NCBI GenBank assembly: GCA_000092065.1
Contig: CP000599.1
Reading direction: 5' to 3' (one strand)
DNA length: 64,000 bases
From: Ostreococcus lucimarinus
Taxonomy: Eukaryota
In this document: positions 1 through 64,000 of the stretch, piece by piece
Numbering within the stretch: position 1 is the first letter of the stretch
Layout of the letters: every line of letters starts with the position of its first letter
Notes under the pieces: generated by a model
What the model saw: only the letters and a program-made list of their open reading frames with translations
Databases searched by the model: none
Told to the model about the DNA's origin: nothing
Translations under genes and position numbers: made by a program

Positions 1-835
1 CCGCCGACCACATCCCCGTCCGCTCGCGGTCTTCCCGCATCATCTTCGCCTGTTTCCTCTCCAACGCCGCGCTCTCCCTCGCCGCGCGCTCTAGCTCCGC
101 GTCCAACGCCTCCTTCTCTCGCTCCGGATCGACGCGCGACACGTACGCCATCGTCCGCGTCGCCCTCGATCCGTGCTTCTTATCGATCGCCGCCGTCAAC
201 CTCTTGTGCGTCCGCGAGTCCAACGTCGCGGGATTAAACGTCATCTTTGTCGTCAACCGTCGCTGCGCCTTCATCAACCCTTGTTTCCGCACGTACAAGA
301 ACGAATCCGCGTCCGCCACCGCCCGTTCGTCGCATCGCAGGTACTCGTCGCCGACGACCAAATGCGTCGTTCCATCGTCCCATCGCACGTAATACGCGTT
401 ACTCTCCGCCTCACCCGTGCTTTCATTCATCCTCCATCGCACCGTGTTCTCGTTCGAGGTCCTGATGCGCGTGACGCCGTCGACGTCGACGAATTCCTCG
501 CGTTCGCCGTCGTCTCGATGCGTCGCCGCGTCGAAGGGTTTGGGCTCGGCGCCGAAGATGTTGCTCAATTTCGCAATCTTCGTCTCGTCCTCGATCGTCT
601 CGCGCCCCGCTTCGGCGCTCGGCAGCTCTAATCGCAACGGTTCGCCCTTCGCTCGCGTCGCCGGGTCGTCCTCGTCGTTTTCCGCGTCGTCCGGGAGCTC
701 TAAAGACGATTTAAACGTGGATTCGCGCCCGCGATCGTCGCGGTTTTCGAGCGATTCCGTCGCGACGCGGTCTCCGTCGTCGTCGTCTTCGCTGTCGGAA
801 CCAAAAATGTTCTTCACCAAATCCACGTCCGCCAT
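1..835 (-). CDS. LEO1: LEO1-like Paf1-complex subunit, N-terminal part; the gene continues past the window start
   Basis: Minus-strand ORF with no stop inside the window, so it is missing from the ORF track. ATG is the reverse complement of 833-835. Translation MADVDLVKNIFGSDSEDDDD...SNAYYVRWDDGTTHLVVGDEYL...FLYVRKQGLMKAQRRLTTKMTFNPATLDSRTHKRL matches the Leo1 core signature (SNARIV.WSDGS..LH.G.E...FL.RQG.GLQGQA..K.TF.P.S.DS.THRK). Confidence 0.65.
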   Translation of the reverse strand, partial: MADVDLVKNIFGSDSEDDDDGDRVATESLENRDDRGRESTFKSSLELPDDAENDEDDPATRAKGEPLRLELPSAEAGRETIEDETKIAKLSNIFGAEPKPFDAATHRDDGEREEFVDVDGVTRIRTSNENTVRWRMNESTGEAESNAYYVRWDDGTTHLVVGDEYLRCDERAVADADSFLYVRKQGLMKAQRRLTTKMTFNPATLDSRTHKRLTAAIDKKHGSRATRTMAYVSRVDPEREKEALDAELERAARESAALERKQAKMMREDRERTGMWSA

Positions 836-1005
836 GACGACGAGCGAAACCGCGCGAGCGACGCTCCGAGGCGCGATCTGGGGCGATTCCGGGGACGCCG
901 CGCGGCGACGCGGCGACGCCGCCGCGCGGCGCGCGGCGCGAGCGACGATCTCGCGTCGCAAAACGCGGTTTCGACGTCCGAATAAATGAATAAATTTAAA
1001 TGACG

Positions 1006-1581
1006 CTATTTTACACCGCGCGGCGGCGCTTCGTCTTCGTCGCGATGCCGCGCGCACTCGAACCACGCGTCGCGGCCGTGCGTCACGCTTGACTCGCCCA
1101 AACACCGAAACCCACCGCGACGCTCGTAAAACTCGATCAGCGCGCGCTTGCACAGCAACCTGATCGTCAGCACTTGATCGCGCGCGTCGCCGAAGACGCG
1201 CGCGTCGCGTCGGTCGTCGGCGAAGCCGATCCAGTCGTCGACGTAGCGCCGCAGCGCGGCGCCGCCGAAGCCGCGGCGTCTCGCGCTCGGCGACGCGCAC
1301 ACGCTGTGCACGCACAGCGTCCGCCCGAGCGGGTCGTGATTGGTCATCGTCGCGGCGTCCAGGGCGTCGCGCGCGGTGAGCGTGCCGCAGACGTACGCGA
1401 CGACGGCGCCGTCGAGCGCGGCGACCATGAAGAATTCGCGCGCGTCGGTCGCGCGGGCGCGAAGCGTCGCGGCGGACGCGGCCTCGTCCGCGGGGTAGCT
1501 CGCGGCCTCCATCGCGGCGATGGCGTCGAGATCGGCGTCGTCGACGGCGCGGAACGTCAGGCGGTCGACGTCGGCCGACAT
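1006..1581 (-). CDS. GNAT-family N-acetyltransferase
   Basis: 191-aa ORF with an acetyl-CoA-binding GNAT motif (CVHSVCASPSARRRGFGGAALRRYV) and a GNAT-like N-terminal region. Confidence 0.55.
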   Translation of the reverse strand: MSADVDRLTFRAVDDADLDAIAAMEAASYPADEAASAATLRARATDAREFFMVAALDGAVVAYVCGTLTARDALDAATMTNHDPLGRTLCVHSVCASPSARRRGFGGAALRRYVDDWIGFADDRRDARVFGDARDQVLTIRLLCKRALIEFYERRGGFRCLGESSVTHGRDAWFECARHRDEDEAPPRGVK

Positions 1582-1869
1582 CGCGCGTCGGCGCGTGCGG
1601 CGACTCTTAAGGGTGGGTGTTGTGTCGAGAGGAAAATATCTCGCGCGGCGGCGTCGCGACGGCGCGCGCGGCGACGCGCGCGCGGCGCGGACGGCGTTTT
1701 CGCGTCGCCGCGCGGCCTCGTCCGCGGTTCGGCGTCGTCCGCGTCGCGGAAGGCGCGCTCGGGACGCGCGTCGTCAACATTCGACAAAATTCGACGCGAC
1801 AAACGTCGTTTGGTGTCCCGAGGACGCGCGACGCGCCGACGCGGACGCGAAAGCGCGCCGCGGATCGAC

Positions 1870-2589
1870 ATGCGCGTGTCGACGCGATTTCGAAACTTTG
1901 GCGTCGGCGTGCGCGTGCGCGCGGGACGCGGGCGGGCGTCGGTGCGACGCGCGCGGACGGTGCTGCCGGAGCCGGTTCGCGAGGACGAGGACGAGGACGC
2001 GACGCCGCGAGCGACGAGGACGTCGGCGCGTTCCGAACGCGCGATCGCGTCGATCGAGGACGAGGATTTGGAGCGCGTTGAGTTGGCGTACGAGGTGACG
2101 GTGCCCGCGCGGCGGGTCGACGCGCGGCGCGCGTTTGAAGTCGTGCTGCCGCTGATTTGTCCGCGAGACGCGCGTCAAGCCGAGGAGTGCGTGCGAAGGA
2201 TGTCGTCGATAATCGATTGCGCCGTCGTCGACGACGGCGACGAAGAAACGATCGTGCGACAGACGAGTAAGTGGCGACACTCGGCGCTGATCGCGGGGAA
2301 GTCGGTGACGACGACTAGAATTCGTCGCGACGACGAGACGCTGTCGGTGACGTTCGACGTCGATACGCGCGGATGCGATAATAATTCGTCGACACTGCGG
2401 AAATACGTCGGTTTCACGGACGTGCGCGAGGTATCCGACGACGCGTTGGCGATTCGCATGCACGGCGTGGCGCAAATCGATCGCGCGACGAGCTTCGCGT
2501 CGCGCATGATTCGAGAAGTCATGCTCGGCGCGATGCACAGCCAGATGCGCGCCAGTCTCGTGGATTTGGGACGCGCGCTCAAGGAATGA
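1870..2589 (+). CDS. hypothetical protein; START/SRPBCC-like fold is possible
   Basis: The C-terminal two thirds of ORF 1174..2589. The 5' part of that ORF is antisense to the GNAT gene and is treated as artefact. The first in-frame ATG after the GNAT gene is at 1870. No confident family assignment. Confidence 0.35.
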   Translation: MRVSTRFRNFGVGVRVRAGRGRASVRRARTVLPEPVREDEDEDATPRATRTSARSERAIASIEDEDLERVELAYEVTVPARRVDARRAFEVVLPLICPRDARQAEECVRRMSSIIDCAVVDDGDEETIVRQTSKWRHSALIAGKSVTTTRIRRDDETLSVTFDVDTRGCDNNSSTLRKYVGFTDVREVSDDALAIRMHGVAQIDRATSFASRMIREVMLGAMHSQMRASLVDLGRALKE

Positions 2590-2637
2590 GTGCGCTTTCG
2601 CCCGTCTATTACGTTTACAATGTTGCCGGCTAATCTT

Positions 2638-3765
2638 CTATTTTTGTGACTTTTTCGAGAGGAAGTCGGCGTAGAGCGCGTTCTTCTCCTTCTCCATCGC
2701 CGCGAGCGCGGCGACCGCTCGCGTCTCGCGCGCCTCGGCGAGTTCCAGCTCCGCGCGCGCGTGCTCTGACGCCGCTTTGAACTCAAACTTAGCCTTGGAC
2801 TCTGAAATCAGCGCGCTCTGACTCTTTTGCAAATCATCCAACGCGCGCTCGACGCGAGACTTCAACGCGCGCTCCGCCTTGAAGCCGTCGTCGCGCGCGT
2901 CCTCCGCGCGCCGCTCCAAATCGACGACGCGCTGCGACAGCTCGCCGTTCCGACGCAACTCCTCGCGATGACTCGCGCGCGCCCGCTCCGCCATCGATTT
3001 CATCTGCGCGTTCGCGTCGTACAACGCGCGCACTTTTCCCCGCAGCTCGCCGTTCTCGCGCTCCAACCGCGTCGTCCGCTCCCGCTCCACCTTCAACGCG
3101 TCGTCGAGTCGAGCGTTCGCTCGCGACGTCTCCGCCTCATCATTCGCCTCCTCGGACCTCTTCTCGCGCGTCCTCATTCGCTCGCGTTCCATCGCCAGCT
3201 CCGTCGTCTCCAACGCCTCGATCAACTCCGACACCCGCGCCTCGCATCGCGCCTCGACCGCCTTCTTTTCCTTCGCCCGCGCCGACGCCGTCGCGCGTTC
3301 GAATTCCATTCGCATTCGTCGTTCCTCGCGATATTTCAGCGCCCACGTCTCGCTCTTCGCGCGCCACGCGTCCTCGCCCGCGGCGACGCTCCGCAGCGCC
3401 TCGCACGCGTCCGCCGCGGCGTCCCGCTCGGCGTTCGCGCGCGTCTCCGCTTCGTCGCGCCGTCGCGTCGCGTCGTCCCGCTCGAGCGCGGCGTCGCGTG
3501 ACTCGGACAGCGCCGCATCGCGCTCGTCTTCGGCGCGTCGGAGCGCCTCGCGCAGCGCCGCGACCTCGCGCTCGCGGCGCGCGAGCGAGAGGGACAAGGT
3601 GTTGGCGTCGTTTTCGCGCGCGCTCGCGTCGACGAACGCGCGGAGGGGGGCGTCGAGGTCGACGACCGGTTTCTGGGCGCGCGTGGGCGCGACGTCGCGG
3701 TCGACGGCGTCGAGGACGTCGAGGAGACCTCGCGCGCGAAGGGCGAGGTCGCGCGCGCGAGACAT
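2638..3765 (-). CDS. coiled-coil protein (Glu/Arg/Ala-rich)
   Basis: 375-aa ORF with heptad-like E/R/A/L periodicity throughout and no recognisable enzymatic motif. Convergent with the upstream gene. Confidence 0.45.
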   Translation of the reverse strand: MSRARDLALRARGLLDVLDAVDRDVAPTRAQKPVVDLDAPLRAFVDASARENDANTLSLSLARREREVAALREALRRAEDERDAALSESRDAALERDDATRRRDEAETRANAERDAAADACEALRSVAAGEDAWRAKSETWALKYREERRMRMEFERATASARAKEKKAVEARCEARVSELIEALETTELAMERERMRTREKRSEEANDEAETSRANARLDDALKVERERTTRLERENGELRGKVRALYDANAQMKSMAERARASHREELRRNGELSQRVVDLERRAEDARDDGFKAERALKSRVERALDDLQKSQSALISESKAKFEFKAASEHARAELELAEARETRAVAALAAMEKEKNALYADFLSKKSQK

Positions 3766-3890
3766 GGCGACCGCGCGCGAGGCGCGATGTGACGTCGACG
3801 AATCGATGGATTGATACGATGTTGATGTGAAAAAGAGCTATGCCGTCGAGGCGGCGGATTGATTTTAATGTACTCGAGGGCGGCGTCGGA

Positions 3891-6800
3891 CTAGTACGGG
3901 ACGCATCCCGGCGACGCGCAGTAGCCCCAGCTGAGGACGTCCATGGTTTGGTGCACCTCGGCGGCTTGGTAGCCAACCTTTGCGAAGCCCTTGCTGCCCG
4001 TGGACGCGGTGAGACCGATGTAGGCGTTGCCGTCCGTGTCCAAAATCTTCGCCATGTCTCTGTCTTCCACGGCGACTTGGAAGACGTAGCGGTCCATGTC
4101 GTCGATGAAGACTTGAATCTCCCCGGGGAACTCCTTGATGATGTTGTAATTGATGTTCGAATCTTGCTTGGGATCGAACGCCGGTTGTTGAATGTCGAAG
4201 AAGCTTTGTCTGTCGGGAGACGTCGCCGTGCCCGTGTTTTCGAGTTGCGCTTCGGTGTCAGAGGTGATGCTGATGACGCGCGTCGCTTCGCCGTCGTCGG
4301 CGAAACCCGCCGTGCCGCTGACGACGGCTTGTCGCGAGCTGTCGAGAGTTTTGTCCCGGTTAATCTTCACCTTGACGTTCGCCTTGACGCGGCCGCCATA
4401 ACCGAATTCAAAACCGGTTCGCAGCTCGGTTTTGAACTTGGTGCTCGAGCCAACCAATTTACGTCTGTCGGTCGAGCCGTCGGTGTGCGTCGTCGTGATT
4501 TGCCCAGTGCCCGCCTTCTCCGTGGTGAACCCGCGAGTGTATCTAATCTTCACCGTGTGCGCTAAACCATCCGCCATCGTCGGCACGCTCGGCGTGCTTC
4601 CGAAGTGCATGCCTTCGCTGTCATCGCTGTGATCGGCTTTCAAGTCGGTCACCGAGCTCCCCCACGGTTGGTTGTCGTAAAACGGCGCCGTCGTCATGAA
4701 GACGCCCAGGTGATTGTCGTTATAGGACACGTACTCGGTGGCGTTAATCCACCAGTGTTGCTTTCCTTGCTTCGGATCACGACGCTCGACGTTGTAGAAG
4801 GTGTCGAATTCCACCGCGAGCGACTTCTTCAAGCCGTTGGTGCACATGTCGGGCGTGCCGTCGTAATCCGCCGAGTCCACTTGCGTGGATTCTCCGTATC
4901 CCAAACCGTCGCCCGGGCACCCGACGAAACCGCCACCGTCGGTCAAGGACCCGCTCGCACCGCACAACTTGTACCTTGTGCCGGAAATCGGTTGCGGATT
5001 GGACGCGTCGTCGAACGTGCACGCCCAGCCTGTGTTGCCGTGCACGCTGTCCACCGTTTCTTGACGATCGTCGTTAGAGATGACGAACGCAAAGCCGTCG
5101 GCGCCGTCGCAAATTTGATCCGCGCCGCCGCATTGCGTGGGGTTGGTGATTTGGAACTCAAAGTTGGTCTCGAAACCATCCCAGATGTGTACTTTGCGGT
5201 GCCACCACACGGCGCCGACGCGCTGCGAGGTGCGGAAATCGGCGCTCGACTTCCACGGAGATCCGAGGGCGGAGTTACCGTTCGTTCTCGCGAACGCTTC
5301 GGTCAGTCGCACGACGTACTTGGGCGACGCATCGTTATTTTTCACCACCGACGCATCGCCCGCAAAACGCAGGTTGTGCTGAATGCAGTTGTTGATCCAC
5401 GTCTTGTTCCCACCCCACGCCGAGCCCTCACGCGTTCCGGTAGGGTTGGAGTCGTCGACGAAGGAATCGTCGCACGCGAAGTTTGGAAAGTCAAACTCCA
5501 TGTAAAATCTCGCGCTGTATTCGCTCGCACCGACGGTTTGCGGGTAGCGGTTATCGCCCATGATACCGATCGTGAGTTGATCGCAATTCGGCGACGCGTC
5601 GTTGTGGATGTAGTGTCCGAGCGCTCGCGCGTACGCAAACGCTGACTTCGAGCTGTCGGTGGTGTACCCGCCGAGAACGGCTTGCTTCAATTCCCCGCTG
5701 CTCGCTTCACCCTCGTCCGGGCCGGCGCAGAGCACCAAGGATTCGCCGACTGAAAGCGCCCAGGGCACGGATTCGCGCACCGACGTGTGACCGTAAGACC
5801 CAGTCGTGGGTCGCGTCGTACCGACGGTGGTGTACAAATCGAGGTTGTCGTTCACGGTGTGCACGGCGATGCGGAAGTCGTAGTCGCCCATGTCCGGCTT
5901 CAAATAGTAGTACGCGTACTGTTGAGGATCGACGACGGAGGAGACACGGAAACCGCAGCACCCCGGATCGATTTCGCAATACTTGTGCGACCAAGTTTGG
6001 TAAAAGGTTTGCAGAGGGTGGCGCAAGTACGCCCCGGCGTTGTCGTCCGCGACGATGGTAGTAGTGTCGTCGTGGACCCCCGAGCCCCCGCCCCCGCCAT
6101 CGCCGAATCGCCCGCCCGCACACTTGAGCACCTTGACGTCAGTGCCGGAGTAAGCGTTGGCAAAAGTGTCGATCGAAACCACCGTCGCAGTGGTATCATC
6201 AGTGATGGCGGTCACGCGAGCGTCGACCGGCCCGTTGGCGTTGGCGTCGCGCACGATGTCTCCGAGTTGAAGCTCGGTCAAAAACTTGCTGCCGACCCCA
6301 GCGAGTGTGCCGGCGGAGTGGGTGAGGGTAAAGCCACCCGTTTGCGTGAGCGCCTTTGCGGGCCGATGGGAGTCACCCACGTTCGCCGGAACGCACTTGC
6401 CGTGGTTGTAGCAAATCGGCGGGTTCGCGTTGTCGTCCGTCATGTACCGCTCGCCTTCGGTGGAGATGTAATACCGACAGTTTTCAATGTCGGCGACGTG
6501 GAGTCGCCACTCGGAACCGACGTCGACGGTCTTATCATCCCACTTGACGTAGACGCCGATACCGGAACTCACGCCTGAATCTTGCAGTTCAACCCACGCG
6601 GTGTGGTAGGCGCCCGCGGCGCCGCCAGAGTTGGCGAAGTTTTTCCAGTACGTGGTGTACGAGTAGGTGTGGGGGGAAGCCGTGTTCGCGCCCGACGTGT
6701 GCACGAGTTGCACCGTCACGCCTCGAGGCCAGAGCGGAAGAAGTCGCGTCAAACCGCGGACGTGCAGCGTCGTGATCGTTGCCGTGCCGCTCCCATTCTC

Positions 6801-8228
6801 CTTCTTGACGAACTCGCGGTTCCCGAGCGTGAAGGGACGATCGATGGTGAGCTCGACGTCGGACTGAATCGAGTTGACCATTCTCGTCTGCCCGCACGCG
6901 GTGATGGTGTATCCCGTGCGCAACTGCGTCAAAAAACGCGTGTCGCCGTACGTGCCTTGGGAAGAGAGCGAACCGGGCGCGCTTGGTGCGGTACCGTCGA
7001 TGTCTTCGAAGAGTTCCTTGTTGTCCCAAGAGTTGGAGACGACGCGCTTGCCGTACGAACGAACGGTGCCGTAGCCCTTGGTGAGCATGGGGAACCATTC
7101 CCAGTGCGTCGCCTTGAGAAGAGGCTCGGAGAACGAGTTGTGTAACACCATGATGTACTCGGCGAACGTCGTCGTCGTGCCGATTTCTTTCACTCGAACC
7201 GTTTCCCAGTCGCCGTTGATTTGAACGCTCATCCAAGGCCCGGATGTGTGATACTTGGCGGCCCACGTGCTCGAGGCGCCCATCTGCGACTCGAAACGCG
7301 TACCGCGACCGTGAATGCGATGAGAACTCATCGTCGCACTTCCACTGGCGTCCGACAAGTGACCCGCGTCCTCGTACGGCGTTTCCGACGCGAGTTTGGT
7401 GTTTTCGGCGATGACGGCGGTACCGTGCACCGCGTTCAAGGTGTCTTGACTGTGGTACGTTTCAATCGTCCCCAGACCGACGTTTCGCTTACCGATGCGC
7501 GGCGGGCACGAGACGTAGCCCCAAGAACCCAAACCGGTGAGGAATCCGGTGATATTGTAATCGACGGTGAGCGACGTTTCGCTGGCGATGGCTGTGATGA
7601 CGCGGTAATCGACGACGTCGTTCGCCTTGTATACGACGATCCAGTAGCCAACCTTCAGCTCTTGCAAAAACTCCGTGTTGGTACCATCGATTGTCAACGC
7701 TTCTGTCGTCGCACTGTTCGGTCGCGCCGTCGTCGTGGAGCTCGCGGCGAGCGTGCCCGTGCCCGTTCGCGCGGCGACGCCGAACGCCACCTCCGAGCCC
7801 GCCGACACCGCCGCCGGCGACGGCGACGGCGCCAGCGTCATCGACGTATCGCTGTGCACCGCCAACACCTCATGCACAGCCGTGTTCGCGATGTCGTAAA
7901 ACTTCGCCCCCGATTTCGTCCCGCCGTGAAACTGCTGCGTGAATCGCGTGTTCACCCCCGTCACCGCCGCGCCCGAGGTCGAGTACCGCCCCTCCCCTCC
8001 CACGAGCGTCGGCACCCCGCTCACGAGCCCGCTCACGTGATCGCCCGCGTTCACGTCTCCGTACCCTCCCTGCGAGTGCGGATCGTGTCCGCACCATCCG
8101 CACGACGTGTCCGCGACGCACGCGCCGCAATTCGTGTAGTACTCGCACCCCGCGATCGCGCCCCGCGTCGCCGCCGCGATCGCCGCGATCGCCAGCGCGC
8201 CCGCGAGCGCTCGCGACGCGCGAACCAT
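3891..8228 (-). CDS. large secreted PSI-domain plus concanavalin A-like / L-type lectin multi-domain protein (1445 aa)
   Basis: N-terminal signal peptide (MVRASRALAGALAIAAIAAATRGAIAG) followed by a PSI-like Cys knot (CEYYTNCGACVADTSCGWCGHDP). Legume-lectin-like motifs occur twice: ADGFAFVISNDD, and C-terminally IGLTASTGSKGFAKVGYQAAEVHQTMDVLSWGY. One uninterrupted ORF. Confidence 0.7.
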   Translation of the reverse strand: MVRASRALAGALAIAAIAAATRGAIAGCEYYTNCGACVADTSCGWCGHDPHSQGGYGDVNAGDHVSGLVSGVPTLVGGEGRYSTSGAAVTGVNTRFTQQFHGGTKSGAKFYDIANTAVHEVLAVHSDTSMTLAPSPSPAAVSAGSEVAFGVAARTGTGTLAASSTTTARPNSATTEALTIDGTNTEFLQELKVGYWIVVYKANDVVDYRVITAIASETSLTVDYNITGFLTGLGSWGYVSCPPRIGKRNVGLGTIETYHSQDTLNAVHGTAVIAENTKLASETPYEDAGHLSDASGSATMSSHRIHGRGTRFESQMGASSTWAAKYHTSGPWMSVQINGDWETVRVKEIGTTTTFAEYIMVLHNSFSEPLLKATHWEWFPMLTKGYGTVRSYGKRVVSNSWDNKELFEDIDGTAPSAPGSLSSQGTYGDTRFLTQLRTGYTITACGQTRMVNSIQSDVELTIDRPFTLGNREFVKKENGSGTATITTLHVRGLTRLLPLWPRGVTVQLVHTSGANTASPHTYSYTTYWKNFANSGGAAGAYHTAWVELQDSGVSSGIGVYVKWDDKTVDVGSEWRLHVADIENCRYYISTEGERYMTDDNANPPICYNHGKCVPANVGDSHRPAKALTQTGGFTLTHSAGTLAGVGSKFLTELQLGDIVRDANANGPVDARVTAITDDTTATVVSIDTFANAYSGTDVKVLKCAGGRFGDGGGGGSGVHDDTTTIVADDNAGAYLRHPLQTFYQTWSHKYCEIDPGCCGFRVSSVVDPQQYAYYYLKPDMGDYDFRIAVHTVNDNLDLYTTVGTTRPTTGSYGHTSVRESVPWALSVGESLVLCAGPDEGEASSGELKQAVLGGYTTDSSKSAFAYARALGHYIHNDASPNCDQLTIGIMGDNRYPQTVGASEYSARFYMEFDFPNFACDDSFVDDSNPTGTREGSAWGGNKTWINNCIQHNLRFAGDASVVKNNDASPKYVVRLTEAFARTNGNSALGSPWKSSADFRTSQRVGAVWWHRKVHIWDGFETNFEFQITNPTQCGGADQICDGADGFAFVISNDDRQETVDSVHGNTGWACTFDDASNPQPISGTRYKLCGASGSLTDGGGFVGCPGDGLGYGESTQVDSADYDGTPDMCTNGLKKSLAVEFDTFYNVERRDPKQGKQHWWINATEYVSYNDNHLGVFMTTAPFYDNQPWGSSVTDLKADHSDDSEGMHFGSTPSVPTMADGLAHTVKIRYTRGFTTEKAGTGQITTTHTDGSTDRRKLVGSSTKFKTELRTGFEFGYGGRVKANVKVKINRDKTLDSSRQAVVSGTAGFADDGEATRVISITSDTEAQLENTGTATSPDRQSFFDIQQPAFDPKQDSNINYNIIKEFPGEIQVFIDDMDRYVFQVAVEDRDMAKILDTDGNAYIGLTASTGSKGFAKVGYQAAEVHQTMDVLSWGYCASPGCVPY

Positions 8229-8671
8229 CTTTAATCGACGTCCGCGCGCGCGTTCGATCGCCGCCCGCGCGCGCGCCGACGCCGCGAGCGCGGTCGAGAG
8301 ATTTGAAATTCAAAACGATGCGATGATCGGAATTCGGCGCCGAAGGATCGCGTGTCTTCGTCGTTTCTTCGCGTCGTTCGCGCGCGCGAGCGGCGTCGGG
8401 CGTCGAGTGAGGGCGCGCGCGTCGGTCGCGCTCGGTCGCGGGTCGCGAGAGGGCGGCGCGCGCGCGCGTGTGCGGCGAACGCGTCGACGGGCCGCGGGCG
8501 CGGTTCGAACGGCGCGAAAACGTGTTGGTGATTTTGGGTGTGATTGTATGGTGCTTGAGTACGCATTGTAGTGGTGTTTGAAGCTATGAGAGTGGTTGTT
8601 GTGTTACAAAGACGCGCGTCCGGAGCCGCGGCGACGCGAATCGCGGACGGCGGGTCGAGACGACGCGCGCG

Positions 8672-9739
<1,068 letters not shown>

Positions 9740-9810
9740 TCACGAGGCGTGATTTATCGATATTTGCGCGCGCGCGATGGACGCGCGCGAGGCGAAGGCG
9801 CTCGCGGCGC

Positions 9811-10743
9811 TCACGCGGAGGGCGCCAACGCGAGGACGCCGCACGCCAAGCGCTGCGCTCGCGTAAACCGAAGCGATCGATCGTCCGTCAGTCGAAAGCC
9901 GCGTGCGCGAAAAACGAAACCCTAAACGCGCGTCGAAATCGCGTCGCGTCGAGTCGCGATCGTGGAAATCGCGTCGAAATCGCGTCGTCGACGCACCGCT
10001 CCGGCGTTGCCCGTCGTCTTCGACGTCTTGCCCTGGGTGCCGATCTCAGAGCTATCGCCCTTGCCGAGATCGTCCTCGAGCTCGTGAATCACGAACGCGC
10101 GTCCGATGATCGAGTTCGCCCCGCTCAGCGGAATCTGCGAGTCCTCGATGACGAAGTCGCACCCGCCCGCGGTGGCCTCGACGTTGCCGAGGTCGCCCGC
10201 GTGTCGCGTCGCGTCCGTCGGCGCGCCGTGATCCATCTTGTTCGGGTTAAAGTGCGGTCCCGTGGACATGCACCCGTTCGTCGTATCGCCGAACTCGTGA
10301 ATGTGCAGGCCGTGCTTGCCCGGCGCGAGTCCGGTGATGGAGCCGACGACCTTCGTCGGCGCGTCGCCGCTCTGGCTCAGCTTGAGCACGCCCGACACCC
10401 CCGCGGTGCCCGTGAGCACGCACACCGCCTGCTTTTGCTCCGCCGTCACCGCGACCGCGCGAGGGCGATGCGCGGACGTCTTCGTCGACCTGCGATCGCG
10501 CGCGCCGGCGTTCGCGCGCGCGTCAGTCGTCGCGTTCGTCGCGGGTTTAGGTTCGTCGCGTCGTCGCGCGTCGTCGCGCAGCGCGTCGCTCGAGCGCACC
10601 GCGCGCACGCGCACTTGGCGCCGCAGAGGTGGGTCTTGGAGGCGAGCGTCGCCGATCGGGAGAGCGTCTGCATGGCGCGGCGTCGGGCGTCGTGTGTCGG
10701 CGATGACGTGGCGAGGGCGCGAACGCGCCCTCGTCGCCATCAT
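9811..10743 (-). CDS. SOD1: Cu/Zn superoxide dismutase with N-terminal organellar presequence; two exons (10743..9997 and 9852..9811), intron 9996..9853
   Basis: SOD1 core ([17 protein letters not shown]...[23 protein letters not shown]...GDLGNV...[11 protein letters not shown]...GNAGA). The ORF-track C-terminus after GNAG is intron read-through. The minus-strand donor gtgcgt follows GNAGA, and 144 nt later ...gcgcag precedes cgc ttg gcg tgc ggc gtc ctc ... tga, which encodes [13 protein letters not shown], the conserved SOD1 C-terminus with the disulfide Cys. ATG (MMATRAR) is the reverse complement of 10741-10743. The roughly 100-aa R/A/S/T-rich leader looks like a transit peptide. Confidence 0.8.
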
Positions 10744-11070
10744 TCGAGGGCCTTTATATACGTATATTTCGTAGAAATATACTTTATATTCGGAAACATG
10801 TCGTATGGGTATTGTGTCTGTGGTTATAATTGGTAGTATCCGAATATTCGGACACACGGCGTATGCGTATTGTGTATATACACATAATTGGTAAAAGTCC
10901 GAGCGCGCCGACCGTCGGCCGCGCGCCGCACGTCGCGACGCGCGATCGCGCGACGCCCGATCGCGTCCCGCGCGACGCCCGCGGACCTTCTCGACGCCTC
11001 GACCCGATCTTAACCGCCCGCGACCCGCGCGCGCGACACCCGAGGCGTCACGTCGACGACGACGCGCGTC
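10744..11070. promoter_or_regulatory. bidirectional promoter shared by the divergent SOD1 and CCS genes; AT-rich island with a duplicated ~58-bp element and a CCGAATATTCGG palindrome
   Basis: Lies between the SOD1 ATG (minus) and the CCS ATG (plus). The 10785-10896 stretch is AT-rich against a ~67% GC background and holds two imperfect copies of CG[TG]ATG.GTATTGTGT...TAATTGGTA. A perfect 12-bp palindrome sits at 10835-10846. Confidence 0.55.
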
Positions 11071-12033
11071 ATGATTCCGTCGACGCCGCGCCTTCGCGCC
11101 GCCGCGCCGCGTCGCGTCGTCGACCGCGCGTCGCGATCGCGAACGCGGTCGCGATGCCGACGCGCGCTCGAACGCGCCGACGCGCGGACGAAAGACCTCG
11201 AGCGGGCGTTGGAATTCATGGTGGAGATGCGGTGCGGAGGGTGCGCGGCTAAGGTGACGACGGCGTGCGAGGCGCTCGCGGGCACGACGCGCGTCGACGC
11301 GTCGCTCGGGACGAACACGGTGACGGTGATCACGCGCGATGCGGAGCGAACGGTCAGGGAGGCGATCGAGAGCGCCGGGTATAAGGCGCGATTGATCGGG
11401 CAGGGGCGCGCGGAGCGAAGCGCCGAAGACGACGACGATTTCGGCGAGGCGCTGGCGGAGGCGCTGGGCACGGACGTGCGGACGCTGCGACAGAGCCTGG
11501 CGGCGGTGGCGGAGTTTAAGGGGAAGGCGTACGGGCACGGTGAGGCGCGAGGGACGGTGCGGCTGGTGCAGGTGAGCGAGGAGACGATATTGGCGGAGGC
11601 GGCGCTGGACGGGTTGAGTCCGGGGGCGCACGCGATTCGCGTGCACGAATACGGGGATTTGACGCGCGGGATGGATTCGATCGGGGACGTGTACGGGGGG
11701 GAGGGAGGGGCGGGGATGATCGGGATCGTCGTCGCGGACGAGAATGGGTCGGCGACGATGCCGTCGACGATGTTGAGCTCGGAGCTCAAGGCGTGGGACG
11801 TCATCGGTCGAAGCGTCGCCGTGTACGCCGCCGCGGACGGCGATACGACCGGCGCGGTGTGCGCCGTGCTCGCTCGAAGCGCGGGCGTGGGGGCGAATCA
11901 TAAAAAGTTGTGCCAGTGCGATGGGACGATCATCTGGGAGGCGGGCGAAGATTTCTTGCCCCGCGCGGTGGACGAATGCGACGCCGCGAGACCGCTGCTC
12001 GGCAAAGGAATCACCACCGCTCGGCGCGGGTGA
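11071..12033 (+). CDS. CCS: copper chaperone for superoxide dismutase (CCS)
   Basis: Three-domain CCS architecture: an Atx1/HMA-like domain with [10 protein letters not shown] (MxCxxC), a SOD1-like domain II ([11 protein letters not shown]...[14 protein letters not shown]...DENG), and a C-terminal CxC motif (KLCQCDG). N-terminal R/S-rich leader. Confidence 0.8.
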
Positions 12034-12121
12034 GAATAGCGCGCGTGTAATGATGATTGCGATGATTGATTGATTGATGAATTGATGCTTAAAAAGGACG
12101 TTATCGTTGAGATTGTTATAT

Positions 12122-14803
12122 TCACTTGATCTTGATGAGCGAAGGGAGCTTGACGCCGTCGATGGCGCGTTTCGCCTCGGCCCACGTCTTCGTCGTTCGC
12201 GGCGGCGGAGTCGGCGGCGGCGGCGGCGCGAAAGGTCTCGGCCGCGGTATCACCATCGTCGACTTCTTCGGCGGCGCCGCGGGCACGCTGGACGATGGCT
12301 GGTTTTCTTCGTGCGTCTTGCTCGACGGCGGCGCCGCGAGCGCCGGCGAATCGTTCGTCTTCAACGCCGGGAATTCCTTCAATCGCGACTCTCGATCGAC
12401 GGCGCTTTCGGCGTCGCTCGAGGGGGTCGCGGACTCGGACGTCGATTGCGATGCGACTTTCGGCTTGGGTGGAAAATCCGGTAGCGCGGACAGCCCCGTC
12501 GGCGGCGGAGGCGGAGGCGGAGGCGGAGGCGGCGCGGCGGCGGCGACGGCGGTCGATCTCGGCGCCGGGATGCGCGCCGGCGGCTTTCCACTCGGCAACG
12601 GCGGCGGATTCGGTGGCAGCGGCGGTGGATTCGGCATCGTCGCGACGGTTGGTCTTCGAGGCGCATCCATTTCCTTCGCGAACGTCGGTCGCGGCGGCGT
12701 GTTGGGCTTCCTTCGCGATCGCGCCGCCGTCCACTCGCCGCCCGAATCCGAATTCGCCGCGTCTTCGAGCGTCGGTTCGGGGGTCTTCGATCGCGGCGTC
12801 GTCGGCGCTTCGGGTTCGTCCTCGGCGTCGTCAGCGACGGTGATTTCATCGCGCTCGACGTCGCGCGCGACTTTCGTCAGCGCTCGCTTCGCCTTGGACG
12901 ACGAAGATTTCCGTTTCTTCTTCGAAGACGCGCCGCCGGCGGATCTCTTAGAGTTGGCGTCGCCGCCGCGGAGAACATCGTCGTCATCTTCGAACGCCTT
13001 GAGCGCAGCTTCCAAACGCGCGTCGTCCAGTGCTTTAACGTGCTCTTTGACCGCACCGCTCACGACTTTCACGAACGTCGCGCACTTTGCGAGTTCGATG
13101 CCGTACGCCAAGTGCGCGCCCTCAAGATTGAGCGCTCGAACGACGCGGTCGACGACGCCGTCGAGGGCGGTGGATTTGTACCTGTCCATCACGGGTTGGA
13201 TTCTTCGATGCAAACCTTCGACATCGTAATTTGTCGACGTCGCGCCGGCGTTCGTGGAGGAAGCGCCGCCGCTCGCGGCGGAAGTGATGGCTCGAAACGA
13301 GCGCTTTAAATCCCGCATGACGTCTCGCAGGATGACTTTGACGTCGAGCGCACGATCGGCGTACGCCTTGTCGACAACGCGCGACGAATCACCGTCACAC
13401 GAGTTCAACGCTCGCGTCGCCAGCACGCATTCTTTGGCGTGGCGCTCGATCTCTTTCGCGCTCGGTGCCGCGACGGCGAAAGAATTCCTCGCGTGATCCA
13501 AATGCTTATTCAGCACGATTTCCAGCGCCTTGGAATCCCCGGGCGGCGTCACGTGCTTGTAACACATTTCGTTCTCGCGAAGATAAAACCGCGTGCGCTT
13601 CTCGGCCAGACGGAATTCTTCCACACCCAGCTCGAGCGCCGCGGTGACGTCGCGAAATTCGCACCAGGCGCCGAGCGCGCGCGTCAAGAGCTCACGTCGC
13701 TGAATCGCGAGCAAATCCGCGTTGTCGTCGCGCACGAGCTCGGCTAGCTCAAGCATCGCTCGTTCGGCGTCGCGCTGCTCGGCGAGCCAAGACTTGACGA
13801 GGTTATGAACGCTTTCAGAAGTTTCGTCGTCCATGCGCCTGACGACGTCGAGATCGTGCGCTTGTTTAGCTTCATCCAATCCGCCCGAGGCGTCGACGAG
13901 CGGCGGCGCGGGCGCGTCGACGCTCGTGTCGAACTCGCGATCACCGAGCGTCGCCCGCGAATCGCGACGTTTGCTTCGAATCGTCGCGAATCGATGTAAA
14001 CACTCGAATCCTCGGCGCACCCAACGCTCGACGTCGACGTCGTCGCGTAAACCGATGGAATCCTCGCCGCGACGCGCGTAATCGCGCGCGTCTTCGTCTT
14101 TGACCAAATCCTCGTTCGCGCGACGCGGACGTCGCGCGTCGTCGTCGTCGTCGTCGCCACCGCCGACCGCGTCGACGACCGCACCGCCGCTTTCATCGAC
14201 CGCGAGCGCGCGCAACGTCTCCATCGCCGCCGCGAGCGCGTCCGAAGCGTCCGTCCCGCGTCGCCCCGTCGCCGTCGTCTGCGCGCCTCGACGCCCCCCC
14301 GACCCCGACCCCGACCGTCCCATCGTCCCCATCGACGCCTCCGCGCCCACCGCGCGTTCGATCGCGCGTTCGATCGCGCGCACCGACGCCGCCGCGCGTC
14401 TCCCGCGCGCGCCCACCCGTCTCGCCACCGCGCGCGCGTCCTCCTCCGCGTCTCCCTCCCCGTCCACCAGCATCGCCGCGAACGCCCCCCGCGCCGCGTC
14501 ATCGTCCCGCAGCATCGCTCGCAGCGTTCGATCGAGCGCGCGTCGCGCCCTCGATCGCGCGTCGTCGTCGTCGCGCGCCGTCGCGCGCGCCATCGCGGAA
14601 GACGAACCGTCCCTTCGATCGCCGTCCCTTCGCGCGCGTTCGTTCGACGCGCGTCGTCCGTCCTCGCGCGGTCGACGCGCGCCGCGCGCGCGTCCGTCGT
14701 CGTCGTCGCGCGCCGCGTCCGTCGCGCGCCCTCGATCGCGCGTCGCGCGTCGCGATGTCGCGCGTCGTCGTCGCGCGTTGACCCGCGCGTTGACCGTCGC
14801 CAT
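12122..14803 (-). CDS. hypothetical protein with a central alpha-helical domain and a C-terminal polyproline tract
   Basis: 893-aa ORF. Positions 12480-12530 on the minus strand encode [12 protein letters not shown] plus further PPLPP motifs. The central conserved-looking region is [22 protein letters not shown]...; the N-terminal third is R/D/A-rich low complexity. Start codon uncertain. Confidence 0.45.
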
Positions 14804-15415
14804 CGTCGACGTCGCCCTATATATAATACGACGCGAAACCTCATATAATCCTCATCACGACACCCAACAGTCACACACACGTATGTCTCTCATCATTACT
14901 AAGTACCTTACGACTATATATACATATACCGTATGTCCGATATATGTTTATAGGTATCCGTGTACGTATATTAGTAAAATAACGTCGAGCATTCGACCGA
15001 CGTTCCTGAGCCAGTCGTTACGCGCGCCATTTTCCGCCGCGTCGCGAATCGCCGATGCGCGCCGCGTCCCTCGCGCAGCGCGCCGCGCTCGCGCCTCGCC
15101 GCGTCGACGCCGAGCAAAGGTGCGCGCGCGACGCCCGCGCGACCGCGACGCCCGATCGACCGCGAACGCGAACGCGCGAGACGATCGCGTCGCGACGGAC
15201 GGATCTCGACGAGACGCGCGACGGATCGACGCGAACAGCGCGCGACGACGCGCGCGAGCCGCGAGAGACGCCGGATTCAAACGCGTCTCGCGCGTCGTCG
15301 GCGTCGCGCGACGGATCGACGCGCGCGCGGCGCGAGGGCGGCTCGGGACGCGCGACGCGGGACGGAGGATAAGACGAGACGCGAGAGAGACGACGAGCGG
15401 ACGCGAGACTGACGG

Positions 15416-16852
15416 ATGCGCGCGATGGGACGAAACGATAGGCGAACGGGAAGTGGGAAACGATGCGCGAAGCGCGCGACGCGATGCGATGTGGCGCAAT
15501 CGCCGGAACGGTCGACGACGGCGATCGCGAACTCGAAGACGGTGGCGGCGGTGATCCTCGGAGGCGGGGCGGGGACGCGATTGTACCCGCTCACGAAGAG
15601 CCGAGCGAAACCGGCGGTGCCGATCGGTGGGGCGTATCGATTGATCGACGTCCCGATGTCGAACTGCCTGAACAGCGGGATCTCGAAGGTTTACATTTTG
15701 ACGCAATTCAACAGCGCGTCGTTGAACCGACACTTGGCGCGCACGTACAACTTTGGTAACGGGATCATGTACGGTGGGAATGGTTTCGTGGAGGTGCTGG
15801 CGGCGACGCAAACGCCGGGTCAAGGCGGGAAGGAGTGGTTCCAAGGCACCGCCGACGCCGTGCGACAGTACTCTTGGTTGTTCAACGACGTCAAGAACAA
15901 GGACGTCGAGGACATCGTCATCTTGGCGGGCGATCACTTGTACCGCATGGACTACATGAAGTTCGTCGAGGCGCACAGAGAAAGCAACGCCGACATTACC
16001 GTCGGTACGTTGCCGATCGACGAAGAGCGCGCGAGCGATTTTGGTTTGATGAAGATTGACTCGTCGGGACGCATCGTCGAATTCACCGAAAAGCCCAAGG
16101 GCGACGCCCTGCAAGCGATGAAGGTGGACACCACCATTCTCGGTTTGACCGCGGCCGAGGCCGAGGCGAAGCCTTTCATCGCTTCCATGGGGATTTACGT
16201 CTTCAAGAAGTCGATGTTGGTCAAGTTTTTGGACGACGACTACCCCGAAGACAACGACTTTGGCGGCGAAATCATCCCGAAGGCGAGCGCCGACGGCGCC
16301 AGAGTGCAAGCGTACTTGTTCAACGATTACTGGGAGGACATTGGAACCATGAAGAGCTTCTTCGAGGCTAACTTGGCCTTGGCCAAGGACCCGCCGAACT
16401 TTGAGTTTTACAACGCCGAAGCGCCGATTTACACTTCGCCGCGCTTCTTGCCGCCGGCCAAGATTGAACGGTGCCACGTCAAGGACTCCATCATCTCTCA
16501 CGGTGCCGCTCTCGCGGATTGCTCCGTCGAAGAATCCATCGTCGGTTTGCGCTCGCGCGTCGAAGCGGGGACGAAGATCAAGCGCACCATGATCATCGGC
16601 GCCGACTTTTACGAGAGCGAGGAGAAGCGTAAAGCCATCTTAGCCGCCGGCGGCGTCCCGGTCGGGATCGGCGAGAACACCATCATCGAGAACGCCATCA
16701 TCGACAAGAACGCGCGCGTCGGGAAGAACTGCGTCATCACCAACAAGGACAACATCGAAGACTTGGCCGACGAAGAGCGCGGCGTCTTCATCCGCAACGG
16801 CATCGTCACCATTCTCAGAAACTGCACCATCCCCGACGGGACGGTCATCTGA
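15416..16852 (+). CDS. glucose-1-phosphate adenylyltransferase (ADP-glucose pyrophosphorylase, plastid starch synthesis)
   Basis: [63 protein letters not shown]... is a textbook AGPase N-terminal region, with a C-terminal left-handed beta-helix. The first ~45 aa may be incomplete: a transit peptide or upstream exon was not resolved. Confidence 0.9.
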
Positions 16853-17052
16853 TCGATCGATCCCTTCCGGACGCCGCGCCGAGCAAATCACGCAAGCGAT
16901 AATCACAAAAGACCTAGTTCAGCATGTAAATCGACCTATCTCTTGATTGAGCGTCTCGCGCGCCGCTCCGCTCGCCGTCTCGCGCGCGTCCCGCGTCCGC
17001 ACTTTGCCGCGTCGCTCGCGCTCCGTCGCGCGCGCGCGCGTCGTCGGGTCCG

Positions 17053-18867
17053 ATGCACGCGAATGGCTACGCGCGCAACGCCTCGGTCGAGCTGTACTGC
17101 TTCTGCGTCGTCGCTCTGGGTCTGATCCTGTACGGCTACCCGGTGGGTGTTACGAACGTCATGCTCACCTCGCCCGCGCAATTCCAGCGCGACGCCGGAT
17201 TCGAGGGCGACGTCGAGACGCTGGGAATGCTGGTCAGCGCCAACAGCGCCGGCGCGCTGATCGGGTGCGCGCTGACGCTGGTGCCGACGCGCGGCGTCGC
17301 GGCGGCGGACGCGCTGGGACGAGTGGCGCTCGTCAAACTCGGCGCGGGATGTTACGCCGCGGCGTCGCTCGCCATGGCGCTCACGCCGATGAAATTGAAC
17401 GAAATATTCGGCAGTCGCGCGGTGATACGTTGGTTCGCGGCGTGCCGGTTGTTGTACGGGATCGGGATGACGCTGACGTACGGCGGCGCGGCGGTGTACG
17501 TGGCGGAGTTGATGTCGCAGCAAACGCGCGGGTATTACTTGCCGATGATGAGCGTGATGACGATGACGGGGGATTTGCTCGGGAATTTCGTGGGGATGCC
17601 GTTGGAGCGCGCGGCGGGAGGATGGCGCGTGCTCGCGGCGTTGCCGGTGCCGGTGGCGTTGGGGTTTTACGCGTACGCGCGCAAGCTGCCGGATTCGCCG
17701 CGGTGGGAAGTGTTGAACGCGACGAACGCGGCGCAGCGCGAGGGAGAGGCGAGAAGGAGGGCGGCGGCGGAGAAGAAACGCGGAAAGCGTGGGTTGTTTG
17801 GACGCGGCCGCGATTCGAACGCGCCGTCGGATTCGGAGAGCGAGAACGAACCGTCGTGGACCGCGCGAGACGTCGACTTGACGGCGGCGCGGCGGTCGCT
17901 GGGGATTTTACGAAATGAATCCGCCAAGGCGTCTTTTTCCGTCACCGACGCGTGCGTACGTCGATCGAGATCCGGCGGCGCGGGAGGTTTGCTCGCGCCG
18001 CCCAACCCCGACGCGCAGAGTAAACAAATGAAGAAGGAGATTGAACAGGAGCTCGCGGAAATCATCGACGTCGTAAAAACTGGTTCGAAGAACGGGCGCG
18101 ATTGCGCTTCGGCGGTGAACACCGACGCGAGTAAGCGCGCGATGACCGTGGCGTTTGGTTTATCCATCATGTCGATGTTGAGCGGCGTTCCGGCGATGAG
18201 TTACTTCACCAAACACATCTTCGAGATGACGGGGCACACGCCCACGGCGGCGAGCGGGATGACGACGGCGCTTGCCTTGTGCAAGCTCATCGTCACAATC
18301 TTCGTCGCGATGTCCCTTGAAACTTTTGGACGACGACGAATGCTACTCATCGGTATATCCATTCAGGGCGTCGCGATGACGCTCTTGGCGTTTCTCTTCG
18401 ACGGCGTCACGTGGATCGAGGACCCGCGACACGCCGTGTCGTTTCAGCTCTTGAACGGATCCATCGCACAAGTCGCCGACGTCGCGATTTTCGTCAACGC
18501 CGTCGGGTTTCATCTCAGTTTTTGGGCACTCGCGTGGACGGTGGCGAACGAATTGAGCCCGCTGCGCACGCGAGCCACCATCATGGCCATCAACTCGATG
18601 TTTTCCTGGACGCTCAGCACGGTGACGGTTCGCTTCCTCCCGGTGATGATGAAATCTCCGGGAATTTCCGCCACCTTTGGCTTTTGCGCCGTCAACCTCT
18701 ATGCGACGATCATTTTCGTCTACTTGTACGTCCCGGAAACCAAAGGACGGACGCTCGAAGAGCTGGAAATCGTCATGACCAAGTCTTCGAGCCTTCGCGA
18801 CGTCGTGCGTCGCTTGAATCGACCCGACGAAGACGACGATTTGAAACCGCTCGCCGGCGCGCTTTGA
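17053..18867 (+). CDS. MFS sugar-porter-type transporter
   Basis: Twelve-TM-like hydropathy, the PESPRW-like motif (LPDSPRWEVL), a C-terminal PETKGRTLEELE motif, and a large central hydrophilic loop. Confidence 0.75.
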   Translation: MHANGYARNASVELYCFCVVALGLILYGYPVGVTNVMLTSPAQFQRDAGFEGDVETLGMLVSANSAGALIGCALTLVPTRGVAAADALGRVALVKLGAGCYAAASLAMALTPMKLNEIFGSRAVIRWFAACRLLYGIGMTLTYGGAAVYVAELMSQQTRGYYLPMMSVMTMTGDLLGNFVGMPLERAAGGWRVLAALPVPVALGFYAYARKLPDSPRWEVLNATNAAQREGEARRRAAAEKKRGKRGLFGRGRDSNAPSDSESENEPSWTARDVDLTAARRSLGILRNESAKASFSVTDACVRRSRSGGAGGLLAPPNPDAQSKQMKKEIEQELAEIIDVVKTGSKNGRDCASAVNTDASKRAMTVAFGLSIMSMLSGVPAMSYFTKHIFEMTGHTPTAASGMTTALALCKLIVTIFVAMSLETFGRRRMLLIGISIQGVAMTLLAFLFDGVTWIEDPRHAVSFQLLNGSIAQVADVAIFVNAVGFHLSFWALAWTVANELSPLRTRATIMAINSMFSWTLSTVTVRFLPVMMKSPGISATFGFCAVNLYATIIFVYLYVPETKGRTLEELEIVMTKSSSLRDVVRRLNRPDEDDDLKPLAGAL

Positions 18868-19283
18868 GCCGCCATAGCACTAGCATAATATTAGATTTGT
18901 ATTGACCAGCGCGCTTAGCACGACTTCGGCGCCGTGCGTCCCCGCGCGCTTTCGCTCGCCGCCGCGCCGGCGCTCGACCGTCCCGCTCGACCGTCCCTCA
19001 CATCCAAGCGCGCGGTCGAATGCCCATCGGCGCGCGCGCGTTCGCCGTCTCGGCATCGCGTGCGCCCGTGCGATCGCAACTCCGCGCTCGCGCGCGCCGC
19101 GAGCGCGCCGACGGCGTCGCGAGACGACGATTTATCTCGCACAAAGGGGACACCCTCAAGCCTTGTGAATCAGTTCTACCGCGCGCACGCGCGCGCGCGA
19201 GCGATCTCGCGCCTCGCGACGGCGTAAACTTGCAGACCATCATTTTGAGCAAGCTCCCGAGCGCTCGCGCGGACGTGGCGACG

Positions 19284-20630
19284 ATGACGTCGGGAGATGC
19301 GACGAAGATTTTTTTCACCGCGCTCGCGGCGCTCGCGCTCGTCGCGGCGCGCGCGGCGGCGCGCGCGCTGACGACGCGCGAGGCGAAGAAACGCGTGGTG
19401 ATCATCGGTGGTGGATTCGCTGGGATGCAAGCGGCGCTGGATCTGCGGAAAACGTGCGAGGTGACGCTGATTGATAAGAAGCGGTATTTCGAATACGTCC
19501 CGGGGACGCCGGCGGCGCTCGCGGGCGCGGCGCCGTTGAGTCCGGCGTCGCGCGGAGACTCGGCGAAGAAACGCGAAAAGACGCTGACGGTGCCGTATAG
19601 CAAGGCGCTCGGAAAGAGCGTGGCGTTCGAATGCGCGGCGGGACGAGACGTGCGGGTGATGAGCGCGTACGTGGACGTCGGCGGCGACCGCTTTGAATAC
19701 GACGAATTGATACTCGCCACCGGGAGTCATTATCCGGGCGTGTTGAAAGCGGAGTGCGACGGTGAGGCAGGAGAAGACAGAGATGCGAGAATGCGAGAGA
19801 TCGCCGAGGCGCGAGAGGACGTGACGAAGGGGAAATCGGTCGTCGTCATCGGAGGCGGCGTCGTCGGCGTCGAGGTCGCGGGCGAACTCGCGGCGAGAAA
19901 CGCCAAGATGAAATCGGGTGCGCGCGTGATTCTCGTGCACAGCGGCCCAAGGTTGCTCGATACGTTGCCCAAGTTTGTCAGTGAGTATGTGTCGAAAACG
20001 CTCGTGAGATTTGGGGTGGAGGTGTACGTCGGGCAAACGTACGACCGCGTCGGCGACTCGTTCGTCGGGCGAATGAACGAAAACGTCATCGAGGGCGATA
20101 GGGTCATGATGTGCGTCGGCGCCAAGCCCGCGACTGAGTTCTTGGATCGGGAGAGCGTGAACTTCAGCGAAGATGACGATGACTCGCCGCTAAATTTTCC
20201 GCTCGACATGATTGGGCGCGTTCGAGTGGACGAGGCGACGCGTCAAGTCATCGGCTACGACAACGTCTACGCCGTCGGCGACTGCGCGTGTAAATTACCG
20301 GACCAGATGCTCGCTTCGTACGCGCACTGGGAGGCCGAATACGTGTCAAAGCGAATCATGTGCGACGGCGACGCTCGCGCGCTCGGGAAACTCGGCAGAT
20401 ATCGTCTTCCGCCGCGGTTGATGGCGATTTCTCTGGGCCCGTTCGCGGGCGTCGTCGTCTGGGGCGACAGAATTTTATGCCGCGGATGGTGCGCCGCCGT
20501 GTTCAAGGCGTTGATCCAGTTTTGGTTCATTCGCTTCCTTCCCGCGCCGTATTCCATCATGAAGAGATTCCCTCGCATGCGCGTGAAACCGCCCGCGAGT
20601 GTGATTTTGCGCAAACCGCTCGCGAATTAA
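19284..20630 (+). CDS. FAD/NAD(P)-binding pyridine nucleotide-disulfide oxidoreductase (type II NADH dehydrogenase / AIF-FSP1-like)
   Basis: Two Rossmann motifs (VVIIGGGFAGMQAAL and VVVIGGGVVGVEVAGELA). An N-terminal hydrophobic anchor (IFFTALAALALVAA) follows the ATG at 19284. The 5' 88 codons of ORF 19020.. are Arg-rich junk. Confidence 0.7.
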   Translation: MTSGDATKIFFTALAALALVAARAAARALTTREAKKRVVIIGGGFAGMQAALDLRKTCEVTLIDKKRYFEYVPGTPAALAGAAPLSPASRGDSAKKREKTLTVPYSKALGKSVAFECAAGRDVRVMSAYVDVGGDRFEYDELILATGSHYPGVLKAECDGEAGEDRDARMREIAEAREDVTKGKSVVVIGGGVVGVEVAGELAARNAKMKSGARVILVHSGPRLLDTLPKFVSEYVSKTLVRFGVEVYVGQTYDRVGDSFVGRMNENVIEGDRVMMCVGAKPATEFLDRESVNFSEDDDDSPLNFPLDMIGRVRVDEATRQVIGYDNVYAVGDCACKLPDQMLASYAHWEAEYVSKRIMCDGDARALGKLGRYRLPPRLMAISLGPFAGVVVWGDRILCRGWCAAVFKALIQFWFIRFLPAPYSIMKRFPRMRVKPPASVILRKPLAN

Positions 20631-20766
20631 AGGGAGACCAAGAGACACGGGGACACCAAAAAAAAACGCACGTTGGTTCTCGACGACCGCCGCACACGCG
20701 GTCACCGCGCCGTGTCGGCGCGTGAAAAACGCGCTCGCGGCGCGCGCGCGCGCTCGCGGCGCGCTC

Positions 20767-21582
20767 ATGGTCAAGTTGTGCGTCGACAGCCCCGCGCTCG
20801 ACGTGGACGCGGCGACGCTCTGGCGAGCGCGCACGACGTCGCTCTTCATGACGTGCGAACGCGCGGTATTTGGTGATTTAGAGAGATCCGTCGTGTTATA
20901 CGAACGGTGTAGACACGATGAAAACCGCGCGCGGTGCGTGATACGAACGAAACTCGACGCGAAGCTGCCGTACATGGCGAGACGGGCGCTCGGGGTGAAG
21001 TCGTCGCGAGACGCCGTGGTGATGTACGACGACGTCACCCTCGAAGAGACGCAGAGCACGGGGCCGTATCTGTTCGAAGCGTCGTCGCGGACGTACGGGA
21101 CGTTTTTAAATCCCGAAAATAGCGTGTTGAAAGGGACGGTGCTGTGTAAATCAGTCGACGACGGTTCTATGTTGAGCGTGCGGTTGGAGTGCGCGGTGAA
21201 AATGACGGGCATCGGGAGCGCGATCGAGCGAACGATCGTCAGCGGCATGAAGACGAAGTTTGCGCTGTATCCGAAAGTCATCGAGCTTTACAAGGCTAAA
21301 CTGCGAGAGAATGAGGCCAAACGGCGAGAGAGAGACGAAGAGAGAGCGGCGAAGGCGAGCATCGACGCGTGCGCCGACGCGTGCGAATTTCACTCCGCGC
21401 GCGATTCGGATAGCGAACGGGACGACGTCGCGCCATCACTCGCTGACGATAGAGTCGCCGACGCGAAAAAAGGCGACGCGACGAGTCCAATCGCGACGGG
21501 ATGTTGCGTCCCCGCGTCGCGTCGCCGCTCGCGCTCGTCAAATTCAAACTCAAACGCCGCTCCCGTCAAAAGAATCCCATAG
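20767..21582 (+). CDS. hypothetical protein; PRELI/MSF1-like lipid-transfer fold is possible
   Basis: ORF 20722..21582 with its first Met-rich start at 20767. Overall length and C-terminal pattern (GIGSAIERTIVSGMKTKFALYPKVIELYKAKL) resemble PRELI/MSF1, but this is weak. Its 3' end overlaps the next gene by 17 nt. Confidence 0.3.
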   Translation: MVKLCVDSPALDVDAATLWRARTTSLFMTCERAVFGDLERSVVLYERCRHDENRARCVIRTKLDAKLPYMARRALGVKSSRDAVVMYDDVTLEETQSTGPYLFEASSRTYGTFLNPENSVLKGTVLCKSVDDGSMLSVRLECAVKMTGIGSAIERTIVSGMKTKFALYPKVIELYKAKLRENEAKRRERDEERAAKASIDACADACEFHSARDSDSERDDVAPSLADDRVADAKKGDATSPIATGCCVPASRRRSRSSNSNSNAAPVKRIP

Positions 21583-22318
21583 CCGCCACTTTTGATTTCA
21601 CCCTGCCAAACTTTTTAAGCTTGAACGGCTCTTTATCGACGACTTTCGCGATTTTCGCGTCGTTCGACGACGCCGGCCGCGCTTCATCGCGACTCGTCGC
21701 CGCGCTCGCTCGCGCCGCGGCGCGTTCGGCCACTTTTGCCCGGACCCAATCCTGCGAGTAATCCCCTCGAATCAACGCCGCGATCGACTGCGATCGCGGC
21801 GCGTAGCCTTCAGCGTAACGTATTTCCTCGGCGTAACGCGTTTCGGACGGTCGCCCGTACGTCGCGTTCGCGTCCACGCGCGGAGGTTCCGCGCGCACCT
21901 CGCCCGACTTGAGCAAAATAGGTTCGGCGAGCGTCCTGAACCGCCGCACCTCCGCCGAGTTCACGCACTTGTTCTGCGTCGCTTTCTTATTCATCGCCAT
22001 TAAATCCAATCCGCCCTTGTAAGAGACTTTGTTCGTCGACGACGACGCGCTGAATTCGCGCCACGCGAGCGCGTCTCGCGCGCTCAAAGTCTCGCGCGCC
22101 GGTCCGCCGCCGAACGTCGCATCGCGCGCGCGCGCCGGCGCGAATATCAGGTGCTCGCGCGCGCGCCCGACTTCTTTATTGGTGTTTATCAACGCGTTCG
22201 TCGCGATCGACGCGCGGTCGAAGCCGATGCGAGCGTCCATCGCGCGCTGCGCGATGTGAAGACTCGCCAAAAATAGTCTCTCGCCGCGCGTCGTCGATCG
22301 ATCCATCGATCCATCCAT
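21566..22318 (-). CDS. hypothetical protein
   Basis: 250-aa ORF convergent and overlapping with the previous gene. Codon usage matches neighbouring genes. No family recognised. Confidence 0.35.
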   Translation of the reverse strand: MDGSMDRSTTRGERLFLASLHIAQRAMDARIGFDRASIATNALINTNKEVGRAREHLIFAPARARDATFGGGPARETLSARDALAWREFSASSSTNKVSYKGGLDLMAMNKKATQNKCVNSAEVRRFRTLAEPILLKSGEVRAEPPRVDANATYGRPSETRYAEEIRYAEGYAPRSQSIAALIRGDYSQDWVRAKVAERAAARASAATSRDEARPASSNDAKIAKVVDKEPFKLKKFGRVKSKVAAMGFF

Positions 22319-22415
22319 CGAATCGCGCGACGACGCGCGAGCGGCGCGAAAGTAACACCACGCGTCGCGACGCGAATTCTGAATTCCACGCGCGAACGCG
22401 ATCGCGTTTCACCGA

Positions 22416-22793
22416 TCACCGCGACGCGTCGCCGTCGCCGTCCGTCTTCGCCGCGCGTTCCGCCGCGCGTCCTCGCGCGCGAGCGAGCCACGCCGAATCC
22501 TTCCTCTCGTCCCCCCGCGCGCCCCTCGCGTCGCGCGCGCGCGCCGTCGGCGCCGTCGCCGTCGCCGTCGTCGCGCCCGCGCCCGCGCTCGCCGCCAATC
22601 TCTCCCCGCTTCCGCGCGTCGTCGTCGACGCGTCGATGAAAACGCCTCGCCCCGCCGTCGCCGCGTCAATCTCCCCCCCCCGCGAGCGCTGCGCCGCCCG
22701 CGCCCCCTCGAACCGCACCCGCATCGCCGCCAGCGCCTCCCGCGTCGCCGCGTCCGCGATCATCGTCGTCCCGCCGTCGTCGTCGTCGTCGTC

Positions 22794-22829
<36 letters not shown>

Positions 22830-23381
22830 GCGTTCAAACCTCGCCACGTCCGCCGCGCTCGCGACCGCGCGACACGTCGGACACGTCGGACGCGTCACCG
22901 CGCTCCCCCCCTCCCCCCCCCCTTTCGCCCACTTCAAAAAGCACGCGCCGTGAAACGCGTGCCAACACGCGTCCAACCGCGCGCGCGTCTCGCGCGTCGC
23001 CGCCTCGCGACAAATCGCGCACCGCCTCGCCGCGCGTCCCATCGCCCGCGCGCGCGCTCGAGCCGCGCCCAGCACCGCCACGAGATATCCCTCCGTCCGT
23101 TCGAACGCCTCGGCGTCGCGCGCGATCGCCGCCGCGAGCGCGCTCGCCGCGTCGTCGTCGTCCGCGCCTCTGGTGTGTGTAATCATAATCGTCGTCTCAC
23201 TGTTTGGCCATAGGTGTGGATTCGCAATCGTCACGACGACGTCGCACGACGCGTCGGCGTCGTCCCGGTCGTCGGCGCTCGTCGCGCGGTGCGCGACGAC
23301 GACGCGGTCGGTCGTTCGCGACACCGACGGCGCGACGCCGAGGTAGACGCGCGCGGCGTCGAGCTCGGCGTCGAGCGCCAT
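22416..23381 (-). CDS. RING-H2 (C3H2C3) zinc-finger protein, probable E3 ubiquitin ligase
   Basis: CAICREAATRETRARLDACWHAFHGACFLKWAKGGG...TCPTCR fits C-x2-C-x11-C-x-H-x2-H-x2-C-x19-C-x2-C. ATG (MALDAELD) is the reverse complement at 23379-23381. The upstream part of the ORF is spurious. Confidence 0.65.
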
Positions 23382-23580
23382 GGTGTGCGGCGTCGGCGGC
23401 GCGCGCGGGTGACATAGAGTGTTAGGGGTGCGCACTACGACGTTTGGTATCGTATATTGATCGATATTCGTCCTTCGACGCGCGTTCGCGCGCGCGTATC
23501 TGCGCTCGACTCGGCGTCGCGCAACACCTTCCCCCCGCGCGCGCGCGCGCGCGACGGCGCGACGCGACCGACGACGCGCG

Positions 23581-23612
<32 letters not shown>

Positions 23613-23656
23613 CGACGGGGCGCGACGGTCGCGGGACGCGCGCGATCGAGCGCGCG

Positions 23657-24940
23657 ATGGCGACGCGCGAAGGCGGCGCGAAGAAGAATCGCGGCGCGAG
23701 AATCGCGAAACCCTCGATCGACGCGACGATCGTCGGTGGCGCGTGCGTCGTCGCGCTCGCGGGACGCGCGCGCGCGGTGCTCGCGGGAGACGTCCCGTCG
23801 GGGGGCGGCTCGGCCGTGGACGGGTACTTCAACTCCGAGAGCACGCTGAAGAGCGCGGTGGACGCGTGCTGGAGCTCGTCGACGACGGTGAACGCGGCGT
23901 GCGCGGACGGCGCGGTCGGCATCGCGGATTGGAACGTCGGCGACGTGACGAGCATGCGTGACATGTTCTCCGAAAAGGAGGGCTTTAACGCCGACTTGAG
24001 TCGTTGGAACACGAAGTCGGTGACGACCATGAGTGCCATGTTCAACGGCGCGACGAGCTTCAACGGCGACATGCCGAACTGGAACGTCGAGAAGGTGACG
24101 CACATGACTCACATGTTCCGAGACGCGACGAGCTTCAACGGCGACATGCCGAACTGGAACGTCGAGGCGGTGACGAACATGGCTCAAGTGTTCTCCGGCG
24201 CGACGAGCTTCAACGGCGACATCTCGAACTGGAACCCGAAGGCGGTGACGGGCATGTATCGCACGTTCTACGGCGCGACGAGCTTCAACGGCGACATCTC
24301 GAACTGGAACGTCGAGGCGGTGAAGGACATGAGTCAAGTGTTCAACGGCGCGACGAGCTTCAACGGCGACATCTCGAACTGGAACGTCGAGGCGGTGACG
24401 AGCATGCGTGACATGTTCTACGGCGCGACGAACTTCAACGGCGACATCTCAAACTGGAACCCGAAGGCGGTGAAGGACATGAATCAAATGTTCCGAGACG
24501 CGACGAGCTTCAACGGCGACATCTCCGCGTGGAACATCCAAGCCGTTACGGACATGTCTAACATGTTCAACAACGCGCGGGCTTTCGCGCGAGACATCAC
24601 GGGCTGGAACGCGGCGGCGATCGCCGCCGCGCGCGACGCCACCAAAGTTTCCGGCATGTTCAAGAACGCCACGGCGTGGCGCGCGATCTACACCAACACG
24701 CAGACGTCTTACTTTTCGGCGAACGACGGCCCGCCGCATTTGTGGACCGCCGGCGCCGCCGCTCCCGGCGCCGGCGCCGCCGCTCCCGGCGCCTCCGTCG
24801 CAGACTTCCCCGAGTGGGGCGTCGCCCTCGTCGCCCTCTCGCTCGCGCTCTCCACGATCACGTCCATCGTCGTCATCGCGCGCGCGCTGTGCGCGCCCAA
24901 GATTCTCGTTCCCGCCGCGCGGTGGTCCGCGCGCGTCTGA
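23657..24940 (+). CDS. DUF285 (Mycoplasma-type) repeat protein with signal anchor and C-terminal TM helix; putative surface protein
   Basis: At least 10 tandem ~26-aa repeats of the type ATSFNGDISNWNVEAVTDMSQVF, typical of Pfam DUF285. N-terminal hydrophobic segment IVGGACVVALAGRA and C-terminal TM WGVALVALSLALSTITSIVVIA. Confidence 0.75.
   Translation: MATREGGAKKNRGARIAKPSIDATIVGGACVVALAGRARAVLAGDVPSGGGSAVDGYFNSESTLKSAVDACWSSSTTVNAACADGAVGIADWNVGDVTSMRDMFSEKEGFNADLSRWNTKSVTTMSAMFNGATSFNGDMPNWNVEKVTHMTHMFRDATSFNGDMPNWNVEAVTNMAQVFSGATSFNGDISNWNPKAVTGMYRTFYGATSFNGDISNWNVEAVKDMSQVFNGATSFNGDISNWNVEAVTSMRDMFYGATNFNGDISNWNPKAVKDMNQMFRDATSFNGDISAWNIQAVTDMSNMFNNARAFARDITGWNAAAIAAARDATKVSGMFKNATAWRAIYTNTQTSYFSANDGPPHLWTAGAAAPGAGAAAPGASVADFPEWGVALVALSLALSTITSIVVIARALCAPKILVPAARWSARV
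24040..24560. repeat. ~78-bp periodic tandem repeat at DNA level inside the DUF285 CDS
   Basis: gagcttcaacggcgacat[gc/ct]cgaactggaacgtcgaggcggtga[cg/ag]gacatg recurs about 7 times with high nucleotide identity. Confidence 0.8.
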
Positions 24941-25128
24941 GCGCGCCGTCGGCGCGACTTCGACGTCGACGCAACTTTTTATCCACGCAATCAACATCCA
25001 TGCACCGCATTAAACCGTCTTCGAACGCCGCGCGCTCGACGAACCGCGATCGCGGCGCCGACCCTCGACGCGGCGTTCGATACCGACGCCGCGTTCACGG
25101 AGCGCGCCAACGCGCACCTCTGGAACCT

Positions 25129-25368
25129 ATGAATGACGCGAATCGCGCATCAGATACCGCATTCACGCGCTCTAACGCGTACATCTCAACCCTGATCCGC
25201 GCGATAAATGACGCGAATCGCGCATCAGATACCGCATTCACGCGCTCTAACGCGTACATCTCAACCCTGATCCGCGCGATAAATGACGCGAATCGCGCAT
25301 CAGATACCGCATTCACGCGCTCTAACGCGTACATCTCAACCCTGATCCGCGCGATAAATGACGCGAAT
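25129..25368. repeat. 75-bp minisatellite, 3 copies
   Basis: Unit catcagataccgcattcacgcgctctaacgcgtacatctcaaccctgatccgcgcgataaatgacgcgaatcgcg repeated three times, between the DUF285 gene and the MiaB-like gene. It generates the spurious repeat ORF 25095..25334. Confidence 0.9.
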
Positions 25369-25498
25369 CCCTCGCGCCGCGCGCGGCCGCGGCGTCGGCG
25401 CGACGTCGCACTCGCGCGCGCGCTCGACGCCCGACCGCCGCTCTCGCGCGCGCGCGCCGAATCCGCGCCCTCGCCGAATCCGCGCGCGCTCGCGAGCG

Positions 25499-27328
25499 AT
25501 GGCGACGCCGCGCGCGGCGGCGGCGGCGGTGGCGGCGCGACCGTCGACGCCGCGCCGACGCGCGCGCGCGCGCGCGGGCGACGGGCGACACCTCGACGCG
25601 ACGGCGGACGCGGTGCGCGCGGCGGGCGTCGCGGCGCGGCGCGCGGCGCCGCGAACGGGACGCGCGGAGGACGGGGAGGAGGACGCGCGGGGGCGACGCG
25701 CGGTGTACGTGGAGACGTACGGGTGCCAGATGAACGTGAACGACTCGGAGGTGATGATGGCGGTGCTCGAGGGCGCGGGGTACGACGAGACGAAGGAGGT
25801 GAACGACGCGGACGTGATTCTGATCAACACGTGCGCGATTCGGGATAAGGCGGAGGCGAAAATTTGGCAGCGGTTGGCGTACTTTCGATCGCTGGGGAAC
25901 GGGAAGAAACGGAGCGAAAAGCCGGTGGTGGGCGTGCTGGGATGCATGGCGGAGAGGATCAAGGAGAAGTTGTTGGAGGCGGATAGGCTGGCGGACATCG
26001 TGGCGGGACCGGACGCGTATAGGGATTTGCCGAATCTCATCGACGCCGTCGTCGGGAATCCGGGAGGGAAGGCGATGAACGTGCAGTTGAGCGTGGAGGA
26101 GACGTACGCGGACATCATTCCCGTGCGCGAGGCGGGGTCGCACTCGGCTTTTGTCACCATCATGCGCGGGTGCGACAACGCGTGCGCGTTTTGCATCGTG
26201 CCGTACACGCGCGGACGCGAGCGCTCGCGCGATTTGGCGAGCATCATGTACGAGATTCGTCTTTTGAGCGAACAAGGGGTGAAAGAGGTCACTTTGCTCG
26301 GGCAAAACGTGAACTCGTACGCGGGAGAGCCCGCGAGCGCGACGACGACGGATTTCTTGAGCTCACTGCGAGGCGAATCCAAAGACCCGATCGCCGAGCT
26401 CGCGAACGCGTCGACGGAACGTTTGGCGAGCGCGAGCGGTAGCGCGTTCGTCGGCTACGCCGATGGCTTCGCGAGTCGGTACGATCCCGAGCGCAAGCGA
26501 GCGGGGACGATTCAATTCGCCGAGTTGCTCGATAAAGTCGCGAGCGTGGATCCCGAGATGCGCATTCGTTTCACGTCGCCGCACCCGAAGGATTTCCCCG
26601 ACGACGTCTTGCGAGTGATTCGCGATCGACCCAACGTGTCGAAGTGCTTGCACATGCCCGCGCAGAGCGGGTCGTCGGCTACCTTGGAGCGCATGGCGCG
26701 TGGGTACACGCGCGAGTCTTACTTTGCCCTCATCGATCGCGTCAAGGCGATGATTCCGGGGTGCGCCATCACCACGGATATCATCAGCGGCTTTTGCGGC
26801 GAGACCGAGGACGATCACGAGGACACCGTGAGTTTGATGAGCGCGATCGGATACGAACAAGCGTTCATGTTCGCTTACAGCGAACGCGAGGGCACGGCGG
26901 GGCAAAGACACCAAATCGACGACGTCCCCGAAGACGTGAAGCAGCGGCGTCTGCAGGAAGTCATCGACGCCTTTCGAGCGCGCGCGGCGGAGAAGCAACA
27001 GATGGAGATCGGTTCCACGCATTGCGTGTTGGTGGAGGGTCCGAGTAAGAAAAACTCCGACGAGTGGACGGGGAAGACGGACACATCGAAGTGGGTGGTG
27101 TTCGAAAAGAATGATGCCATCGGCAAGTACGCCGGCGACGAAGACGCGCCGACGAGCGGGTCGTACGGCGTCAAGCCTGGAGATTACGTCGCCGTTCGCG
27201 TCACTGGGTGCAGTACGGGGACGTTATTTGGTCAAGTTCTCGGTAAGACGAGTTTGGTAGAGTTTCAAAACTTGCACGGCGCGCAGTGGACGACGCCAAA
27301 GTCGAGCAACGGCGCGAGCGCGCGTTGA
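25499..27328 (+). CDS. MiaB/CDK5RAP1-family radical-SAM tRNA methylthiotransferase with organellar presequence
   Basis: MTTase N-domain (VYVETYGCQMNVNDSE), radical-SAM CxxxCxxC (IMRGCDNACAFCIVPYTRG) and a C-terminal TRAM domain. ATG at 25499 precedes an Ala/Arg-rich leader. Confidence 0.85.
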   Translation: MATPRAAAAAVAARPSTPRRRARARAGDGRHLDATADAVRAAGVAARRAAPRTGRAEDGEEDARGRRAVYVETYGCQMNVNDSEVMMAVLEGAGYDETKEVNDADVILINTCAIRDKAEAKIWQRLAYFRSLGNGKKRSEKPVVGVLGCMAERIKEKLLEADRLADIVAGPDAYRDLPNLIDAVVGNPGGKAMNVQLSVEETYADIIPVREAGSHSAFVTIMRGCDNACAFCIVPYTRGRERSRDLASIMYEIRLLSEQGVKEVTLLGQNVNSYAGEPASATTTDFLSSLRGESKDPIAELANASTERLASASGSAFVGYADGFASRYDPERKRAGTIQFAELLDKVASVDPEMRIRFTSPHPKDFPDDVLRVIRDRPNVSKCLHMPAQSGSSATLERMARGYTRESYFALIDRVKAMIPGCAITTDIISGFCGETEDDHEDTVSLMSAIGYEQAFMFAYSEREGTAGQRHQIDDVPEDVKQRRLQEVIDAFRARAAEKQQMEIGSTHCVLVEGPSKKNSDEWTGKTDTSKWVVFEKNDAIGKYAGDEDAPTSGSYGVKPGDYVAVRVTGCSTGTLFGQVLGKTSLVEFQNLHGAQWTTPKSSNGASAR

Positions 27329-27366
27329 CGCGAGCGATGTAAAATTACACACAATCTAATCATTAT

Positions 27367-29283
27367 TCATCTTTCGTCGACGACCGATTCTTCTTCCGCT
27401 TCATCCTTCGCCCGCACGTATCGTCTCTTCAAGCCGAGCGCCAACGCGACGTCTTCCGCGACGTCTTCTGCTCGAGTGTCCACGACGCACGTGACGTAAA
27501 ACGGTCCCTCCTGCCCCGTGCGCGCCGTGCGTCCGCATCGGTGCACGTGCATCTCCATGGACGGCGCCGCGCCGTACTGCACGACGTGATGTAATTGCGG
27601 AAAATCGATTCCACGCGCCGCGAGATCGGTGCACACGCACGTGGTGAGCTCACCGGAGATGAAATCGTCGAGGACGACGCCGCGCTCCTTCGCCTTGCCG
27701 TGAAACGCGAGCGCGACGACGTCGCGCTCGTCGAGTTTTTGCACGACTTCATCCGCCTCTTCGGGAGAGTTGACGAAGATGAGCGTTTTGTACTGTTTGT
27801 GCCGTTCGAGCGCGTCGGCCAAGGCGGCGAATTTCGCCTCGGCACCGTCGACGTCGTCCACGCGCGTCTTGAGCTGCGGATGCACGCGACCGAATTGCGC
27901 CGTCGAGATCCACTCGAATTCGTCCGCCGCTTCCGCCGGAAATGCGTCGAGCAGAGGCTGCGCCTCGCGCATCGTAGCCGCGGCGAAAACGTACTGCACG
28001 CGCGCGTCGAATCGATTGACCCCACCCTCGCCGTACGTCGCGGCGATGATACCGCCGACGTCGCGAGCGAAACCGCTCGACAACATTTCATCCGCCTCGT
28101 CCACGACGACGTGACGCAAACGACCGAGCAACACCCACTCGTCTTTGATGAGTTTCAGCAAGCGCGCGGGCGTGCACACGAGGATATCGGCGTTGCGAAA
28201 TTCCGGAATCGCCTCCTCGTCTCCCGCGAGCTTCGACTTGTCCGCCGACGTGGATTTCGTCTTTTTCGCTTTGCCCGTCTTGGCGCCGCCCTTGGATTTC
28301 GGTCTCACCAACTTCTTCTCCTTCCCGAGCAGCGCGAACACGCTCGGCGTCGGCACGTCCGCGCTCGCGCTGCTCCAATACGCCGCGAGTTCGGCGGCGT
28401 GCGCGACCTGTCTCCCCAGCTCCACGCTCGGCGTCAACGCGACGCACGCGGGACAACATCGTCCGCTTCGCTTCGTCCCTTTCCTCCCCGGCGTCGTCAT
28501 CGACGCCAATATCGGCAGCAGGTACGCGAACGTCTTCCCCGACCCCGTCTCCGCGAGCAACACCGCGGACTTCCCCCGAACGAGCTCCGGAATCGCCAAT
28601 CGCTGAATCTCCGTCGTCCGCCGCAACCCGGCGTCTCGCGCGTTCGCCGCCAATCCCGCCGGCAATCCCGCCCTCTCGAGCGCGTTCGCCCCCCCCGAAT
28701 CCCCATTCGCGCCCTCTCGCGCCTCTCTCTCCGCGCGCCGCGCGTCCCTCGCCCTTCTCGCCGCCTCCCACGGCCGTTCCGTCCCTCGCTTATACGCCGT
28801 CGCCGCCTTTCCCGAATCCGCCCTCGTCGTCTCCGACCCCCCGTCTCGCCGTCGAATCCTCCCATCCACCGCCCGCGCGTCGACGTCCTCCCCCATCATT
28901 CGCGCCCATCCGCTCAGGCCCTCGTCCTCGCCCCAGTACGCGTCTCGCGCGCGCGTCGCGTCGCCTCTTCTCGTCGCGTCGCGTCGTCGCGTCGCCCTCG
29001 CGAGCGCCGCCGCGCTCGCCGCGCGAAATCCCGCCTCGTCGTCGTCGTCGTCGCTTCGGCGCGCGTTTGAGTCGCGCGTCAATCGCGCGTATTTCGCGTC
29101 GTTCGTCGACGCCCACGAGCGCGCGCGCGGCCGTCGCGCGTCGAGGGCGTCGTCGCCGTCGCGCGTCGAGCCGGCGGCGGCGACGACTCGTCGCGTCGTG
29201 TTCGCGTCCGCGCGCCGCGACGCGACGGGAAAACGACGCGACGACGCGACGGGCGTCGCGCGCGGCGCGAATCGCGCGGGCAT
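27367..29283 (-). CDS. DEAD-box ATP-dependent RNA helicase with long N-terminal extension
   Basis: Motif I AETGSGKT, DEAD (VVDEADEML), and motif VI HRCGRTARTG. Its 3' end lies 38 nt from the MiaB stop. Confidence 0.8.
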   Translation of the reverse strand: MPARFAPRATPVASSRRFPVASRRADANTTRRVVAAAGSTRDGDDALDARRPRARSWASTNDAKYARLTRDSNARRSDDDDDEAGFRAASAAALARATRRRDATRRGDATRARDAYWGEDEGLSGWARMMGEDVDARAVDGRIRRRDGGSETTRADSGKAATAYKRGTERPWEAARRARDARRAEREAREGANGDSGGANALERAGLPAGLAANARDAGLRRTTEIQRLAIPELVRGKSAVLLAETGSGKTFAYLLPILASMTTPGRKGTKRSGRCCPACVALTPSVELGRQVAHAAELAAYWSSASADVPTPSVFALLGKEKKLVRPKSKGGAKTGKAKKTKSTSADKSKLAGDEEAIPEFRNADILVCTPARLLKLIKDEWVLLGRLRHVVVDEADEMLSSGFARDVGGIIAATYGEGGVNRFDARVQYVFAAATMREAQPLLDAFPAEAADEFEWISTAQFGRVHPQLKTRVDDVDGAEAKFAALADALERHKQYKTLIFVNSPEEADEVVQKLDERDVVALAFHGKAKERGVVLDDFISGELTTCVCTDLAARGIDFPQLHHVVQYGAAPSMEMHVHRCGRTARTGQEGPFYVTCVVDTRAEDVAEDVALALGLKRRYVRAKDEAEEESVVDER

Positions 29284-29630
29284 CGCGCGCTCGACGCGCG
29301 CGCGGGAGCGCGGTCGCGAGGTCGGCGCGGCGCGCGACCGATTCGATGCGATACTCCATCATGGGGTTAAAATATATTTATATATGTACTGGTTCGTCTA
29401 TGGGTTTGTGTGTATTTATATATGTACCGTATGTCCGATGTGTATATTTATGTATAGACGCACACACGACGCCATTCGAGGGTTTCGCGCTGTGCGACGC
29501 GCGACCGCACCTCGCGACGCGACGCGCGACGACGAACGACGCGTCGCGAAACGCGCGCGCACGTTTATTTACCGCCGCTCGACGCGACCGCCGAAGCTCG
29601 CTCGACGCGACCGCGACGCACACGCGGACG

Positions 29631-30542
29631 ATGATGACGACGACGACGACGACGCCGGCGCGCGCGACGGCGACGCGGGCGACGCTCGCCGCGCGACGCG
29701 CGACGTCGATTCGCGGCGCGCGATGCGCGCGACCGACGCACACTGCGACGCTTCAACGCTCAACGCGTCGAGCGCGCGTCGAGATCGCGTGCAGCGCGAC
29801 GAAGACGGCGCACTCGTACAGCCACACGAACAAGAAGGGTTTGTCGGCGTACGTCGAGCGCGCGAGCGCGCGACAGACGAAGCGCGATCTGATCCCGTTC
29901 CGAGTCGGGATGACGCTGAGGGTGGGCGTGACGGTGAAAGAAGGGAATAAGACGCGGGTGCAACCCTTCGAGGGGGTGGTGATCGGGATTCACCGCGCGG
30001 GCGTGGCGACGACGGTGACGGTGCGGAAAACCTTGCAGGGGTTCGGCGTGGAGCGAGTGTTTCCGGTGCACTCGCCGTTGTGCACGTTCGAGGAGGTTCG
30101 CGGCGCGGGTAAACCGGTGGTACGTATTTTATTGAGCGTCGACGCGGGCGCGACGGCGCGACGGCGCGACGCGGGACGCGCGAGGACGCGAGACGCGACG
30201 CGCGCGGATAACCCTCGAGCCGCGCGACGCGGACGACTGACCTCGAGCGATCTCTTCTTCATTTTCTCCGCGCAGGTTCGTCGCGCGAAATTATTCTACC
30301 TCCGCCGATTGGTGGGCAAACAAGCGCGCCTGAAGACGCGCTTCGTGTCCAAGCGCGAGGGCAAGACGAGACACGAGATCAAGATGGAAGCCATGCGCGC
30401 CGAGGACGCGCGTCTGCAAGCCGTCGCCGACGCCGAAGCCGCCGCCGCCGCCGCCGCCGCCGAGGCCGCCGCCGCCGCCGAGGCCGCCGCCGCCGAGGCC
30501 GCCGCCGCCGAGGCCGCGTCTTCGGAGGAACCCGCGGAGTAG
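29631..30542 (+). CDS. RPL19: organellar (plastid-type) ribosomal protein bL19 with presequence and Ala/Glu-rich C-terminal tail; exons 29631..30119 and 30276..30542
   Basis: bL19 core IPFRVGMTLRVGVTVKEGNKTRVQPFEGVVIGIHRAGVATTVTVRKTLQGFGVERVFPVHSP... continues as ...RRAKLFYLRRLVGKQARLK only if 30120..30275 is removed. That segment begins gtacgt, ends ctccgcgcag, contains gacgactgac, and is 156 nt with no stop, which is why the ORF track reads straight through it. Confidence 0.8.
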   Translation: MMTTTTTTPARATATRATLAARRATSIRGARCARPTHTATLQRSTRRARVEIACSATKTAHSYSHTNKKGLSAYVERASARQTKRDLIPFRVGMTLRVGVTVKEGNKTRVQPFEGVVIGIHRAGVATTVTVRKTLQGFGVERVFPVHSPLCTFEEVRGAGKPVVRILLSVDAGATARRRDAGRARTRDATRADNPRAARRGRLTSSDLFFIFSAQVRRAKLFYLRRLVGKQARLKTRFVSKREGKTRHEIKMEAMRAEDARLQAVADAEAAAAAAAAEAAAAAEAAAAEAAAAEAASSEEPAE

Positions 30543-30753
30543 AGCTTTTAACGCATCGATTCATCACCACGAACGCGTCTTCGCCTCGACGCCCGGCGCC
30601 CGGCGCCGCGCCCCCCCCGGTCACCCTCGCGTCGTCGCGATATCCCTCTTTCACCACCCCGAATACGTACTCAAACCTCATATTTTACCCAACTGTAAAC
30701 CTAACGAATCCCACTCGCCGCGCCATCGCGCCGCACTCCGCGACGCGCGCGCC

Positions 30754-31355
30754 ATGGCCGCCACGATCACGCTCCGCTCGTCCGACGACGAGACCTTCGA
30801 GGTCGACGAGGACGTCGCTTTGTGCGTGCCCGCGCGTGTCGCGACGCGCGAATCGCGACGCGCGAATCGCGACGAAGGAATCGCGTCGAACGATTCGAAA
30901 CCTCGACGACCGACGACCGACGACCGAGGACTGACGAGACGCGACGACGACGCGCGCGCGACGACAGCCTGTCGGAGACGATTAAATCCATCATCGAGGA
31001 CACGGAGAACGACGCGCCGGTGCCGCTGCCGAACGTGAACTCGAAGATTTTGACCAAGGTGATCGAGTACTGCAAGTATCACGTCAAGGCGAAGAAGGAG
31101 AACGAATCCGAGGCGAACGTGAAGGCGTTCAACAACGATTTCGTCAAGGTGGACCAGGCGACGCTGTTTGAAATCATTCTGGCGGCGAATTACTTGAACA
31201 TGAAGGGGCTGCTGGACTTGACGTGCATGACGGTGGCGAACATGATGAAGGGGAAGACGCCGGAGGAGATTCGTAAGACGTTTAACATCAAGAATGATTT
31301 CACGCCCGAGGAGGAAGAGGAGGTTAGGAAGGAAAATCAATGGGCGTTCGATTAA
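30754..31355 (+). CDS. SKP1: SKP1 (SCF ubiquitin-ligase adaptor); exons 30754..30821 and 30968..31355
   Basis: Exon 1 [23 protein letters not shown] phase-2 intron starts gtgcgtg at 30822 and ends cgacgacag at 30967, with ggactgac 30 nt upstream. Exon 2 [38 protein letters not shown]...[24 protein letters not shown] is canonical SKP1. The track shows the two exons as separate ORFs. Confidence 0.85.
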
Positions 31356-31512
31356 TCGACGGTGACGACGAGACGAGACGAGACGACGAACGACGAACGA
31401 CGAGACGAGACGACGAGACTCGAAAAATTTACTGTATCATGAACAACACGATTAGCTAGCGATGACGATGAGAATACGACGACGAAAGAAAACGCATCTT
31501 CAAAACGCCGCG

Positions 31513-32793
31513 TCACAAGTACTCGTTCGCCTTCATCTCCGCGAGCTCGGGTAAGGACACTTCGATCTCGATTTCTTCCTCCTCGCCCTTGGCCGCGAAC
31601 GACGACGTCTTGATCGTCCACGGTCCGCGGGGCTTGCGAACCTCGGTCAAGTCACCGTTTTCGCCCGCGGGCGCGCATTCGAATCCTTCGTCGCGTCGCG
31701 CCAATTGCGCGACGGCTTTCATCGCGAGTTCGAACGCCTGAAGCTCGATGATCGCCGGTCGGGAAATCTCGAGATTGTCGCCGGATTCCTCGTCTAGGGC
31801 GATTTTAAAGAATAGCGGCCACAACACGCCGCCGACTTCACCCTCCGCCGCGACTAACGGCCAATCGTGCGCGTCGCGCGCGTCTAAATCCTCGAAAGGC
31901 GTCTCCACAGCGCTCGAAAACATGCACGTCTGCCCCTCCAAGCTCGGCTCGACGTCCTCGTTCCCGTGCTCGACCTCAAACGCCACCTGCGCATCCTTCA
32001 GCGTCTTGTGCACGTTGAATCCGAAGTTTTCATCCTCGAACGTCCCATCGAACGCGACGAAGCACGTCAACCGCATCGTGACGTCGTCGCGCAGCATTAA
32101 CCGGTACGCGATTTTCACCGGTCGACGCCGTTCAAGCTTACGCCGAATCCCGCACTCAGCGAACGCCTTCGCCGCGCCGAATAAACTCGCACCGAACCGA
32201 GGCGTGAACCCATCGATGGATTCCATCAATCCCGGCAAATGCTGCGTCCCCCAGACCTCGTCATTCTCGCTCGGCCGCATCTGCGGCTCGATTTGCCCTC
32301 GCACCACGTCTCGCAACACGCTCTCCGGCACCGGCGCGAAACTCACATCTCGCACGCTCGGTATTTTCGCCATCACCCCATCTCGGCATCCATTGACATA
32401 CTTACACCCATCGAACGAATCCCACTCCTCGAGCGATTTCCCCGCCAGCGCGCGCGCCGTCGCCGTGCACGCGAACGCCACGCGCGTCGGCTTCGCCGTC
32501 GTCCCCTCGCCGTCGCCCTTTTTGCTCGAATTCAGCACCTTTGGATTTTCCGCGACGCGAGACAGAAATTCGACAACCTCTTCGCACGTCGGTTCGTCGT
32601 ACACCACGTTCCCGCGCTCGTCGTCGCCGTGCGCGTGCGACAGAAATTCTCCAGTCTGCGTGCGGATGACCAAAATCAGCGTTGGACGCGTCGGTTCTTG
32701 CTCCTCGGGCGCCTTCTCGCGCGTGTCTTCCGTCGGCACCCAGGCGCGAAGTTTATGCACGTACACGTGCCACGTCACGGCGTCGCTCGCCAT
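31513..32793 (-). CDS. conserved hypothetical protein (acidic C-terminus)
   Basis: Portion of ORF 31513..33222 from the first plausible ATG (MASDAVTWHVYVHKL). No family recognised. Confidence 0.4.
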   Translation of the reverse strand: MASDAVTWHVYVHKLRAWVPTEDTREKAPEEQEPTRPTLILVIRTQTGEFLSHAHGDDERGNVVYDEPTCEEVVEFLSRVAENPKVLNSSKKGDGEGTTAKPTRVAFACTATARALAGKSLEEWDSFDGCKYVNGCRDGVMAKIPSVRDVSFAPVPESVLRDVVRGQIEPQMRPSENDEVWGTQHLPGLMESIDGFTPRFGASLFGAAKAFAECGIRRKLERRRPVKIAYRLMLRDDVTMRLTCFVAFDGTFEDENFGFNVHKTLKDAQVAFEVEHGNEDVEPSLEGQTCMFSSAVETPFEDLDARDAHDWPLVAAEGEVGGVLWPLFFKIALDEESGDNLEISRPAIIELQAFELAMKAVAQLARRDEGFECAPAGENGDLTEVRKPRGPWTIKTSSFAAKGEEEEIEIEVSLPELAEMKANEYL

Positions 32794-32908
32794 CGCGCGC
32801 GCGTTCGAAGCGTCGCGAAGTGCGGTGAGGTTTGTCCCGGTGTCCCGCGTCGGGACGCGAAACGCGCCCGCACATCGCGGCGGGCGTCCATGCGGCGCGC
32901 GCGACGCG

Positions 32909-34033
32909 ATGGCGACGTGTGAATGGACGCGCGCGATCGTTCGAGCGCGCGCCGCGCGCGCGGAGAGGCGCGCAGACGACGCGCGGGGAGGATTTCGAGC
33001 GCAAAAAGTGCGCTCGCGCGCTCGGGCTGGCGCGGGAAAGCGACGCGCGCGGGCCAACGCGACGGTTCGCGCGAGCGAAAACGACGAAAGCGGCGCGGCG
33101 TCGAACGCGAGCGTCCGCGAGAGCGAGCCGTATGGGGAAAACGCGGCGAAAAACGCGGCGTATAAGGCTTCGATGTCGGACGCGCAGCTCGAGCTGCATC
33201 GCGCTTCGGGACGCGACGTCACGTACGCGCTGAAGATTTCGTACGATGGCGAGCGTTATAATGGATTTCAGTACCAAGGCGAAGACGTGCCGACGATTCA
33301 GCGCGAACTCGAGCGCGCGCTCGCGAAGCTGACCGGGATCGATCGAGAACGGCTTCGATTGGGCGCCGCCGGTCGCACCGACGCCGGCGTGCACGCGCGA
33401 GGGCAAGTCGCGCACTTTTATTGCGAAAAATCGTTAGGAGAAGACTTGACGCGGTGTCAAAAGGCGATGAACGGGATGTTACCGAAAGACATTCGCGTCG
33501 ACGCGTTCTGGGAACCCCATCCGTTGTTTCATTCGAGATTTCACGCGAGCGGCAAGACGTACCACTACTACGTGGACGCGCGCGCGACGTCGAGCCCGTT
33601 CACGAGAAAGTACGCGCATCAGGTCGGATGGCGCCCGTGCGACGTCGAACTGTTGCGTCAAGCCGCGCAGTTGTTCGTCGGGACGATGGATTACAAAGGG
33701 TTTTGCAACACGTCGAGGGATAAATCAAACGAGGACAGGAACACGACGCGAACGATTCGTCGCTTCGACGTCTTCGAGGACGCCGCGGACGACGGATTGA
33801 TTCGTCTCGAGGTCGAGGGCGACGGATTTTTGTATCGTCAAGTGCGCAACATGGTCGGCGCGCTCTTGGTCGTCGCGAGCGGCAAGCACGACCTGGCGTA
33901 CCTGCGAACGCTCATCGAAACCAAGGATCGCTCGCGCGCGCCCATGGGCGCGCCCGCGCGCGGCTTGTTTCTTCACGAAGTCTTCTACCCGACCGAGGTC
34001 TTAGCGAGACCTCGTTCGGACGACACCGCTTAA
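32909..34033 (+). CDS. tRNA pseudouridine synthase, TruA/PUS family
   Basis: YALKISYDGERYNGFQYQ...LGAAGRTDAGVHARGQVAHF contains the catalytic Asp in the GRTDxGVHA motif of TruA. The 5' 1.1 kb of ORF 31748..34033 is antisense artefact. ATG candidates are 32909 and 33173. Confidence 0.75.
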   Translation: MATCEWTRAIVRARAARAERRADDARGGFRAQKVRSRARAGAGKRRARANATVRASENDESGAASNASVRESEPYGENAAKNAAYKASMSDAQLELHRASGRDVTYALKISYDGERYNGFQYQGEDVPTIQRELERALAKLTGIDRERLRLGAAGRTDAGVHARGQVAHFYCEKSLGEDLTRCQKAMNGMLPKDIRVDAFWEPHPLFHSRFHASGKTYHYYVDARATSSPFTRKYAHQVGWRPCDVELLRQAAQLFVGTMDYKGFCNTSRDKSNEDRNTTRTIRRFDVFEDAADDGLIRLEVEGDGFLYRQVRNMVGALLVVASGKHDLAYLRTLIETKDRSRAPMGAPARGLFLHEVFYPTEVLARPRSDDTA

Positions 34034-34116
34034 ACGCGCGCGCGGCGTCGCTCGCGCGTTCGCTCGCCGCGCGCGCCCGCGGGCGCTAAAACTGTATTCT
34101 AAAATCGCCCTCGTCC

Positions 34117-34819
34117 CTAACCGTCGCGTTTGCGCCGCTCGCCCTCCTCGCGCTGCGCCCTCGCCACGTCCTCGTCCTCCCCCGCGTCCAGCATCTCCTG
34201 CACCATCGCCCCCACCACGTTATCCCCGTCCGTCGCCAAGTAATGCGCGTAGTGCGCGTGCAAACACTTCACCTGTATCAGCAGCCCCGTCCCGCCGACG
34301 TCGTCCCGCGCGTACCCCCCCACGCCTCGATCCCGCAGCGCCTCCACGTGTTCCCCCCCCAACCGCTCGCACATCTCCCGCTCTTTCCCCGTCAACAATC
34401 CCCATCGCATCGCCGCGTACCGTCTCTGCTGCGCGTCGAAGATTCGCGCCGTCGCCTCGTCGTCGTCGATTTTTCGCCGCGCCGCCGCCGCGCCGCCGCC
34501 GTGCTCCAACCTCCCGACTCGCCTGCACAGCTCGCGATCGCACAGCCACAGCGCGTTCGGCCACGGCGACTCCACCGTCGTCGACCCGCGCCATTTCTTC
34601 GCTCGCGCGCGCCGTCGCGCGCGCTCGTCGTCGCCGCGCGCGCGCTGCGTCCGCAGCGGTCGGCACAGCAAAACCGTCGGATTCCCGCGCGCGTCGCGCC
34701 GCGCGACGCCCAGGACGTCGACGGACCCGTCGAGGCGCTTGACGGCGCGCGCGTCGTCGATCGTCGAGGCGTCGGCGCGACGCAGCGGCGAAGCGTGCGC
34801 CAGGTAACCGTCGGGCATG
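34117..34819 (-). CDS. DUF501-like protein
   Basis: GVGGYARDDVGGTGLLIQVKCLHAHYAHYLA resembles the conserved GVGG...KCLHxH motif of DUF501. Start taken at MPDGYLAH. Confidence 0.4.
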
Positions 34820-34833
34820 CGAAGCGTCGCACA

Positions 34834-36696
34834 ATGGCGCGCTGGAAGCGCCGCGCGGCCGCCTCGCGCCGCGCGTGCGCGATCGCGGCGTGCGCGATGG
34901 TATTGTCGACCCGCACCGCGCGCGCCGCGCCGACGCGCTCCAGATTCGCGACGCGACGGCTCGACGACGATCGATTCGCGGCGCCCGTCGTGACGCGCGC
35001 GACGCCGCGGCGAGGCCACGCGAGCGGCGGCGCCGACGTCGCGGTCCGCGGCGCGCGATTCGCGTCGGACGCGTCGCGCGTGCGGTGCGCGTTCGCGTTC
35101 GACGACGGCGAGGTGGTGGTGACGCGAGCGACGGCGGCGCCGCGCGACGAGACGACGCGCGAAAGCGAACGCGTCGTCGTCTGCGTCGCGCCGCGCGCGC
35201 GACGCGGCAAACGCGGCGCGGCGCAGATATTGCTGAAAAACGGCGACGACGGCGCGTGGAGCGGGACGGCGGGGAACTGGGCGTACGGCGATGGGAACAC
35301 GTTCGCGACGTACGAGTACGACGACAGCGACCCGGGGTGCTACGGGTGTCGAGGATCGGCGACGGCGATCGCGAGTCGGCCGAGGGAGACGTGGGCGTTG
35401 GTGGGGGATCGCGCGGTGAACGCGGGACCGGCGGAGGGAGGGACGACGATTCGCGTCAAGGCGTTCGGCGCGAACGCGAACGCGAACGCGGTCGGCGGGA
35501 CGTTTTATCCGGGCGCGAATTTAAAGTGCGGCGTGGCGTGCGCGACGACGGTCGGCAGCGGATGGCTGCGGGTCACGATGCCGGCGAAGTGGATCGCGTA
35601 CGACGAGATCGAGTGCGTGACGCCGAGGTGGCCGGGGATCGGGGCGACGAGCGGGACGCCGTCGACGACGTGTCACGTTCGAGCGTCGAACGACGGCGGC
35701 GAGCGATTCGACGATCTCGTCGCGGCGGGGGGGGACGGCGATGGGACGTTCGCGACGCCGATGGCGAACGCGGCGAAGATTGACTTCACGTACGACGCGA
35801 GCGGCGCCGCGCCGAGCGTGAGCTCGGTGGAGACGTCGCGCGCGCCCGCGGCGAGCGCGCGGGGCGCGCGGGGACCGTTCGACGGCGGGACCGTGGTCAC
35901 CGTGCGAGGGAGCGGGTTTTTATCGAGCTCGAACTTGGCGTGCAAATTTTTCGATCCGCTCGGGAACGAGGTCGTGGTGCGCGCCTCGTACGAGAGCTCG
36001 AGCGAGGTTCGATGCGCGTCGCCGTCGCAAATCGCGAGCGTCGACCCGTACGCGGTGGATTACGTCGCGATGACGTCACCGTGCTACGCCTCCGCCGTGC
36101 ACGTGTCGAACACCGGTCTCGTCGGCTCGTGGAGCGCCGCGAACTCGGCGCCGACGGCGCAGTTCTTCTATTGCGACTTGTACGTCGACTCGAGCGCGGC
36201 GTCGGCGTCGAGCGCCGACGGGAGCGCTCTGAAACCGTTCGACACGATTCAACGCGCGCTGCAGTCAGCCTTGACCGGCGTCCAGAGCGCGAGCGACACG
36301 CACATCGGGCGCGAGTTCGCCCTCGCGAATCCCACGGCGAACGCGCTGTTGAACGCCGACGTCGTCCGGCTCGCCCCCGGCGCGTACGCCGGCGCCGGCG
36401 CCGTCAGGCTCGTCGCCGACCCCACGTCCTCGGTCCGCGTGCGCGCCGCGACGGGCGTCGCGTCCGCCGCCGCCGACCGCGCGTACATCGATTGCGAGGG
36501 CTCGAACCCACTCTTCGCCGATCTCGACGCGCAGTCGTCGTCGTCGCGCGTCGCCGTCGTCGTCGACCCCGACGTCGCCGTCGTTCGATGTCGCGACGCC
36601 GACGCGAGCGTCTACGGCGTCGAGAGTTGCGAGACCATCGTCGCGACCGATGGGTCGGGCGTCACCGCGCGGACGTGTAATTTCGCCGCCGCCTAG
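34834..36696 (+). CDS. secreted IPT/TIG-repeat protein with C-terminal beta-helix-like region
   Basis: Signal peptide MARWKRRAAASRRACAIAACAMVLS. Repeated IPT-type segments (GPAEGGTTIRVKAFGAN...; GPFDGGTVVTVRGSGFLSSSNLACKF). Cys-rich throughout. The first 590 nt of ORF 34243.. is antisense to the DUF501-like gene. Confidence 0.55.
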   Translation: MARWKRRAAASRRACAIAACAMVLSTRTARAAPTRSRFATRRLDDDRFAAPVVTRATPRRGHASGGADVAVRGARFASDASRVRCAFAFDDGEVVVTRATAAPRDETTRESERVVVCVAPRARRGKRGAAQILLKNGDDGAWSGTAGNWAYGDGNTFATYEYDDSDPGCYGCRGSATAIASRPRETWALVGDRAVNAGPAEGGTTIRVKAFGANANANAVGGTFYPGANLKCGVACATTVGSGWLRVTMPAKWIAYDEIECVTPRWPGIGATSGTPSTTCHVRASNDGGERFDDLVAAGGDGDGTFATPMANAAKIDFTYDASGAAPSVSSVETSRAPAASARGARGPFDGGTVVTVRGSGFLSSSNLACKFFDPLGNEVVVRASYESSSEVRCASPSQIASVDPYAVDYVAMTSPCYASAVHVSNTGLVGSWSAANSAPTAQFFYCDLYVDSSAASASSADGSALKPFDTIQRALQSALTGVQSASDTHIGREFALANPTANALLNADVVRLAPGAYAGAGAVRLVADPTSSVRVRAATGVASAAADRAYIDCEGSNPLFADLDAQSSSSRVAVVVDPDVAVVRCRDADASVYGVESCETIVATDGSGVTARTCNFAAA

Positions 36697-36877
36697 CCCC
36701 CGCGCGCGCGCGCCGTCGACGCGCGCGCGGCGACCCGCGACCCGTAACACCGCGCGCGTGCGCGCGCGCGTCCCGGTGGCCACCCCTTTGAGTCCCAATT
36801 CGACAACACCCCCCAAGCGCCACGGAACAGTGGTATCATCGAACCGATCGTCGAATGCCGTATTTCGATGGCACTGA

Positions 36878-37005
36878 GCCCCATTAACTCAGTTGGTTAG
36901 AGTGTAGTGCTTATATCCGCCCGGATGTGCCCGAGTCGCGCGCGCGCGCGACGGACGCCTACGCTGGAAACGCTAAAGTCGCGAGATCGAGGCTCGCATG
37001 GGGCA
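36878..37005 (+). tRNA. tRNA-Ile(UAU) with 54-nt intron (36916..36969)
   Basis: Hand-folded cloverleaf: acceptor GCCCCAT/ATGGGGC; D-arm ACTC-AGTTGGTTA-GAGT; anticodon stem TAGTG/CGCTA; loop CTTATA|A with anticodon TAT; intron immediately 3' of position 37, the canonical eukaryotic location; variable loop AAGTC; T-arm GCGAG-ATCGAGG-CTCGC; discriminator A. Followed by TTTTTT. Confidence 0.8.
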
Positions 37006-37009
37006 GCTC

Positions 37010-37015
37010 TTTTTT
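37010..37015 (+). terminator. RNA polymerase III oligo(T) terminator of the tRNA-Ile gene
   Basis: TTTTTT starts 5 nt after the tRNA discriminator base. Confidence 0.7.
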
Positions 37016-37221
37016 ATCGCGCGTCGTCGTCGTCCCGACGCGCGCGATTCGCGCGCGCGCGCGCGCGTCGCGTGCGCGACGAGCGTCCTGGAGTCGTCGC
37101 ATATAACGTATTTTAAGTGGTATCACTCGACATCTGCGTATACTATATATCGTCTGACTATAACCCATACCCGTGTGTCAGAACACCTGCATTCGCGCCA
37201 CATCGCGACGCGCACGCGTCC

Positions 37222-37749
37222 ATGGCGCCCGTCGACGGCGCGGACGACCGCGACGCCGACGCGCTCGCGTGCGGATTGCCCACGAACGTCTTCGTCCGCC
37301 CCGCGGGCGCGCGCGAACCCGCGGACGTCGTCGACGAGGTCCTGGACGCGCTGCGCCTCGACGCGCTGCGACGCAGTCACGCGCTGCGCGCGCCGCGCGA
37401 TCGCCTGCGCGTGACGCTCGCGGCGTACGCGATGGATCTGCTGTACAGATTCGCGAACGAAGCGAGGTGCGAGACGAAATCGGGGGCGATGAAGCGCGCG
37501 ATGGAGGACGCGCTGGGGCGATTCGCGTGCCCGGGGGACGCGGATTACGACTTGGCGAGCGTGTGCGCGGCGCCGAGGACGGACGAGGAGCGGGAGCGGT
37601 ATCGAAGGTTCGTGCGAAGGTGTCGAGAGGCGATCGCGGTGAGGATGGTGGAGCGGTGTTACGTCGCGGAGGATGGGACGAGGGATAAATTTTGGATGGC
37701 GTTCGCGAGGCGACGATTTTTAAACCGACCGCCGCCGAAGATTTCGTGA
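37222..37749 (+). CDS. hypothetical protein (~175 aa)
   Basis: ORF 37117..37749 trimmed to its first ATG (MAPVDGADD) downstream of an AT-rich promoter island at 37090-37200. Confidence 0.4.
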   Translation: MAPVDGADDRDADALACGLPTNVFVRPAGAREPADVVDEVLDALRLDALRRSHALRAPRDRLRVTLAAYAMDLLYRFANEARCETKSGAMKRAMEDALGRFACPGDADYDLASVCAAPRTDEERERYRRFVRRCREAIAVRMVERCYVAEDGTRDKFWMAFARRRFLNRPPPKIS

Positions 37750-37831
37750 GCGATGGATCGATCGCGCGAGCGGTGTTCGGTGTTGTGACAAGAGTACATG
37801 GCGATGCTTTATTTCGGGACGCGACGCGACG

Positions 37832-38938
37832 CTACGAAGATGGGAACGAAAACACGTCCGCGGGATGACCGCCGTCGCCGCCGGGGTTGATTCGATTCGC
37901 TTGCTTCAACGCCAGCGCCTCCTCCTCGCGCACTTGACGAATCAGCTCGGCTTGGTGCTTCAGTCGCTCGGCGCGGTCGATGTCCAGCTGCGTCGCCGCA
38001 CGCGATGCGCTCTTTCCTTTTCGCGTCGCCGACGCGTCGCCCGCGTCCATCATCTCGACGTCGTCGGCGCTCGCCGCGTCGACGGCGCCGGCGGCGATCC
38101 ACTCGTGCGCCAACGCTTGCTCCGCGCTCAACCGCTCGTTGGCGTCGGTTTCGAGTAAACCAGCGACTAAACTCTTCGCGGGATTACTGATGAAATCCCA
38201 CACCCCGGGCTCCAAGTGATAGATGCCGTCGCGTATGTTTTGATAAAGCACGCTCTCGTCTTCGTGATCGAACGGCGAGTACCCGCTCAAGAGGGCGAAC
38301 AAAATCACCCCCACGCTCCACATGTCGCACGCGGGAGAGTAAAACTCGTTCTCGTCTTTCGACGTCTCCAATTCTAAAATCTCGGGCGCGATGTACAGCG
38401 GGCTCCCGCACACCGTTCGCATCGTCTGTCCCTCGGGCTTGAACCGCGCCAACCCGAAATCGATGAGCTTCACCGTCGGTCGATCCCCGTCGTCGCTCAA
38501 CAAAATATTCTCCAACTTCAAATCTCTGTGCACGATATCTCTCGCGTGCATGTGCGCCACGGCGTGCAACACCTGCGCGATCACCGACCGCGCCTCGTCC
38601 TCCGCGAACGACCCGACGCGCGACACGCGTTCGAGCAACTCGCCGCCCTGGACGAGTTCGCAAATCATAAACACGTTTCGATCCGTCACGTACGTCGCGT
38701 ACAGCTCCACGACATTCACGTGTCGTATCTCCGAGAGCACCTCCACCTCGCGATCGAACGATCGATCCGTCGGCGCGTACTTGCTCTTATCCACCACCTT
38801 GATGGCCACGTCTCGCCCCGTCGCCTTTTCCCGCGCGCGCGCCACCGTACTGAACCCTCCCGTACCGATCTTCTCCAGCACCTCGTACGCGTCCGTGATC
38901 GTCGTCACGTCTTTGCATCGCACGAGTTTACCCCTCAT
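37832..38938 (-). CDS. serine/threonine protein kinase (CaMK-like)
   Basis: Motifs GTGGFSTV...AIKVV (VAIK), HRDLKLENILL, DFGLA, and APE-like ...YIAPE. No EF hands. Confidence 0.85.
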   Translation of the reverse strand: MRGKLVRCKDVTTITDAYEVLEKIGTGGFSTVARAREKATGRDVAIKVVDKSKYAPTDRSFDREVEVLSEIRHVNVVELYATYVTDRNVFMICELVQGGELLERVSRVGSFAEDEARSVIAQVLHAVAHMHARDIVHRDLKLENILLSDDGDRPTVKLIDFGLARFKPEGQTMRTVCGSPLYIAPEILELETSKDENEFYSPACDMWSVGVILFALLSGYSPFDHEDESVLYQNIRDGIYHLEPGVWDFISNPAKSLVAGLLETDANERLSAEQALAHEWIAAGAVDAASADDVEMMDAGDASATRKGKSASRAATQLDIDRAERLKHQAELIRQVREEEALALKQANRINPGGDGGHPADVFSFPSS

Positions 38939-39427
38939 CCCTCGGAAGAGACCTCCTTCGTCGTCGCGCGTCTCGCCGTCGCGCGTCCTCGTCGCCGCCC
39001 CGTCCCGAGCGCTCGCCGTCGCCGCGCGAATCCTAAATCCCTCTCGTATACACCGCGCGCGCCCTCGATCGCCTCGCGCGTCCCCCCGACCCGGTCGTCA
39101 CCGCTCGAATCGCGCTCTCCGAGTGTCGCTCGATCGTTTTCGGCCGAGCCCGCGTCGCGGTCGGCGTCGCGCGCGCGCGATTCGCCAATCACAATTCACC
39201 AATCCGACCCGAAAATCGCCGTCTCCCGCGTCGATGCCCACCTAGTCGAGCGCTCGACCGCGTTCGCGACCGCCGAGTCGACCGCGTTCGCGCGCTCGAC
39301 GATCGACGCGCGCGCGCCGCGCTCGAACGCGTCGCGGTGCGCCGATCGCGATCGGCATCGCAAAACTAACAACGACCGTCGACCGCACTGATCGTCGCGC
39401 GAAAATATCTTCCGCGACCAGGACGCG

Positions 39428-39958
39428 ATGACCGCGCTCGACGCCGCGGCCGCGGCGGACGAGGCGCTGTCCACGGTGTGGCGCTTCGCGACGTACGCGC
39501 TCGCGGCGCTGCTGTACGGGTTCGCGCTGTTCGTCAACCTGTACGTCCTCGCGGCGCTCGACGACCTGCAGGCGGACTTAGTGAACCCGCACGACGCGTC
39601 GAGGCGGATCAATCGATTGGTGAATCACGAGATCGCGGCGCACGCGTGCGCGAGCGCGCTGATGCTGTGCGGCGGGCACTACGCGCTGTTCGCGGCGAAC
39701 GCGCCGATGATGTACTGGGAACATAAGCGGCGCGAGGCGAGGACGCTGCGGATAGACGCGACGGAGATATTCGCGCGCGCCGATAGCGAGAGGAAGATAC
39801 GAACGCGAAAATTGGCGTTTTTAGGGGTCGTGGAGCTCATCGTGGCGTACAGGGTGACGCACAGCGCGGCGCACGCGCTGTTGACCAAGGCGGGACGGGA
39901 GGCGGCGGCGAAGATTTTGAGAGACGCCGCGCACTCGCCCATGTATCACATGTTTTGA
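39428..39958 (+). CDS. cornichon-family ER cargo receptor
   Basis: LDDLQADLVNPHDASRRINRLVNHEIAAHA matches the cornichon signature (L.DL..D..NP.D....N.LV.PE) within three predicted TM helices. Confidence 0.7.
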   Translation: MTALDAAAAADEALSTVWRFATYALAALLYGFALFVNLYVLAALDDLQADLVNPHDASRRINRLVNHEIAAHACASALMLCGGHYALFAANAPMMYWEHKRREARTLRIDATEIFARADSERKIRTRKLAFLGVVELIVAYRVTHSAAHALLTKAGREAAAKILRDAAHSPMYHMF

Positions 39959-40143
39959 CGATCGCGCGCGTGATTTTACATTCGCGATTACGCGGCGCTG
40001 AGTATCGGATCGGGCGTCGCTTCGCGATCGCGCGGTTCGCGTTTTTAGCGACGATTCGTCGACGCGTCGACGCGTAATCAATGTAATCAATCAACGCGAT
40101 TCTTAATAAATGAACGCGCGATTCTTACGACCCGCGCGCGCGC

Positions 40144-40719
40144 TCACCCCCCGTTCGGATCGTCCCGCGTCTTGATCACCCCGTACGCGCTCGAGAACGC
40201 CAAAAACCCCCCCACGAAGGGCGTGAAGAACGGATACAGCCGCTCGCTCACGAACCCGTCCACCGCCTCCGGCATCTTCCCGAACGCGCTCACCCCCAAG
40301 ACGACCCCCAAAACGAATATCACGCCCACGTACGCGAACAAAAACGTCACGTACGCCTCCTCGGTCTCCTGCCCCATGGTCTTCTCGCGCTTCCCCAGCA
40401 GCGCGTCCACCGCCGGCGAGTCCACCTCCACCGTCGCGCGTCGCGTCGTCTTCCCCCGTCGTCGCTTCGACTTCGATCGCGGTTCGTACGCGAACGCACG
40501 CGGTTCCGCGCCGTCGCGTTGTGCGTCTTCGCGTCGCGCGTCGTCGACGTCGTCGTCGCGCGTCGCGTCGTCGTCGTCGTCGCGCTGTTGTTCCGCCCAC
40601 GTCTTCTTCGCGCAGATTCGCGTCGCCGGCGGTCGACGCGCCGTCGTTGGACGTCGCGCGTCGACGCGACGTCGCGAGTGTGCGTCGGCGCGAGCGCGCG
40701 CGAGGATTCGCGTCGCCAT
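40144..40719 (-). CDS. small membrane protein with two C-terminal TM helices
   Basis: Likely real part of ORF 40144..40923: MATRIL... then two hydrophobic helices (AYVTFLFAYVGVIFVLGVVLGV; FFTPFVGGFLAFSSAYGVI). The first 68 codons of the listed ORF coincide with palindromic 5' DNA and are probably leader. Confidence 0.4.
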   Translation of the reverse strand: MATRILARARADAHSRRRVDARRPTTARRPPATRICAKKTWAEQQRDDDDDATRDDDVDDARREDAQRDGAEPRAFAYEPRSKSKRRRGKTTRRATVEVDSPAVDALLGKREKTMGQETEEAYVTFLFAYVGVIFVLGVVLGVSAFGKMPEAVDGFVSERLYPFFTPFVGGFLAFSSAYGVIKTRDDPNGG

Positions 40720-40879
40720 CGTCGCGAAGAGCGGTGCGACGTCACCGCGGGCGTCCGCGTCAAGCGATGGATCCGGCCGCGCTCTAAACCCTAGACGACC
40801 GATCGAGATGCGACGACCGATCGCGACTCGACCGCGTCGGACGCGGCGACCGCGAATGCAAACACATCCCACGCGCGCG

Positions 40880-40952
40880 GTGTGTTGTACGACGACGATA
40901 TCGTCGTCGTATAACACACCCATTTACTTTTTAGTACACCAAAAAGTAAATG
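40880..40952. repeat. two adjacent palindromes: a 40-bp near-perfect inverted repeat centred on GATATC, and a 12-bp arm / 8-bp spacer hairpin
   Basis: gtgtgttgtacgacgacgat|atcgtcgtcgtataacacac at 40880-40919 (1 mismatch), then catttacttttt-agtacacc-aaaaagtaaatg at 40921-40952. Both lie in an AT-rich island between two minus-strand genes. Confidence 0.8.
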
Positions 40953-41187
40953 CAATTATGGTATTTCATTATTTCATACGAGTACCCCATAACGACGAGT
41001 CGTGACCCATACGGTAAAAATATCACGTCCCGCCAGTCCGGTCCCCATATACTATGAGATTTGTTACGATATATGTACACAGCGTGCGGTGCGGCGGGTG
41101 GATGCTCGGTCGTGCGGGTGTGGATGGTGTGGTGTCTTGATGACGAGTCATGACTCGTCGTATGTATGGCACATGTGACACGGCGCC

Positions 41188-42003
41188 TTACATGTCGCCG
41201 CGAATCTGCGGGTACGGATGCGTGCAATAGCCGGTCGTTTCGTCCACGAACTGTCTCGCGCAGTTGCACGGCGGTTCATTGGTGACTATGAGGCCGGAGA
41301 GATGGGGCTCGGTGGACAACGCCGCCGCGTCCTCATCGTTCAGAGCGATCACGATCCAGCGCTGATAGACGCGTTGGGCCTTGTCCCCGTTTGATCTCAA
41401 GTAAGAGTGCGACTGCGTCTTGACGTACACGTGATACTTTTCAAACCTCGCGTTCGCGTTGGTTTGCCACTCGCGAAGAGCCGCGTCGAACGCTTTGCAT
41501 CGCCGCTCCCTGAGTGGAAATTTCTCACCTTCCTTTCTCATGAAGAAGGGAATCAAACAGCCGACGGTGAGCAGGCTGCCGAAGAAGCAGCCCACAATAT
41601 TGGGAGTCTGCGCGATGCACCCGCGACAACCAGCCTCGGGGAAATGTTCGTTCTCGATCGCGTCGAGCTGCTCGACGAACACGTCGTGATACTCTTCCGG
41701 AGACATTCCGACGGCTTCGAGCGCGCGCGGCGTCTTCGTCATGTCCGCGCGCCGGAGCATTTGACGCGGTCCGAAGCATCCCTGTCCGCCGTACATCGTC
41801 AGGTTCAATCGCACGACCACCTTTACACCGTCCTTCCCTTTGCCGTACACCTCTCGCTTACGCCATTGGGGGCCCAATTTCTTCATTTCTTTGGCCATTT
41901 TGGCGCAACATCCCATCGGTGGCGCCTCTTCGACCTCGTCCTTCGCAGTCGTCATCCCCGCGGGCGAGGGCGCGCGATTCACGTCCGCCCCCGTCGACGC
42001 CAT
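41188..42003 (-). CDS. hypothetical Cys-rich membrane protein with internal MGCC motif
   Basis: 271-aa ORF with a predicted TM segment IVGCFFGSLLTVGCLIPFF. If translation starts at the second Met (MGCCAKMAK), the N-terminus is a classic myristoylation/palmitoylation signal. Confidence 0.4.
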   Translation of the reverse strand: MASTGADVNRAPSPAGMTTAKDEVEEAPPMGCCAKMAKEMKKLGPQWRKREVYGKGKDGVKVVVRLNLTMYGGQGCFGPRQMLRRADMTKTPRALEAVGMSPEEYHDVFVEQLDAIENEHFPEAGCRGCIAQTPNIVGCFFGSLLTVGCLIPFFMRKEGEKFPLRERRCKAFDAALREWQTNANARFEKYHVYVKTQSHSYLRSNGDKAQRVYQRWIVIALNDEDAAALSTEPHLSGLIVTNEPPCNCARQFVDETTGYCTHPYPQIRGDM

Positions 42004-42346
42004 GGACGCACGCGACGCGATCTGCGCGCCGCAATTCCTCCGCCGGAAAACCGGAGGACTCTAAACCCTACTAAAAATCGAGTTTCAGAAAAGGCCCGTT
42101 TTTGGAAGCATGCTAGTGGAACCTGAGTAAAAAGTGGCCAATTCTACAGTCCATGCTCGTACGGTTTTTCATAATACTTTATATCATTATCATATATACC
42201 GAATGTCCGAACACACACACACACCATCGCATCGCTAGGGGTGCTTGAATCCGGTATTGGGAATTTCCCAATACGTATCGGCGTATTGGGCCGGTATCGG
42301 CCGAATGTCCGAACGCGTAAATCGTATGGGCAAACAGTATTAAACA

Positions 42347-42416
42347 GCTGATACGAGCTGATACGAGCTGATACGAGCTGATACGAGCTGATACGAGCTG
42401 GTACGAGCTGGTACGA
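42347..42416. repeat. (GCTGATACGA)5-(GCTGGTACGA)2 decanucleotide microsatellite
   Basis: Directly visible. Confidence 0.9.
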
Positions 42417-42447
42417 CGGTGGCGAATCGAATCGAATCGACACATCG

Positions 42448-42795
42448 CACTCGTCACGCGTATTATACGACAATACATACCGTACAACACCCCACACGAA
42501 TACCATCAATCATCAATCAATCGCGCGCACGACAAAAGACATCGACGCGCGTCCGACGACGCATCGCCACGACCCACCACACGGCACTCGTCACGCGTAT
42601 TATACGACAATACATACCGTACAACACACCACACGAAACCCATCAATCAATCGCGCGCACGACAAAAGCCATCGACGCGCGTCCGACGACGCATCGCCAC
42701 GACCCACCACACGGCACTCGTGACGCGTATTATACGACAATACATACCGTACAACACACCACACGAAACCCATCAATCAATCGCGCGCACGCACC
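42448..42795. repeat. ~130-bp tandem repeat, ~2.6 copies, immediately upstream of the SANT-GATA gene
   Basis: cactcgtcacgcgtattatacgacaatacataccgtacaacac...catcaatcaatcgcgcgcacgacaaaag[ac]catcgacgcgcgtccgacgacgcatcgccacgacccaccacacgg recurs at 42448, 42585 and 42715. Confidence 0.85.
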
Positions 42796-42842
42796 GTTCG
42801 AAATCGCGCCTTAGCGCGTCATTCCCGTCGACGCGCCGCGTC

Positions 42843-44495
42843 ATGTCGCGCGACGACGCCGACGCGCTTCGCGCGCGCGAGACGTGCGTCGCGGTCGTGC
42901 GCTTCGCGCGAACCCTCGCCCTCGAGCGCGGGCGCGCGAACGACGACGACGCGTCGCGCGCGCACCGCGCGCGGCTGCTGCGACTCCGCGCGCGACTCGC
43001 GCGCGTGCGCGCGCAACCGCGACGCGCGCGGCGCGAGCGATGCGCGAGCGACGGCGTCGGCGCGCTGTTGGCGCTGCTGCGACACGCGCCGTGCGCGCAC
43101 GAGAGCCTCGGCGACGAGAGAAGACGGGACAGGGGATGGACGGGACGCGGGATGGCGAGGACGGGGACGATTCGCGTCGGCGCGGCGCACCAGGCGCGCG
43201 TCGAGGCAAAGTGCGCGACGCGCGCGACGTTCGAGCGAGGGAAGATGAGCGAGAGGGAAAAACGGTTGGCGGGTCGCGTCGCGTGGCCGAGGGCGAACGG
43301 GACGCGCGCGAAGGCGAAGGCGAGGACGCGCGCGAGCGCGACGAAGGGCGAGGGTTCGAGCGGCGCGGCGCGAGCGAACGGCGAACGCGCGGCGAAGACG
43401 GACGCGGTGAAGGATGCGGAGGAAGACGTTTCGAATAATCGACCCGGTGAACGCGGGTTTACGGATGAAGAGATCGCCGCGTCGCGCGCGGCGCTCGAGG
43501 AGGAATTGCGGCGCGGCGGCGCGGACGAAGACTCGTTGTTGGGGTTGCGCACCATCGGCGCCGCGGGGGCGCGCGAGGGGTGGGACGACGAGGAGGTGGC
43601 CGCGTTCGCGGAGCACGCGACGCGATACGGCGACGATCTCTTTCGCTTGCGCGCCAAGCTGCCGAAGAAATCGATGCGCGACGTCGTGAACTATTACTAC
43701 AACGTGTGGCAGGTCGGGTTCGCGAATTACGGTCGCGTCGACGTCGAGGGCGCGGAGGAACCGGCGCCGCGCGAGCGAGCGCGACGCGGACCGGCGCCCA
43801 AGTACACCGTCGAACAGGTGCGACGGGAGAAGGATGAAAAGTCGCTGCGCGGATTCGTGGATTGGATTCGAGGCGTCGCGATCAACACCAAGCGCGCGAT
43901 GCTAAACGTTCACCGAGCGCCGACGACGGCGCGCGTAAAGGGCCACATGATGACGCGCTGGCGCACCGTGACGCGGAGCGAGGACGCGGACGACGGCGTC
44001 GCGAGAGAGGCGTACTTGAAGGATTTGAAGCGACGCATGACGGCGGCGAGGTTCACGAAGGAGGAACAAGAGGCGGCGGCGAGAATGAAGACGAAAGCGA
44101 AATCGTCCAAAGCGTCGTCCGCAAAGGTGACGAAGACCGCGTCGAGTGGTGACGCGGCGACGAAGACGAAGAAGACGGCGTCCGCGCCCGCGGACGGCGC
44201 GCCGACGCCGAAGAAACGAAAACGCCGAATCGACGATGGTCAGCCGAAGATTTGTCGAAATTGCCGAGCGATGGAAACGAAACAGTGGCGCTTACCCGTC
44301 GAGGGCGCGGGCGTGCTTTGCAACGCGTGCGGGTTACGCGATAGAAAACAAGCGAAGAAGAACGAAGCCAGCGCCGCGGGCGAGACGGAGCCTACGCCAA
44401 AGGAAAATAAGACGCCCGATCGGGGGAAGGATGGTTTGAAGAAGAAACGCTCTCCGGGATTGAAACCGACGCCCGACCGCAACTTTCAGCTTTAG
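42843..44495 (+). CDS. SANT/Myb-like plus GATA-type zinc-finger protein (MTA/RERE-like chromatin factor architecture)
   Basis: SANT-like segment WDDEEVAAFAEHATRYGDDLFRLRAKLPKKSMRDVVNYYYNVW. C-terminal GATA finger CRNCRAMETKQWRLPVEGAGVLCNACGLR (C-x2-C-x17-C-x2-C) with flanking basic region. ATG at 42843. Confidence 0.65.
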   Translation: MSRDDADALRARETCVAVVRFARTLALERGRANDDDASRAHRARLLRLRARLARVRAQPRRARRERCASDGVGALLALLRHAPCAHESLGDERRRDRGWTGRGMARTGTIRVGAAHQARVEAKCATRATFERGKMSEREKRLAGRVAWPRANGTRAKAKARTRASATKGEGSSGAARANGERAAKTDAVKDAEEDVSNNRPGERGFTDEEIAASRAALEEELRRGGADEDSLLGLRTIGAAGAREGWDDEEVAAFAEHATRYGDDLFRLRAKLPKKSMRDVVNYYYNVWQVGFANYGRVDVEGAEEPAPRERARRGPAPKYTVEQVRREKDEKSLRGFVDWIRGVAINTKRAMLNVHRAPTTARVKGHMMTRWRTVTRSEDADDGVAREAYLKDLKRRMTAARFTKEEQEAAARMKTKAKSSKASSAKVTKTASSGDAATKTKKTASAPADGAPTPKKRKRRIDDGQPKICRNCRAMETKQWRLPVEGAGVLCNACGLRDRKQAKKNEASAAGETEPTPKENKTPDRGKDGLKKKRSPGLKPTPDRNFQL

Positions 44496-44565
44496 TGTCG
44501 CGATTGATCGCTACACGCGACGTCGAATTGTTTACGAATACGGGAATTTTGTTGTACTATATTAT

Positions 44566-47172
44566 TCATTCCTTCTTGTTGGCGTCTTGAGCGTTATTTT
44601 CTTCTCCGCCCGTCTCGACTGGCTCCGTCGTCGCGGGAGCGGGCGGGGCGGGTTCTTTCTTATACGTCGTTCCCTGAAGATTATTGATCGCCACGGTGAT
44701 ATCGGTGAGCTTGTCGATTGGACTCGTGATATCGCTCTTCATCGCGATTCGCCCCGCCTCGCGCATGCCCGTGATCCACGCCCCGTGCATCGTCGCCGGA
44801 TAGTGCCTCGTCGTCGCTTCGCCGCTGAAGTGGATGTTCCCCACCGGTTCGCTCATCTCTTCATAATCGTCCCCGGTGGCTCTCGTCGAGCACGAGCTGT
44901 AGGCGCCGAACGTGTTTTCATCCTTCCCCCACCGCGTGACGTGACTCGCCACCGGCTTGCCCACGTCTGCCTTTGGGAAAGCGCATCGCAAGTGCGCCAA
45001 CAAATCTTCCACCACCTCGTCGTCTTCGCGGCTTTCGACTTCGATCGCGGCTTCCCCGGCGCAAAGCGCCAGGATGACGTTTTCGTCGCCCTTGTTGTGG
45101 GAATATATCAAAAAGTATCGACCGCGATCGCGCGTGTGCGACTGCACGAAACCAAACGTGTCGCACTTTTCGTCCCAAAATCTTTTTTCAAAGACCAAGA
45201 TGACCTTGTTCAAGACGCCGAAATTTATGTTCTCTATGGCTTGAAGCTTGCGATGAGGCAACTCCGGGATGAAGGAAATGACGCCGCGCTTCAAAACACC
45301 CAGCGGAACGGTGACGAGGACGCAGTCGGCGATGATGTCGACTTCTCGACCGCAGTGCACGATGACGCCCTTGCCGCCGAGCGACTGAGCGTCGGTGATG
45401 GATGTCACGCGATGACGATACCAAACTCGTAAATCCTTGCTCAGGGCGTCGATGAAACGCACGTTACCACCCGGCACGACGACGTGATTACCGGTGAAAT
45501 CGTACGCGTCGTCTTGATCCCACTGCATCAACGACAACTCTTTCGCCTGCGACGCGTTGGCGAATTCCAAATTCGCGATGTGCCAGTTGTGCACGTCCTT
45601 GGCCGCGTTTCTAGTCTCCATCGGCAACTTCTCGAGCTCAACATTTATTCTCTTCTCGAGTTCGCGCCCGAGCGATGAGGCGTTGGCGATTTGTCGATCC
45701 ATCGCCACGCGAAAGAACGACATGTCTTCCAGTATTTTGTTGAAATTTTTCTCCACCATCTCGTCCACTTCGCTATCGACCGTGTCGCCGTTGCGGTCGT
45801 ACAACGGGCACTCGGGCTGAATGATGTGCGGCTTGATTCCGAGTTGACGCGCGACGACGCAGAGCGGGTTGCCATTCGACCCGCTCAAAATACTTCCTCC
45901 GAGATCGGCCCACACTTTCTTGACGTCTTTGTCGCTCTCGGTGACATTTTTAGTCTTCGTCGTTTCCTTCCCCGCCTCGTCGATAAACTCAGCCGGAAAC
46001 TCGCGCGTGTCCACGCGCCCTCCCAAACGCTCGCTCGATTCCAGAACCACCACTCTGTGCCCAAGATTTTTCAGGTGTTTCGCCGCGGCGAGTCCGGAGA
46101 TACCGGCGCCGATGACGACGACGGACATCTTTTGCGAGGTCCCTTTCTTCTCCGCGAATTCTTCAAACTTGGACGCCGTGCGCATGACGCCGTAGTTGAT
46201 GTATCCGAACATCGTGAGATATCTGTGCACCCCGTGCGCGAGGTTGATGAATTTGTTCTTGAACATGTCCGCCGCCGCCGTCGCGGACAAATACTCGCGC
46301 GGTTTAGCTCGCCATTTGACGATGAGCGCGTTCCTGATCGCGATGAAATCGCCGTCGTTGTGGGATTCGCCCGGCGGCAGGAACGCGCGCTCGACGTCGG
46401 ACAAGCCGTCGGTCTCGAGGTTTAATTCAATCGCAATTTCCAAGTCCGCCACGTCCTCCGGTCGCAGCGGTCGCGGAGCGCGCGGCGGCGGCGCGTTTTT
46501 CGCCGCGCGCGCGATCATCTCCGCCTTTCTCTCGATCTCTCGTCTGTGCAAGGCTTCCATCTCCGCCTCGTCCCCGGTTTGGACGAACACTTCCGTCAAG
46601 CGCGTGGGTTTGCGTCGCTCGCGCTGCGACGTTCGCGTCGGCGGCGTCGGCGCGTCTCCGCGCGTCTCCGGCGCGCGATCGACGACGACGTCTCCGATCT
46701 CCTCCGACGTCGTCATCTTCGCCGGCTCTCCCTTTCTGTGATGCCCCTGTCTGAGCGATTCCCCGTTCGCCGTCGCCGCCGTCGCCGTCGCCGCCTCGTC
46801 GTCGCCGCCGTCCCGCCGCCGGCGCCCGCTCGCCGCCGCCCCACCCCCTCCGCCCCCTCCCCGCGTCCCTCGATCGTCCCCGATCGATTCCTCGCGCTCC
46901 GTCTTCGCTCTCTTCCCCCCCCCCGCGTCTCCCTCCCCCTCCTCGCGCGCTCGATCCCGCGTCTCCGTCGCCCCCCCGTCTCGCCCGCCCGCCCGCCCGC
47001 GCTCGCGTCCGCGCGCGCCTCCCTCCCCCGTCCCATCCCGCGCCTCCCTCGCGCCCTCGCTCGCGTCCATCTCGCGCCTCGAGCTCGTCCCCTCATCGCC
47101 TCGATGCGCGAACTCCTCCGTCGCGCGTCGCACGCCGCCGAGCACGCGCCGCAGCAGCACGCCGACGCCCAT
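44566..47172 (-). CDS. LSD1: LSD1/KDM1-like flavin-dependent histone lysine demethylase (SWIRM plus amine oxidase)
   Basis: SWIRM-like region (FIAIRNALIVKWRAKPREYLSATAA...HRYLTMFGYINYG). FAD dinucleotide motif VVVIGAGISGLAAAKHL...VLESSERLGGR. The amine-oxidase domain runs to the C-terminus. N-terminal acidic/Gly-rich extension. Confidence 0.8.
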   Translation of the reverse strand: MGVGVLLRRVLGGVRRATEEFAHRGDEGTSSRREMDASEGAREARDGTGEGGARGRERGRAGGRDGGATETRDRAREEGEGDAGGGKRAKTEREESIGDDRGTRGGGGGGGAAASGRRRRDGGDDEAATATAATANGESLRQGHHRKGEPAKMTTSEEIGDVVVDRAPETRGDAPTPPTRTSQRERRKPTRLTEVFVQTGDEAEMEALHRREIERKAEMIARAAKNAPPPRAPRPLRPEDVADLEIAIELNLETDGLSDVERAFLPPGESHNDGDFIAIRNALIVKWRAKPREYLSATAAADMFKNKFINLAHGVHRYLTMFGYINYGVMRTASKFEEFAEKKGTSQKMSVVVIGAGISGLAAAKHLKNLGHRVVVLESSERLGGRVDTREFPAEFIDEAGKETTKTKNVTESDKDVKKVWADLGGSILSGSNGNPLCVVARQLGIKPHIIQPECPLYDRNGDTVDSEVDEMVEKNFNKILEDMSFFRVAMDRQIANASSLGRELEKRINVELEKLPMETRNAAKDVHNWHIANLEFANASQAKELSLMQWDQDDAYDFTGNHVVVPGGNVRFIDALSKDLRVWYRHRVTSITDAQSLGGKGVIVHCGREVDIIADCVLVTVPLGVLKRGVISFIPELPHRKLQAIENINFGVLNKVILVFEKRFWDEKCDTFGFVQSHTRDRGRYFLIYSHNKGDENVILALCAGEAAIEVESREDDEVVEDLLAHLRCAFPKADVGKPVASHVTRWGKDENTFGAYSSCSTRATGDDYEEMSEPVGNIHFSGEATTRHYPATMHGAWITGMREAGRIAMKSDITSPIDKLTDITVAINNLQGTTYKKEPAPPAPATTEPVETGGEENNAQDANKKE

Positions 47173-47670
47173 CGCTTCGTCGCGAACGCGCGTTTAATTT
47201 TTACCCCTATTGAGCGATCCCGCGTGCTCTTCGACCGATTCCCACGCGTGCCGCGTCGTAAAAATACCCGCTTTCGGGCGATCGCGCGCTCGCGAAAGTT
47301 TCGCCGCGCGCGCGACCGCGGTCGTCGTCGCGAAGCGATTTTTGCCCCGAATCCAACGAATTCGCGCCCTGGAGATGGATGGATCGTCGAGCGCCCTCGA
47401 TCGGCGACGCTTTCGAGCCGCGAGACGCGCTCGACGGCGCGACGCGGCTCGAAGCGCGAGCGATCGCGCGCGATCGCGTCGTCGATCGCGCGCGGCGCGG
47501 TCGCGAATCCGCGATCGGCGTCGGCCGTCGTCGAATCCGCGGCGCGATGTGGCGACGATCCGGGCCGCGTCGGCGGTTTCGCGTGCTTCTATACGATGTT
47601 TTAGTGCGTATTACGGTATCGAAACGCCCCGTTCGTTTACGTACACGTCGGCGCGTCGCGTCGACGGGCG

Positions 47671-47896
47671 TCGCGGATTCTCCTACTGATGGGTGTCGCG
47701 GGGCGTTTTATGCGGTACTGAGTATCGTATTTTAGGTATACGTCATTCGATGCGCGGCGCGCGCATCGCGGATCCGCGTGTGGTCGCGGATTCTCCTACT
47801 GATGGGTGTCGCGGGGCGTTTTATGCGGTACTGAGTATCGTATTTTAGGTATACGTCATTCGATGCGTGGAGCGCGCATCGCGAACGCGCGGCGGC
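47671..47896. repeat. 113-bp tandem duplication (2 copies) in a ~1.1-kb gene-free gap
   Basis: tcgcggattctcctactgatgggtgtcgcggggcgttttatgcggtactgagtatcgtattttaggtatacgtcattcgatgcg... repeated at 47671 and 47784. Contains a CUGAUGG (C-box-like) and a CUGA (D-box) motif. Confidence 0.8.
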
Positions 47897-48329
47897 GCCG
47901 CGGATCCCGACGCGCGGCGCGACCGGCGCGGCGCGGCGCGGCGTCGAGCGTCGGAACGCGCGTCTCGCGTCGACGCGCGGGTCCGCGACTTCCGACGCCG
48001 CGCGAACGGCGCCGCGGACGCGGGATCTCGAACGCGACGACATGCCGTTTCAAATCTACGTCGCGGGACAGCGCCTCGCGTCGGACGCGGTGCTGAGCGA
48101 CGCGTGGCGAGCGAGCGACGCGCGCGCGCGATTGAAACGACCGAGCGCGACGGACGCGGACGGCGACGACTCGGACGGCGATGGGCGGGACCGCGGGACG
48201 CGGGACGACGGGGCGAGGGCGAAGCGCGCGGCGCGGTGACGGACGAAGACGGACGACGCGCGAGCGCGCGCGCGAAAAGGGTTCGAATGGGATGTATTTT
48301 TTTTTAATGATCAAACGAAGATGGATTCG

Positions 48330-49298
48330 TCACGACGGGTCGAGGGCGAGGGGGACCCAACGCTCGAACGCGGCGGGCGAGCCGTACCACGCGCGACCGG
48401 CGGCGTCGTCGGCGCCGAGAGGGGTGTGATAGACGTCGTCCAACACGACGTGACGCGCGCCGTCCATGAGGGCGGACTCGACGGGCGTGATGCCGTCGCC
48501 GTCGACGGCGGCGCGGCCGCACACTTGCTTGTATCCCTGGCCGAGCGCGAACGCGCCCGCGCTCGCGACGCCGTCGAGCGTCTCCGCGCCGCGCGCGTAT
48601 TTCCCAGCCACGCACACGCACTCGATGCCGAGATCGCGCGTCAGTTCGCTCGCCGAGCGACAATTCTCGTCGACGTACGTCAGGATCCCTCGCGTTTGAT
48701 CGACGACGCCCGGGACGTCGCGCGGCGCCGGTTTCATCGGCGAGCCCAGCGTCACCAGTCGCGCGATTCGCCCCACGATCGCCTCGCTCGCGTGTTCGTC
48801 GATGAAAACGCGCGCGAGCCATCCTCCGGCGCTGTGCGCGCACAGTATCAGCGCGACGTCGTCGTCGTCGCGCGTCGCTTCCTCGCACGCGTTCGCGAGC
48901 GCGTCTAAATACCAGTTCACCGTCGGTTTCGGTCGCAGCGTCCCGCGCCAGTACGCCGGCGTCGCCGCGCCGGCGGCGTTGCGGAGCCAATCGACGCGTC
49001 GCACGTCGGCGATCGTCGCGCCGTGCCCGCGCGCGCGCAGGAGCGCGGCGAAGGCGTCGTAATCCGTCCCGGCGTTCCCGAGACCGGGACAGATGACGAC
49101 GTGCGGCTTCGCGGCCGCGCAGCGCGTCGCGCGCGCGCAGAAGCGACGCGGGCGACGCGAAGACCGCTCGCGCGCGTCGAGGCGCGCGCTCGCGGCGAGC
49201 GCGAGCGCGCGCGACGACATGACGCGACGAGGAGTGCCGACGAACGCGGCGAGCGCGACGAACCGCGGGACGAACGAACGACGCGTGAATGAATGCAT
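48330..49298 (-). CDS. alpha/beta-hydrolase-fold protein (lipase/PGAP1-DUF676-like) with N-terminal presequence
   Basis: GxSxG nucleophile elbow in LILCAHSAGGWLARVF and an N-terminal R/A/S-rich leader. Confidence 0.55.
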   Translation of the reverse strand: MHSFTRRSFVPRFVALAAFVGTPRRVMSSRALALAASARLDARERSSRRPRRFCARATRCAAAKPHVVICPGLGNAGTDYDAFAALLRARGHGATIADVRRVDWLRNAAGAATPAYWRGTLRPKPTVNWYLDALANACEEATRDDDDVALILCAHSAGGWLARVFIDEHASEAIVGRIARLVTLGSPMKPAPRDVPGVVDQTRGILTYVDENCRSASELTRDLGIECVCVAGKYARGAETLDGVASAGAFALGQGYKQVCGRAAVDGDGITPVESALMDGARHVVLDDVYHTPLGADDAAGRAWYGSPAAFERWVPLALDPS

Positions 49299-49339
49299 CG
49301 ATTAAATGAAGGCGCGATCTTCAGCGCGGTTGAGAAGCG

Positions 49340-50674
49340 TTAATCCGAGGTTCGTCGCGCGAAGACGAAGCGATCGGCGTCGGTGCTGAGGGCGACGCCG
49401 ACGCCGGCGCCGCGCTCGTCTCCGGCGGCGGCGCGACCTTCGTAGTATAAACGAATGCGATCGCCCGCCATGGGCACGGCGTAAGGTTTGCCGACGCCTC
49501 CTTGATCCCACGCGCCCGCGGCGCCGGCCTCGAGCGCGGGCGCGCTCGGGCGAGTCCACGAGACGCCGTCGCGGGACGTCGCCACGGCGACGCTCGCGAC
49601 GCCCGGCGCGCTCGACGAGTACGCCTCGTAAAACATTATGAATTCGTCCCGACCGAGCCTGACGACGCACGGCGCCGCCACGCCGGCGTCGTCGAACGAA
49701 CCGCTCGGCCCGGGGCCGAAGATGGCCTCCGACCCGCGCTTGCTGTACGCGAACCCGTCCGCCGTGAGCGCCAAACCGACGGCGGATTTCCCCGTGCGCA
49801 CGTCGATCGAGGCGTAGTACACCCGTATGTCCCTCGGTCCCGCGAGCAAAACCTTTGGATCGCGCACACCCCTCGCGTCCCACGCCCCGTCCTCGCCGCG
49901 ATCGAACACCGCCCCCGTGTGGTGCTCGCCCTCGAACCGCGCCCAGTTCCTGCCGTCTTGCGAAAACGCCAGCCCCGGCCGCGTCGTCGTCGTCGCCGCC
50001 GCCGCCCCCGCCGCCGCCCCGTGATCGTACCCGTGATAAAACATCCAGTACACCGACCCTCCCGAGATGGAATCGCTCGAGATCAGCTGCACGTCGCCCA
50101 ACTGCGTCCCTCTCGTGTCGAACGTCCACCAGTCCTCGCCGTTCGCCCCGAACACTCGTCCGACGTCGATCGACCGCCCGTCGACGTCGTTCCTGTACAT
50201 CACCGCGTCCGAGTCCCCTCGCCGCCACGTCACGCCGTCCTCCGACGTCGCGATCGCGATCGAATCGTCGCCTCGCGCGTTCGTCGCCGCGTACCACATC
50301 GTCCATCGCGTCGCGTCGTCGCCTCGAAACGCCTTCACCACCGGCGCGCCCACGTGCGCGCCGTCGAAAGCGTCGCGCTGTTTGTCGTCGCCGTCGCGCG
50401 CCGGCGCGAACACGCGTCCCGCGTCGTCGCCGCCTCCGCGCGCGCGCGTCGTCCGCCGCGACGTCGCCGCGACGTCGCGCGTTCGACGCCTCGTTCGCGT
50501 CGCGCGCGCGACGGTCGTCGTCGCCGTCGCGCGCGACATGTCTGTCGCGCGTCGGACGGCGATCGTCGATCGTCGAGCGCGTCGAGCGCGCGTCGCGATG
50601 CGACGACGGCGCGCGCGGCGACGCCGCGATCGCGTCGGGCGGGACGTGGCGTTTCGGGCGAATCTTCTTGGCAT
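49340..50674 (-). CDS. five-bladed beta-propeller glycosidase-superfamily protein (GH43/GH130-like)
   Basis: Recurring blade motifs IAIATSEDGVTWRR, GLAFSQDGRNWARF, VGLALTADGFAY and VAVATSRDGVSWTR, plus WxMFYxG/ YYxxxD patterns. R-rich N-terminal leader; start may be the internal Met at 50539. Confidence 0.45.
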   Translation of the reverse strand: MPRRFARNATSRPTRSRRRRARRRRIATRARRARRSTIAVRRATDMSRATATTTVARATRTRRRTRDVAATSRRTTRARGGGDDAGRVFAPARDGDDKQRDAFDGAHVGAPVVKAFRGDDATRWTMWYAATNARGDDSIAIATSEDGVTWRRGDSDAVMYRNDVDGRSIDVGRVFGANGEDWWTFDTRGTQLGDVQLISSDSISGGSVYWMFYHGYDHGAAAGAAAATTTTRPGLAFSQDGRNWARFEGEHHTGAVFDRGEDGAWDARGVRDPKVLLAGPRDIRVYYASIDVRTGKSAVGLALTADGFAYSKRGSEAIFGPGPSGSFDDAGVAAPCVVRLGRDEFIMFYEAYSSSAPGVASVAVATSRDGVSWTRPSAPALEAGAAGAWDQGGVGKPYAVPMAGDRIRLYYEGRAAAGDERGAGVGVALSTDADRFVFARRTSD

Positions 50675-51190
50675 TCGGTGGTGTTCGTATACGTATGTTT
50701 ATGTGTGTGTGTGTTTTACGTATTGAAGGGGTCTGAGTGCTATATACAAGGGTTTAGAGCATAGCCCGGCCGCGCGCGCCGTCGCGGCGTCGCGGCGTCG
50801 TTCGCGCGCGCGGGGGGCGTTCGCGTCTTTCCATACATGGGAGTCGGATGACCTCGTATACGTGATTATACATCGTATATTGGGCGCGTGAAGCGGTGTA
50901 TACGTATCGCGTGCGCGGTGCCCCGCCCCGGCCGCGCGCGCGCGCGCGAGACGCCGGCGCGTCGATCGAGACGCGCGCGCGCGAACGCGTCGATCGAGAC
51001 GCGCGCGCGAACGCTCGACGCGCGCGACGGTCGATCGACGACGCGCATTTGGGCGATCGACGACGCGCGACGAACGCGCGAATCGACGGGCATCGGGAAT
51101 CGCGAACACCATAGCGATTGCGAGCGATCGCGAACGAGGCGTCGCGAACGAATCGCGTGCGAATCGCGAGGCGGCGGTTCGAGGCGCGCG

Positions 51191-64000: not shown

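Follow-up and report, generated by a model that had tools for sequence, protein, structure and literature searches.

In eukaryotes, an enzyme and the metallochaperone dedicated to it are usually encoded at scattered loci, and the genes for superoxide dismutase (SOD) and its copper chaperone (CCS) are unlinked in human, yeast and Arabidopsis. In the 64,000-nucleotide stretch of Ostreococcus DNA analysed here (the window), a minus-strand gene for a Cu/Zn-SOD and a plus-strand gene for a three-domain CCS diverge from a single short spacer, which raises the question of whether the two are neighbours because their expression is coupled or simply because gene order was inherited. Pfam and homolog alignment indicate that both genes are real. 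The head-to-head orientation proposed in a preliminary description of the locus is borne out, with identities given by Pfam matches to Sod_Cu for one gene and to HMA plus Sod_Cu for the other. The reading that we favour, with moderate confidence, is that the locus is a divergent pair of functionally dependent nuclear genes of an Ostreococcus species, with O. lucimarinus as its nearest named relative, in which the expression of client and chaperone is coupled by adjacency.

The limits of the spacer follow from a revised SOD gene model. Two spliced metatranscriptome contigs (L012 and L013) and a 202-aa protein (P0121), which is 98% identical along its full length to the window SOD, define a gene of three exons that encodes 202 aa and starts at an ATG at 10673 (Table 1). 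The ATG at 10743, previously taken as the SOD start, is an out-of-frame upstream ATG. With the SOD start fixed from the spliced RNA contigs, the ATG-to-ATG spacer is 10674–11070, or 397 bp; the earlier view that the start codons face each other across 10744–11070 (~330 bp) was a misreading. The stop codons lie at 9811–9813 (SOD) and 12031–12033 (CCS). With the ATGs 397 bp apart and the 5′ end of the SOD RNA at 10838 or farther upstream, the pair falls within the start-site distance of <1 kb that defines bidirectional promoter pairs.

The SOD open reading frame matches Sod_Cu (PF00080) with an E value of 2.3e-40. Its best structural alignments are to the spinach and tomato chloroplast SODs (1srd, 1.6e-58; 3hog), and the best named plant matches in a homolog search are all chloroplastic isoforms. 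In alignments to 1srd and human SOD1, the copper ligands H87, H89, H104 and H160 (202-aa numbering; H82, H84, H99 and H155 in the 197-aa numbering) occupy invariant columns and correspond to human H46, H48, H63 and H120. The motifs that hold the zinc ligands (human H63, H71, H80 and D83), namely GPHFNP, DHGAP and RHAGDLGN, are present and invariant. Equivalents of the C57–C146 disulfide and of the catalytic Arg143 are found in NGC and RLACG, the latter encoded by exon 3, the splicing of which is confirmed by RNA; the invariant columns of the homolog alignment read H, H, H, H, H, D, H, C, C, R. The window SOD thus has its Cu/Zn ligands, disulfide and catalytic arginine in common with plant chloroplast Cu/Zn-SODs of the CSD2 type (1srd, 3hog), and its N-terminal extension is placed as in plant transit peptides, with a V-x-A-like junction just before the mature AVCVLTG start. 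It differs from them in seven extra residues (SSEIGTQ) in the loop before TTGNAG, which are common to Mamiellales, and in a leader motif, H-x-C-G-x-K-C-x-C, that is conserved in several Mamiellales lineages. Judged from these alignments, the mature SOD is of the chloroplast type.

The CCS protein aligns with human CCS (6fp6; E 1.5e-24) across domains I–III. It has the same three domains as human CCS and yeast Ccs1/Lys7 (1jk9), of which domain I carries MxCxxC, domain II is SOD-like and domain III contains CxC, the last placed, as in known CCS proteins, within a conserved ARSAG...C-x-C-DG-x-IWE block; C55, C58, C281 and C283 are invariant among 14 homologs. In contrast to human CCS, it carries a 45-aa N-terminal leader, and its domain II has neither the zinc subloop nor the metal ligands, in which respect it resembles yeast Ccs1. 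Neither open reading frame calls for reassignment, as the Cu/Zn ligands of SOD and the MxCxxC and CxC motifs of CCS were all found on alignment. The sequence LE[FY] upstream of MVEM (LEF before M50 here) is kept in all lineages, MMETSP transcripts included, and this conservation supports an in-frame CCS start upstream. N-terminal extensions of 45–70 aa, rich in S/T/A/R, are present on CCS in most lineages checked; in contigs L010 and L011 the CCS start is unreliable, with several indels between the two in the GC-rich leader region. The long R/S/A-rich leaders initially attributed to both proteins hold in part. Both SOD and CCS have N-terminal extensions that are S/T/A/R-rich with few acidic residues, which by composition and homology is consistent with organelle targeting. 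However, the ~100-aa SOD 'leader' was an upstream ORF read through intron 1, and the real one is ~40 aa long and transit-peptide-like.

The SOD-like nature of CCS domain II could itself account for the adjacency if this domain had been born from a recent local inverted duplication of the neighbouring SOD. However, the window SOD and CCS are just 33% identical across 48 aa, CCS matches human CCS (1.5e-24) far better than any SOD (1e-8), and domain III is common to the window CCS and human CCS. The low SOD–CCS identity and the closer match to human CCS refute a recent inverted duplication, to which we give virtually no credence.

Table 1. Coordinates of the features of the SOD–CCS locus (positions in the window)
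Feature	Position	Strand	Evidence or remark
SOD exon 3	9811–9852	minus	13 residues and stop; R143 and C146 equivalents; 9997-to-9853/9852 junction in L012/L013, P0121 and homolog alignment
SOD intron 2	9853–9996	minus	GTGCGT...CAG, 144 nt; missing from L012/L013
SOD exon 2	9997–10489	minus	End of leader and catalytic core with every Cu and Zn ligand; Sod_Cu, 1srd and human SOD1 alignments
SOD intron 1	10490–10599	minus	GTGCGC...CAG, 110 nt; missing from L012/L013; P0121 reads across the junction
SOD exon 1, coding part	10600–10673	minus	Start codon 10673–10671; P0121, L012/L013
SOD 5′ leader, minimum extent	10674–10842	minus	Template-switch oligo of L013 joined at ~10838–10842
GC hairpin in SOD 5′ leader	10703–10742	minus	
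TGACGTGG, ACGT-core bZIP-type motif	10704–10711	none	Candidate conserved cis-element; k-mer screen
AT-rich island	10744–10895	none	GC 0.32–0.39; composition profile
TATA-like TATATAAAGG	10751–10760	minus	Putative TATA element
Repeat copy 1	10786–10835	none	Repeat search; conserved in conspecific contigs
Palindrome CCGAATATTCGG	10840–10851	none	At junction of repeat copies; includes GAAnnTTC
Repeat copy 2	10844–10893	none	80% identical to copy 1 over 50 nt, period 58
Palindromic TATA-like TGTGTATATACACA	10871–10884	none	Putative TATA element
GC-rich stretch before CCS ATG	10896–11070	plus	73–81% GC; putative promoter-proximal region and 5′ UTR of CCS
CCS coding sequence	11071–12033	plus	One exon, 320 aa; Pfam HMA 3.7e-11 and Sod_Cu 7.8e-12
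CCS leader, aa 1–45	11071–11205	plus	
CCS MRCGGC (MxCxxC, domain I)	11227–11244	plus	M53-R-C55-G-G-C58
CCS SOD-like domain II	aa ~155–258	plus	Sod_Cu; domain II of human CCS (1do5) at 1.7e-15
CCS CQC (domain III CxC)	11911–11919	plus	C281-Q-C283 aligned to human CSC

The proposal that gene order ties SOD to CCS gained support when the synteny comparison was run across Mamiellales: the pair is head-to-head in every informative locus, in at least 11 lineages and four flanking contexts. At every locus with more than ~1 kb of sequence upstream of CCS, Sod_Cu is encoded on the opposite strand, 676–1089 nt away core to core. The lineages that keep the pair span CCS identities to the window from 99% down to 50% and GC contents of 0.47–0.70; taxon names of the metagenomic lineages were assigned from GC content and similarity, and in the homolog search the closest named sequence to the high-GC lineages was Mantoniella at 59%, with no Micromonas-labelled match. 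The four flanking contexts differ from one another and have no genes in common apart from SOD and CCS, and just this adjacency is retained of ~10 neighbouring genes. The sole exception is O. tauri, in which a 3.6-kb gap with two annotated genes separates SOD from CCS. In the streptophyte Closterium, no CCS was found within 10 kb on either side of the plastid-type SOD. Other eukaryotes share these two proteins and their functional dependence with Mamiellales and differ in the arrangement of the genes. In the literature searched, we found no report of SOD–CCS linkage, nor anything relevant on the regulation of Ostreococcus Cu/Zn-SOD.

Head-to-head orientation alone is weak evidence of coupling, because such pairs are the default in compact Ostreococcus genomes: 2288 of them have been reported in O. 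tauri, where about half of the transcripts belong to bidirectional pairs (PMC4035068). This abundance favours a neutral explanation, according to which the arrangement is inherited microsynteny with independent back-to-back core promoters and a linkage that is not under selection. The two genes between SOD and CCS in O. tauri are consistent with that explanation, as are spacer sequences that are not alignable between clades and the further neighbours, a 2Fe-2S_thioredx gene and a Gly_transporter gene, that Ostreococcus has in common with Bathycoccus. By contrast, neutrality does not predict that four contexts would keep only this adjacency of ~10 neighbours, or that the retained pair would be precisely an enzyme and its dedicated chaperone, and we consider it rather unlikely.

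In the mechanism that we propose, transcription of SOD and CCS would diverge from a spacer of at most 397 bp, and both pre-proteins would enter a single compartment, with the plastid as the likeliest candidate; the N-terminal extensions suggest such plastid co-targeting. There, CCS would load Cu(I) on domain I and dock apo-SOD via domain II, and the CxC of domain III would hand over the copper and form the SOD disulfide. The chemistry of copper transfer from CCS to SOD is established, and it may take place between these two neighbours. In their back-to-back position, client and chaperone would share one setting of chromatin and promoter, and their expression would be coupled through it. Such coupling would explain why the SOD–CCS adjacency outlived all neighbouring adjacencies in Mamiellales. 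Given the conserved adjacency, it is plausible that SOD and CCS are co-regulated by a control region that they share, and a single such region may serve both genes. A stronger version of this reading, offered tentatively, is that the pair is a selectively maintained, operon-like 'metallation cassette', the shared control region of which might include a TGACGT(C/G) bZIP site; a bolder version, in which the arrangement is left over from an origin of CCS beside SOD, is far less likely.

Divergent pairs with a shared bidirectional promoter are familiar from yeast GAL1–GAL10 and histone H2A–H2B. SOD and CCS are likewise genes of one pathway placed head-to-head at less than 400 bp, in an arrangement kept across an order; they differ in that the pair is known here from gene order, its spacer evolves fast and the O. 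tauri pair is split. As a functionally linked divergent gene pair, SOD–CCS belongs to a known kind of arrangement and is modestly interesting as such. If the favoured reading is true, a pairing kept across the order whatever its context would neatly exemplify gene order under selection for the delivery of a cofactor, and would do so in a minimal eukaryote. The split pair of O. tauri and the intact pairs of other Ostreococcus lineages, Bathycoccus and the high-GC Mamiellales amount to a natural experiment on adjacency and co-regulation, in which O. tauri would represent the uncoupled state if the cassette is real. The split in O. tauri, the unalignable spacers and the finding that part of the presumed promoter is an SOD leader with upstream ORFs all point away from coupled expression.

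That last finding concerns the spacer itself, which had been described as a single AT-rich island. The description fits 10744–10895 but not the GC-rich 10896–11070. SOD-sense RNA spans at least 10674–10838, a range that includes the left part of the island, and this part is therefore 5′ leader and not untranscribed promoter. The view of the island as a promoter spacer accordingly needs to be qualified: CCS and SOD do diverge from the spacer, but its left part is transcribed with SOD (L012, L013). It is possible, although we do not prefer it, that the island, repeat and palindrome included, serves mainly as a 5′-leader and translational-control element of SOD, and that CCS is driven from 10896–11070. 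This alternative is consistent with the template-switch oligo at ~10838–10842 of the SOD-sense RNA and with a contig (L012) that is collinear with the genome as far as 10922. Moreover, upstream ATGs on the minus strand lie at 10885, 10799, 10743 and 10740, the last two of which open an ORF of 127–128 codons that overlaps the SOD start, and the leader folds better than shuffled sequences (z-score −3.6). However, strand invasion could have created the oligo junction as an artefact, since the genomic CGGA is like the CGGG of the oligo, and the Logan contigs are unstranded and come from an assembler that retains the longest isoform. The canonical TATATAAAGG would predict a short leader without upstream ORFs, and SNPs in conspecific contigs hit the stems of the GC hairpin without compensation.

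The internally duplicated ~58-bp element noted in the preliminary description was recovered as a direct repeat, as was the perfect palindrome, CCGAATATTCGG. A 32-nt core of the repeat gives a blastn E value of 3e-5 against the window, and no further copies were found by blastn within the 64 kb, so the repeat is no mobile element in this stretch. The clade of 85% identity has one related copy, and contig L019 has two copies 182 nt apart. Perfect 12-nt palindromes number 155 in the window, including four in the SOD–CCS spacer, and when the spacer is shuffled by mononucleotide, such a palindrome turns up in 8% of the shuffles; the palindrome on its own is within chance expectation. It is not kept in L010/L011, and the clade of 85% identity lacks it. 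In a multiple alignment of spacers from the Ostreococcus clades, no conserved block could be aligned past the nearest clade, and an Rfam scan of 9600–12200 returned just two sub-threshold chance matches. By this distribution, the duplication with its 58-bp period is, like the palindrome, a feature of recent and lineage-specific origin in the SOD promoter and 5′ leader. Duplication and palindrome do not qualify as conserved control logic, being absent outside the closest clades and confined to this species group.

A k-mer screen of the spacers of 11 lineages returned mostly GC-rich background, and TGACGT was the sole composition-neutral 6-mer present in all (11/11, with a background of ~0.5 per lineage in a spacer-sized window); the perfect CRE, TGACGTCA, occurs in 4/11. 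After the testing of many k-mers, 11/11 is borderline, and a role of TGACGT as a conserved cis-element is suggestive only. If the palindrome were a heat-shock-factor site, or TGACGTGG a bZIP site, the pair could be inducible by heat or oxidative stress. In addition to TGACGT in all 11 spacers and the perfect CRE in four, the rarity of GAAnnTTC (seven per 64 kb, with the spacer copy alone in an AT-rich intergenic island) agrees with this suggestion. However, functional heat-shock elements normally need three nGAAn units, and the series of at least three alternating units was not found at the palindrome, which has two (GAAtaTTC) and flanking units that do not match. Together with the loss of the palindrome from the 85%-identity clade and the borderline standing of TGACGT against its background, this makes stress induction of the pair unlikely. 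Regulation by copper, raised in the preliminary description and here taken as a module of the CRR1/SPL7 type, is suggested by analogy with land plants, where copper status controls the transcripts of CSD and CCS together. The GTAC copper-response core occurs 221 times in the window, or ~1.4 times per 397 bp by expectation, but not once in 10674–11070, and we regard such a module as improbable.

The evidence assembled here also bears on existing gene models. An SOD donor site after CGAK was rejected, as P0121 and the RNA contigs place it 15 nt off. Models of CCS with 271 aa, which start at an internal Met or at TTG, are prokaryote-style gene calls, and an exact look-up of the 320-aa CCS returned no record. 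The three-exon, 202-aa SOD model with its start at 10673 improves on public unspliced SOD calls of 273–279 aa, and the full-length 320-aa CCS improves on the public truncated 271-aa calls.

The preliminary description identified the two divergent genes as Cu/Zn superoxide dismutase (SOD) and the copper chaperone for SOD (CCS), assignments borne out by their Pfam domains and motifs. The minus-strand open reading frame (ORF) contains Sod_Cu (E = 2.3e-40), and the plus-strand ORF at 11071–12033 contains HMA plus Sod_Cu. Loss of the SOD Cu/Zn ligands or of the CCS MxCxxC or CxC motif, which would point to reassignment, was sought in homolog alignments; SOD has its four Cu ligands and its Zn ligands, the two disulfide cysteines and the catalytic Arg, CCS has MxCxxC (M53, C55, C58) and CxC (C281, C283), and all of these are invariant. 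The CCS C-terminal block aligns with human CCS ARSAGLFQNPKQICSCDGLTIWE. CCS is 99% identical to proteins from marine metagenome contigs, 91% to a partial O. lucimarinus CCE9901 model and 56% to its O. tauri counterpart; an 893-aa gene converges with its 3′ end. Mature SOD is closest to chloroplast Cu/Zn-SODs (spinach 1srd, 1.6e-58; tomato 3hog), and its best named plant matches are chloroplastic isoforms in every case. Public genomes already annotate both genes, each singly, and a literature search found no report of their linkage.

The SOD gene model rests on two spliced, RNA-derived contigs, L012 (SRR28369097) and L013 (SRR28369075), and on the 202-aa SOD protein P0121. The stop proposed earlier, at 9811, stands and implies a 3′ intron. 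The proposed start, ATG 10743, was rejected: the spliced contigs and P0121 begin at 10673, and ATG 10743/10740 is in a different frame, opening a 127–128-codon upstream ORF in the mature mRNA that overlaps the real start. The long R-rich leader attributed to SOD is the translation of this upstream ORF running through intron 1.

Features of the SOD–CCS locus
Feature	Position	Strand	Basis or remark
2Fe-2S thioredoxin-like protein, NDUFV2 type	8672–9592	−	first gene past SOD 3′ end
SOD 3′ UTR	to at least 9665	−	L012/L013 + P0121
SOD exon 3	9852–9811	−	L012/L013 + P0121
SOD intron 2 (GTGCGT...CAG)	9996–9853	−	L012/L013 + P0121
SOD exon 2	10489–9997	−	L012/L013 + P0121
SOD intron 1 (GTGCGC...CAG)	10599–10490	−	L012/L013 + P0121
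SOD exon 1	10673–10600	−	L012/L013 + P0121
SOD ATG	10673	−	L012/L013 + P0121
Repeat copy 1	10786–10835		
Palindrome	10840–10851		
Repeat copy 2	10844–10893		

For CCS, the residues LEF directly before M50 (MVEMRCGGC) are kept in every homolog, including MMETSP transcript-derived ones, and align with the first HMA beta strand of human CCS (TLEFAVQM). Translation must therefore begin upstream of M50, where the sole in-frame ATG, at 11071, yields a 320-aa protein with a 45-aa leader. Public 271-aa models, which take an internal Met or TTG as their first codon, were rejected as gene-caller artefacts. Most other lineages examined also have an S/T/A/R-rich extension of 45–70 aa before the HMA domain; its composition fits a transit peptide, short of proof, and SOD and CCS would probably be imported together into the plastid. 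Unlike in human CCS, domain II (11533–11844) no longer has either the zinc subloop or SOD-type metal ligands, and it is probably a pure docking domain.

In human, yeast and Arabidopsis, SOD and CCS are not known to be linked. The main positive result came from gene order across the Mamiellales, for which loci were collected by exact-protein look-ups and a metagenome scan, followed by a tblastn screen. In every locus with enough upstream sequence, SOD lies directly upstream of CCS on the opposite strand, the more widely spaced O. tauri pair being the one departure. Conserved core to conserved core, the distance is 676–1,089 nt, in lineages whose CCS is 99, 85, 67, 67, 66, 60, 51, 50 and 51–53% identical to that of the window and whose GC content ranges from 0.47 (Bathycoccus-like) to 0.70. 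Translated comparisons distinguished four flanking-gene contexts, represented by Ostreococcus plus Bathycoccus; by L006–8 and L096, where the order is PUB-Med31, pair, WD40; by L094, L084 and L052; and by L068. No genes other than SOD and CCS are common to different contexts. The pair is genuine, and its linkage has outlived all surrounding linkages, which favours selection on adjacency; the simplest reason would be that adjacency couples the expression of a client to that of its dedicated chaperone. Recent duplication was rejected as the source of adjacency: the two neighbouring proteins are only 33% identical over 48 aa, whereas the match of CCS to its human counterpart reaches 1.5e-24.

Three observations caution against putting this strongly. 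In Ostreococcus a head-to-head arrangement is the rule, with 2,288 such pairs reported in O. tauri (PMC4035068). Moreover, the pair is split in O. tauri (L005:2400–5950), the sole exception, in which SOD and CCS are still divergent and nearby but lie 3.6 kb apart, with two genes in between, an annotated RING-finger gene and one of 67 aa; translated comparison matched this intervening segment to nothing in the 64-kb window, and O. tauri represents a natural uncoupling of the pair. Finally, the spacer evolves too fast to show common elements. The plastid-type SOD of the streptophyte Closterium has no CCS in the 10 kb on either side. The earlier observation is confirmed in part and its interpretation partly supported: SOD and CCS form a functionally linked divergent gene pair.

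The start codons are separated by 397 bp (10674–11070). The spacer had been described as AT-rich, which holds for 10744–10895 only (GC 0.32–0.39); the remaining 175 bp are 73–81% GC, in a window of 63% GC. AT-rich islands, defined by a GC content below 0.45 over 100 nt, occur 19 times in the window; those examined near the pair are intergenic, the convergent 3′ ends at 12021–12170 among them. Being AT-rich therefore seems to be a general mark of intergenic DNA here, not a peculiarity of this spacer. The internal duplication was confirmed as a tandem repeat of 50 nt with 80% identity and a period of 58, whose core scores E = 3e-5 against the window and has no further copies in its 64 kb. The palindrome CCGAATATTCGG is indeed perfect and lies where the copies meet, but it is statistically unremarkable, because perfect 12-nt palindromes number 155 in the window and four in the spacer, and it is not conserved beyond close relatives; its GAAnnTTC core is rare (7 per 64 kb). 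Conspecific contigs differ by 0–3 SNPs across the island. In the close relative L019 (CCS 95–97% identical), a 124-nt insert (L019:4632–4755) places the copies 182 nt apart rather than 58, with the palindrome retained; close relatives therefore differ in the layout of promoter and leader. In the L010/L011 clade (CCS 85% identical), a single copy can be recognised and the palindrome is missing; neither island nor repeat is present in more distant Ostreococcus clades, Bathycoccus or high-GC lineages. This loss with distance marks the repeat and palindrome, judged from these comparisons, as recent, lineage-specific features.

GTAC, the CRR1/SPL7 core, does not occur in the spacer. One motif alone, TGACGT, recurs in the spacers of all 11 lineages: as TGACGTGG at 10704 in the window, as the perfect CRE palindrome TGACGTCA in four Ostreococcus clades (spacers of L021, L029, L038, L047 and others compared) and as TGACGTG(G/T) in the window, L052, L068 and L084. 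Since about 0.5 copies per stretch of spacer length are background, this candidate shared bZIP site is statistically borderline and counts as a lead, not as a finding.

L012 is collinear with the genome up to 10922. L013 begins with AGTGGTATCAACGCAGAGTACGGG, a SMART template-switching oligo, joined to SOD-sense sequence at about 10838–10842, the edge of the palindrome. Either this junction marks a true 5′ end, or it is an artefact of strand invasion, which the resemblance of genomic CGGA to the oligo's CGGG would allow. Were it real, the palindromic TGTGTATATACACA would lie about 35–40 nt upstream, at a TATA-box position. On either reading, SOD-sense RNA covers at least 10674–10838, so part of the supposed promoter is 5′ leader, and no more than about 150–230 bp separate the RNA end from the CCS ATG. 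Within the transcribed segment lie three upstream ATGs and repeat copy 1, as well as a near-perfect GC-rich inverted repeat (10703–10742) that forms a hairpin 30 nt before the SOD ATG, with ATGs 10743/10740 on one arm and TGACGTGG on the other. Folding of the leader has z = −3.6, but the stems of the hairpin carry uncompensated SNPs in conspecific contigs.

The N-terminal leader of SOD carries H-x-C-G-x-K-C-x-C (HLCGAKCAC; 10605–10631, minus strand, exon 1), kept in Ostreococcus, Bathycoccus, Mantoniella and strain RCC2288 and apparently lost in the L010/L011 clade; this Cys-rich motif, unexpected within a presumed transit peptide, may bind metal. Mamiellales SODs share a seven-residue insertion, SSEIGTQ, in the loop right before TTGNAG (about 10033–10053, minus strand, exon 2), whereas the spinach, tomato and human enzymes lack it. 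Intron 2 (144 nt) contains a short internal repeat unit at about 9927–9990, with GACGCGATTTCGACGCG twice plus a variant. A (GAAGCC)x6 microsatellite occupies 9654–9689 in the SOD 3′ UTR, upstream of the start of the NDUFV2-like gene (9592), and L013 terminates within it.

What the first reader, a model, noticed from the sequence alone, without database searches (positions are those of the whole stretch)
23657..25368. DUF285 (Mycoplasma-type) repeat surface protein with near-identical 78-bp DNA repeats, followed by a 75-bp minisatellite
The protein consists of at least 10 copies of the ~26-aa [AT]SFNGD[IM][SP]NWN[VP][EK]AVT.M...F unit. This fold is best known from Mollicutes surface proteins and patchily present in marine algae and their viruses. 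It has an N-terminal signal anchor and a C-terminal TM helix. At the DNA level the repeats are nearly identical, implying recent expansion or concerted evolution and a high potential for length polymorphism. Immediately downstream lies an independent 3 x 75-bp minisatellite. The region looks like a hypervariable surface-antigen locus.
Basis: partly seen in the sequence, partly recalled or inferred. Interest (0 to 1): 0.5.

Follow-up and report, generated by a model that had tools for sequence, protein, structure and literature searches.

The report
Hypervariable, deletable algal surface repeat gene
A Micromonas-like marine picoalga carries a gene for a membrane-anchored surface repeat protein that wild populations vary in repeat number, vary in exposed residues, duplicate or delete outright, which makes it a plausible but unproven player in conflict with viruses or other partners.

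Summary
Window 23657-24940 (+) is one 427-aa ORF with a very strong DUF285/PARCEL match (PF03382, 325 bits). It has ten units, a C-terminal TM helix and a perfect 3.2 x 75-bp minisatellite 192 bp downstream.

Corrections:
- The unit is exactly 25 aa / 75 bp, not 26 aa / 78 bp.
- Canonical units are 72-89% identical at DNA level, not near-identical. Only the 5' 45-54 nt are.

The hypervariability reading is supported.
- Metagenome contigs with 98-99.7% identical flanks carry alleles of 6 to at least 14 units, with 54 distinct unit sequences.
- Synonymous sites are homogenised: 94% codon identity against 55% expected.
- pN/pS is 3.7 in the variable third of the unit.
- Some haplotypes lack the whole gene, with three different junctions. 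One is 5'-truncated. Others show head-to-tail cassette junctions.
- Breakpoints cluster at a (CG)n tract upstream and at the minisatellite, which itself has 2-6 copies.
- In one lineage the hot spot captured a giant-virus capsid-gene fragment.
- Sister species lack both gene and minisatellite.

The family is known; the population dynamics are the new part. Function is inferred, not shown.

The parts
22416..23381 (-). Upstream neighbour, transcribed divergently: a RING-finger protein gene. Its 5' two-thirds is part of the duplicated cassette seen in L014/L015.
   Evidence: ORF. zf-RING_2 scores 29.6 bits and zf-C3HC4 26.7 bits. Synteny is conserved in sister species.
23459..23517 (.). Structural hot spot in the shared promoter region, 3' of GATCGATATTCGTCC. 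It holds an alternating (CG)n tract. The window haplotype carries a 19-20-nt micro-inversion (23491-23510) relative to other haplotypes. All large rearrangements have their left breakpoint here.
   Evidence: An alignment of 19 haplotypes anchored on GATCGATATTCGTCC shows microdeletions, an inversion, a viral insert, a 5' gene truncation and whole-gene deletions, all starting here.
23657..24940 (+). Single-exon CDS of a 427-aa DUF285/PARCEL (BspA-like LRR) type-I membrane protein.
   Evidence: Orthologous ORFs with the same start and stop occur in independent contigs.
23714..23788 (+). N-terminal targeting segment (aa 20-44): a basic n-region (KKNRGARIAK) followed by a hydrophobic core, ATIVGGACVVALAG. 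It is a signal peptide or a signal anchor.
   Evidence: Sequence and hydropathy. AF2 helix at 29-43 with low pLDDT. Invariant among alleles.
23900..24649 (+). Ten head-to-tail 75-bp (25-aa) PARCEL units. Units 1, 2 and 10 are degenerate caps.
   Evidence: W spacing is exactly 25 aa. Unit table. TRF period 75, score 655. AF2 pLDDT is above 90 over aa 90-320, with one beta-bridge per unit.
24050..24574 (+). Seven canonical units (ATSFNGD[IM][SP]NWN[VP][EK]AVTxMxxxFxx). This is the recombining, copy-number-variable core. The hypervariable codons are 18, 20, 21 and 24 of each unit.
   Evidence: 72-89% DNA identity and a 54-bp longest exact repeat. Codon identity 94% against 55% expected. pN/pS is 3.7 for codons 17-25 and 0.58 for codons 1-16. 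Entropy is 2.3-3.2 bits at positions 18, 20, 21 and 24 across 40 canonical units.
24748..24793 (+). A 21-bp x 2.2 perfect repeat encoding the Ala/Gly/Pro stalk (AGAAAPG). It is itself length-polymorphic among alleles.
   Evidence: TRF. Alleles differ by a 7-aa indel or carry an AGSGG variant. L032 has an extra copy.
24818..24880 (+). C-terminal transmembrane helix (aa 388-408), followed by a short basic tail (RALCAPKILVPAARWSARV).
   Evidence: Kyte-Doolittle mean 2.48. AF2 helix at 385-411. Nearly invariant among alleles.
24941..25131 (+). 191-bp 3' flank that travels with the gene. It is deleted together with the gene in gene-less haplotypes.
   Evidence: 97.5-98.4% identical in all gene-bearing contigs. 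Absent in L022, L023 and L026, except for a roughly 10-nt remnant in L026.
25132..25369 (.). 75-bp minisatellite, 3.2 perfect copies here and 2 to about 6.3 in other haplotypes. It is the right-hand breakpoint of the deletions and of the L014/L015 cassette junction. Each unit carries a TATA-like ATAAAT and an ATG opening a 20-codon ORF. The last ATG (25358) opens the MiaB-type ORF.
   Evidence: TRF. Copy counts. Short ORF MTRIAHQIPHSRALTRTSQP*. No other copy in the window. No Rfam hit. No DUF285 hit on its translations. Absent in sister species.
25358..27328 (+). Downstream neighbour: a MiaB/CDK5RAP1-type radical-SAM methylthiotransferase. It was used as the anchor to recover the locus from other samples.
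   Evidence: Pfam domains UPF0004, Radical_SAM and TRAM. The exact 656-aa product lies on 24 contigs.

Best explanation
**What it is.** The region holds a lineage-specific, intronless gene of a Micromonas-like (Mamiellales) picoalga. It was inserted into the divergent promoter between a RING-finger gene and a MiaB-type gene.

**The protein.** It encodes a type-I membrane protein with these parts, in order:
- an N-terminal signal sequence;
- a cap;
- ten 25-residue PARCEL/DUF285 units that stack into a leucine-rich-repeat-type solenoid;
- an Ala/Gly/Pro stalk;
- one transmembrane helix;
- a short basic cytoplasmic tail.

The invariant residues of each unit (A1, T2, F4, G6, W11, N12, F23, and M19 nearly so) build the core. 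Unit positions 18, 20, 21 and 24 sit on and beside the single beta-strand of each turn. That is the face LRR proteins use for binding ligands, and these positions are hypervariable.

**How the array evolves.** The first 45-54 nt of successive 75-bp units are identical, so the array undergoes in-register unequal recombination and gene conversion.
- This keeps synonymous sites uniform.
- It generates alleles of 6 to at least 14 units and recombinant units.
- Amino-acid replacements accumulate at the exposed positions.

**How the gene is lost or duplicated.** The gene is bracketed by two unstable sequences: an alternating (CG)n tract about 150 bp upstream and a 75-bp minisatellite 192 bp downstream. 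Breaks there have repeatedly removed the gene, truncated it, or joined cassette copies head to tail. In one lineage a break captured a fragment of giant-virus DNA.

**Shown versus inferred.**
- Shown: the anatomy, family membership, predicted fold, allelic series, deletions, breakpoints and the viral fragment.
- Inferred: surface exposure, ligand binding, and that the diversity is driven by a biotic antagonist.
- My preferred guess is that the antagonist is prasinoviruses, which would use the protein for attachment or be recognised by it. I put that specific role at about 0.2-0.25.
For: **Family and fold**
- PF03382 scores 324.8 bits. TIGR02167 scores 122.7 bits.
- AF2 pLDDT is above 90 across aa 90-320, with one beta-bridge per unit at unit position 18.
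- Topology: hydropathy.

**Allelic series**
- 16 complete ORFs and one truncated ORF share N- and C-termini but have 6 to at least 14 units.
- Their flanks are 97.5-99.4% identical to the window.
- The same 10-unit order was recovered independently in L028, L030 and L031.

**Homogenisation plus diversification**
- 279 of 298 conserved-residue codon pairs are identical, against 165 expected.
- Codon 20 reads ACT, GCT, TAT, AGT, CGT, AAT and TCT in the seven units. The third base is fixed and the first two vary.
- pN/pS is 3.72 for codons 17-25 and 0.58 for codons 1-16.
- Entropy peaks at positions 18, 20, 21 and 24.

**Loss and truncation**
- L022, L023 (about 158-kb contigs) and L026 lack window ~23495-25128. 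Their flanks are 99.1-99.7% identical and the three junctions differ.
- L021 lacks the 5' part of the gene.
- Deeper-diverged lineages (L020, L032/L033, L014/L015) carry the gene. The gene-less haplotypes therefore nest within gene-bearing ones.

**Hot spot**.

**Cassette junctions**
- Window 25150 is joined to 22733 in L014 and L015. L014 has identical 141-bp ends.
- About 25055 is joined to about 23358 in L018.

**Viral fragment**
- 149 nt are 89% identical to viral contig L057 (E 5.5e-51). They cover the upstream region plus the first 21 codons of a gene that matches Capsid_NCLDV (167 bits).
- The insert has 44% GC against 67% for the contig.

**Lineage-specific insertion**: two sister lineages (MiaB 85-87% identical) keep the synteny but have neither gene nor minisatellite.
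Against: - Most alleles come from short-read metagenome assemblies, which can collapse or mis-join tandem repeats. Read-level validation was not possible.
- The technology behind the long contigs is unknown.
- L020's copy has several frameshifts, and L021's remnant has frame-breaking deletions. These could be real decay or consensus errors.
- pN/pS between paralogous units inside one gene is not a formal test of positive selection.
- Between near-identical 10-unit alleles there are too few differences to tell (1 synonymous against 3 non-synonymous changes in the N-cap).
- Recurrent deletion, possible pseudogene copies and lineage-specific presence also fit a dispensable gene drifting under relaxed constraint.
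- There is no expression, localisation or binding evidence.
- No close viral homologue exists (48% identity or less), so nothing links the protein itself to prasinoviruses.
- The captured viral DNA shows that the lineage met such viruses. It does not show that the gene is involved.
Confidence: 0.7

Rival explanations
1. The copy-number and presence/absence differences are assembly artefacts. Short-read assemblers collapse or shortcut 75-bp repeats, and long-read consensus mixes haplotypes. The real locus would be monomorphic.
For: - Units share exact stretches of up to 54 bp.
- Nearly every short contig ends inside the minisatellite.
- L014 has identical 141-bp ends, which is typical MEGAHIT behaviour on repeats.
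- L020 shows frameshifts only in the repeat gene.
Against: - Alleles contain many unit sequences absent from the window, such as VTYMRDMFRG, KATDMTAMFNG and VTTMYSTFKG. Collapse cannot create these.
- The same 10-unit order was recovered independently in three other contigs.
- The recombinant unit 19 in P0007 joins units that share only about 22 nt exactly, which is shorter than usual final k-mers.
- Gene-less haplotypes occur in two roughly 158-kb contigs and in an independent short-read scaffold, with base-level junctions.
- The upstream hot spot is non-repetitive, yet it varies among 19 contigs.
Confidence: 0.08
2. The gene is a recently inserted, dispensable passenger under relaxed constraint. 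Repeat instability and flanking fragile sequences generate neutral length variation, decay and loss, with no adaptive role for the variability.
For: - The gene is absent from sister species.
- It has been deleted repeatedly.
- L020 and L021 may be pseudogene copies.
- pN is about equal to pS between close alleles, although only a handful of changes are available.
Against: - 16 alleles keep an intact ORF, with invariant signal, cap, core and TM residues across lineages whose flanks differ by up to 5-9%.
- Replacements are strongly non-random. They concentrate at four unit positions, while core positions are invariant in 40 distinct units.
- pN/pS is 0.58 in codons 1-16.
Confidence: 0.2
3. The protein is an LRR-type sensor, a pattern- or partner-recognition receptor analogous to plant receptor-like proteins or lamprey variable lymphocyte receptors. 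It would not be a passive attachment target. Diversity would then reflect recognition of variable ligands from viruses, bacteria or mating and aggregation partners.
For: - Solenoid fold with a hypervariable beta-face.
- Single-pass membrane topology.
Against: - The cytoplasmic tail is only about 19 residues, with no signalling domain.
- Frequent null haplotypes are more typical of a target that is better lost than of a needed sensor.
- No co-receptor is encoded nearby.
Confidence: 0.12
4. The solenoid has an abiotic role, such as ice binding or another surface-property function. This has been suggested for DUF285 proteins that are more highly transcribed in polar diatoms.
For: A preprint states that DUF285 has a structure similar to antifreeze proteins and is more transcribed in polar regions (10.1101/2022.11.01.514737). 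The fold is a regular solenoid.
Against: - Ice-binding faces are regular and conserved (my own knowledge). Here the exposed face is the most variable part.
- Presence/absence polymorphism occurs among near-identical haplotypes.
- There is no information on sample temperature.
Confidence: 0.04

Closest known systems
PARCEL / DUF285 repeat proteins of Micromonas sp. RCC299 and Ostreococcus spp. (Roske et al. 2010, PMC2996958)
   Same: - The same HMM families (DUF285, TIGR02167).
- The canonical 25-aa / 75-nt tandem unit.
- Variable hydrophilic positions.
- Membrane association.
- Occurrence in Mamiellales picoalgae.
- The O. lucimarinus repeat DNA quoted in that paper (..ACGAGCTTCAAC..GACATGTCGAAC..) closely resembles the unit here.
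   Different: - This is a different gene in an unnamed species. Its MiaB neighbour is only 72% identical to that of M. commoda.
- The caps have no close relative in 5.8 billion proteins other than fragments of this same locus.
- That paper did not describe population-level copy-number alleles, gene loss or flanking fragile sites.
- The DNA dyad symmetry that gives PARCEL its name was not evident here.
Mollicutes PARCEL surface lipoproteins (e.g. LppQ/LppC; NCBIfam NF045896 Mbov_0838 family)
   Same: The repeat type, and the predicted surface display on a cell without a conventional wall.
   Different: - It scores 204.6 bits against a family cut-off of 500, so it is not a member.
- It is anchored by a C-terminal TM helix rather than an N-terminal lipid.
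- The genomic context is eukaryotic and GC-rich.
BspA-like LRR surface proteins of Bacteroidota (structure 4fs7; many are type-IX-secretion substrates)
   Same: - The nearest sequence relatives outside the locus are marine Bacteroidota-type proteins, at 43-53% identity over the repeats. Many are named 'BspA family leucine-rich repeat surface protein'.
   Different: - The bacterial relatives carry Por_Secre_tail (PF18962) or other C-terminal domains and are longer.
- This protein has a eukaryotic signal, stalk and TM layout.
- Pfam LRR_5 itself was not reported at E of 0.01 or below.
DUF285 gene families of Aureococcus anophagefferens and its giant virus (Kratosvirus quantuckense / AaV)
   Same: DUF285 genes are duplicated, strain-specific and described as 'in flux between host and virus' (10.1101/2024.10.30.620910; PMC10720644). 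Here too the gene is present or absent among strains, and viral DNA sits at the locus in one lineage.
   Different: - There the DUF285 genes are of viral, low-GC origin and occur in large arrays.
- Here there is a single host-like, high-GC gene. The viral piece is a capsid-gene fragment, not a DUF285 gene.
- Viral relatives are 48% identical or less.
Variable-number-tandem-repeat cell-surface proteins (yeast FLO/ALS adhesins, bacterial phase-variable surface proteins). This is an analogy from my own knowledge.
   Same: Intragenic in-frame tandem repeats recombine to give length alleles of a surface protein. The repeats are kept similar by concerted evolution.
   Different: - In those proteins the repeats are mostly unstructured spacers.
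- Here each repeat is a structural turn of the binding domain. Copy number therefore changes the size of the binding surface, much as LRR cassette number does in lamprey variable lymphocyte receptors.

Membership tests
Pfam PF03382 DUF285 (LRR clan) | HMM score above the gathering threshold | tested here: met
   324.8 bits against a cut-off of 25, E 2.2e-98, 3 stretches.
PARCEL repeat (TIGR02167; Roske et al. 2010) | Repeat HMM match above the cut-off | tested here: met
   122.7 bits against a cut-off of 30, 6 stretches.
PARCEL repeat (TIGR02167; Roske et al. 2010) | Tandem array of canonical 25-residue (75-nt) units | tested here: met
   W spacing is exactly 25 aa for 10 units. TRF period 75. 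Every allele examined also has spacing 25.
PARCEL repeat (TIGR02167; Roske et al. 2010) | Conserved hydrophobic positions alternating with highly variable hydrophilic positions | tested here: met
   Seven unit positions are invariant. Positions 18, 20, 21 and 24 have 2.3-3.2 bits of entropy over 40 distinct units.
PARCEL repeat (TIGR02167; Roske et al. 2010) | Dyad symmetry (palindromic motifs) in the repeat-coding DNA | tested here: inconclusive
   The repeat finder found only one 12-nt palindrome in 23900-24660. The original criterion used MEME statistical palindromes, which I could not reproduce.
PARCEL repeat (TIGR02167; Roske et al. 2010) | Host ORF is a membrane or surface protein | tested here: met
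   Predicted only: an N-terminal hydrophobic signal and a C-terminal TM helix with Kyte-Doolittle mean 2.48. There is no experimental localisation.
NCBIfam NF045896 Mbov_0838 family PARCEL surface lipoprotein (Mycoplasma) | Full-length HMM score above the curated cut-off | tested here: not met
   204.6 bits against a cut-off of 500. Only the repeat part aligns.
BspA-type leucine-rich repeat proteins | LRR solenoid fold resembling solved BspA-like structures | tested here: met
   [not shown]
BspA-type leucine-rich repeat proteins | Sequence match to Pfam LRR_5 (PF13306) | tested here: not met
   Not among the Pfam hits at E of 0.01 or below. There is no PDB sequence homologue at E of 0.01 or below.
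Polymorphic minisatellite (VNTR) | Head-to-tail repeats of 10-100 bp whose copy number differs among individuals | tested here: met
   3.2 copies at 100% identity here. Contigs spanning both flanks have 2, about 4, 4.2, 5.2 and about 6.3 copies.
Endogenous giant-virus fragment (in related loci L014/L015, not in the window) | Host-flanked DNA homologous to a Nucleocytoviricota gene, with foreign base composition | tested here: met
   149 nt are 89% identical to viral contig L057. That contig's gene matches Capsid_NCLDV at 167 bits and Capsid_N at 148 bits. The insert has 44% GC against 67% for the contig, and host sequence lies on both sides in L014.

The most novel reading that the evidence does not exclude
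The protein is the attachment receptor, or a decoy or recognition determinant, for prasinoviruses in this Micromonas lineage. Under this reading:
- repeat-number change, substitutions on the exposed face and recurrent whole-gene deletion are the host's moves in an arms race fought at an ordinary housekeeping locus, outside the known 'viral immunity' outlier chromosome;
- in one lineage the captured capsid-gene promoter places the gene under infection-responsive control.
Probability: 0.15. Interest if true: 0.85.

Novelty: new member of a known kind. Interest (0 to 1): 0.5.

Why it matters
As far as I know, host receptors and most resistance determinants for prasinoviruses are still unidentified, and DUF285/PARCEL proteins have no known function in any eukaryote. 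This locus offers a concrete, easily typed candidate.
- It is a single short gene whose array length, exposed residues and presence differ among otherwise 99.5%-identical wild haplotypes.
- The breakpoints are defined, so junction-specific reads can be counted in existing ocean metagenomes and compared with virus abundance.
- It is also a clean natural example of two processes. A structural repeat domain evolves by unequal recombination plus diversification. Flanking fragile sequences, a (CG)n tract and a minisatellite, make a eukaryotic gene behave like a gain/loss cassette, including capture of viral DNA at the break site.

If the variation turns out to be neutral, the locus is still a useful strain marker for this abundant picoalga.

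Tried and rejected
- **Exact-sequence look-ups.** Look-ups of the window's DUF285 protein and of the DEAD-box helicase neighbour found nothing. The MiaB-type ORF worked as an anchor instead.
- **Minisatellite as a decayed PARCEL unit.** Its translations do not match DUF285 even at E of 10 or below. DNA similarity is only marginal (score 23 against 15.8 +/- 2.7; 7 of 300 dinucleotide shuffles reach it). I leave this open and do not claim it.
- **Minisatellite as an RNA gene.** No Rfam match at E of 0.1 or below. No other copy exists in the window.
- **Paralogues in the window.** tblastn finds only the gene itself.
- **Inverted 12-18-mer at the deletion junctions.** I first read it as a templated insertion. 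Comparing more haplotypes showed it is the common orientation, and that the window carries the micro-inversion.
- **Gene-less haplotypes as the ancestral state.** I rejected this within the species. They nest among gene-bearing haplotypes by flank identity, have three different junctions, and one haplotype retains a 5'-truncated gene. At genus level, absence is ancestral.
- **Capsid fragment fused in frame to the gene.** Rejected. It is in another frame and ends in a stop after 55 codons.
- **Exact and fully degenerate searches for the captured capsid start in viral contigs.** Both failed before a shorter motif succeeded.
- **Caps-only homology search for the gene's source.** It returned only fragments of this locus, so the origin (paralogue or horizontal transfer) is unresolved.
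- **Species name.** It could not be established, because no annotated eukaryote genome collection was available.
Full report
**1. What is at the coordinates**

Window 23657-24940 (+) is one uninterrupted ORF of 427 aa. The window averages about 64% GC.

The downstream MiaB-type neighbour gives the taxonomic placement:
- It is 72% identical to Micromonas commoda and 67% identical to a Mantoniella transcript.
- Its exact 656-aa product lies on 24 metagenome contigs.

The organism is therefore an unnamed, environmentally common, Micromonas-like member of the Mamiellales.

Family scores:
- Pfam PF03382 (DUF285): 324.8 bits, E 2e-98.
- NCBIfam TIGR02167 'PARCEL repeat': 122.7 bits.
- The Mycoplasma lipoprotein family NF045896: 204.6 bits against a cut-off of 500, so it is not reached.

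**2. Checking the observation**

- The conserved tryptophans lie at aa 92, 117 ... 317. That gives ten units spaced exactly 25 aa / 75 bp, not 26 aa / 78 bp. This is the canonical PARCEL period (PMC2996958).
- The seven canonical units are 72-89% identical in DNA, mean 81%. The cap units are 45-69% identical. The longest exact repeat is 54 bp. 'Near-identical' holds only for the 5' 45-54 nt of each unit.
- A C-terminal TM helix (aa 389-407, Kyte-Doolittle mean 2.48) and an N-terminal basic-then-hydrophobic segment are present.
- The minisatellite at 25132-25369 is 3.2 perfect 75-bp copies. It starts 192 bp after the stop codon.

**3. Structure**

- An AlphaFold2 model built on 67 sequences has pLDDT above 90 across aa 90-320. 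It shows one beta-bridge per unit, at unit position 18.
- Foldseek hits are LRRs but weak. There is no PDB sequence homologue.
- The protein is therefore an LRR-type solenoid. It sits on an Ala/Gly/Pro stalk and is anchored by one TM helix, with a short basic tail.

**4. How the repeats evolve**

Within the window's own array:
- Codons for conserved residues are identical in 279 of 298 unit pairs. Local codon usage predicts 165. The units are therefore homogenised or recently duplicated, not merely codon-biased.
- Differences are concentrated in codons 17-25, where pN/pS is 3.72. For codons 1-16 it is 0.58.
- Codon 20 shows seven different amino acids in seven units, while its third base stays T.
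- Across 40 distinct canonical units from all alleles, positions 1, 2, 4, 6, 11, 12 and 23 are invariant.
- Positions 18, 20, 21 and 24 carry 2.3-3.2 bits of entropy. These lie on and next to the beta-strand, which is the usual ligand face of LRR proteins.

**5. Population evidence**

The protein search returned nine ENA proteins. Their N- and C-termini are identical or nearly identical to the window's, but their lengths run from 327 to 395 aa. Their contigs have flanks 97.5-99.4% identical to the window. A metagenome scan and cluster look-ups added more.

Coding each 25-aa unit gives an allelic series:

| Group | Unit order or count |
|---|---|
| Window, L028, L030, L031 | 00-01-09-06-07-08-05-04-02-03 (10 units; the window carries single-residue variants of units 06 and 07) |
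| Other alleles of the same lineage | 6, 6, 7, 8, 8, 8, 9 or 9 units |
| More diverged lineages | 6-8 units, 10 units, or at least 14 units with an internal block duplication |

- The shorter alleles are in-register subsets, recombinant units or novel units.
- There are 54 distinct units in all.
- The stalk's 21-bp repeat also varies.
- Novel units and the repeated recovery of the same 10-unit order argue against simple assembly collapse. Read-level validation is still lacking.

**6. Gene loss, truncation and duplication**

Using the exact MiaB product as an anchor, four contigs of 80-158 kb and several shorter contigs were compared with the window:
- L022, L023 and L026 lack window ~23495-25128. 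That span covers promoter, gene and 3' flank. Their flanks are 99.1-99.7% identical to the window, and the three junction sequences differ.
- L021 keeps only the 3' part of the array, joined at the same left breakpoint.
- L020 has the gene but with several frameshifts, although its MiaB ORF is intact.
- L014 and L015 join window 25150, inside the first minisatellite unit, to 22733, inside the RING gene. L014 has identical 141-bp ends.
- L018 joins about 25055 to about 23358.
- These head-to-tail junctions indicate tandem cassette copies, or circles, in some haplotypes.
- Deeper-diverged lineages carry the gene, while the gene-less haplotypes are the closest to the window. The absences are therefore recent deletions.

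**7. The bracketing sequences**

Anchoring 19 haplotypes on GATCGATATTCGTCC (window 23459) shows that the next 40 nt or so, an alternating (CG)n tract, differ in almost every lineage:
- two different microdeletions;
- a 19-20-nt inversion in the window;
- a roughly 190-bp insertion in L014/L015;
- the left ends of all the large deletions.

The right ends fall at or in the minisatellite:
- It has 2, about 4, 4.2, 5.2 and about 6.3 copies in contigs that span it.
- It has no Rfam match, no DUF285 signal in translation and no other copy in the window.
- Its in-register DNA similarity to the coding unit is marginal (p about 0.02).
- Each unit carries ATAAAT and an ATG opening a 20-codon ORF. The final ATG opens the MiaB-type ORF.

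**8. Captured viral DNA**

The L014/L015 insertion ends in ATGGCCGGTGGTCTCGTGCAACTCGTCGCCTATGGCGCCCAAGATGTCTACTTGACTGGTGAC, which translates to MAGGLVQLVAYGAQDVYLTGD.
- The motif QLVAYGAQDVYLTG matches at least 120 IMG/VR contigs, many of them giant-virus MAGs.
- 149 nt of the insert are 89% identical to viral contig L057, E 5.5e-51. They comprise 86 nt of AT-rich upstream sequence plus 63 nt of coding sequence.
- The L057 gene matches Capsid_NCLDV and Capsid_N.
- The insert has 44% GC in a 67% GC contig. It is out of frame with the DUF285 ORF.
- It is an endogenous fragment of a prasinovirus-like capsid gene, lodged exactly at the hot spot and in the same orientation as the DUF285 gene.

**9. 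Age of the locus**

Two sister lineages (MiaB 85% and 87% identical) keep the gene order: sugar transporter, oxidoreductase, DUF2505, CFAP77, RING (-), MiaB (+), DEAD helicase (-).
- Only about 275-330 bp separate RING and MiaB in them.
- They have no DUF285 gene and no minisatellite.
- Gene and minisatellite are therefore a lineage-specific insertion into a divergent promoter.

Source of the insertion:
- A caps-only search found only fragments of this locus.
- The nearest full-length relatives are marine bacterial 'BspA family' proteins at 43-53% identity, many with type-IX secretion tails.
- Viral contigs encode relatives at 25-48% identity.
- The source is unresolved.

**10. Interpretation**

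Shown:
- a PARCEL/DUF285 LRR-type, predicted type-I membrane protein;
- an array that is homogenised at silent sites, diversified at exposed sites and variable in length;
- a gene that is recurrently deleted, truncated and duplicated between two unstable sequences.

Inferred:
- surface exposure, ligand binding and selection by a biotic antagonist.

The pattern is what one expects of a dispensable surface molecule in host-parasite conflict. DUF285 genes are reported as 'in flux' between Aureococcus and its giant virus. Nothing here ties the protein itself to a virus.

Neutral instability of a dispensable recent insert is the main rival (about 0.2). Assembly artefact is unlikely (about 0.08).

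**11. Novelty**

The family, its 25-aa period and its presence in Micromonas and Ostreococcus are published (PMC2996958). The gene is a new member of a known kind.

New here are the population-level picture (allelic series, null haplotypes, defined fragile breakpoints, captured capsid fragment) and the resulting testable candidate for a virus-interaction locus. My literature searches found no description of this.

Noticed in passing
L014:745-935 and L015:1-65 (the position corresponding to window ~23476-23517): A roughly 190-bp AT-rich insertion contains 86 nt of upstream sequence plus the first 21 codons of a giant-virus major capsid protein gene. It is 89% identical over 149 nt to viral contig L057, whose gene matches Capsid_NCLDV. 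It lies in the same orientation as the DUF285 gene and is out of frame with it. This is an endogenous viral fragment at the locus's break hot spot.
   Followed up: yes
window 23491-23510: The window haplotype carries CGCGCGTATCTGCGCTCGA. Most other haplotypes carry its reverse complement, TCGAGCGCAGATACGCGCG. This is a 19-20-nt micro-inversion inside an alternating (CG)n tract, which also shows two different microdeletions in other contigs.
   Followed up: yes
L014:2419-2425, L015:1469-1475, L018:1-60: Head-to-tail junctions join window 25150 to 22733 (L014 and L015; L014 has identical 141-bp ends) and about 25055 to about 23358 (L018, roughly 7-nt microhomology). They imply tandem copies of a RING'-DUF285 cassette, or circular molecules, in some haplotypes. 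I could not tell which.
   Followed up: partly
window 25132-25369 and the start of the ORF at 25358: Every minisatellite unit contains a TATA-like ATAAAT and an ATG that opens a 20-codon ORF (MTRIAHQIPHSRALTRTSQP*). The ATG of the last, partial unit opens the 656-aa MiaB-type ORF. Copy number may therefore change the number of upstream ORFs or promoter elements of the neighbouring housekeeping gene. Other gene calls start 47 codons downstream (609 aa), so the true start is unknown.
   Followed up: partly
window 24748-24793: A perfect 21-bp x 2.2 repeat encodes AGAAAPG in the stalk. It is also polymorphic: alleles differ by a 7-aa indel, carry an AGSGG variant, or have an extra copy (L032).
   Followed up: partly
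L154-L158 (sister lineages), intergenic region at about 6670-7000: Sister species keep the gene order around the locus, but only about 275-330 bp separate the RING and MiaB genes. They have no DUF285 gene and no minisatellite. Both elements are therefore a lineage-specific insertion into a divergent promoter. The sister loci also have a ribosomal protein L19 gene call between the helicase and Skp1. In the loci of the window's own species the gene called at that position has no Pfam assignment.
   Followed up: partly
L020:4200-5700 and L021:4626-5600: Two long contigs carry damaged copies. L020 has multiple frameshifts, while its 1971-bp MiaB ORF is intact. L021 has a 5'-truncated array with frame-breaking internal deletions. 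They are either real pseudogenes or consensus errors confined to the repeats.
   Followed up: partly
window 23422-24337 (-) and 24004-24411 (+, other frame): Long ORFs (227-300 aa antisense, 135 aa in an alternative frame) overlap the repeat region. The PARCEL paper mentions opposite-strand ORFs as a common feature. In a 65-70% GC sequence they are most likely meaningless.
   Followed up: no
window 22763-22829 and 23538-23669: Trinucleotide and CG-rich simple repeats lie inside the RING gene (poly-Ala/Asp tract) and in the shared promoter or 5' region of the DUF285 gene. The L014/L015 cassette junction (22733) lies just beside the former.
   Followed up: no
L001-L006 (viral contigs): The viral contigs encoding the closest viral DUF285 relatives (41-48% identity) have only 23-33% GC. 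Two are giant-virus MAGs. They are compositionally very unlike this 65-70% GC gene, which argues against recent exchange.
   Followed up: partly

What the first reader, a model, noticed from the sequence alone, without database searches (positions are those of the whole stretch)
36878..37015. Intron-containing tRNA-Ile(UAU) gene hidden under spurious ORFs
A complete cloverleaf folds by hand: a 7-bp acceptor stem, D-arm, anticodon stem TAGTG/CGCTA, anticodon UAU, a T-arm with TCGA core, and discriminator A. The 54-nt intron sits exactly one nucleotide 3' of the anticodon. tRNA-Ile(UAU) is the isoacceptor that almost universally carries an intron in eukaryotes, and a T6 Pol III terminator follows. 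The ORF track shows only meaningless 60-70 aa ORFs here. The gene sits between two Pol II promoters.
Basis: seen in the sequence. Interest (0 to 1): 0.5.

Follow-up and report, generated by a model that had tools for sequence, protein, structure and literature searches.

The report
Intron-containing tRNA-Ile(UAU) gene, Ostreococcus
This is a real but ordinary nuclear gene for the isoleucine tRNA that reads the AUA codon, split by a 54-base intron at the standard eukaryotic position, in the green picoalga Ostreococcus lucimarinus; it only looks hidden because default tRNA finders skip genes with introns.

Summary
Window 36878-37005 (+) encodes a 74-nt tRNA. The 5' exon is 36878-36915, the intron is 36916-36969 (54 nt, between positions 37 and 38), and the 3' exon is 36970-37005. 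A T6 run follows at 37010-37015.

- **Model score:** Rfam's tRNA model scores 44.7 bits (gathering score 29, E 1.4e-8) when the region is searched alone. ARAGORN finds the same ends only when intron search is switched on.
- **Mislabel resolved:** ARAGORN places the intron elsewhere and calls the gene Ser(tga). Comparative data settle it as Ile(UAU).
- **Comparative support:** 34 distinct intron-bearing homologues, including this gene, come from marine metagenomes. About 35 of the fetched loci sit beside the same kinase and ARPC3 genes. All break after CTTATA. Introns run from 36 to 155 nt and are mostly unrelated in sequence. G occupies intron position -3 in 38 of 39 distinct introns. Intronless homologues read GTGCTTATAACGC without interruption.
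- **Covariation:** 99.2% of cells are paired and 12 of 21 pairs show double changes.
- **Source:** The window is Ostreococcus lucimarinus nuclear DNA.

The gene lies between one gene's 3' end and ARPC3's start, not between two promoters. Ile(UAU) introns are not near-universal, since land plants lack them. The finding is known biology and of low interest.

The parts
36878..36915 (+). 5' exon of tRNA-Ile(UAU), tRNA positions 1-37. It holds the acceptor 5' strand, the D arm, the anticodon stem 5' strand and loop bases C32 U33 U34 A35 U36 A37.
   Evidence: Rfam RF00005 alignment. ARAGORN -i gives the same ends. 94-97% identical to the 5' exons of syntenic orthologues.
36885..36896 (+). A-box region of the internal Pol III promoter (TAACTCAGTTGG, positions 8-19).
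   Evidence: Read from the sequence. These columns do not vary in the 34-sequence alignment, but the search pattern fixed most of them. The A-box assignment comes from established knowledge of tRNA gene promoters.
36912..36914 (+). Anticodon TAT (UAU), which reads the AUA isoleucine codon.
   Evidence: The same CTTATA|A loop is continuous in 24 distinct intronless homologues and is rebuilt by 37/38 splicing in all 34 intron-bearing ones.
36916..36969 (+). 54-nt intron at the canonical position 37/38. Bases 36916-36918, together with U34-A37, pair with 36923-36929 to form an anticodon-intron helix. A (CG)n hairpin occupies 36935-36952. G at 36967 (intron -3) can pair with C32.
   Evidence: for the length. 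Orthologue introns of 36-155 nt sit at the same site, with G at -3 in 38 of 39 distinct introns.
36970..37005 (+). 3' exon, tRNA positions 38-73: A38, anticodon stem 3' strand, variable loop AAGTC, T arm, acceptor 3' strand and discriminator A73. CCA is not encoded.
   Evidence: Compensatory changes in the stems are shown.
36984..36994 (+). B-box region (AGATCGAGGCT, positions 52-62). It departs from the GGTTCGANNCC consensus at positions 52, 54 and 62. Positions 52 and 62 still pair with each other, as A-U.
   Evidence: Read from the sequence. A54 also occurs in several orthologues. The consensus is from established knowledge.
37010..37015 (+). TTTTTT run, the Pol III terminator, 4 nt after the discriminator.
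   Evidence: Most intron-bearing homologues also have a run of four or more T within about 20 nt after the gene.

Best explanation
This is a functional, single-copy-in-window nuclear gene for the minor isoleucine tRNA with anticodon UAU, in Ostreococcus lucimarinus.

[quoted passage not shown] It is conserved, with compensatory stem changes, across many Mamiellales-like lineages at the same chromosomal spot. The splice-site context is also conserved: an anticodon-intron helix and G at intron -3, opposite C32.

Inferred from established knowledge of eukaryotic tRNA biogenesis:
1. RNA polymerase III transcribes the gene from internal A and B boxes and stops at the T6 run.
2. RNase P trims the 5' leader and RNase Z trims the 3' trailer, and CCA is added.
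3. The tRNA splicing endonuclease cuts at 37/38, measuring from the mature domain and using the C32:G(-3) anticodon-intron pair at the 3' site. A tRNA ligase then joins the halves.
4. The mature tRNA decodes AUA.

Inferred by analogy with yeast only: the intron, which holds U34-A35-U36 in a helix, serves as the substrate context for pseudouridylation of U34 and U36 before splicing.
For: - **Model match:** Rfam tRNA model, 44.7 bits against a gathering score of 29, E 1.4e-8, full-length match with a single 55-nt insertion in the anticodon loop.
- **Independent finder:** ARAGORN -i gives the same ends and a 54-nt intron.
- **Source organism:** the adjacent kinase is 100% identical to an NCBI O. 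lucimarinus CCE9901 protein.
- **Orthologues:** loci fetched through kinase relatives (70-78% identity) carry a tRNA at the same place. ARAGORN calls it Ile(tat), with introns of 40, 89/90 and over 120 nt.
- **Wider family:** an exon-1 pattern scan of metagenomes gave 120 loci. They include 34 distinct intron-bearing genes, this one among them. All are interrupted directly after CTTATA, and the introns run from 36 to 155 nt. G is at intron -3 in 38 of 39 distinct introns. A further 24 distinct intronless homologues read ...GTGCTTATAACGC....
- **Covariation on the cloverleaf:** 99.2% of cells are paired against 84.5% in shuffles. Twelve of 21 pairs change on both sides. None of 500 shuffles reaches the observed values, and slid controls pair 31-48%.
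- **Synteny:** kinase-ARPC3-tRNA is found in about 35 loci.
- **Population variants:** O. lucimarinus-type variants L061 and L074 differ from the window only inside the intron hairpin loop, and their exons are identical.
- **Intron structure:** constrained folds show the anticodon paired with the 5' part of the intron in all eight lineages tested.
- **Literature:** O. tauri is reported to have unusually long tRNA introns of about 64 nt (PMC13578239). Yeast Pus1 makes psi34 and psi36 of tRNA-Ile(UAU) only on the intron-containing precursor (PMC9602550, citing Szweykowska-Kulinska 1994).
Against: - No expression or splicing data are available here.
- The unconstrained minimum-energy fold of the precursor is not the cloverleaf. 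It scores -51.6 against -46.8 kcal/mol for the constrained cloverleaf. An intron segment, GCCUACGCU, competes for the 5' strand of the anticodon stem and the 3' strand of the D stem. The fold z-score is only -1.4.
- The B box departs from consensus at three positions, including A54 in place of T54.
- ARAGORN's own label for this gene is Ser(tga).
- The metagenome homologues were retrieved with a pattern that fixes most of positions 9-37. D-arm and anticodon-loop conservation in that set is therefore partly built in.
- Intron-dependent pseudouridylation is an analogy. The red alga C. merolae already departs from the yeast rule (PMC9602550).
Confidence: 0.95

Rival explanations
1. It is a tRNA with anticodon UGA (serine), carrying a 54-nt intron at a non-canonical site inside the anticodon. 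The exon junction would be CTT|GAAA, as ARAGORN labels it.
For: ARAGORN -i output: tRNA-Ser(tga), intron 36913-36966. Non-canonical tRNA introns do exist in some unicellular algae (PMC13578239).
Against: - The body has a 5-nt variable loop, whereas cytosolic tRNA-Ser carries a long extra arm (established knowledge).
- In orthologues the bases before exon 2 are GGCA, GTGA or GCGA rather than GAAA. The ARAGORN junction would therefore give a different anticodon in each lineage, while the 37/38 junction gives UAU in all 34.
- ARAGORN itself calls the orthologues Ile(tat).
- Intronless homologues read CTTATAA continuously.
- The conserved G at intron -3 fits the 37/38 site.
Confidence: 0.01
2. It is a decaying tRNA pseudogene or a tRNA-derived repeat that is no longer expressed or functional.
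For: - B-box departures (A52, A54, T62).
- The GC-rich intron offers a competing fold that is more stable than the cloverleaf.
- No expression data are available.
Against: - All 21 stem pairs are intact.
- The A52-T62 change is compensated.
- A54 recurs in several lineages whose genes are otherwise intact.
- The gene is kept at the same syntenic position across lineages whose flanking proteins have diverged to 63-78% identity.
- Stems change by compensatory substitutions.
- In O. lucimarinus-type population variants, the exons are identical while the intron varies.
- A terminator is present.
- It is the only tRNA-Ile(UAU) candidate in the window.
Confidence: 0.03
3. It is a chance cloverleaf in GC-rich intergenic DNA.
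For: GC-rich, repeat-like flanks make many spurious helices. ARAGORN with long introns allowed gives two plainly spurious calls elsewhere in the window.
Against: The E-value is 1.4e-8 for the full-length tRNA model. Conserved orthologues show covariation.
Confidence: 0.005

Closest known systems
Saccharomyces cerevisiae / S. pombe nuclear tRNA-Ile(UAU) genes
   Same: Same isoacceptor. Both carry a single intron at 37/38 of similar size. In both, the anticodon is paired with the intron, and position 32 pairs with intron -3. In yeast the intron is needed for Pus1-dependent psi34 and psi36 (PMC9602550, PMC11912914).
   Different: The intron sequences are unrelated. The Ostreococcus intron is very GC-rich, with a (CG)n hairpin. 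The T loop has A54. Intron-dependent modification has not been tested in this alga.
Intron-containing nuclear tRNA genes of Ostreococcus tauri and other Mamiellophyceae (Maruyama 2010; Michely 2013, PMC3673656; review PMC13578239)
   Same: Same lineage and the same class of long canonical introns (about 64 nt reported for O. tauri). The small tRNA gene set has been catalogued with tRNAscan-SE: 44 genes in O. lucimarinus and 47 in O. tauri.
   Different: I could not open the published gene tables, so I cannot confirm that this particular locus is listed there. In O. lucimarinus and its sister lineage the gene is inverted relative to its neighbours.
Prasinovirus-encoded tRNA-Ile(UAU) (OtV5, OlV1, BpV1, MpV1; PMC3673656)
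   Same: Same anticodon and a very similar body. Candidate viral copies L013, L024 and L080 share 60 of 74 positions with the window's spliced tRNA, partly because of how the search pattern was built.
   Different: The viral copies have no intron, and they sit in Asn/Tyr/Gln/Ile tRNA clusters on contigs with 38-44% G+C.
Cyanidioschyzon merolae tRNA-Ile(UAU) (PMC9602550)
   Same: An algal nuclear tRNA-Ile(UAU) with an anticodon-loop intron.
   Different: [quoted passage not shown] Its Pus1 behaves differently from the yeast enzyme. The Ostreococcus gene has only the canonical intron.

Membership tests
tRNA (Rfam RF00005) | Full-length match to the covariance model above the curated gathering score | tested here: met
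   44.7 bits against 29, model positions 1-71 of 71, E 1.4e-8. The match is missed only when the whole 64 kb is scanned with the fast filters.
tRNA (Rfam RF00005) | Four cloverleaf helices supported by compensatory change in relatives | tested here: met
   99.2% of cells are paired. Twelve of 21 pairs change on both sides. None of 500 shuffles reaches that, and slid controls pair 31-48%. The D stem is invariant and so says nothing either way, and the search pattern fixed it.
tRNA-Ile(UAU) isoacceptor | Anticodon UAU after splicing, with U33 before it and A37 after it | tested here: met
   The loop is C-U-U-A-U-A|A. The same loop is continuous in 24 distinct intronless homologues and is rebuilt in all 34 intron-bearing ones. 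ARAGORN calls the orthologues Ile(tat).
tRNA-Ile(UAU) isoacceptor | Class I body (short variable loop) and discriminator A73, consistent with isoleucine identity | tested here: met
   A 5-nt variable loop AAGTC and A at 37005. The role of A73 and the anticodon as IleRS identity elements comes from established knowledge and was not tested.
tRNA-Ile(UAU) isoacceptor | Best score with an isotype-specific model (tRNAscan-SE 2) and charging by IleRS | not testable with these tools
   tRNAscan-SE and its isotype models are not available here, and there is no biochemistry.
Canonical eukaryotic (protein-spliced) tRNA intron | Intron located between positions 37 and 38 | tested here: met
   The Rfam insertion site, and the exon boundaries shared by all 34 homologues despite introns of 36-155 nt.
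Canonical eukaryotic (protein-spliced) tRNA intron | Anticodon-intron pair between position 32 and intron -3, with the 3' splice site unpaired | tested here: met
   C32 can pair with G36967. G is at -3 in 38 of 39 distinct introns. The 3' site is single-stranded in the constrained folds.
Canonical eukaryotic (protein-spliced) tRNA intron | Strict archaeal-type bulge-helix-bulge: two 3-nt bulges separated by a 4-bp helix | tested here: not met
   Only C32:G(-3) and U33:G(-4) can pair, while U34 faces U and A35 faces C. The 5' site lies inside the anticodon-intron helix. This relaxed form is usual for eukaryotic pre-tRNAs and does not argue against splicing by the eukaryotic endonuclease.
Canonical eukaryotic (protein-spliced) tRNA intron | Actual excision in vivo | not testable with these tools
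   This needs tRNA sequencing or a northern blot.
RNA polymerase III type 2 gene | Internal A and B boxes and a downstream run of at least four T | tested here: met
   The A box TAACTCAGTTGG departs from consensus only at G10 (A here). The B box AGATCGAGGCT keeps G53, T55, C56, A58 and C61 and departs at positions 52, 54 and 62. T6 lies at 37010-37015. The consensus sequences are from established knowledge, and transcription was not tested.

The most novel reading that the evidence does not exclude
The host's only AUA-specific tRNA must pass through splicing, and perhaps through intron-dependent psi34/psi36 modification. Prasinoviruses that infect the same algae carry an intronless copy with nearly the same body. 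The viral copy could be a processed derivative of the host gene, either captured from spliced tRNA or having lost its intron. It would let the AT-richer virus decode AUA without relying on the host's splicing step. The conserved anticodon-intron helix and G(-3) across introns of 36-155 nt would then mark a modification or quality-control checkpoint that the virus bypasses.
Probability: 0.15. Interest if true: 0.45.

Novelty: already known. Interest (0 to 1): 0.12.

Why it matters
The main value is for annotation. Ostreococcus has one of the smallest eukaryotic tRNA gene sets (44 to 47 genes). The deposited annotations were reported to be insufficient to translate all codons (PMC3673656). Default settings of common tools skip this gene or give it the wrong name: ARAGORN without -i and Rfam with fast filters miss it, and ARAGORN -i calls it Ser(tga). 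Getting it right fills in the AUA decoder.

The comparative set assembled here is a small resource for studying what the eukaryotic splicing machinery and anticodon-modifying enzymes actually read. It holds one orthologous locus with introns of 36 to 155 nt, an invariant splice position, a conserved G at -3 and a conserved anticodon-intron helix. None of this changes current understanding.

Tried and rejected
1. **Default ARAGORN and the whole-window Rfam gathering scan** found nothing. The cause is intron handling and filters, not absence of the gene.
2. **ARAGORN with introns up to 3000 nt** gave two extra calls: Ser(cga) at 46630-48010 and Pro(cgg) at 47938-48958, with 'introns' of 1287 and 935 nt and mismatched stems. 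They disappear when the intron limit is 200 nt. I rejected them as artefacts.
3. **ARAGORN's Ser(tga) label** was rejected on comparative grounds.
4. **A link to the nearby pseudouridine synthase gene (33173-34033).** I asked whether it could be the Pus1 that would modify this tRNA. It is a bacterial-type TruA (psi38-40): TIGR00071 scores 167 bits, the best solved relatives are bacterial TruA, and Pus1 matches only weakly. I see no functional link.
5. **The free-energy fold of the precursor** does not give the cloverleaf and is not significantly more stable than shuffles, with a z-score of -1.4. It is uninformative for a tRNA with a GC-rich intron.
6. **The supplementary tRNA tables of Michely et al. 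2013** are not held as text. I could not check whether this locus is already listed.

Full report
**What is in the sequence.** Window 36878-37005 on the + strand reads:

GCCCCAT-TA-ACTC-AGTTGGTTA-GAGT-G-TAGTG-CTTATA / 54 nt / A-CGCTA-AAGTC-GCGAG-ATCGAGG-CTCGC-ATGGGGC-A

It is followed by GCTC and TTTTTT at 37010-37015. That makes a complete class I cloverleaf:
- a 7-bp acceptor stem;
- a 4-bp D stem;
- a 5-bp anticodon stem with one U-G pair;
- a 5-bp T stem;
- a 5-nt variable loop;
- discriminator A.

The anticodon TAT lies at 36912-36914. The intervening 54 nt (36916-36969) lie between tRNA positions 37 and 38. A36915 and A36969 are the same base, so the cut can slide by one nucleotide without changing the product.

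**Is it more than chance?** Default ARAGORN finds no tRNA in the window. The whole-window Rfam scan at gathering thresholds returns nothing. Both results reflect how introns and filters are handled.
- Searching 36800-37100 alone, the Rfam tRNA model RF00005 aligns end to end (positions 1-71). It scores 44.7 bits against a gathering score of 29, with E 1.4e-8 and a single 55-nt insertion in the anticodon loop.
- ARAGORN with intron search returns the same ends and a 54-nt intron.

**The ARAGORN label.** ARAGORN places the intron three bases further 5' (junction CTT|GAAA) and names the gene Ser(tga).

**Source organism and neighbours.**
- The ORF at 37832-38938 (-) is a CaMK-type kinase. It is 100% identical to an NCBI protein of Ostreococcus lucimarinus CCE9901.
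- Pfam assigns 34243-36696 (+) to a TIG-domain protein, 37117-37749 (+) to ARPC3/P21-Arc, 34117-35019 (-) to DUF501, and 39428-39958 (+) to Cornichon.
- The ARPC3 ATG is at 37222.

The tRNA therefore lies 182 bp after the stop codon of a +strand gene and 217 bp before the ARPC3 start codon. It does not lie between two promoters. The ORFs that overlap it are short: 59-75 aa, plus a 138-aa ORF that starts inside the acceptor stem.

**Orthologues.** I fetched the contigs that encode kinase relatives of 70-78% identity. All keep the order Cornichon, kinase, ARPC3. All carry a sequence 94-97% identical to the 5' exon just beyond ARPC3. ARAGORN -i calls these Ile(tat), with introns of 40, 89/90 and over 120 nt. 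In a fourth lineage it fails, but the 3' exon can be read by eye after a 155-nt intron.

**A wider sample.** I scanned the metagenome collection with the pattern AACTCAGYTGGTTAGAGTGNNGTGCTTATA and obtained 120 loci.
- I located exon 2 by a sequence motif alone, without using pairing. This gave 34 distinct intron-bearing genes, counting the window and L003 (which I placed by hand), and 24 distinct intronless ones.
- Every intron starts directly after CTTATA and ends directly before ACGC.
- Intron lengths run from 36 to 155 nt, and the sequences are mostly unalignable between lineages.
- The intronless homologues read GTGCTTATAACGC without interruption.

Only the 37/38 junction gives the same mature loop everywhere. 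ARAGORN's junction would give a different anticodon in each lineage, because the bases before exon 2 are GGCA, GTGA, GCGA or GAAA. A 5-nt variable loop is also incompatible with cytosolic tRNA-Ser (established knowledge). The gene is tRNA-Ile(UAU).

**Covariation.** I counted pairs on the alignment of 34 spliced sequences (A1) using the standard cloverleaf.

| Measure | Observed | Control |
|---|---|---|
| Cells forming a standard pair | 99.2% | 84.5% in shuffles; 31-48% when the 3' partners are slid by 1-3 columns |
| Pairs with changes on both sides | 12 of 21 | no shuffle of 500 reaches this |

- Of the 12 pairs with double changes, 6 are in the acceptor stem, 2 in the anticodon stem and 4 in the T stem.
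- The D stem and most of the anticodon arm were fixed by the search pattern, so they are uninformative.

**Splice-site context.**
- G occupies intron position -3 in 38 of 39 distinct introns, and A or G occupies -4.
- In the window, G36967 can pair with C32 and G36966 with U33. This is the anticodon-intron pair that the eukaryotic splicing endonuclease uses at the 3' site (established knowledge).
- A strict archaeal bulge-helix-bulge motif is not formed.
- With the cloverleaf enforced, all eight lineages tested fold U34-A37 plus the first intron bases into a 5-8 bp hairpin with a downstream intron segment. A second hairpin and a single-stranded 3' splice site follow.
- The paired intron segment differs between lineages (GGAUGUG, CCGUAUA, AUAUAUG and others) but stays complementary to the anticodon. 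The helix is therefore conserved in structure, not in sequence.
- In the window the second hairpin is a (CG)n palindrome. O. lucimarinus-type metagenome variants L061 and L074 differ from the window only in that hairpin's loop, and their exons are identical.

**Caveats.**
- The unconstrained minimum-energy fold of the 128-nt precursor is not the cloverleaf: -51.6 against -46.8 kcal/mol. An intron segment, GCCUACGCU, competes for the 5' strand of the anticodon stem. The fold is no more stable than shuffles, with a z-score of -1.4.
- The B box has A52, A54 and T62 in place of the consensus G, T and C. Positions 52 and 62 still pair. A54 recurs in several lineages whose genes are otherwise intact.
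- There are no expression data.

**Mechanism.** The gene structure, its conservation and its splice-site signature are shown here. The following steps are inferred from general eukaryotic tRNA biology:
1. Pol III transcribes the gene from the internal A and B boxes and terminates at T6.
2. RNase P and RNase Z trim the ends, and CCA is added. The genome reads GCT after A73, so CCA is not encoded.
3. The splicing endonuclease removes the intron and a tRNA ligase joins the exons.
4. The mature tRNA decodes AUA.

One further step is inferred only by analogy: the intron may be kept because pseudouridylation of U34 and U36 needs the intron-containing precursor, as in yeast (PMC9602550, citing Szweykowska-Kulinska et al. 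1994). The red alga C. merolae already departs from that rule (PMC9602550).

**Comparison with what is known.**
- Introns at 37/38 in tRNA-Ile(UAU) are textbook in fungi and animals.
- O. tauri is described as having unusually long tRNA introns of about 64 nt, plus permuted tRNA genes (PMC13578239).
- Michely et al. catalogued 44 tRNA genes in O. lucimarinus with tRNAscan-SE. They noted that the deposited annotations did not cover all codons (PMC3673656). Their tables are not held here, so I could not confirm that this locus is listed.
- Land plants keep tRNA introns only in tRNA-Tyr and elongator tRNA-Met (PMC13578239).

**A lead that went nowhere.** The pseudouridine synthase gene 3 kb upstream (33173-34033) is a bacterial-type TruA for positions 38-40, not Pus1. 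Its proximity to the tRNA is a coincidence.

**Verdict.** This is a correct reading of an ordinary gene. Its kind is already known and its interest is low. It is useful mainly as an annotation fix and as a tidy comparative set for intron evolution at one orthologous locus.

Noticed in passing
window 36697-37221, compared with L001 7692-10136, L007 3789-5475 and L022 837-2820: In most relatives the order is kinase(+), ARPC3(-), tRNA(+), Bestrophin(+), TIG(-). In O. lucimarinus-type loci (window, L047, L061, L074, L127) and the sister lineage L022, the tRNA is inverted relative to its neighbours and the Bestrophin gene is absent. The TIG gene then lies directly next to the tRNA. This looks like a small inversion plus a deletion or relocation in that clade.
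   Followed up: partly
L013 1396-3204; L024 67-1717; L080 5913-6643: Intronless tRNA-Ile(UAU) genes with nearly the same body as the algal gene sit next to tRNA-Asn, tRNA-Tyr and tRNA-Gln on contigs of 38-44% G+C. That matches the published prasinovirus tRNA set (PMC3673656). Host copies carry introns and the candidate viral copies do not. The similarity is partly built in by the search pattern.
   Followed up: partly
window 36986 (tRNA position 54): The T loop begins with A instead of the near-universal T54 (ATCGAGG). About a third of the 34 intron-bearing homologues share A54, among them L004, L007, L017 and L051, while the others have TTCGA. Its effect on the T54-A58 pair and on the B box is unknown.
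   Followed up: no
window 36935-36952, compared with L061 and L074: The central intron hairpin is a perfect (CG)n palindrome, GTCGCGCGCGCGCGCGAC. Metagenome variants of the same species have GTCGCGTTACCGCGCGAC or GTCGCGTTGACGCGCGAC, so the repeat tract is polymorphic while the exons are identical.
   Followed up: partly
window 36700-36770 and 37020-37075: Long alternating CG tracts and CG-rich palindromes flank the tRNA gene on both sides, for example CGCGCGCGATTCGCGCGCG at 37039-37057. They produce weak spurious Rfam hits.
   Followed up: no
window 47670-47883: A 113-bp unit is repeated 1.9 times at 98% identity in an AT-richer intergenic patch. It lies inside one of ARAGORN's spurious long-intron tRNA calls.
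   Followed up: no
window 33173-34033 (+): A bacterial-type TruA pseudouridine(38-40) synthase, probably organelle-targeted, is embedded at the end of a much longer mechanical ORF (31748-34033). It matches TIGR00071 at 167 bits. It is syntenic with the tRNA in relatives but is not Pus1.
   Followed up: yes
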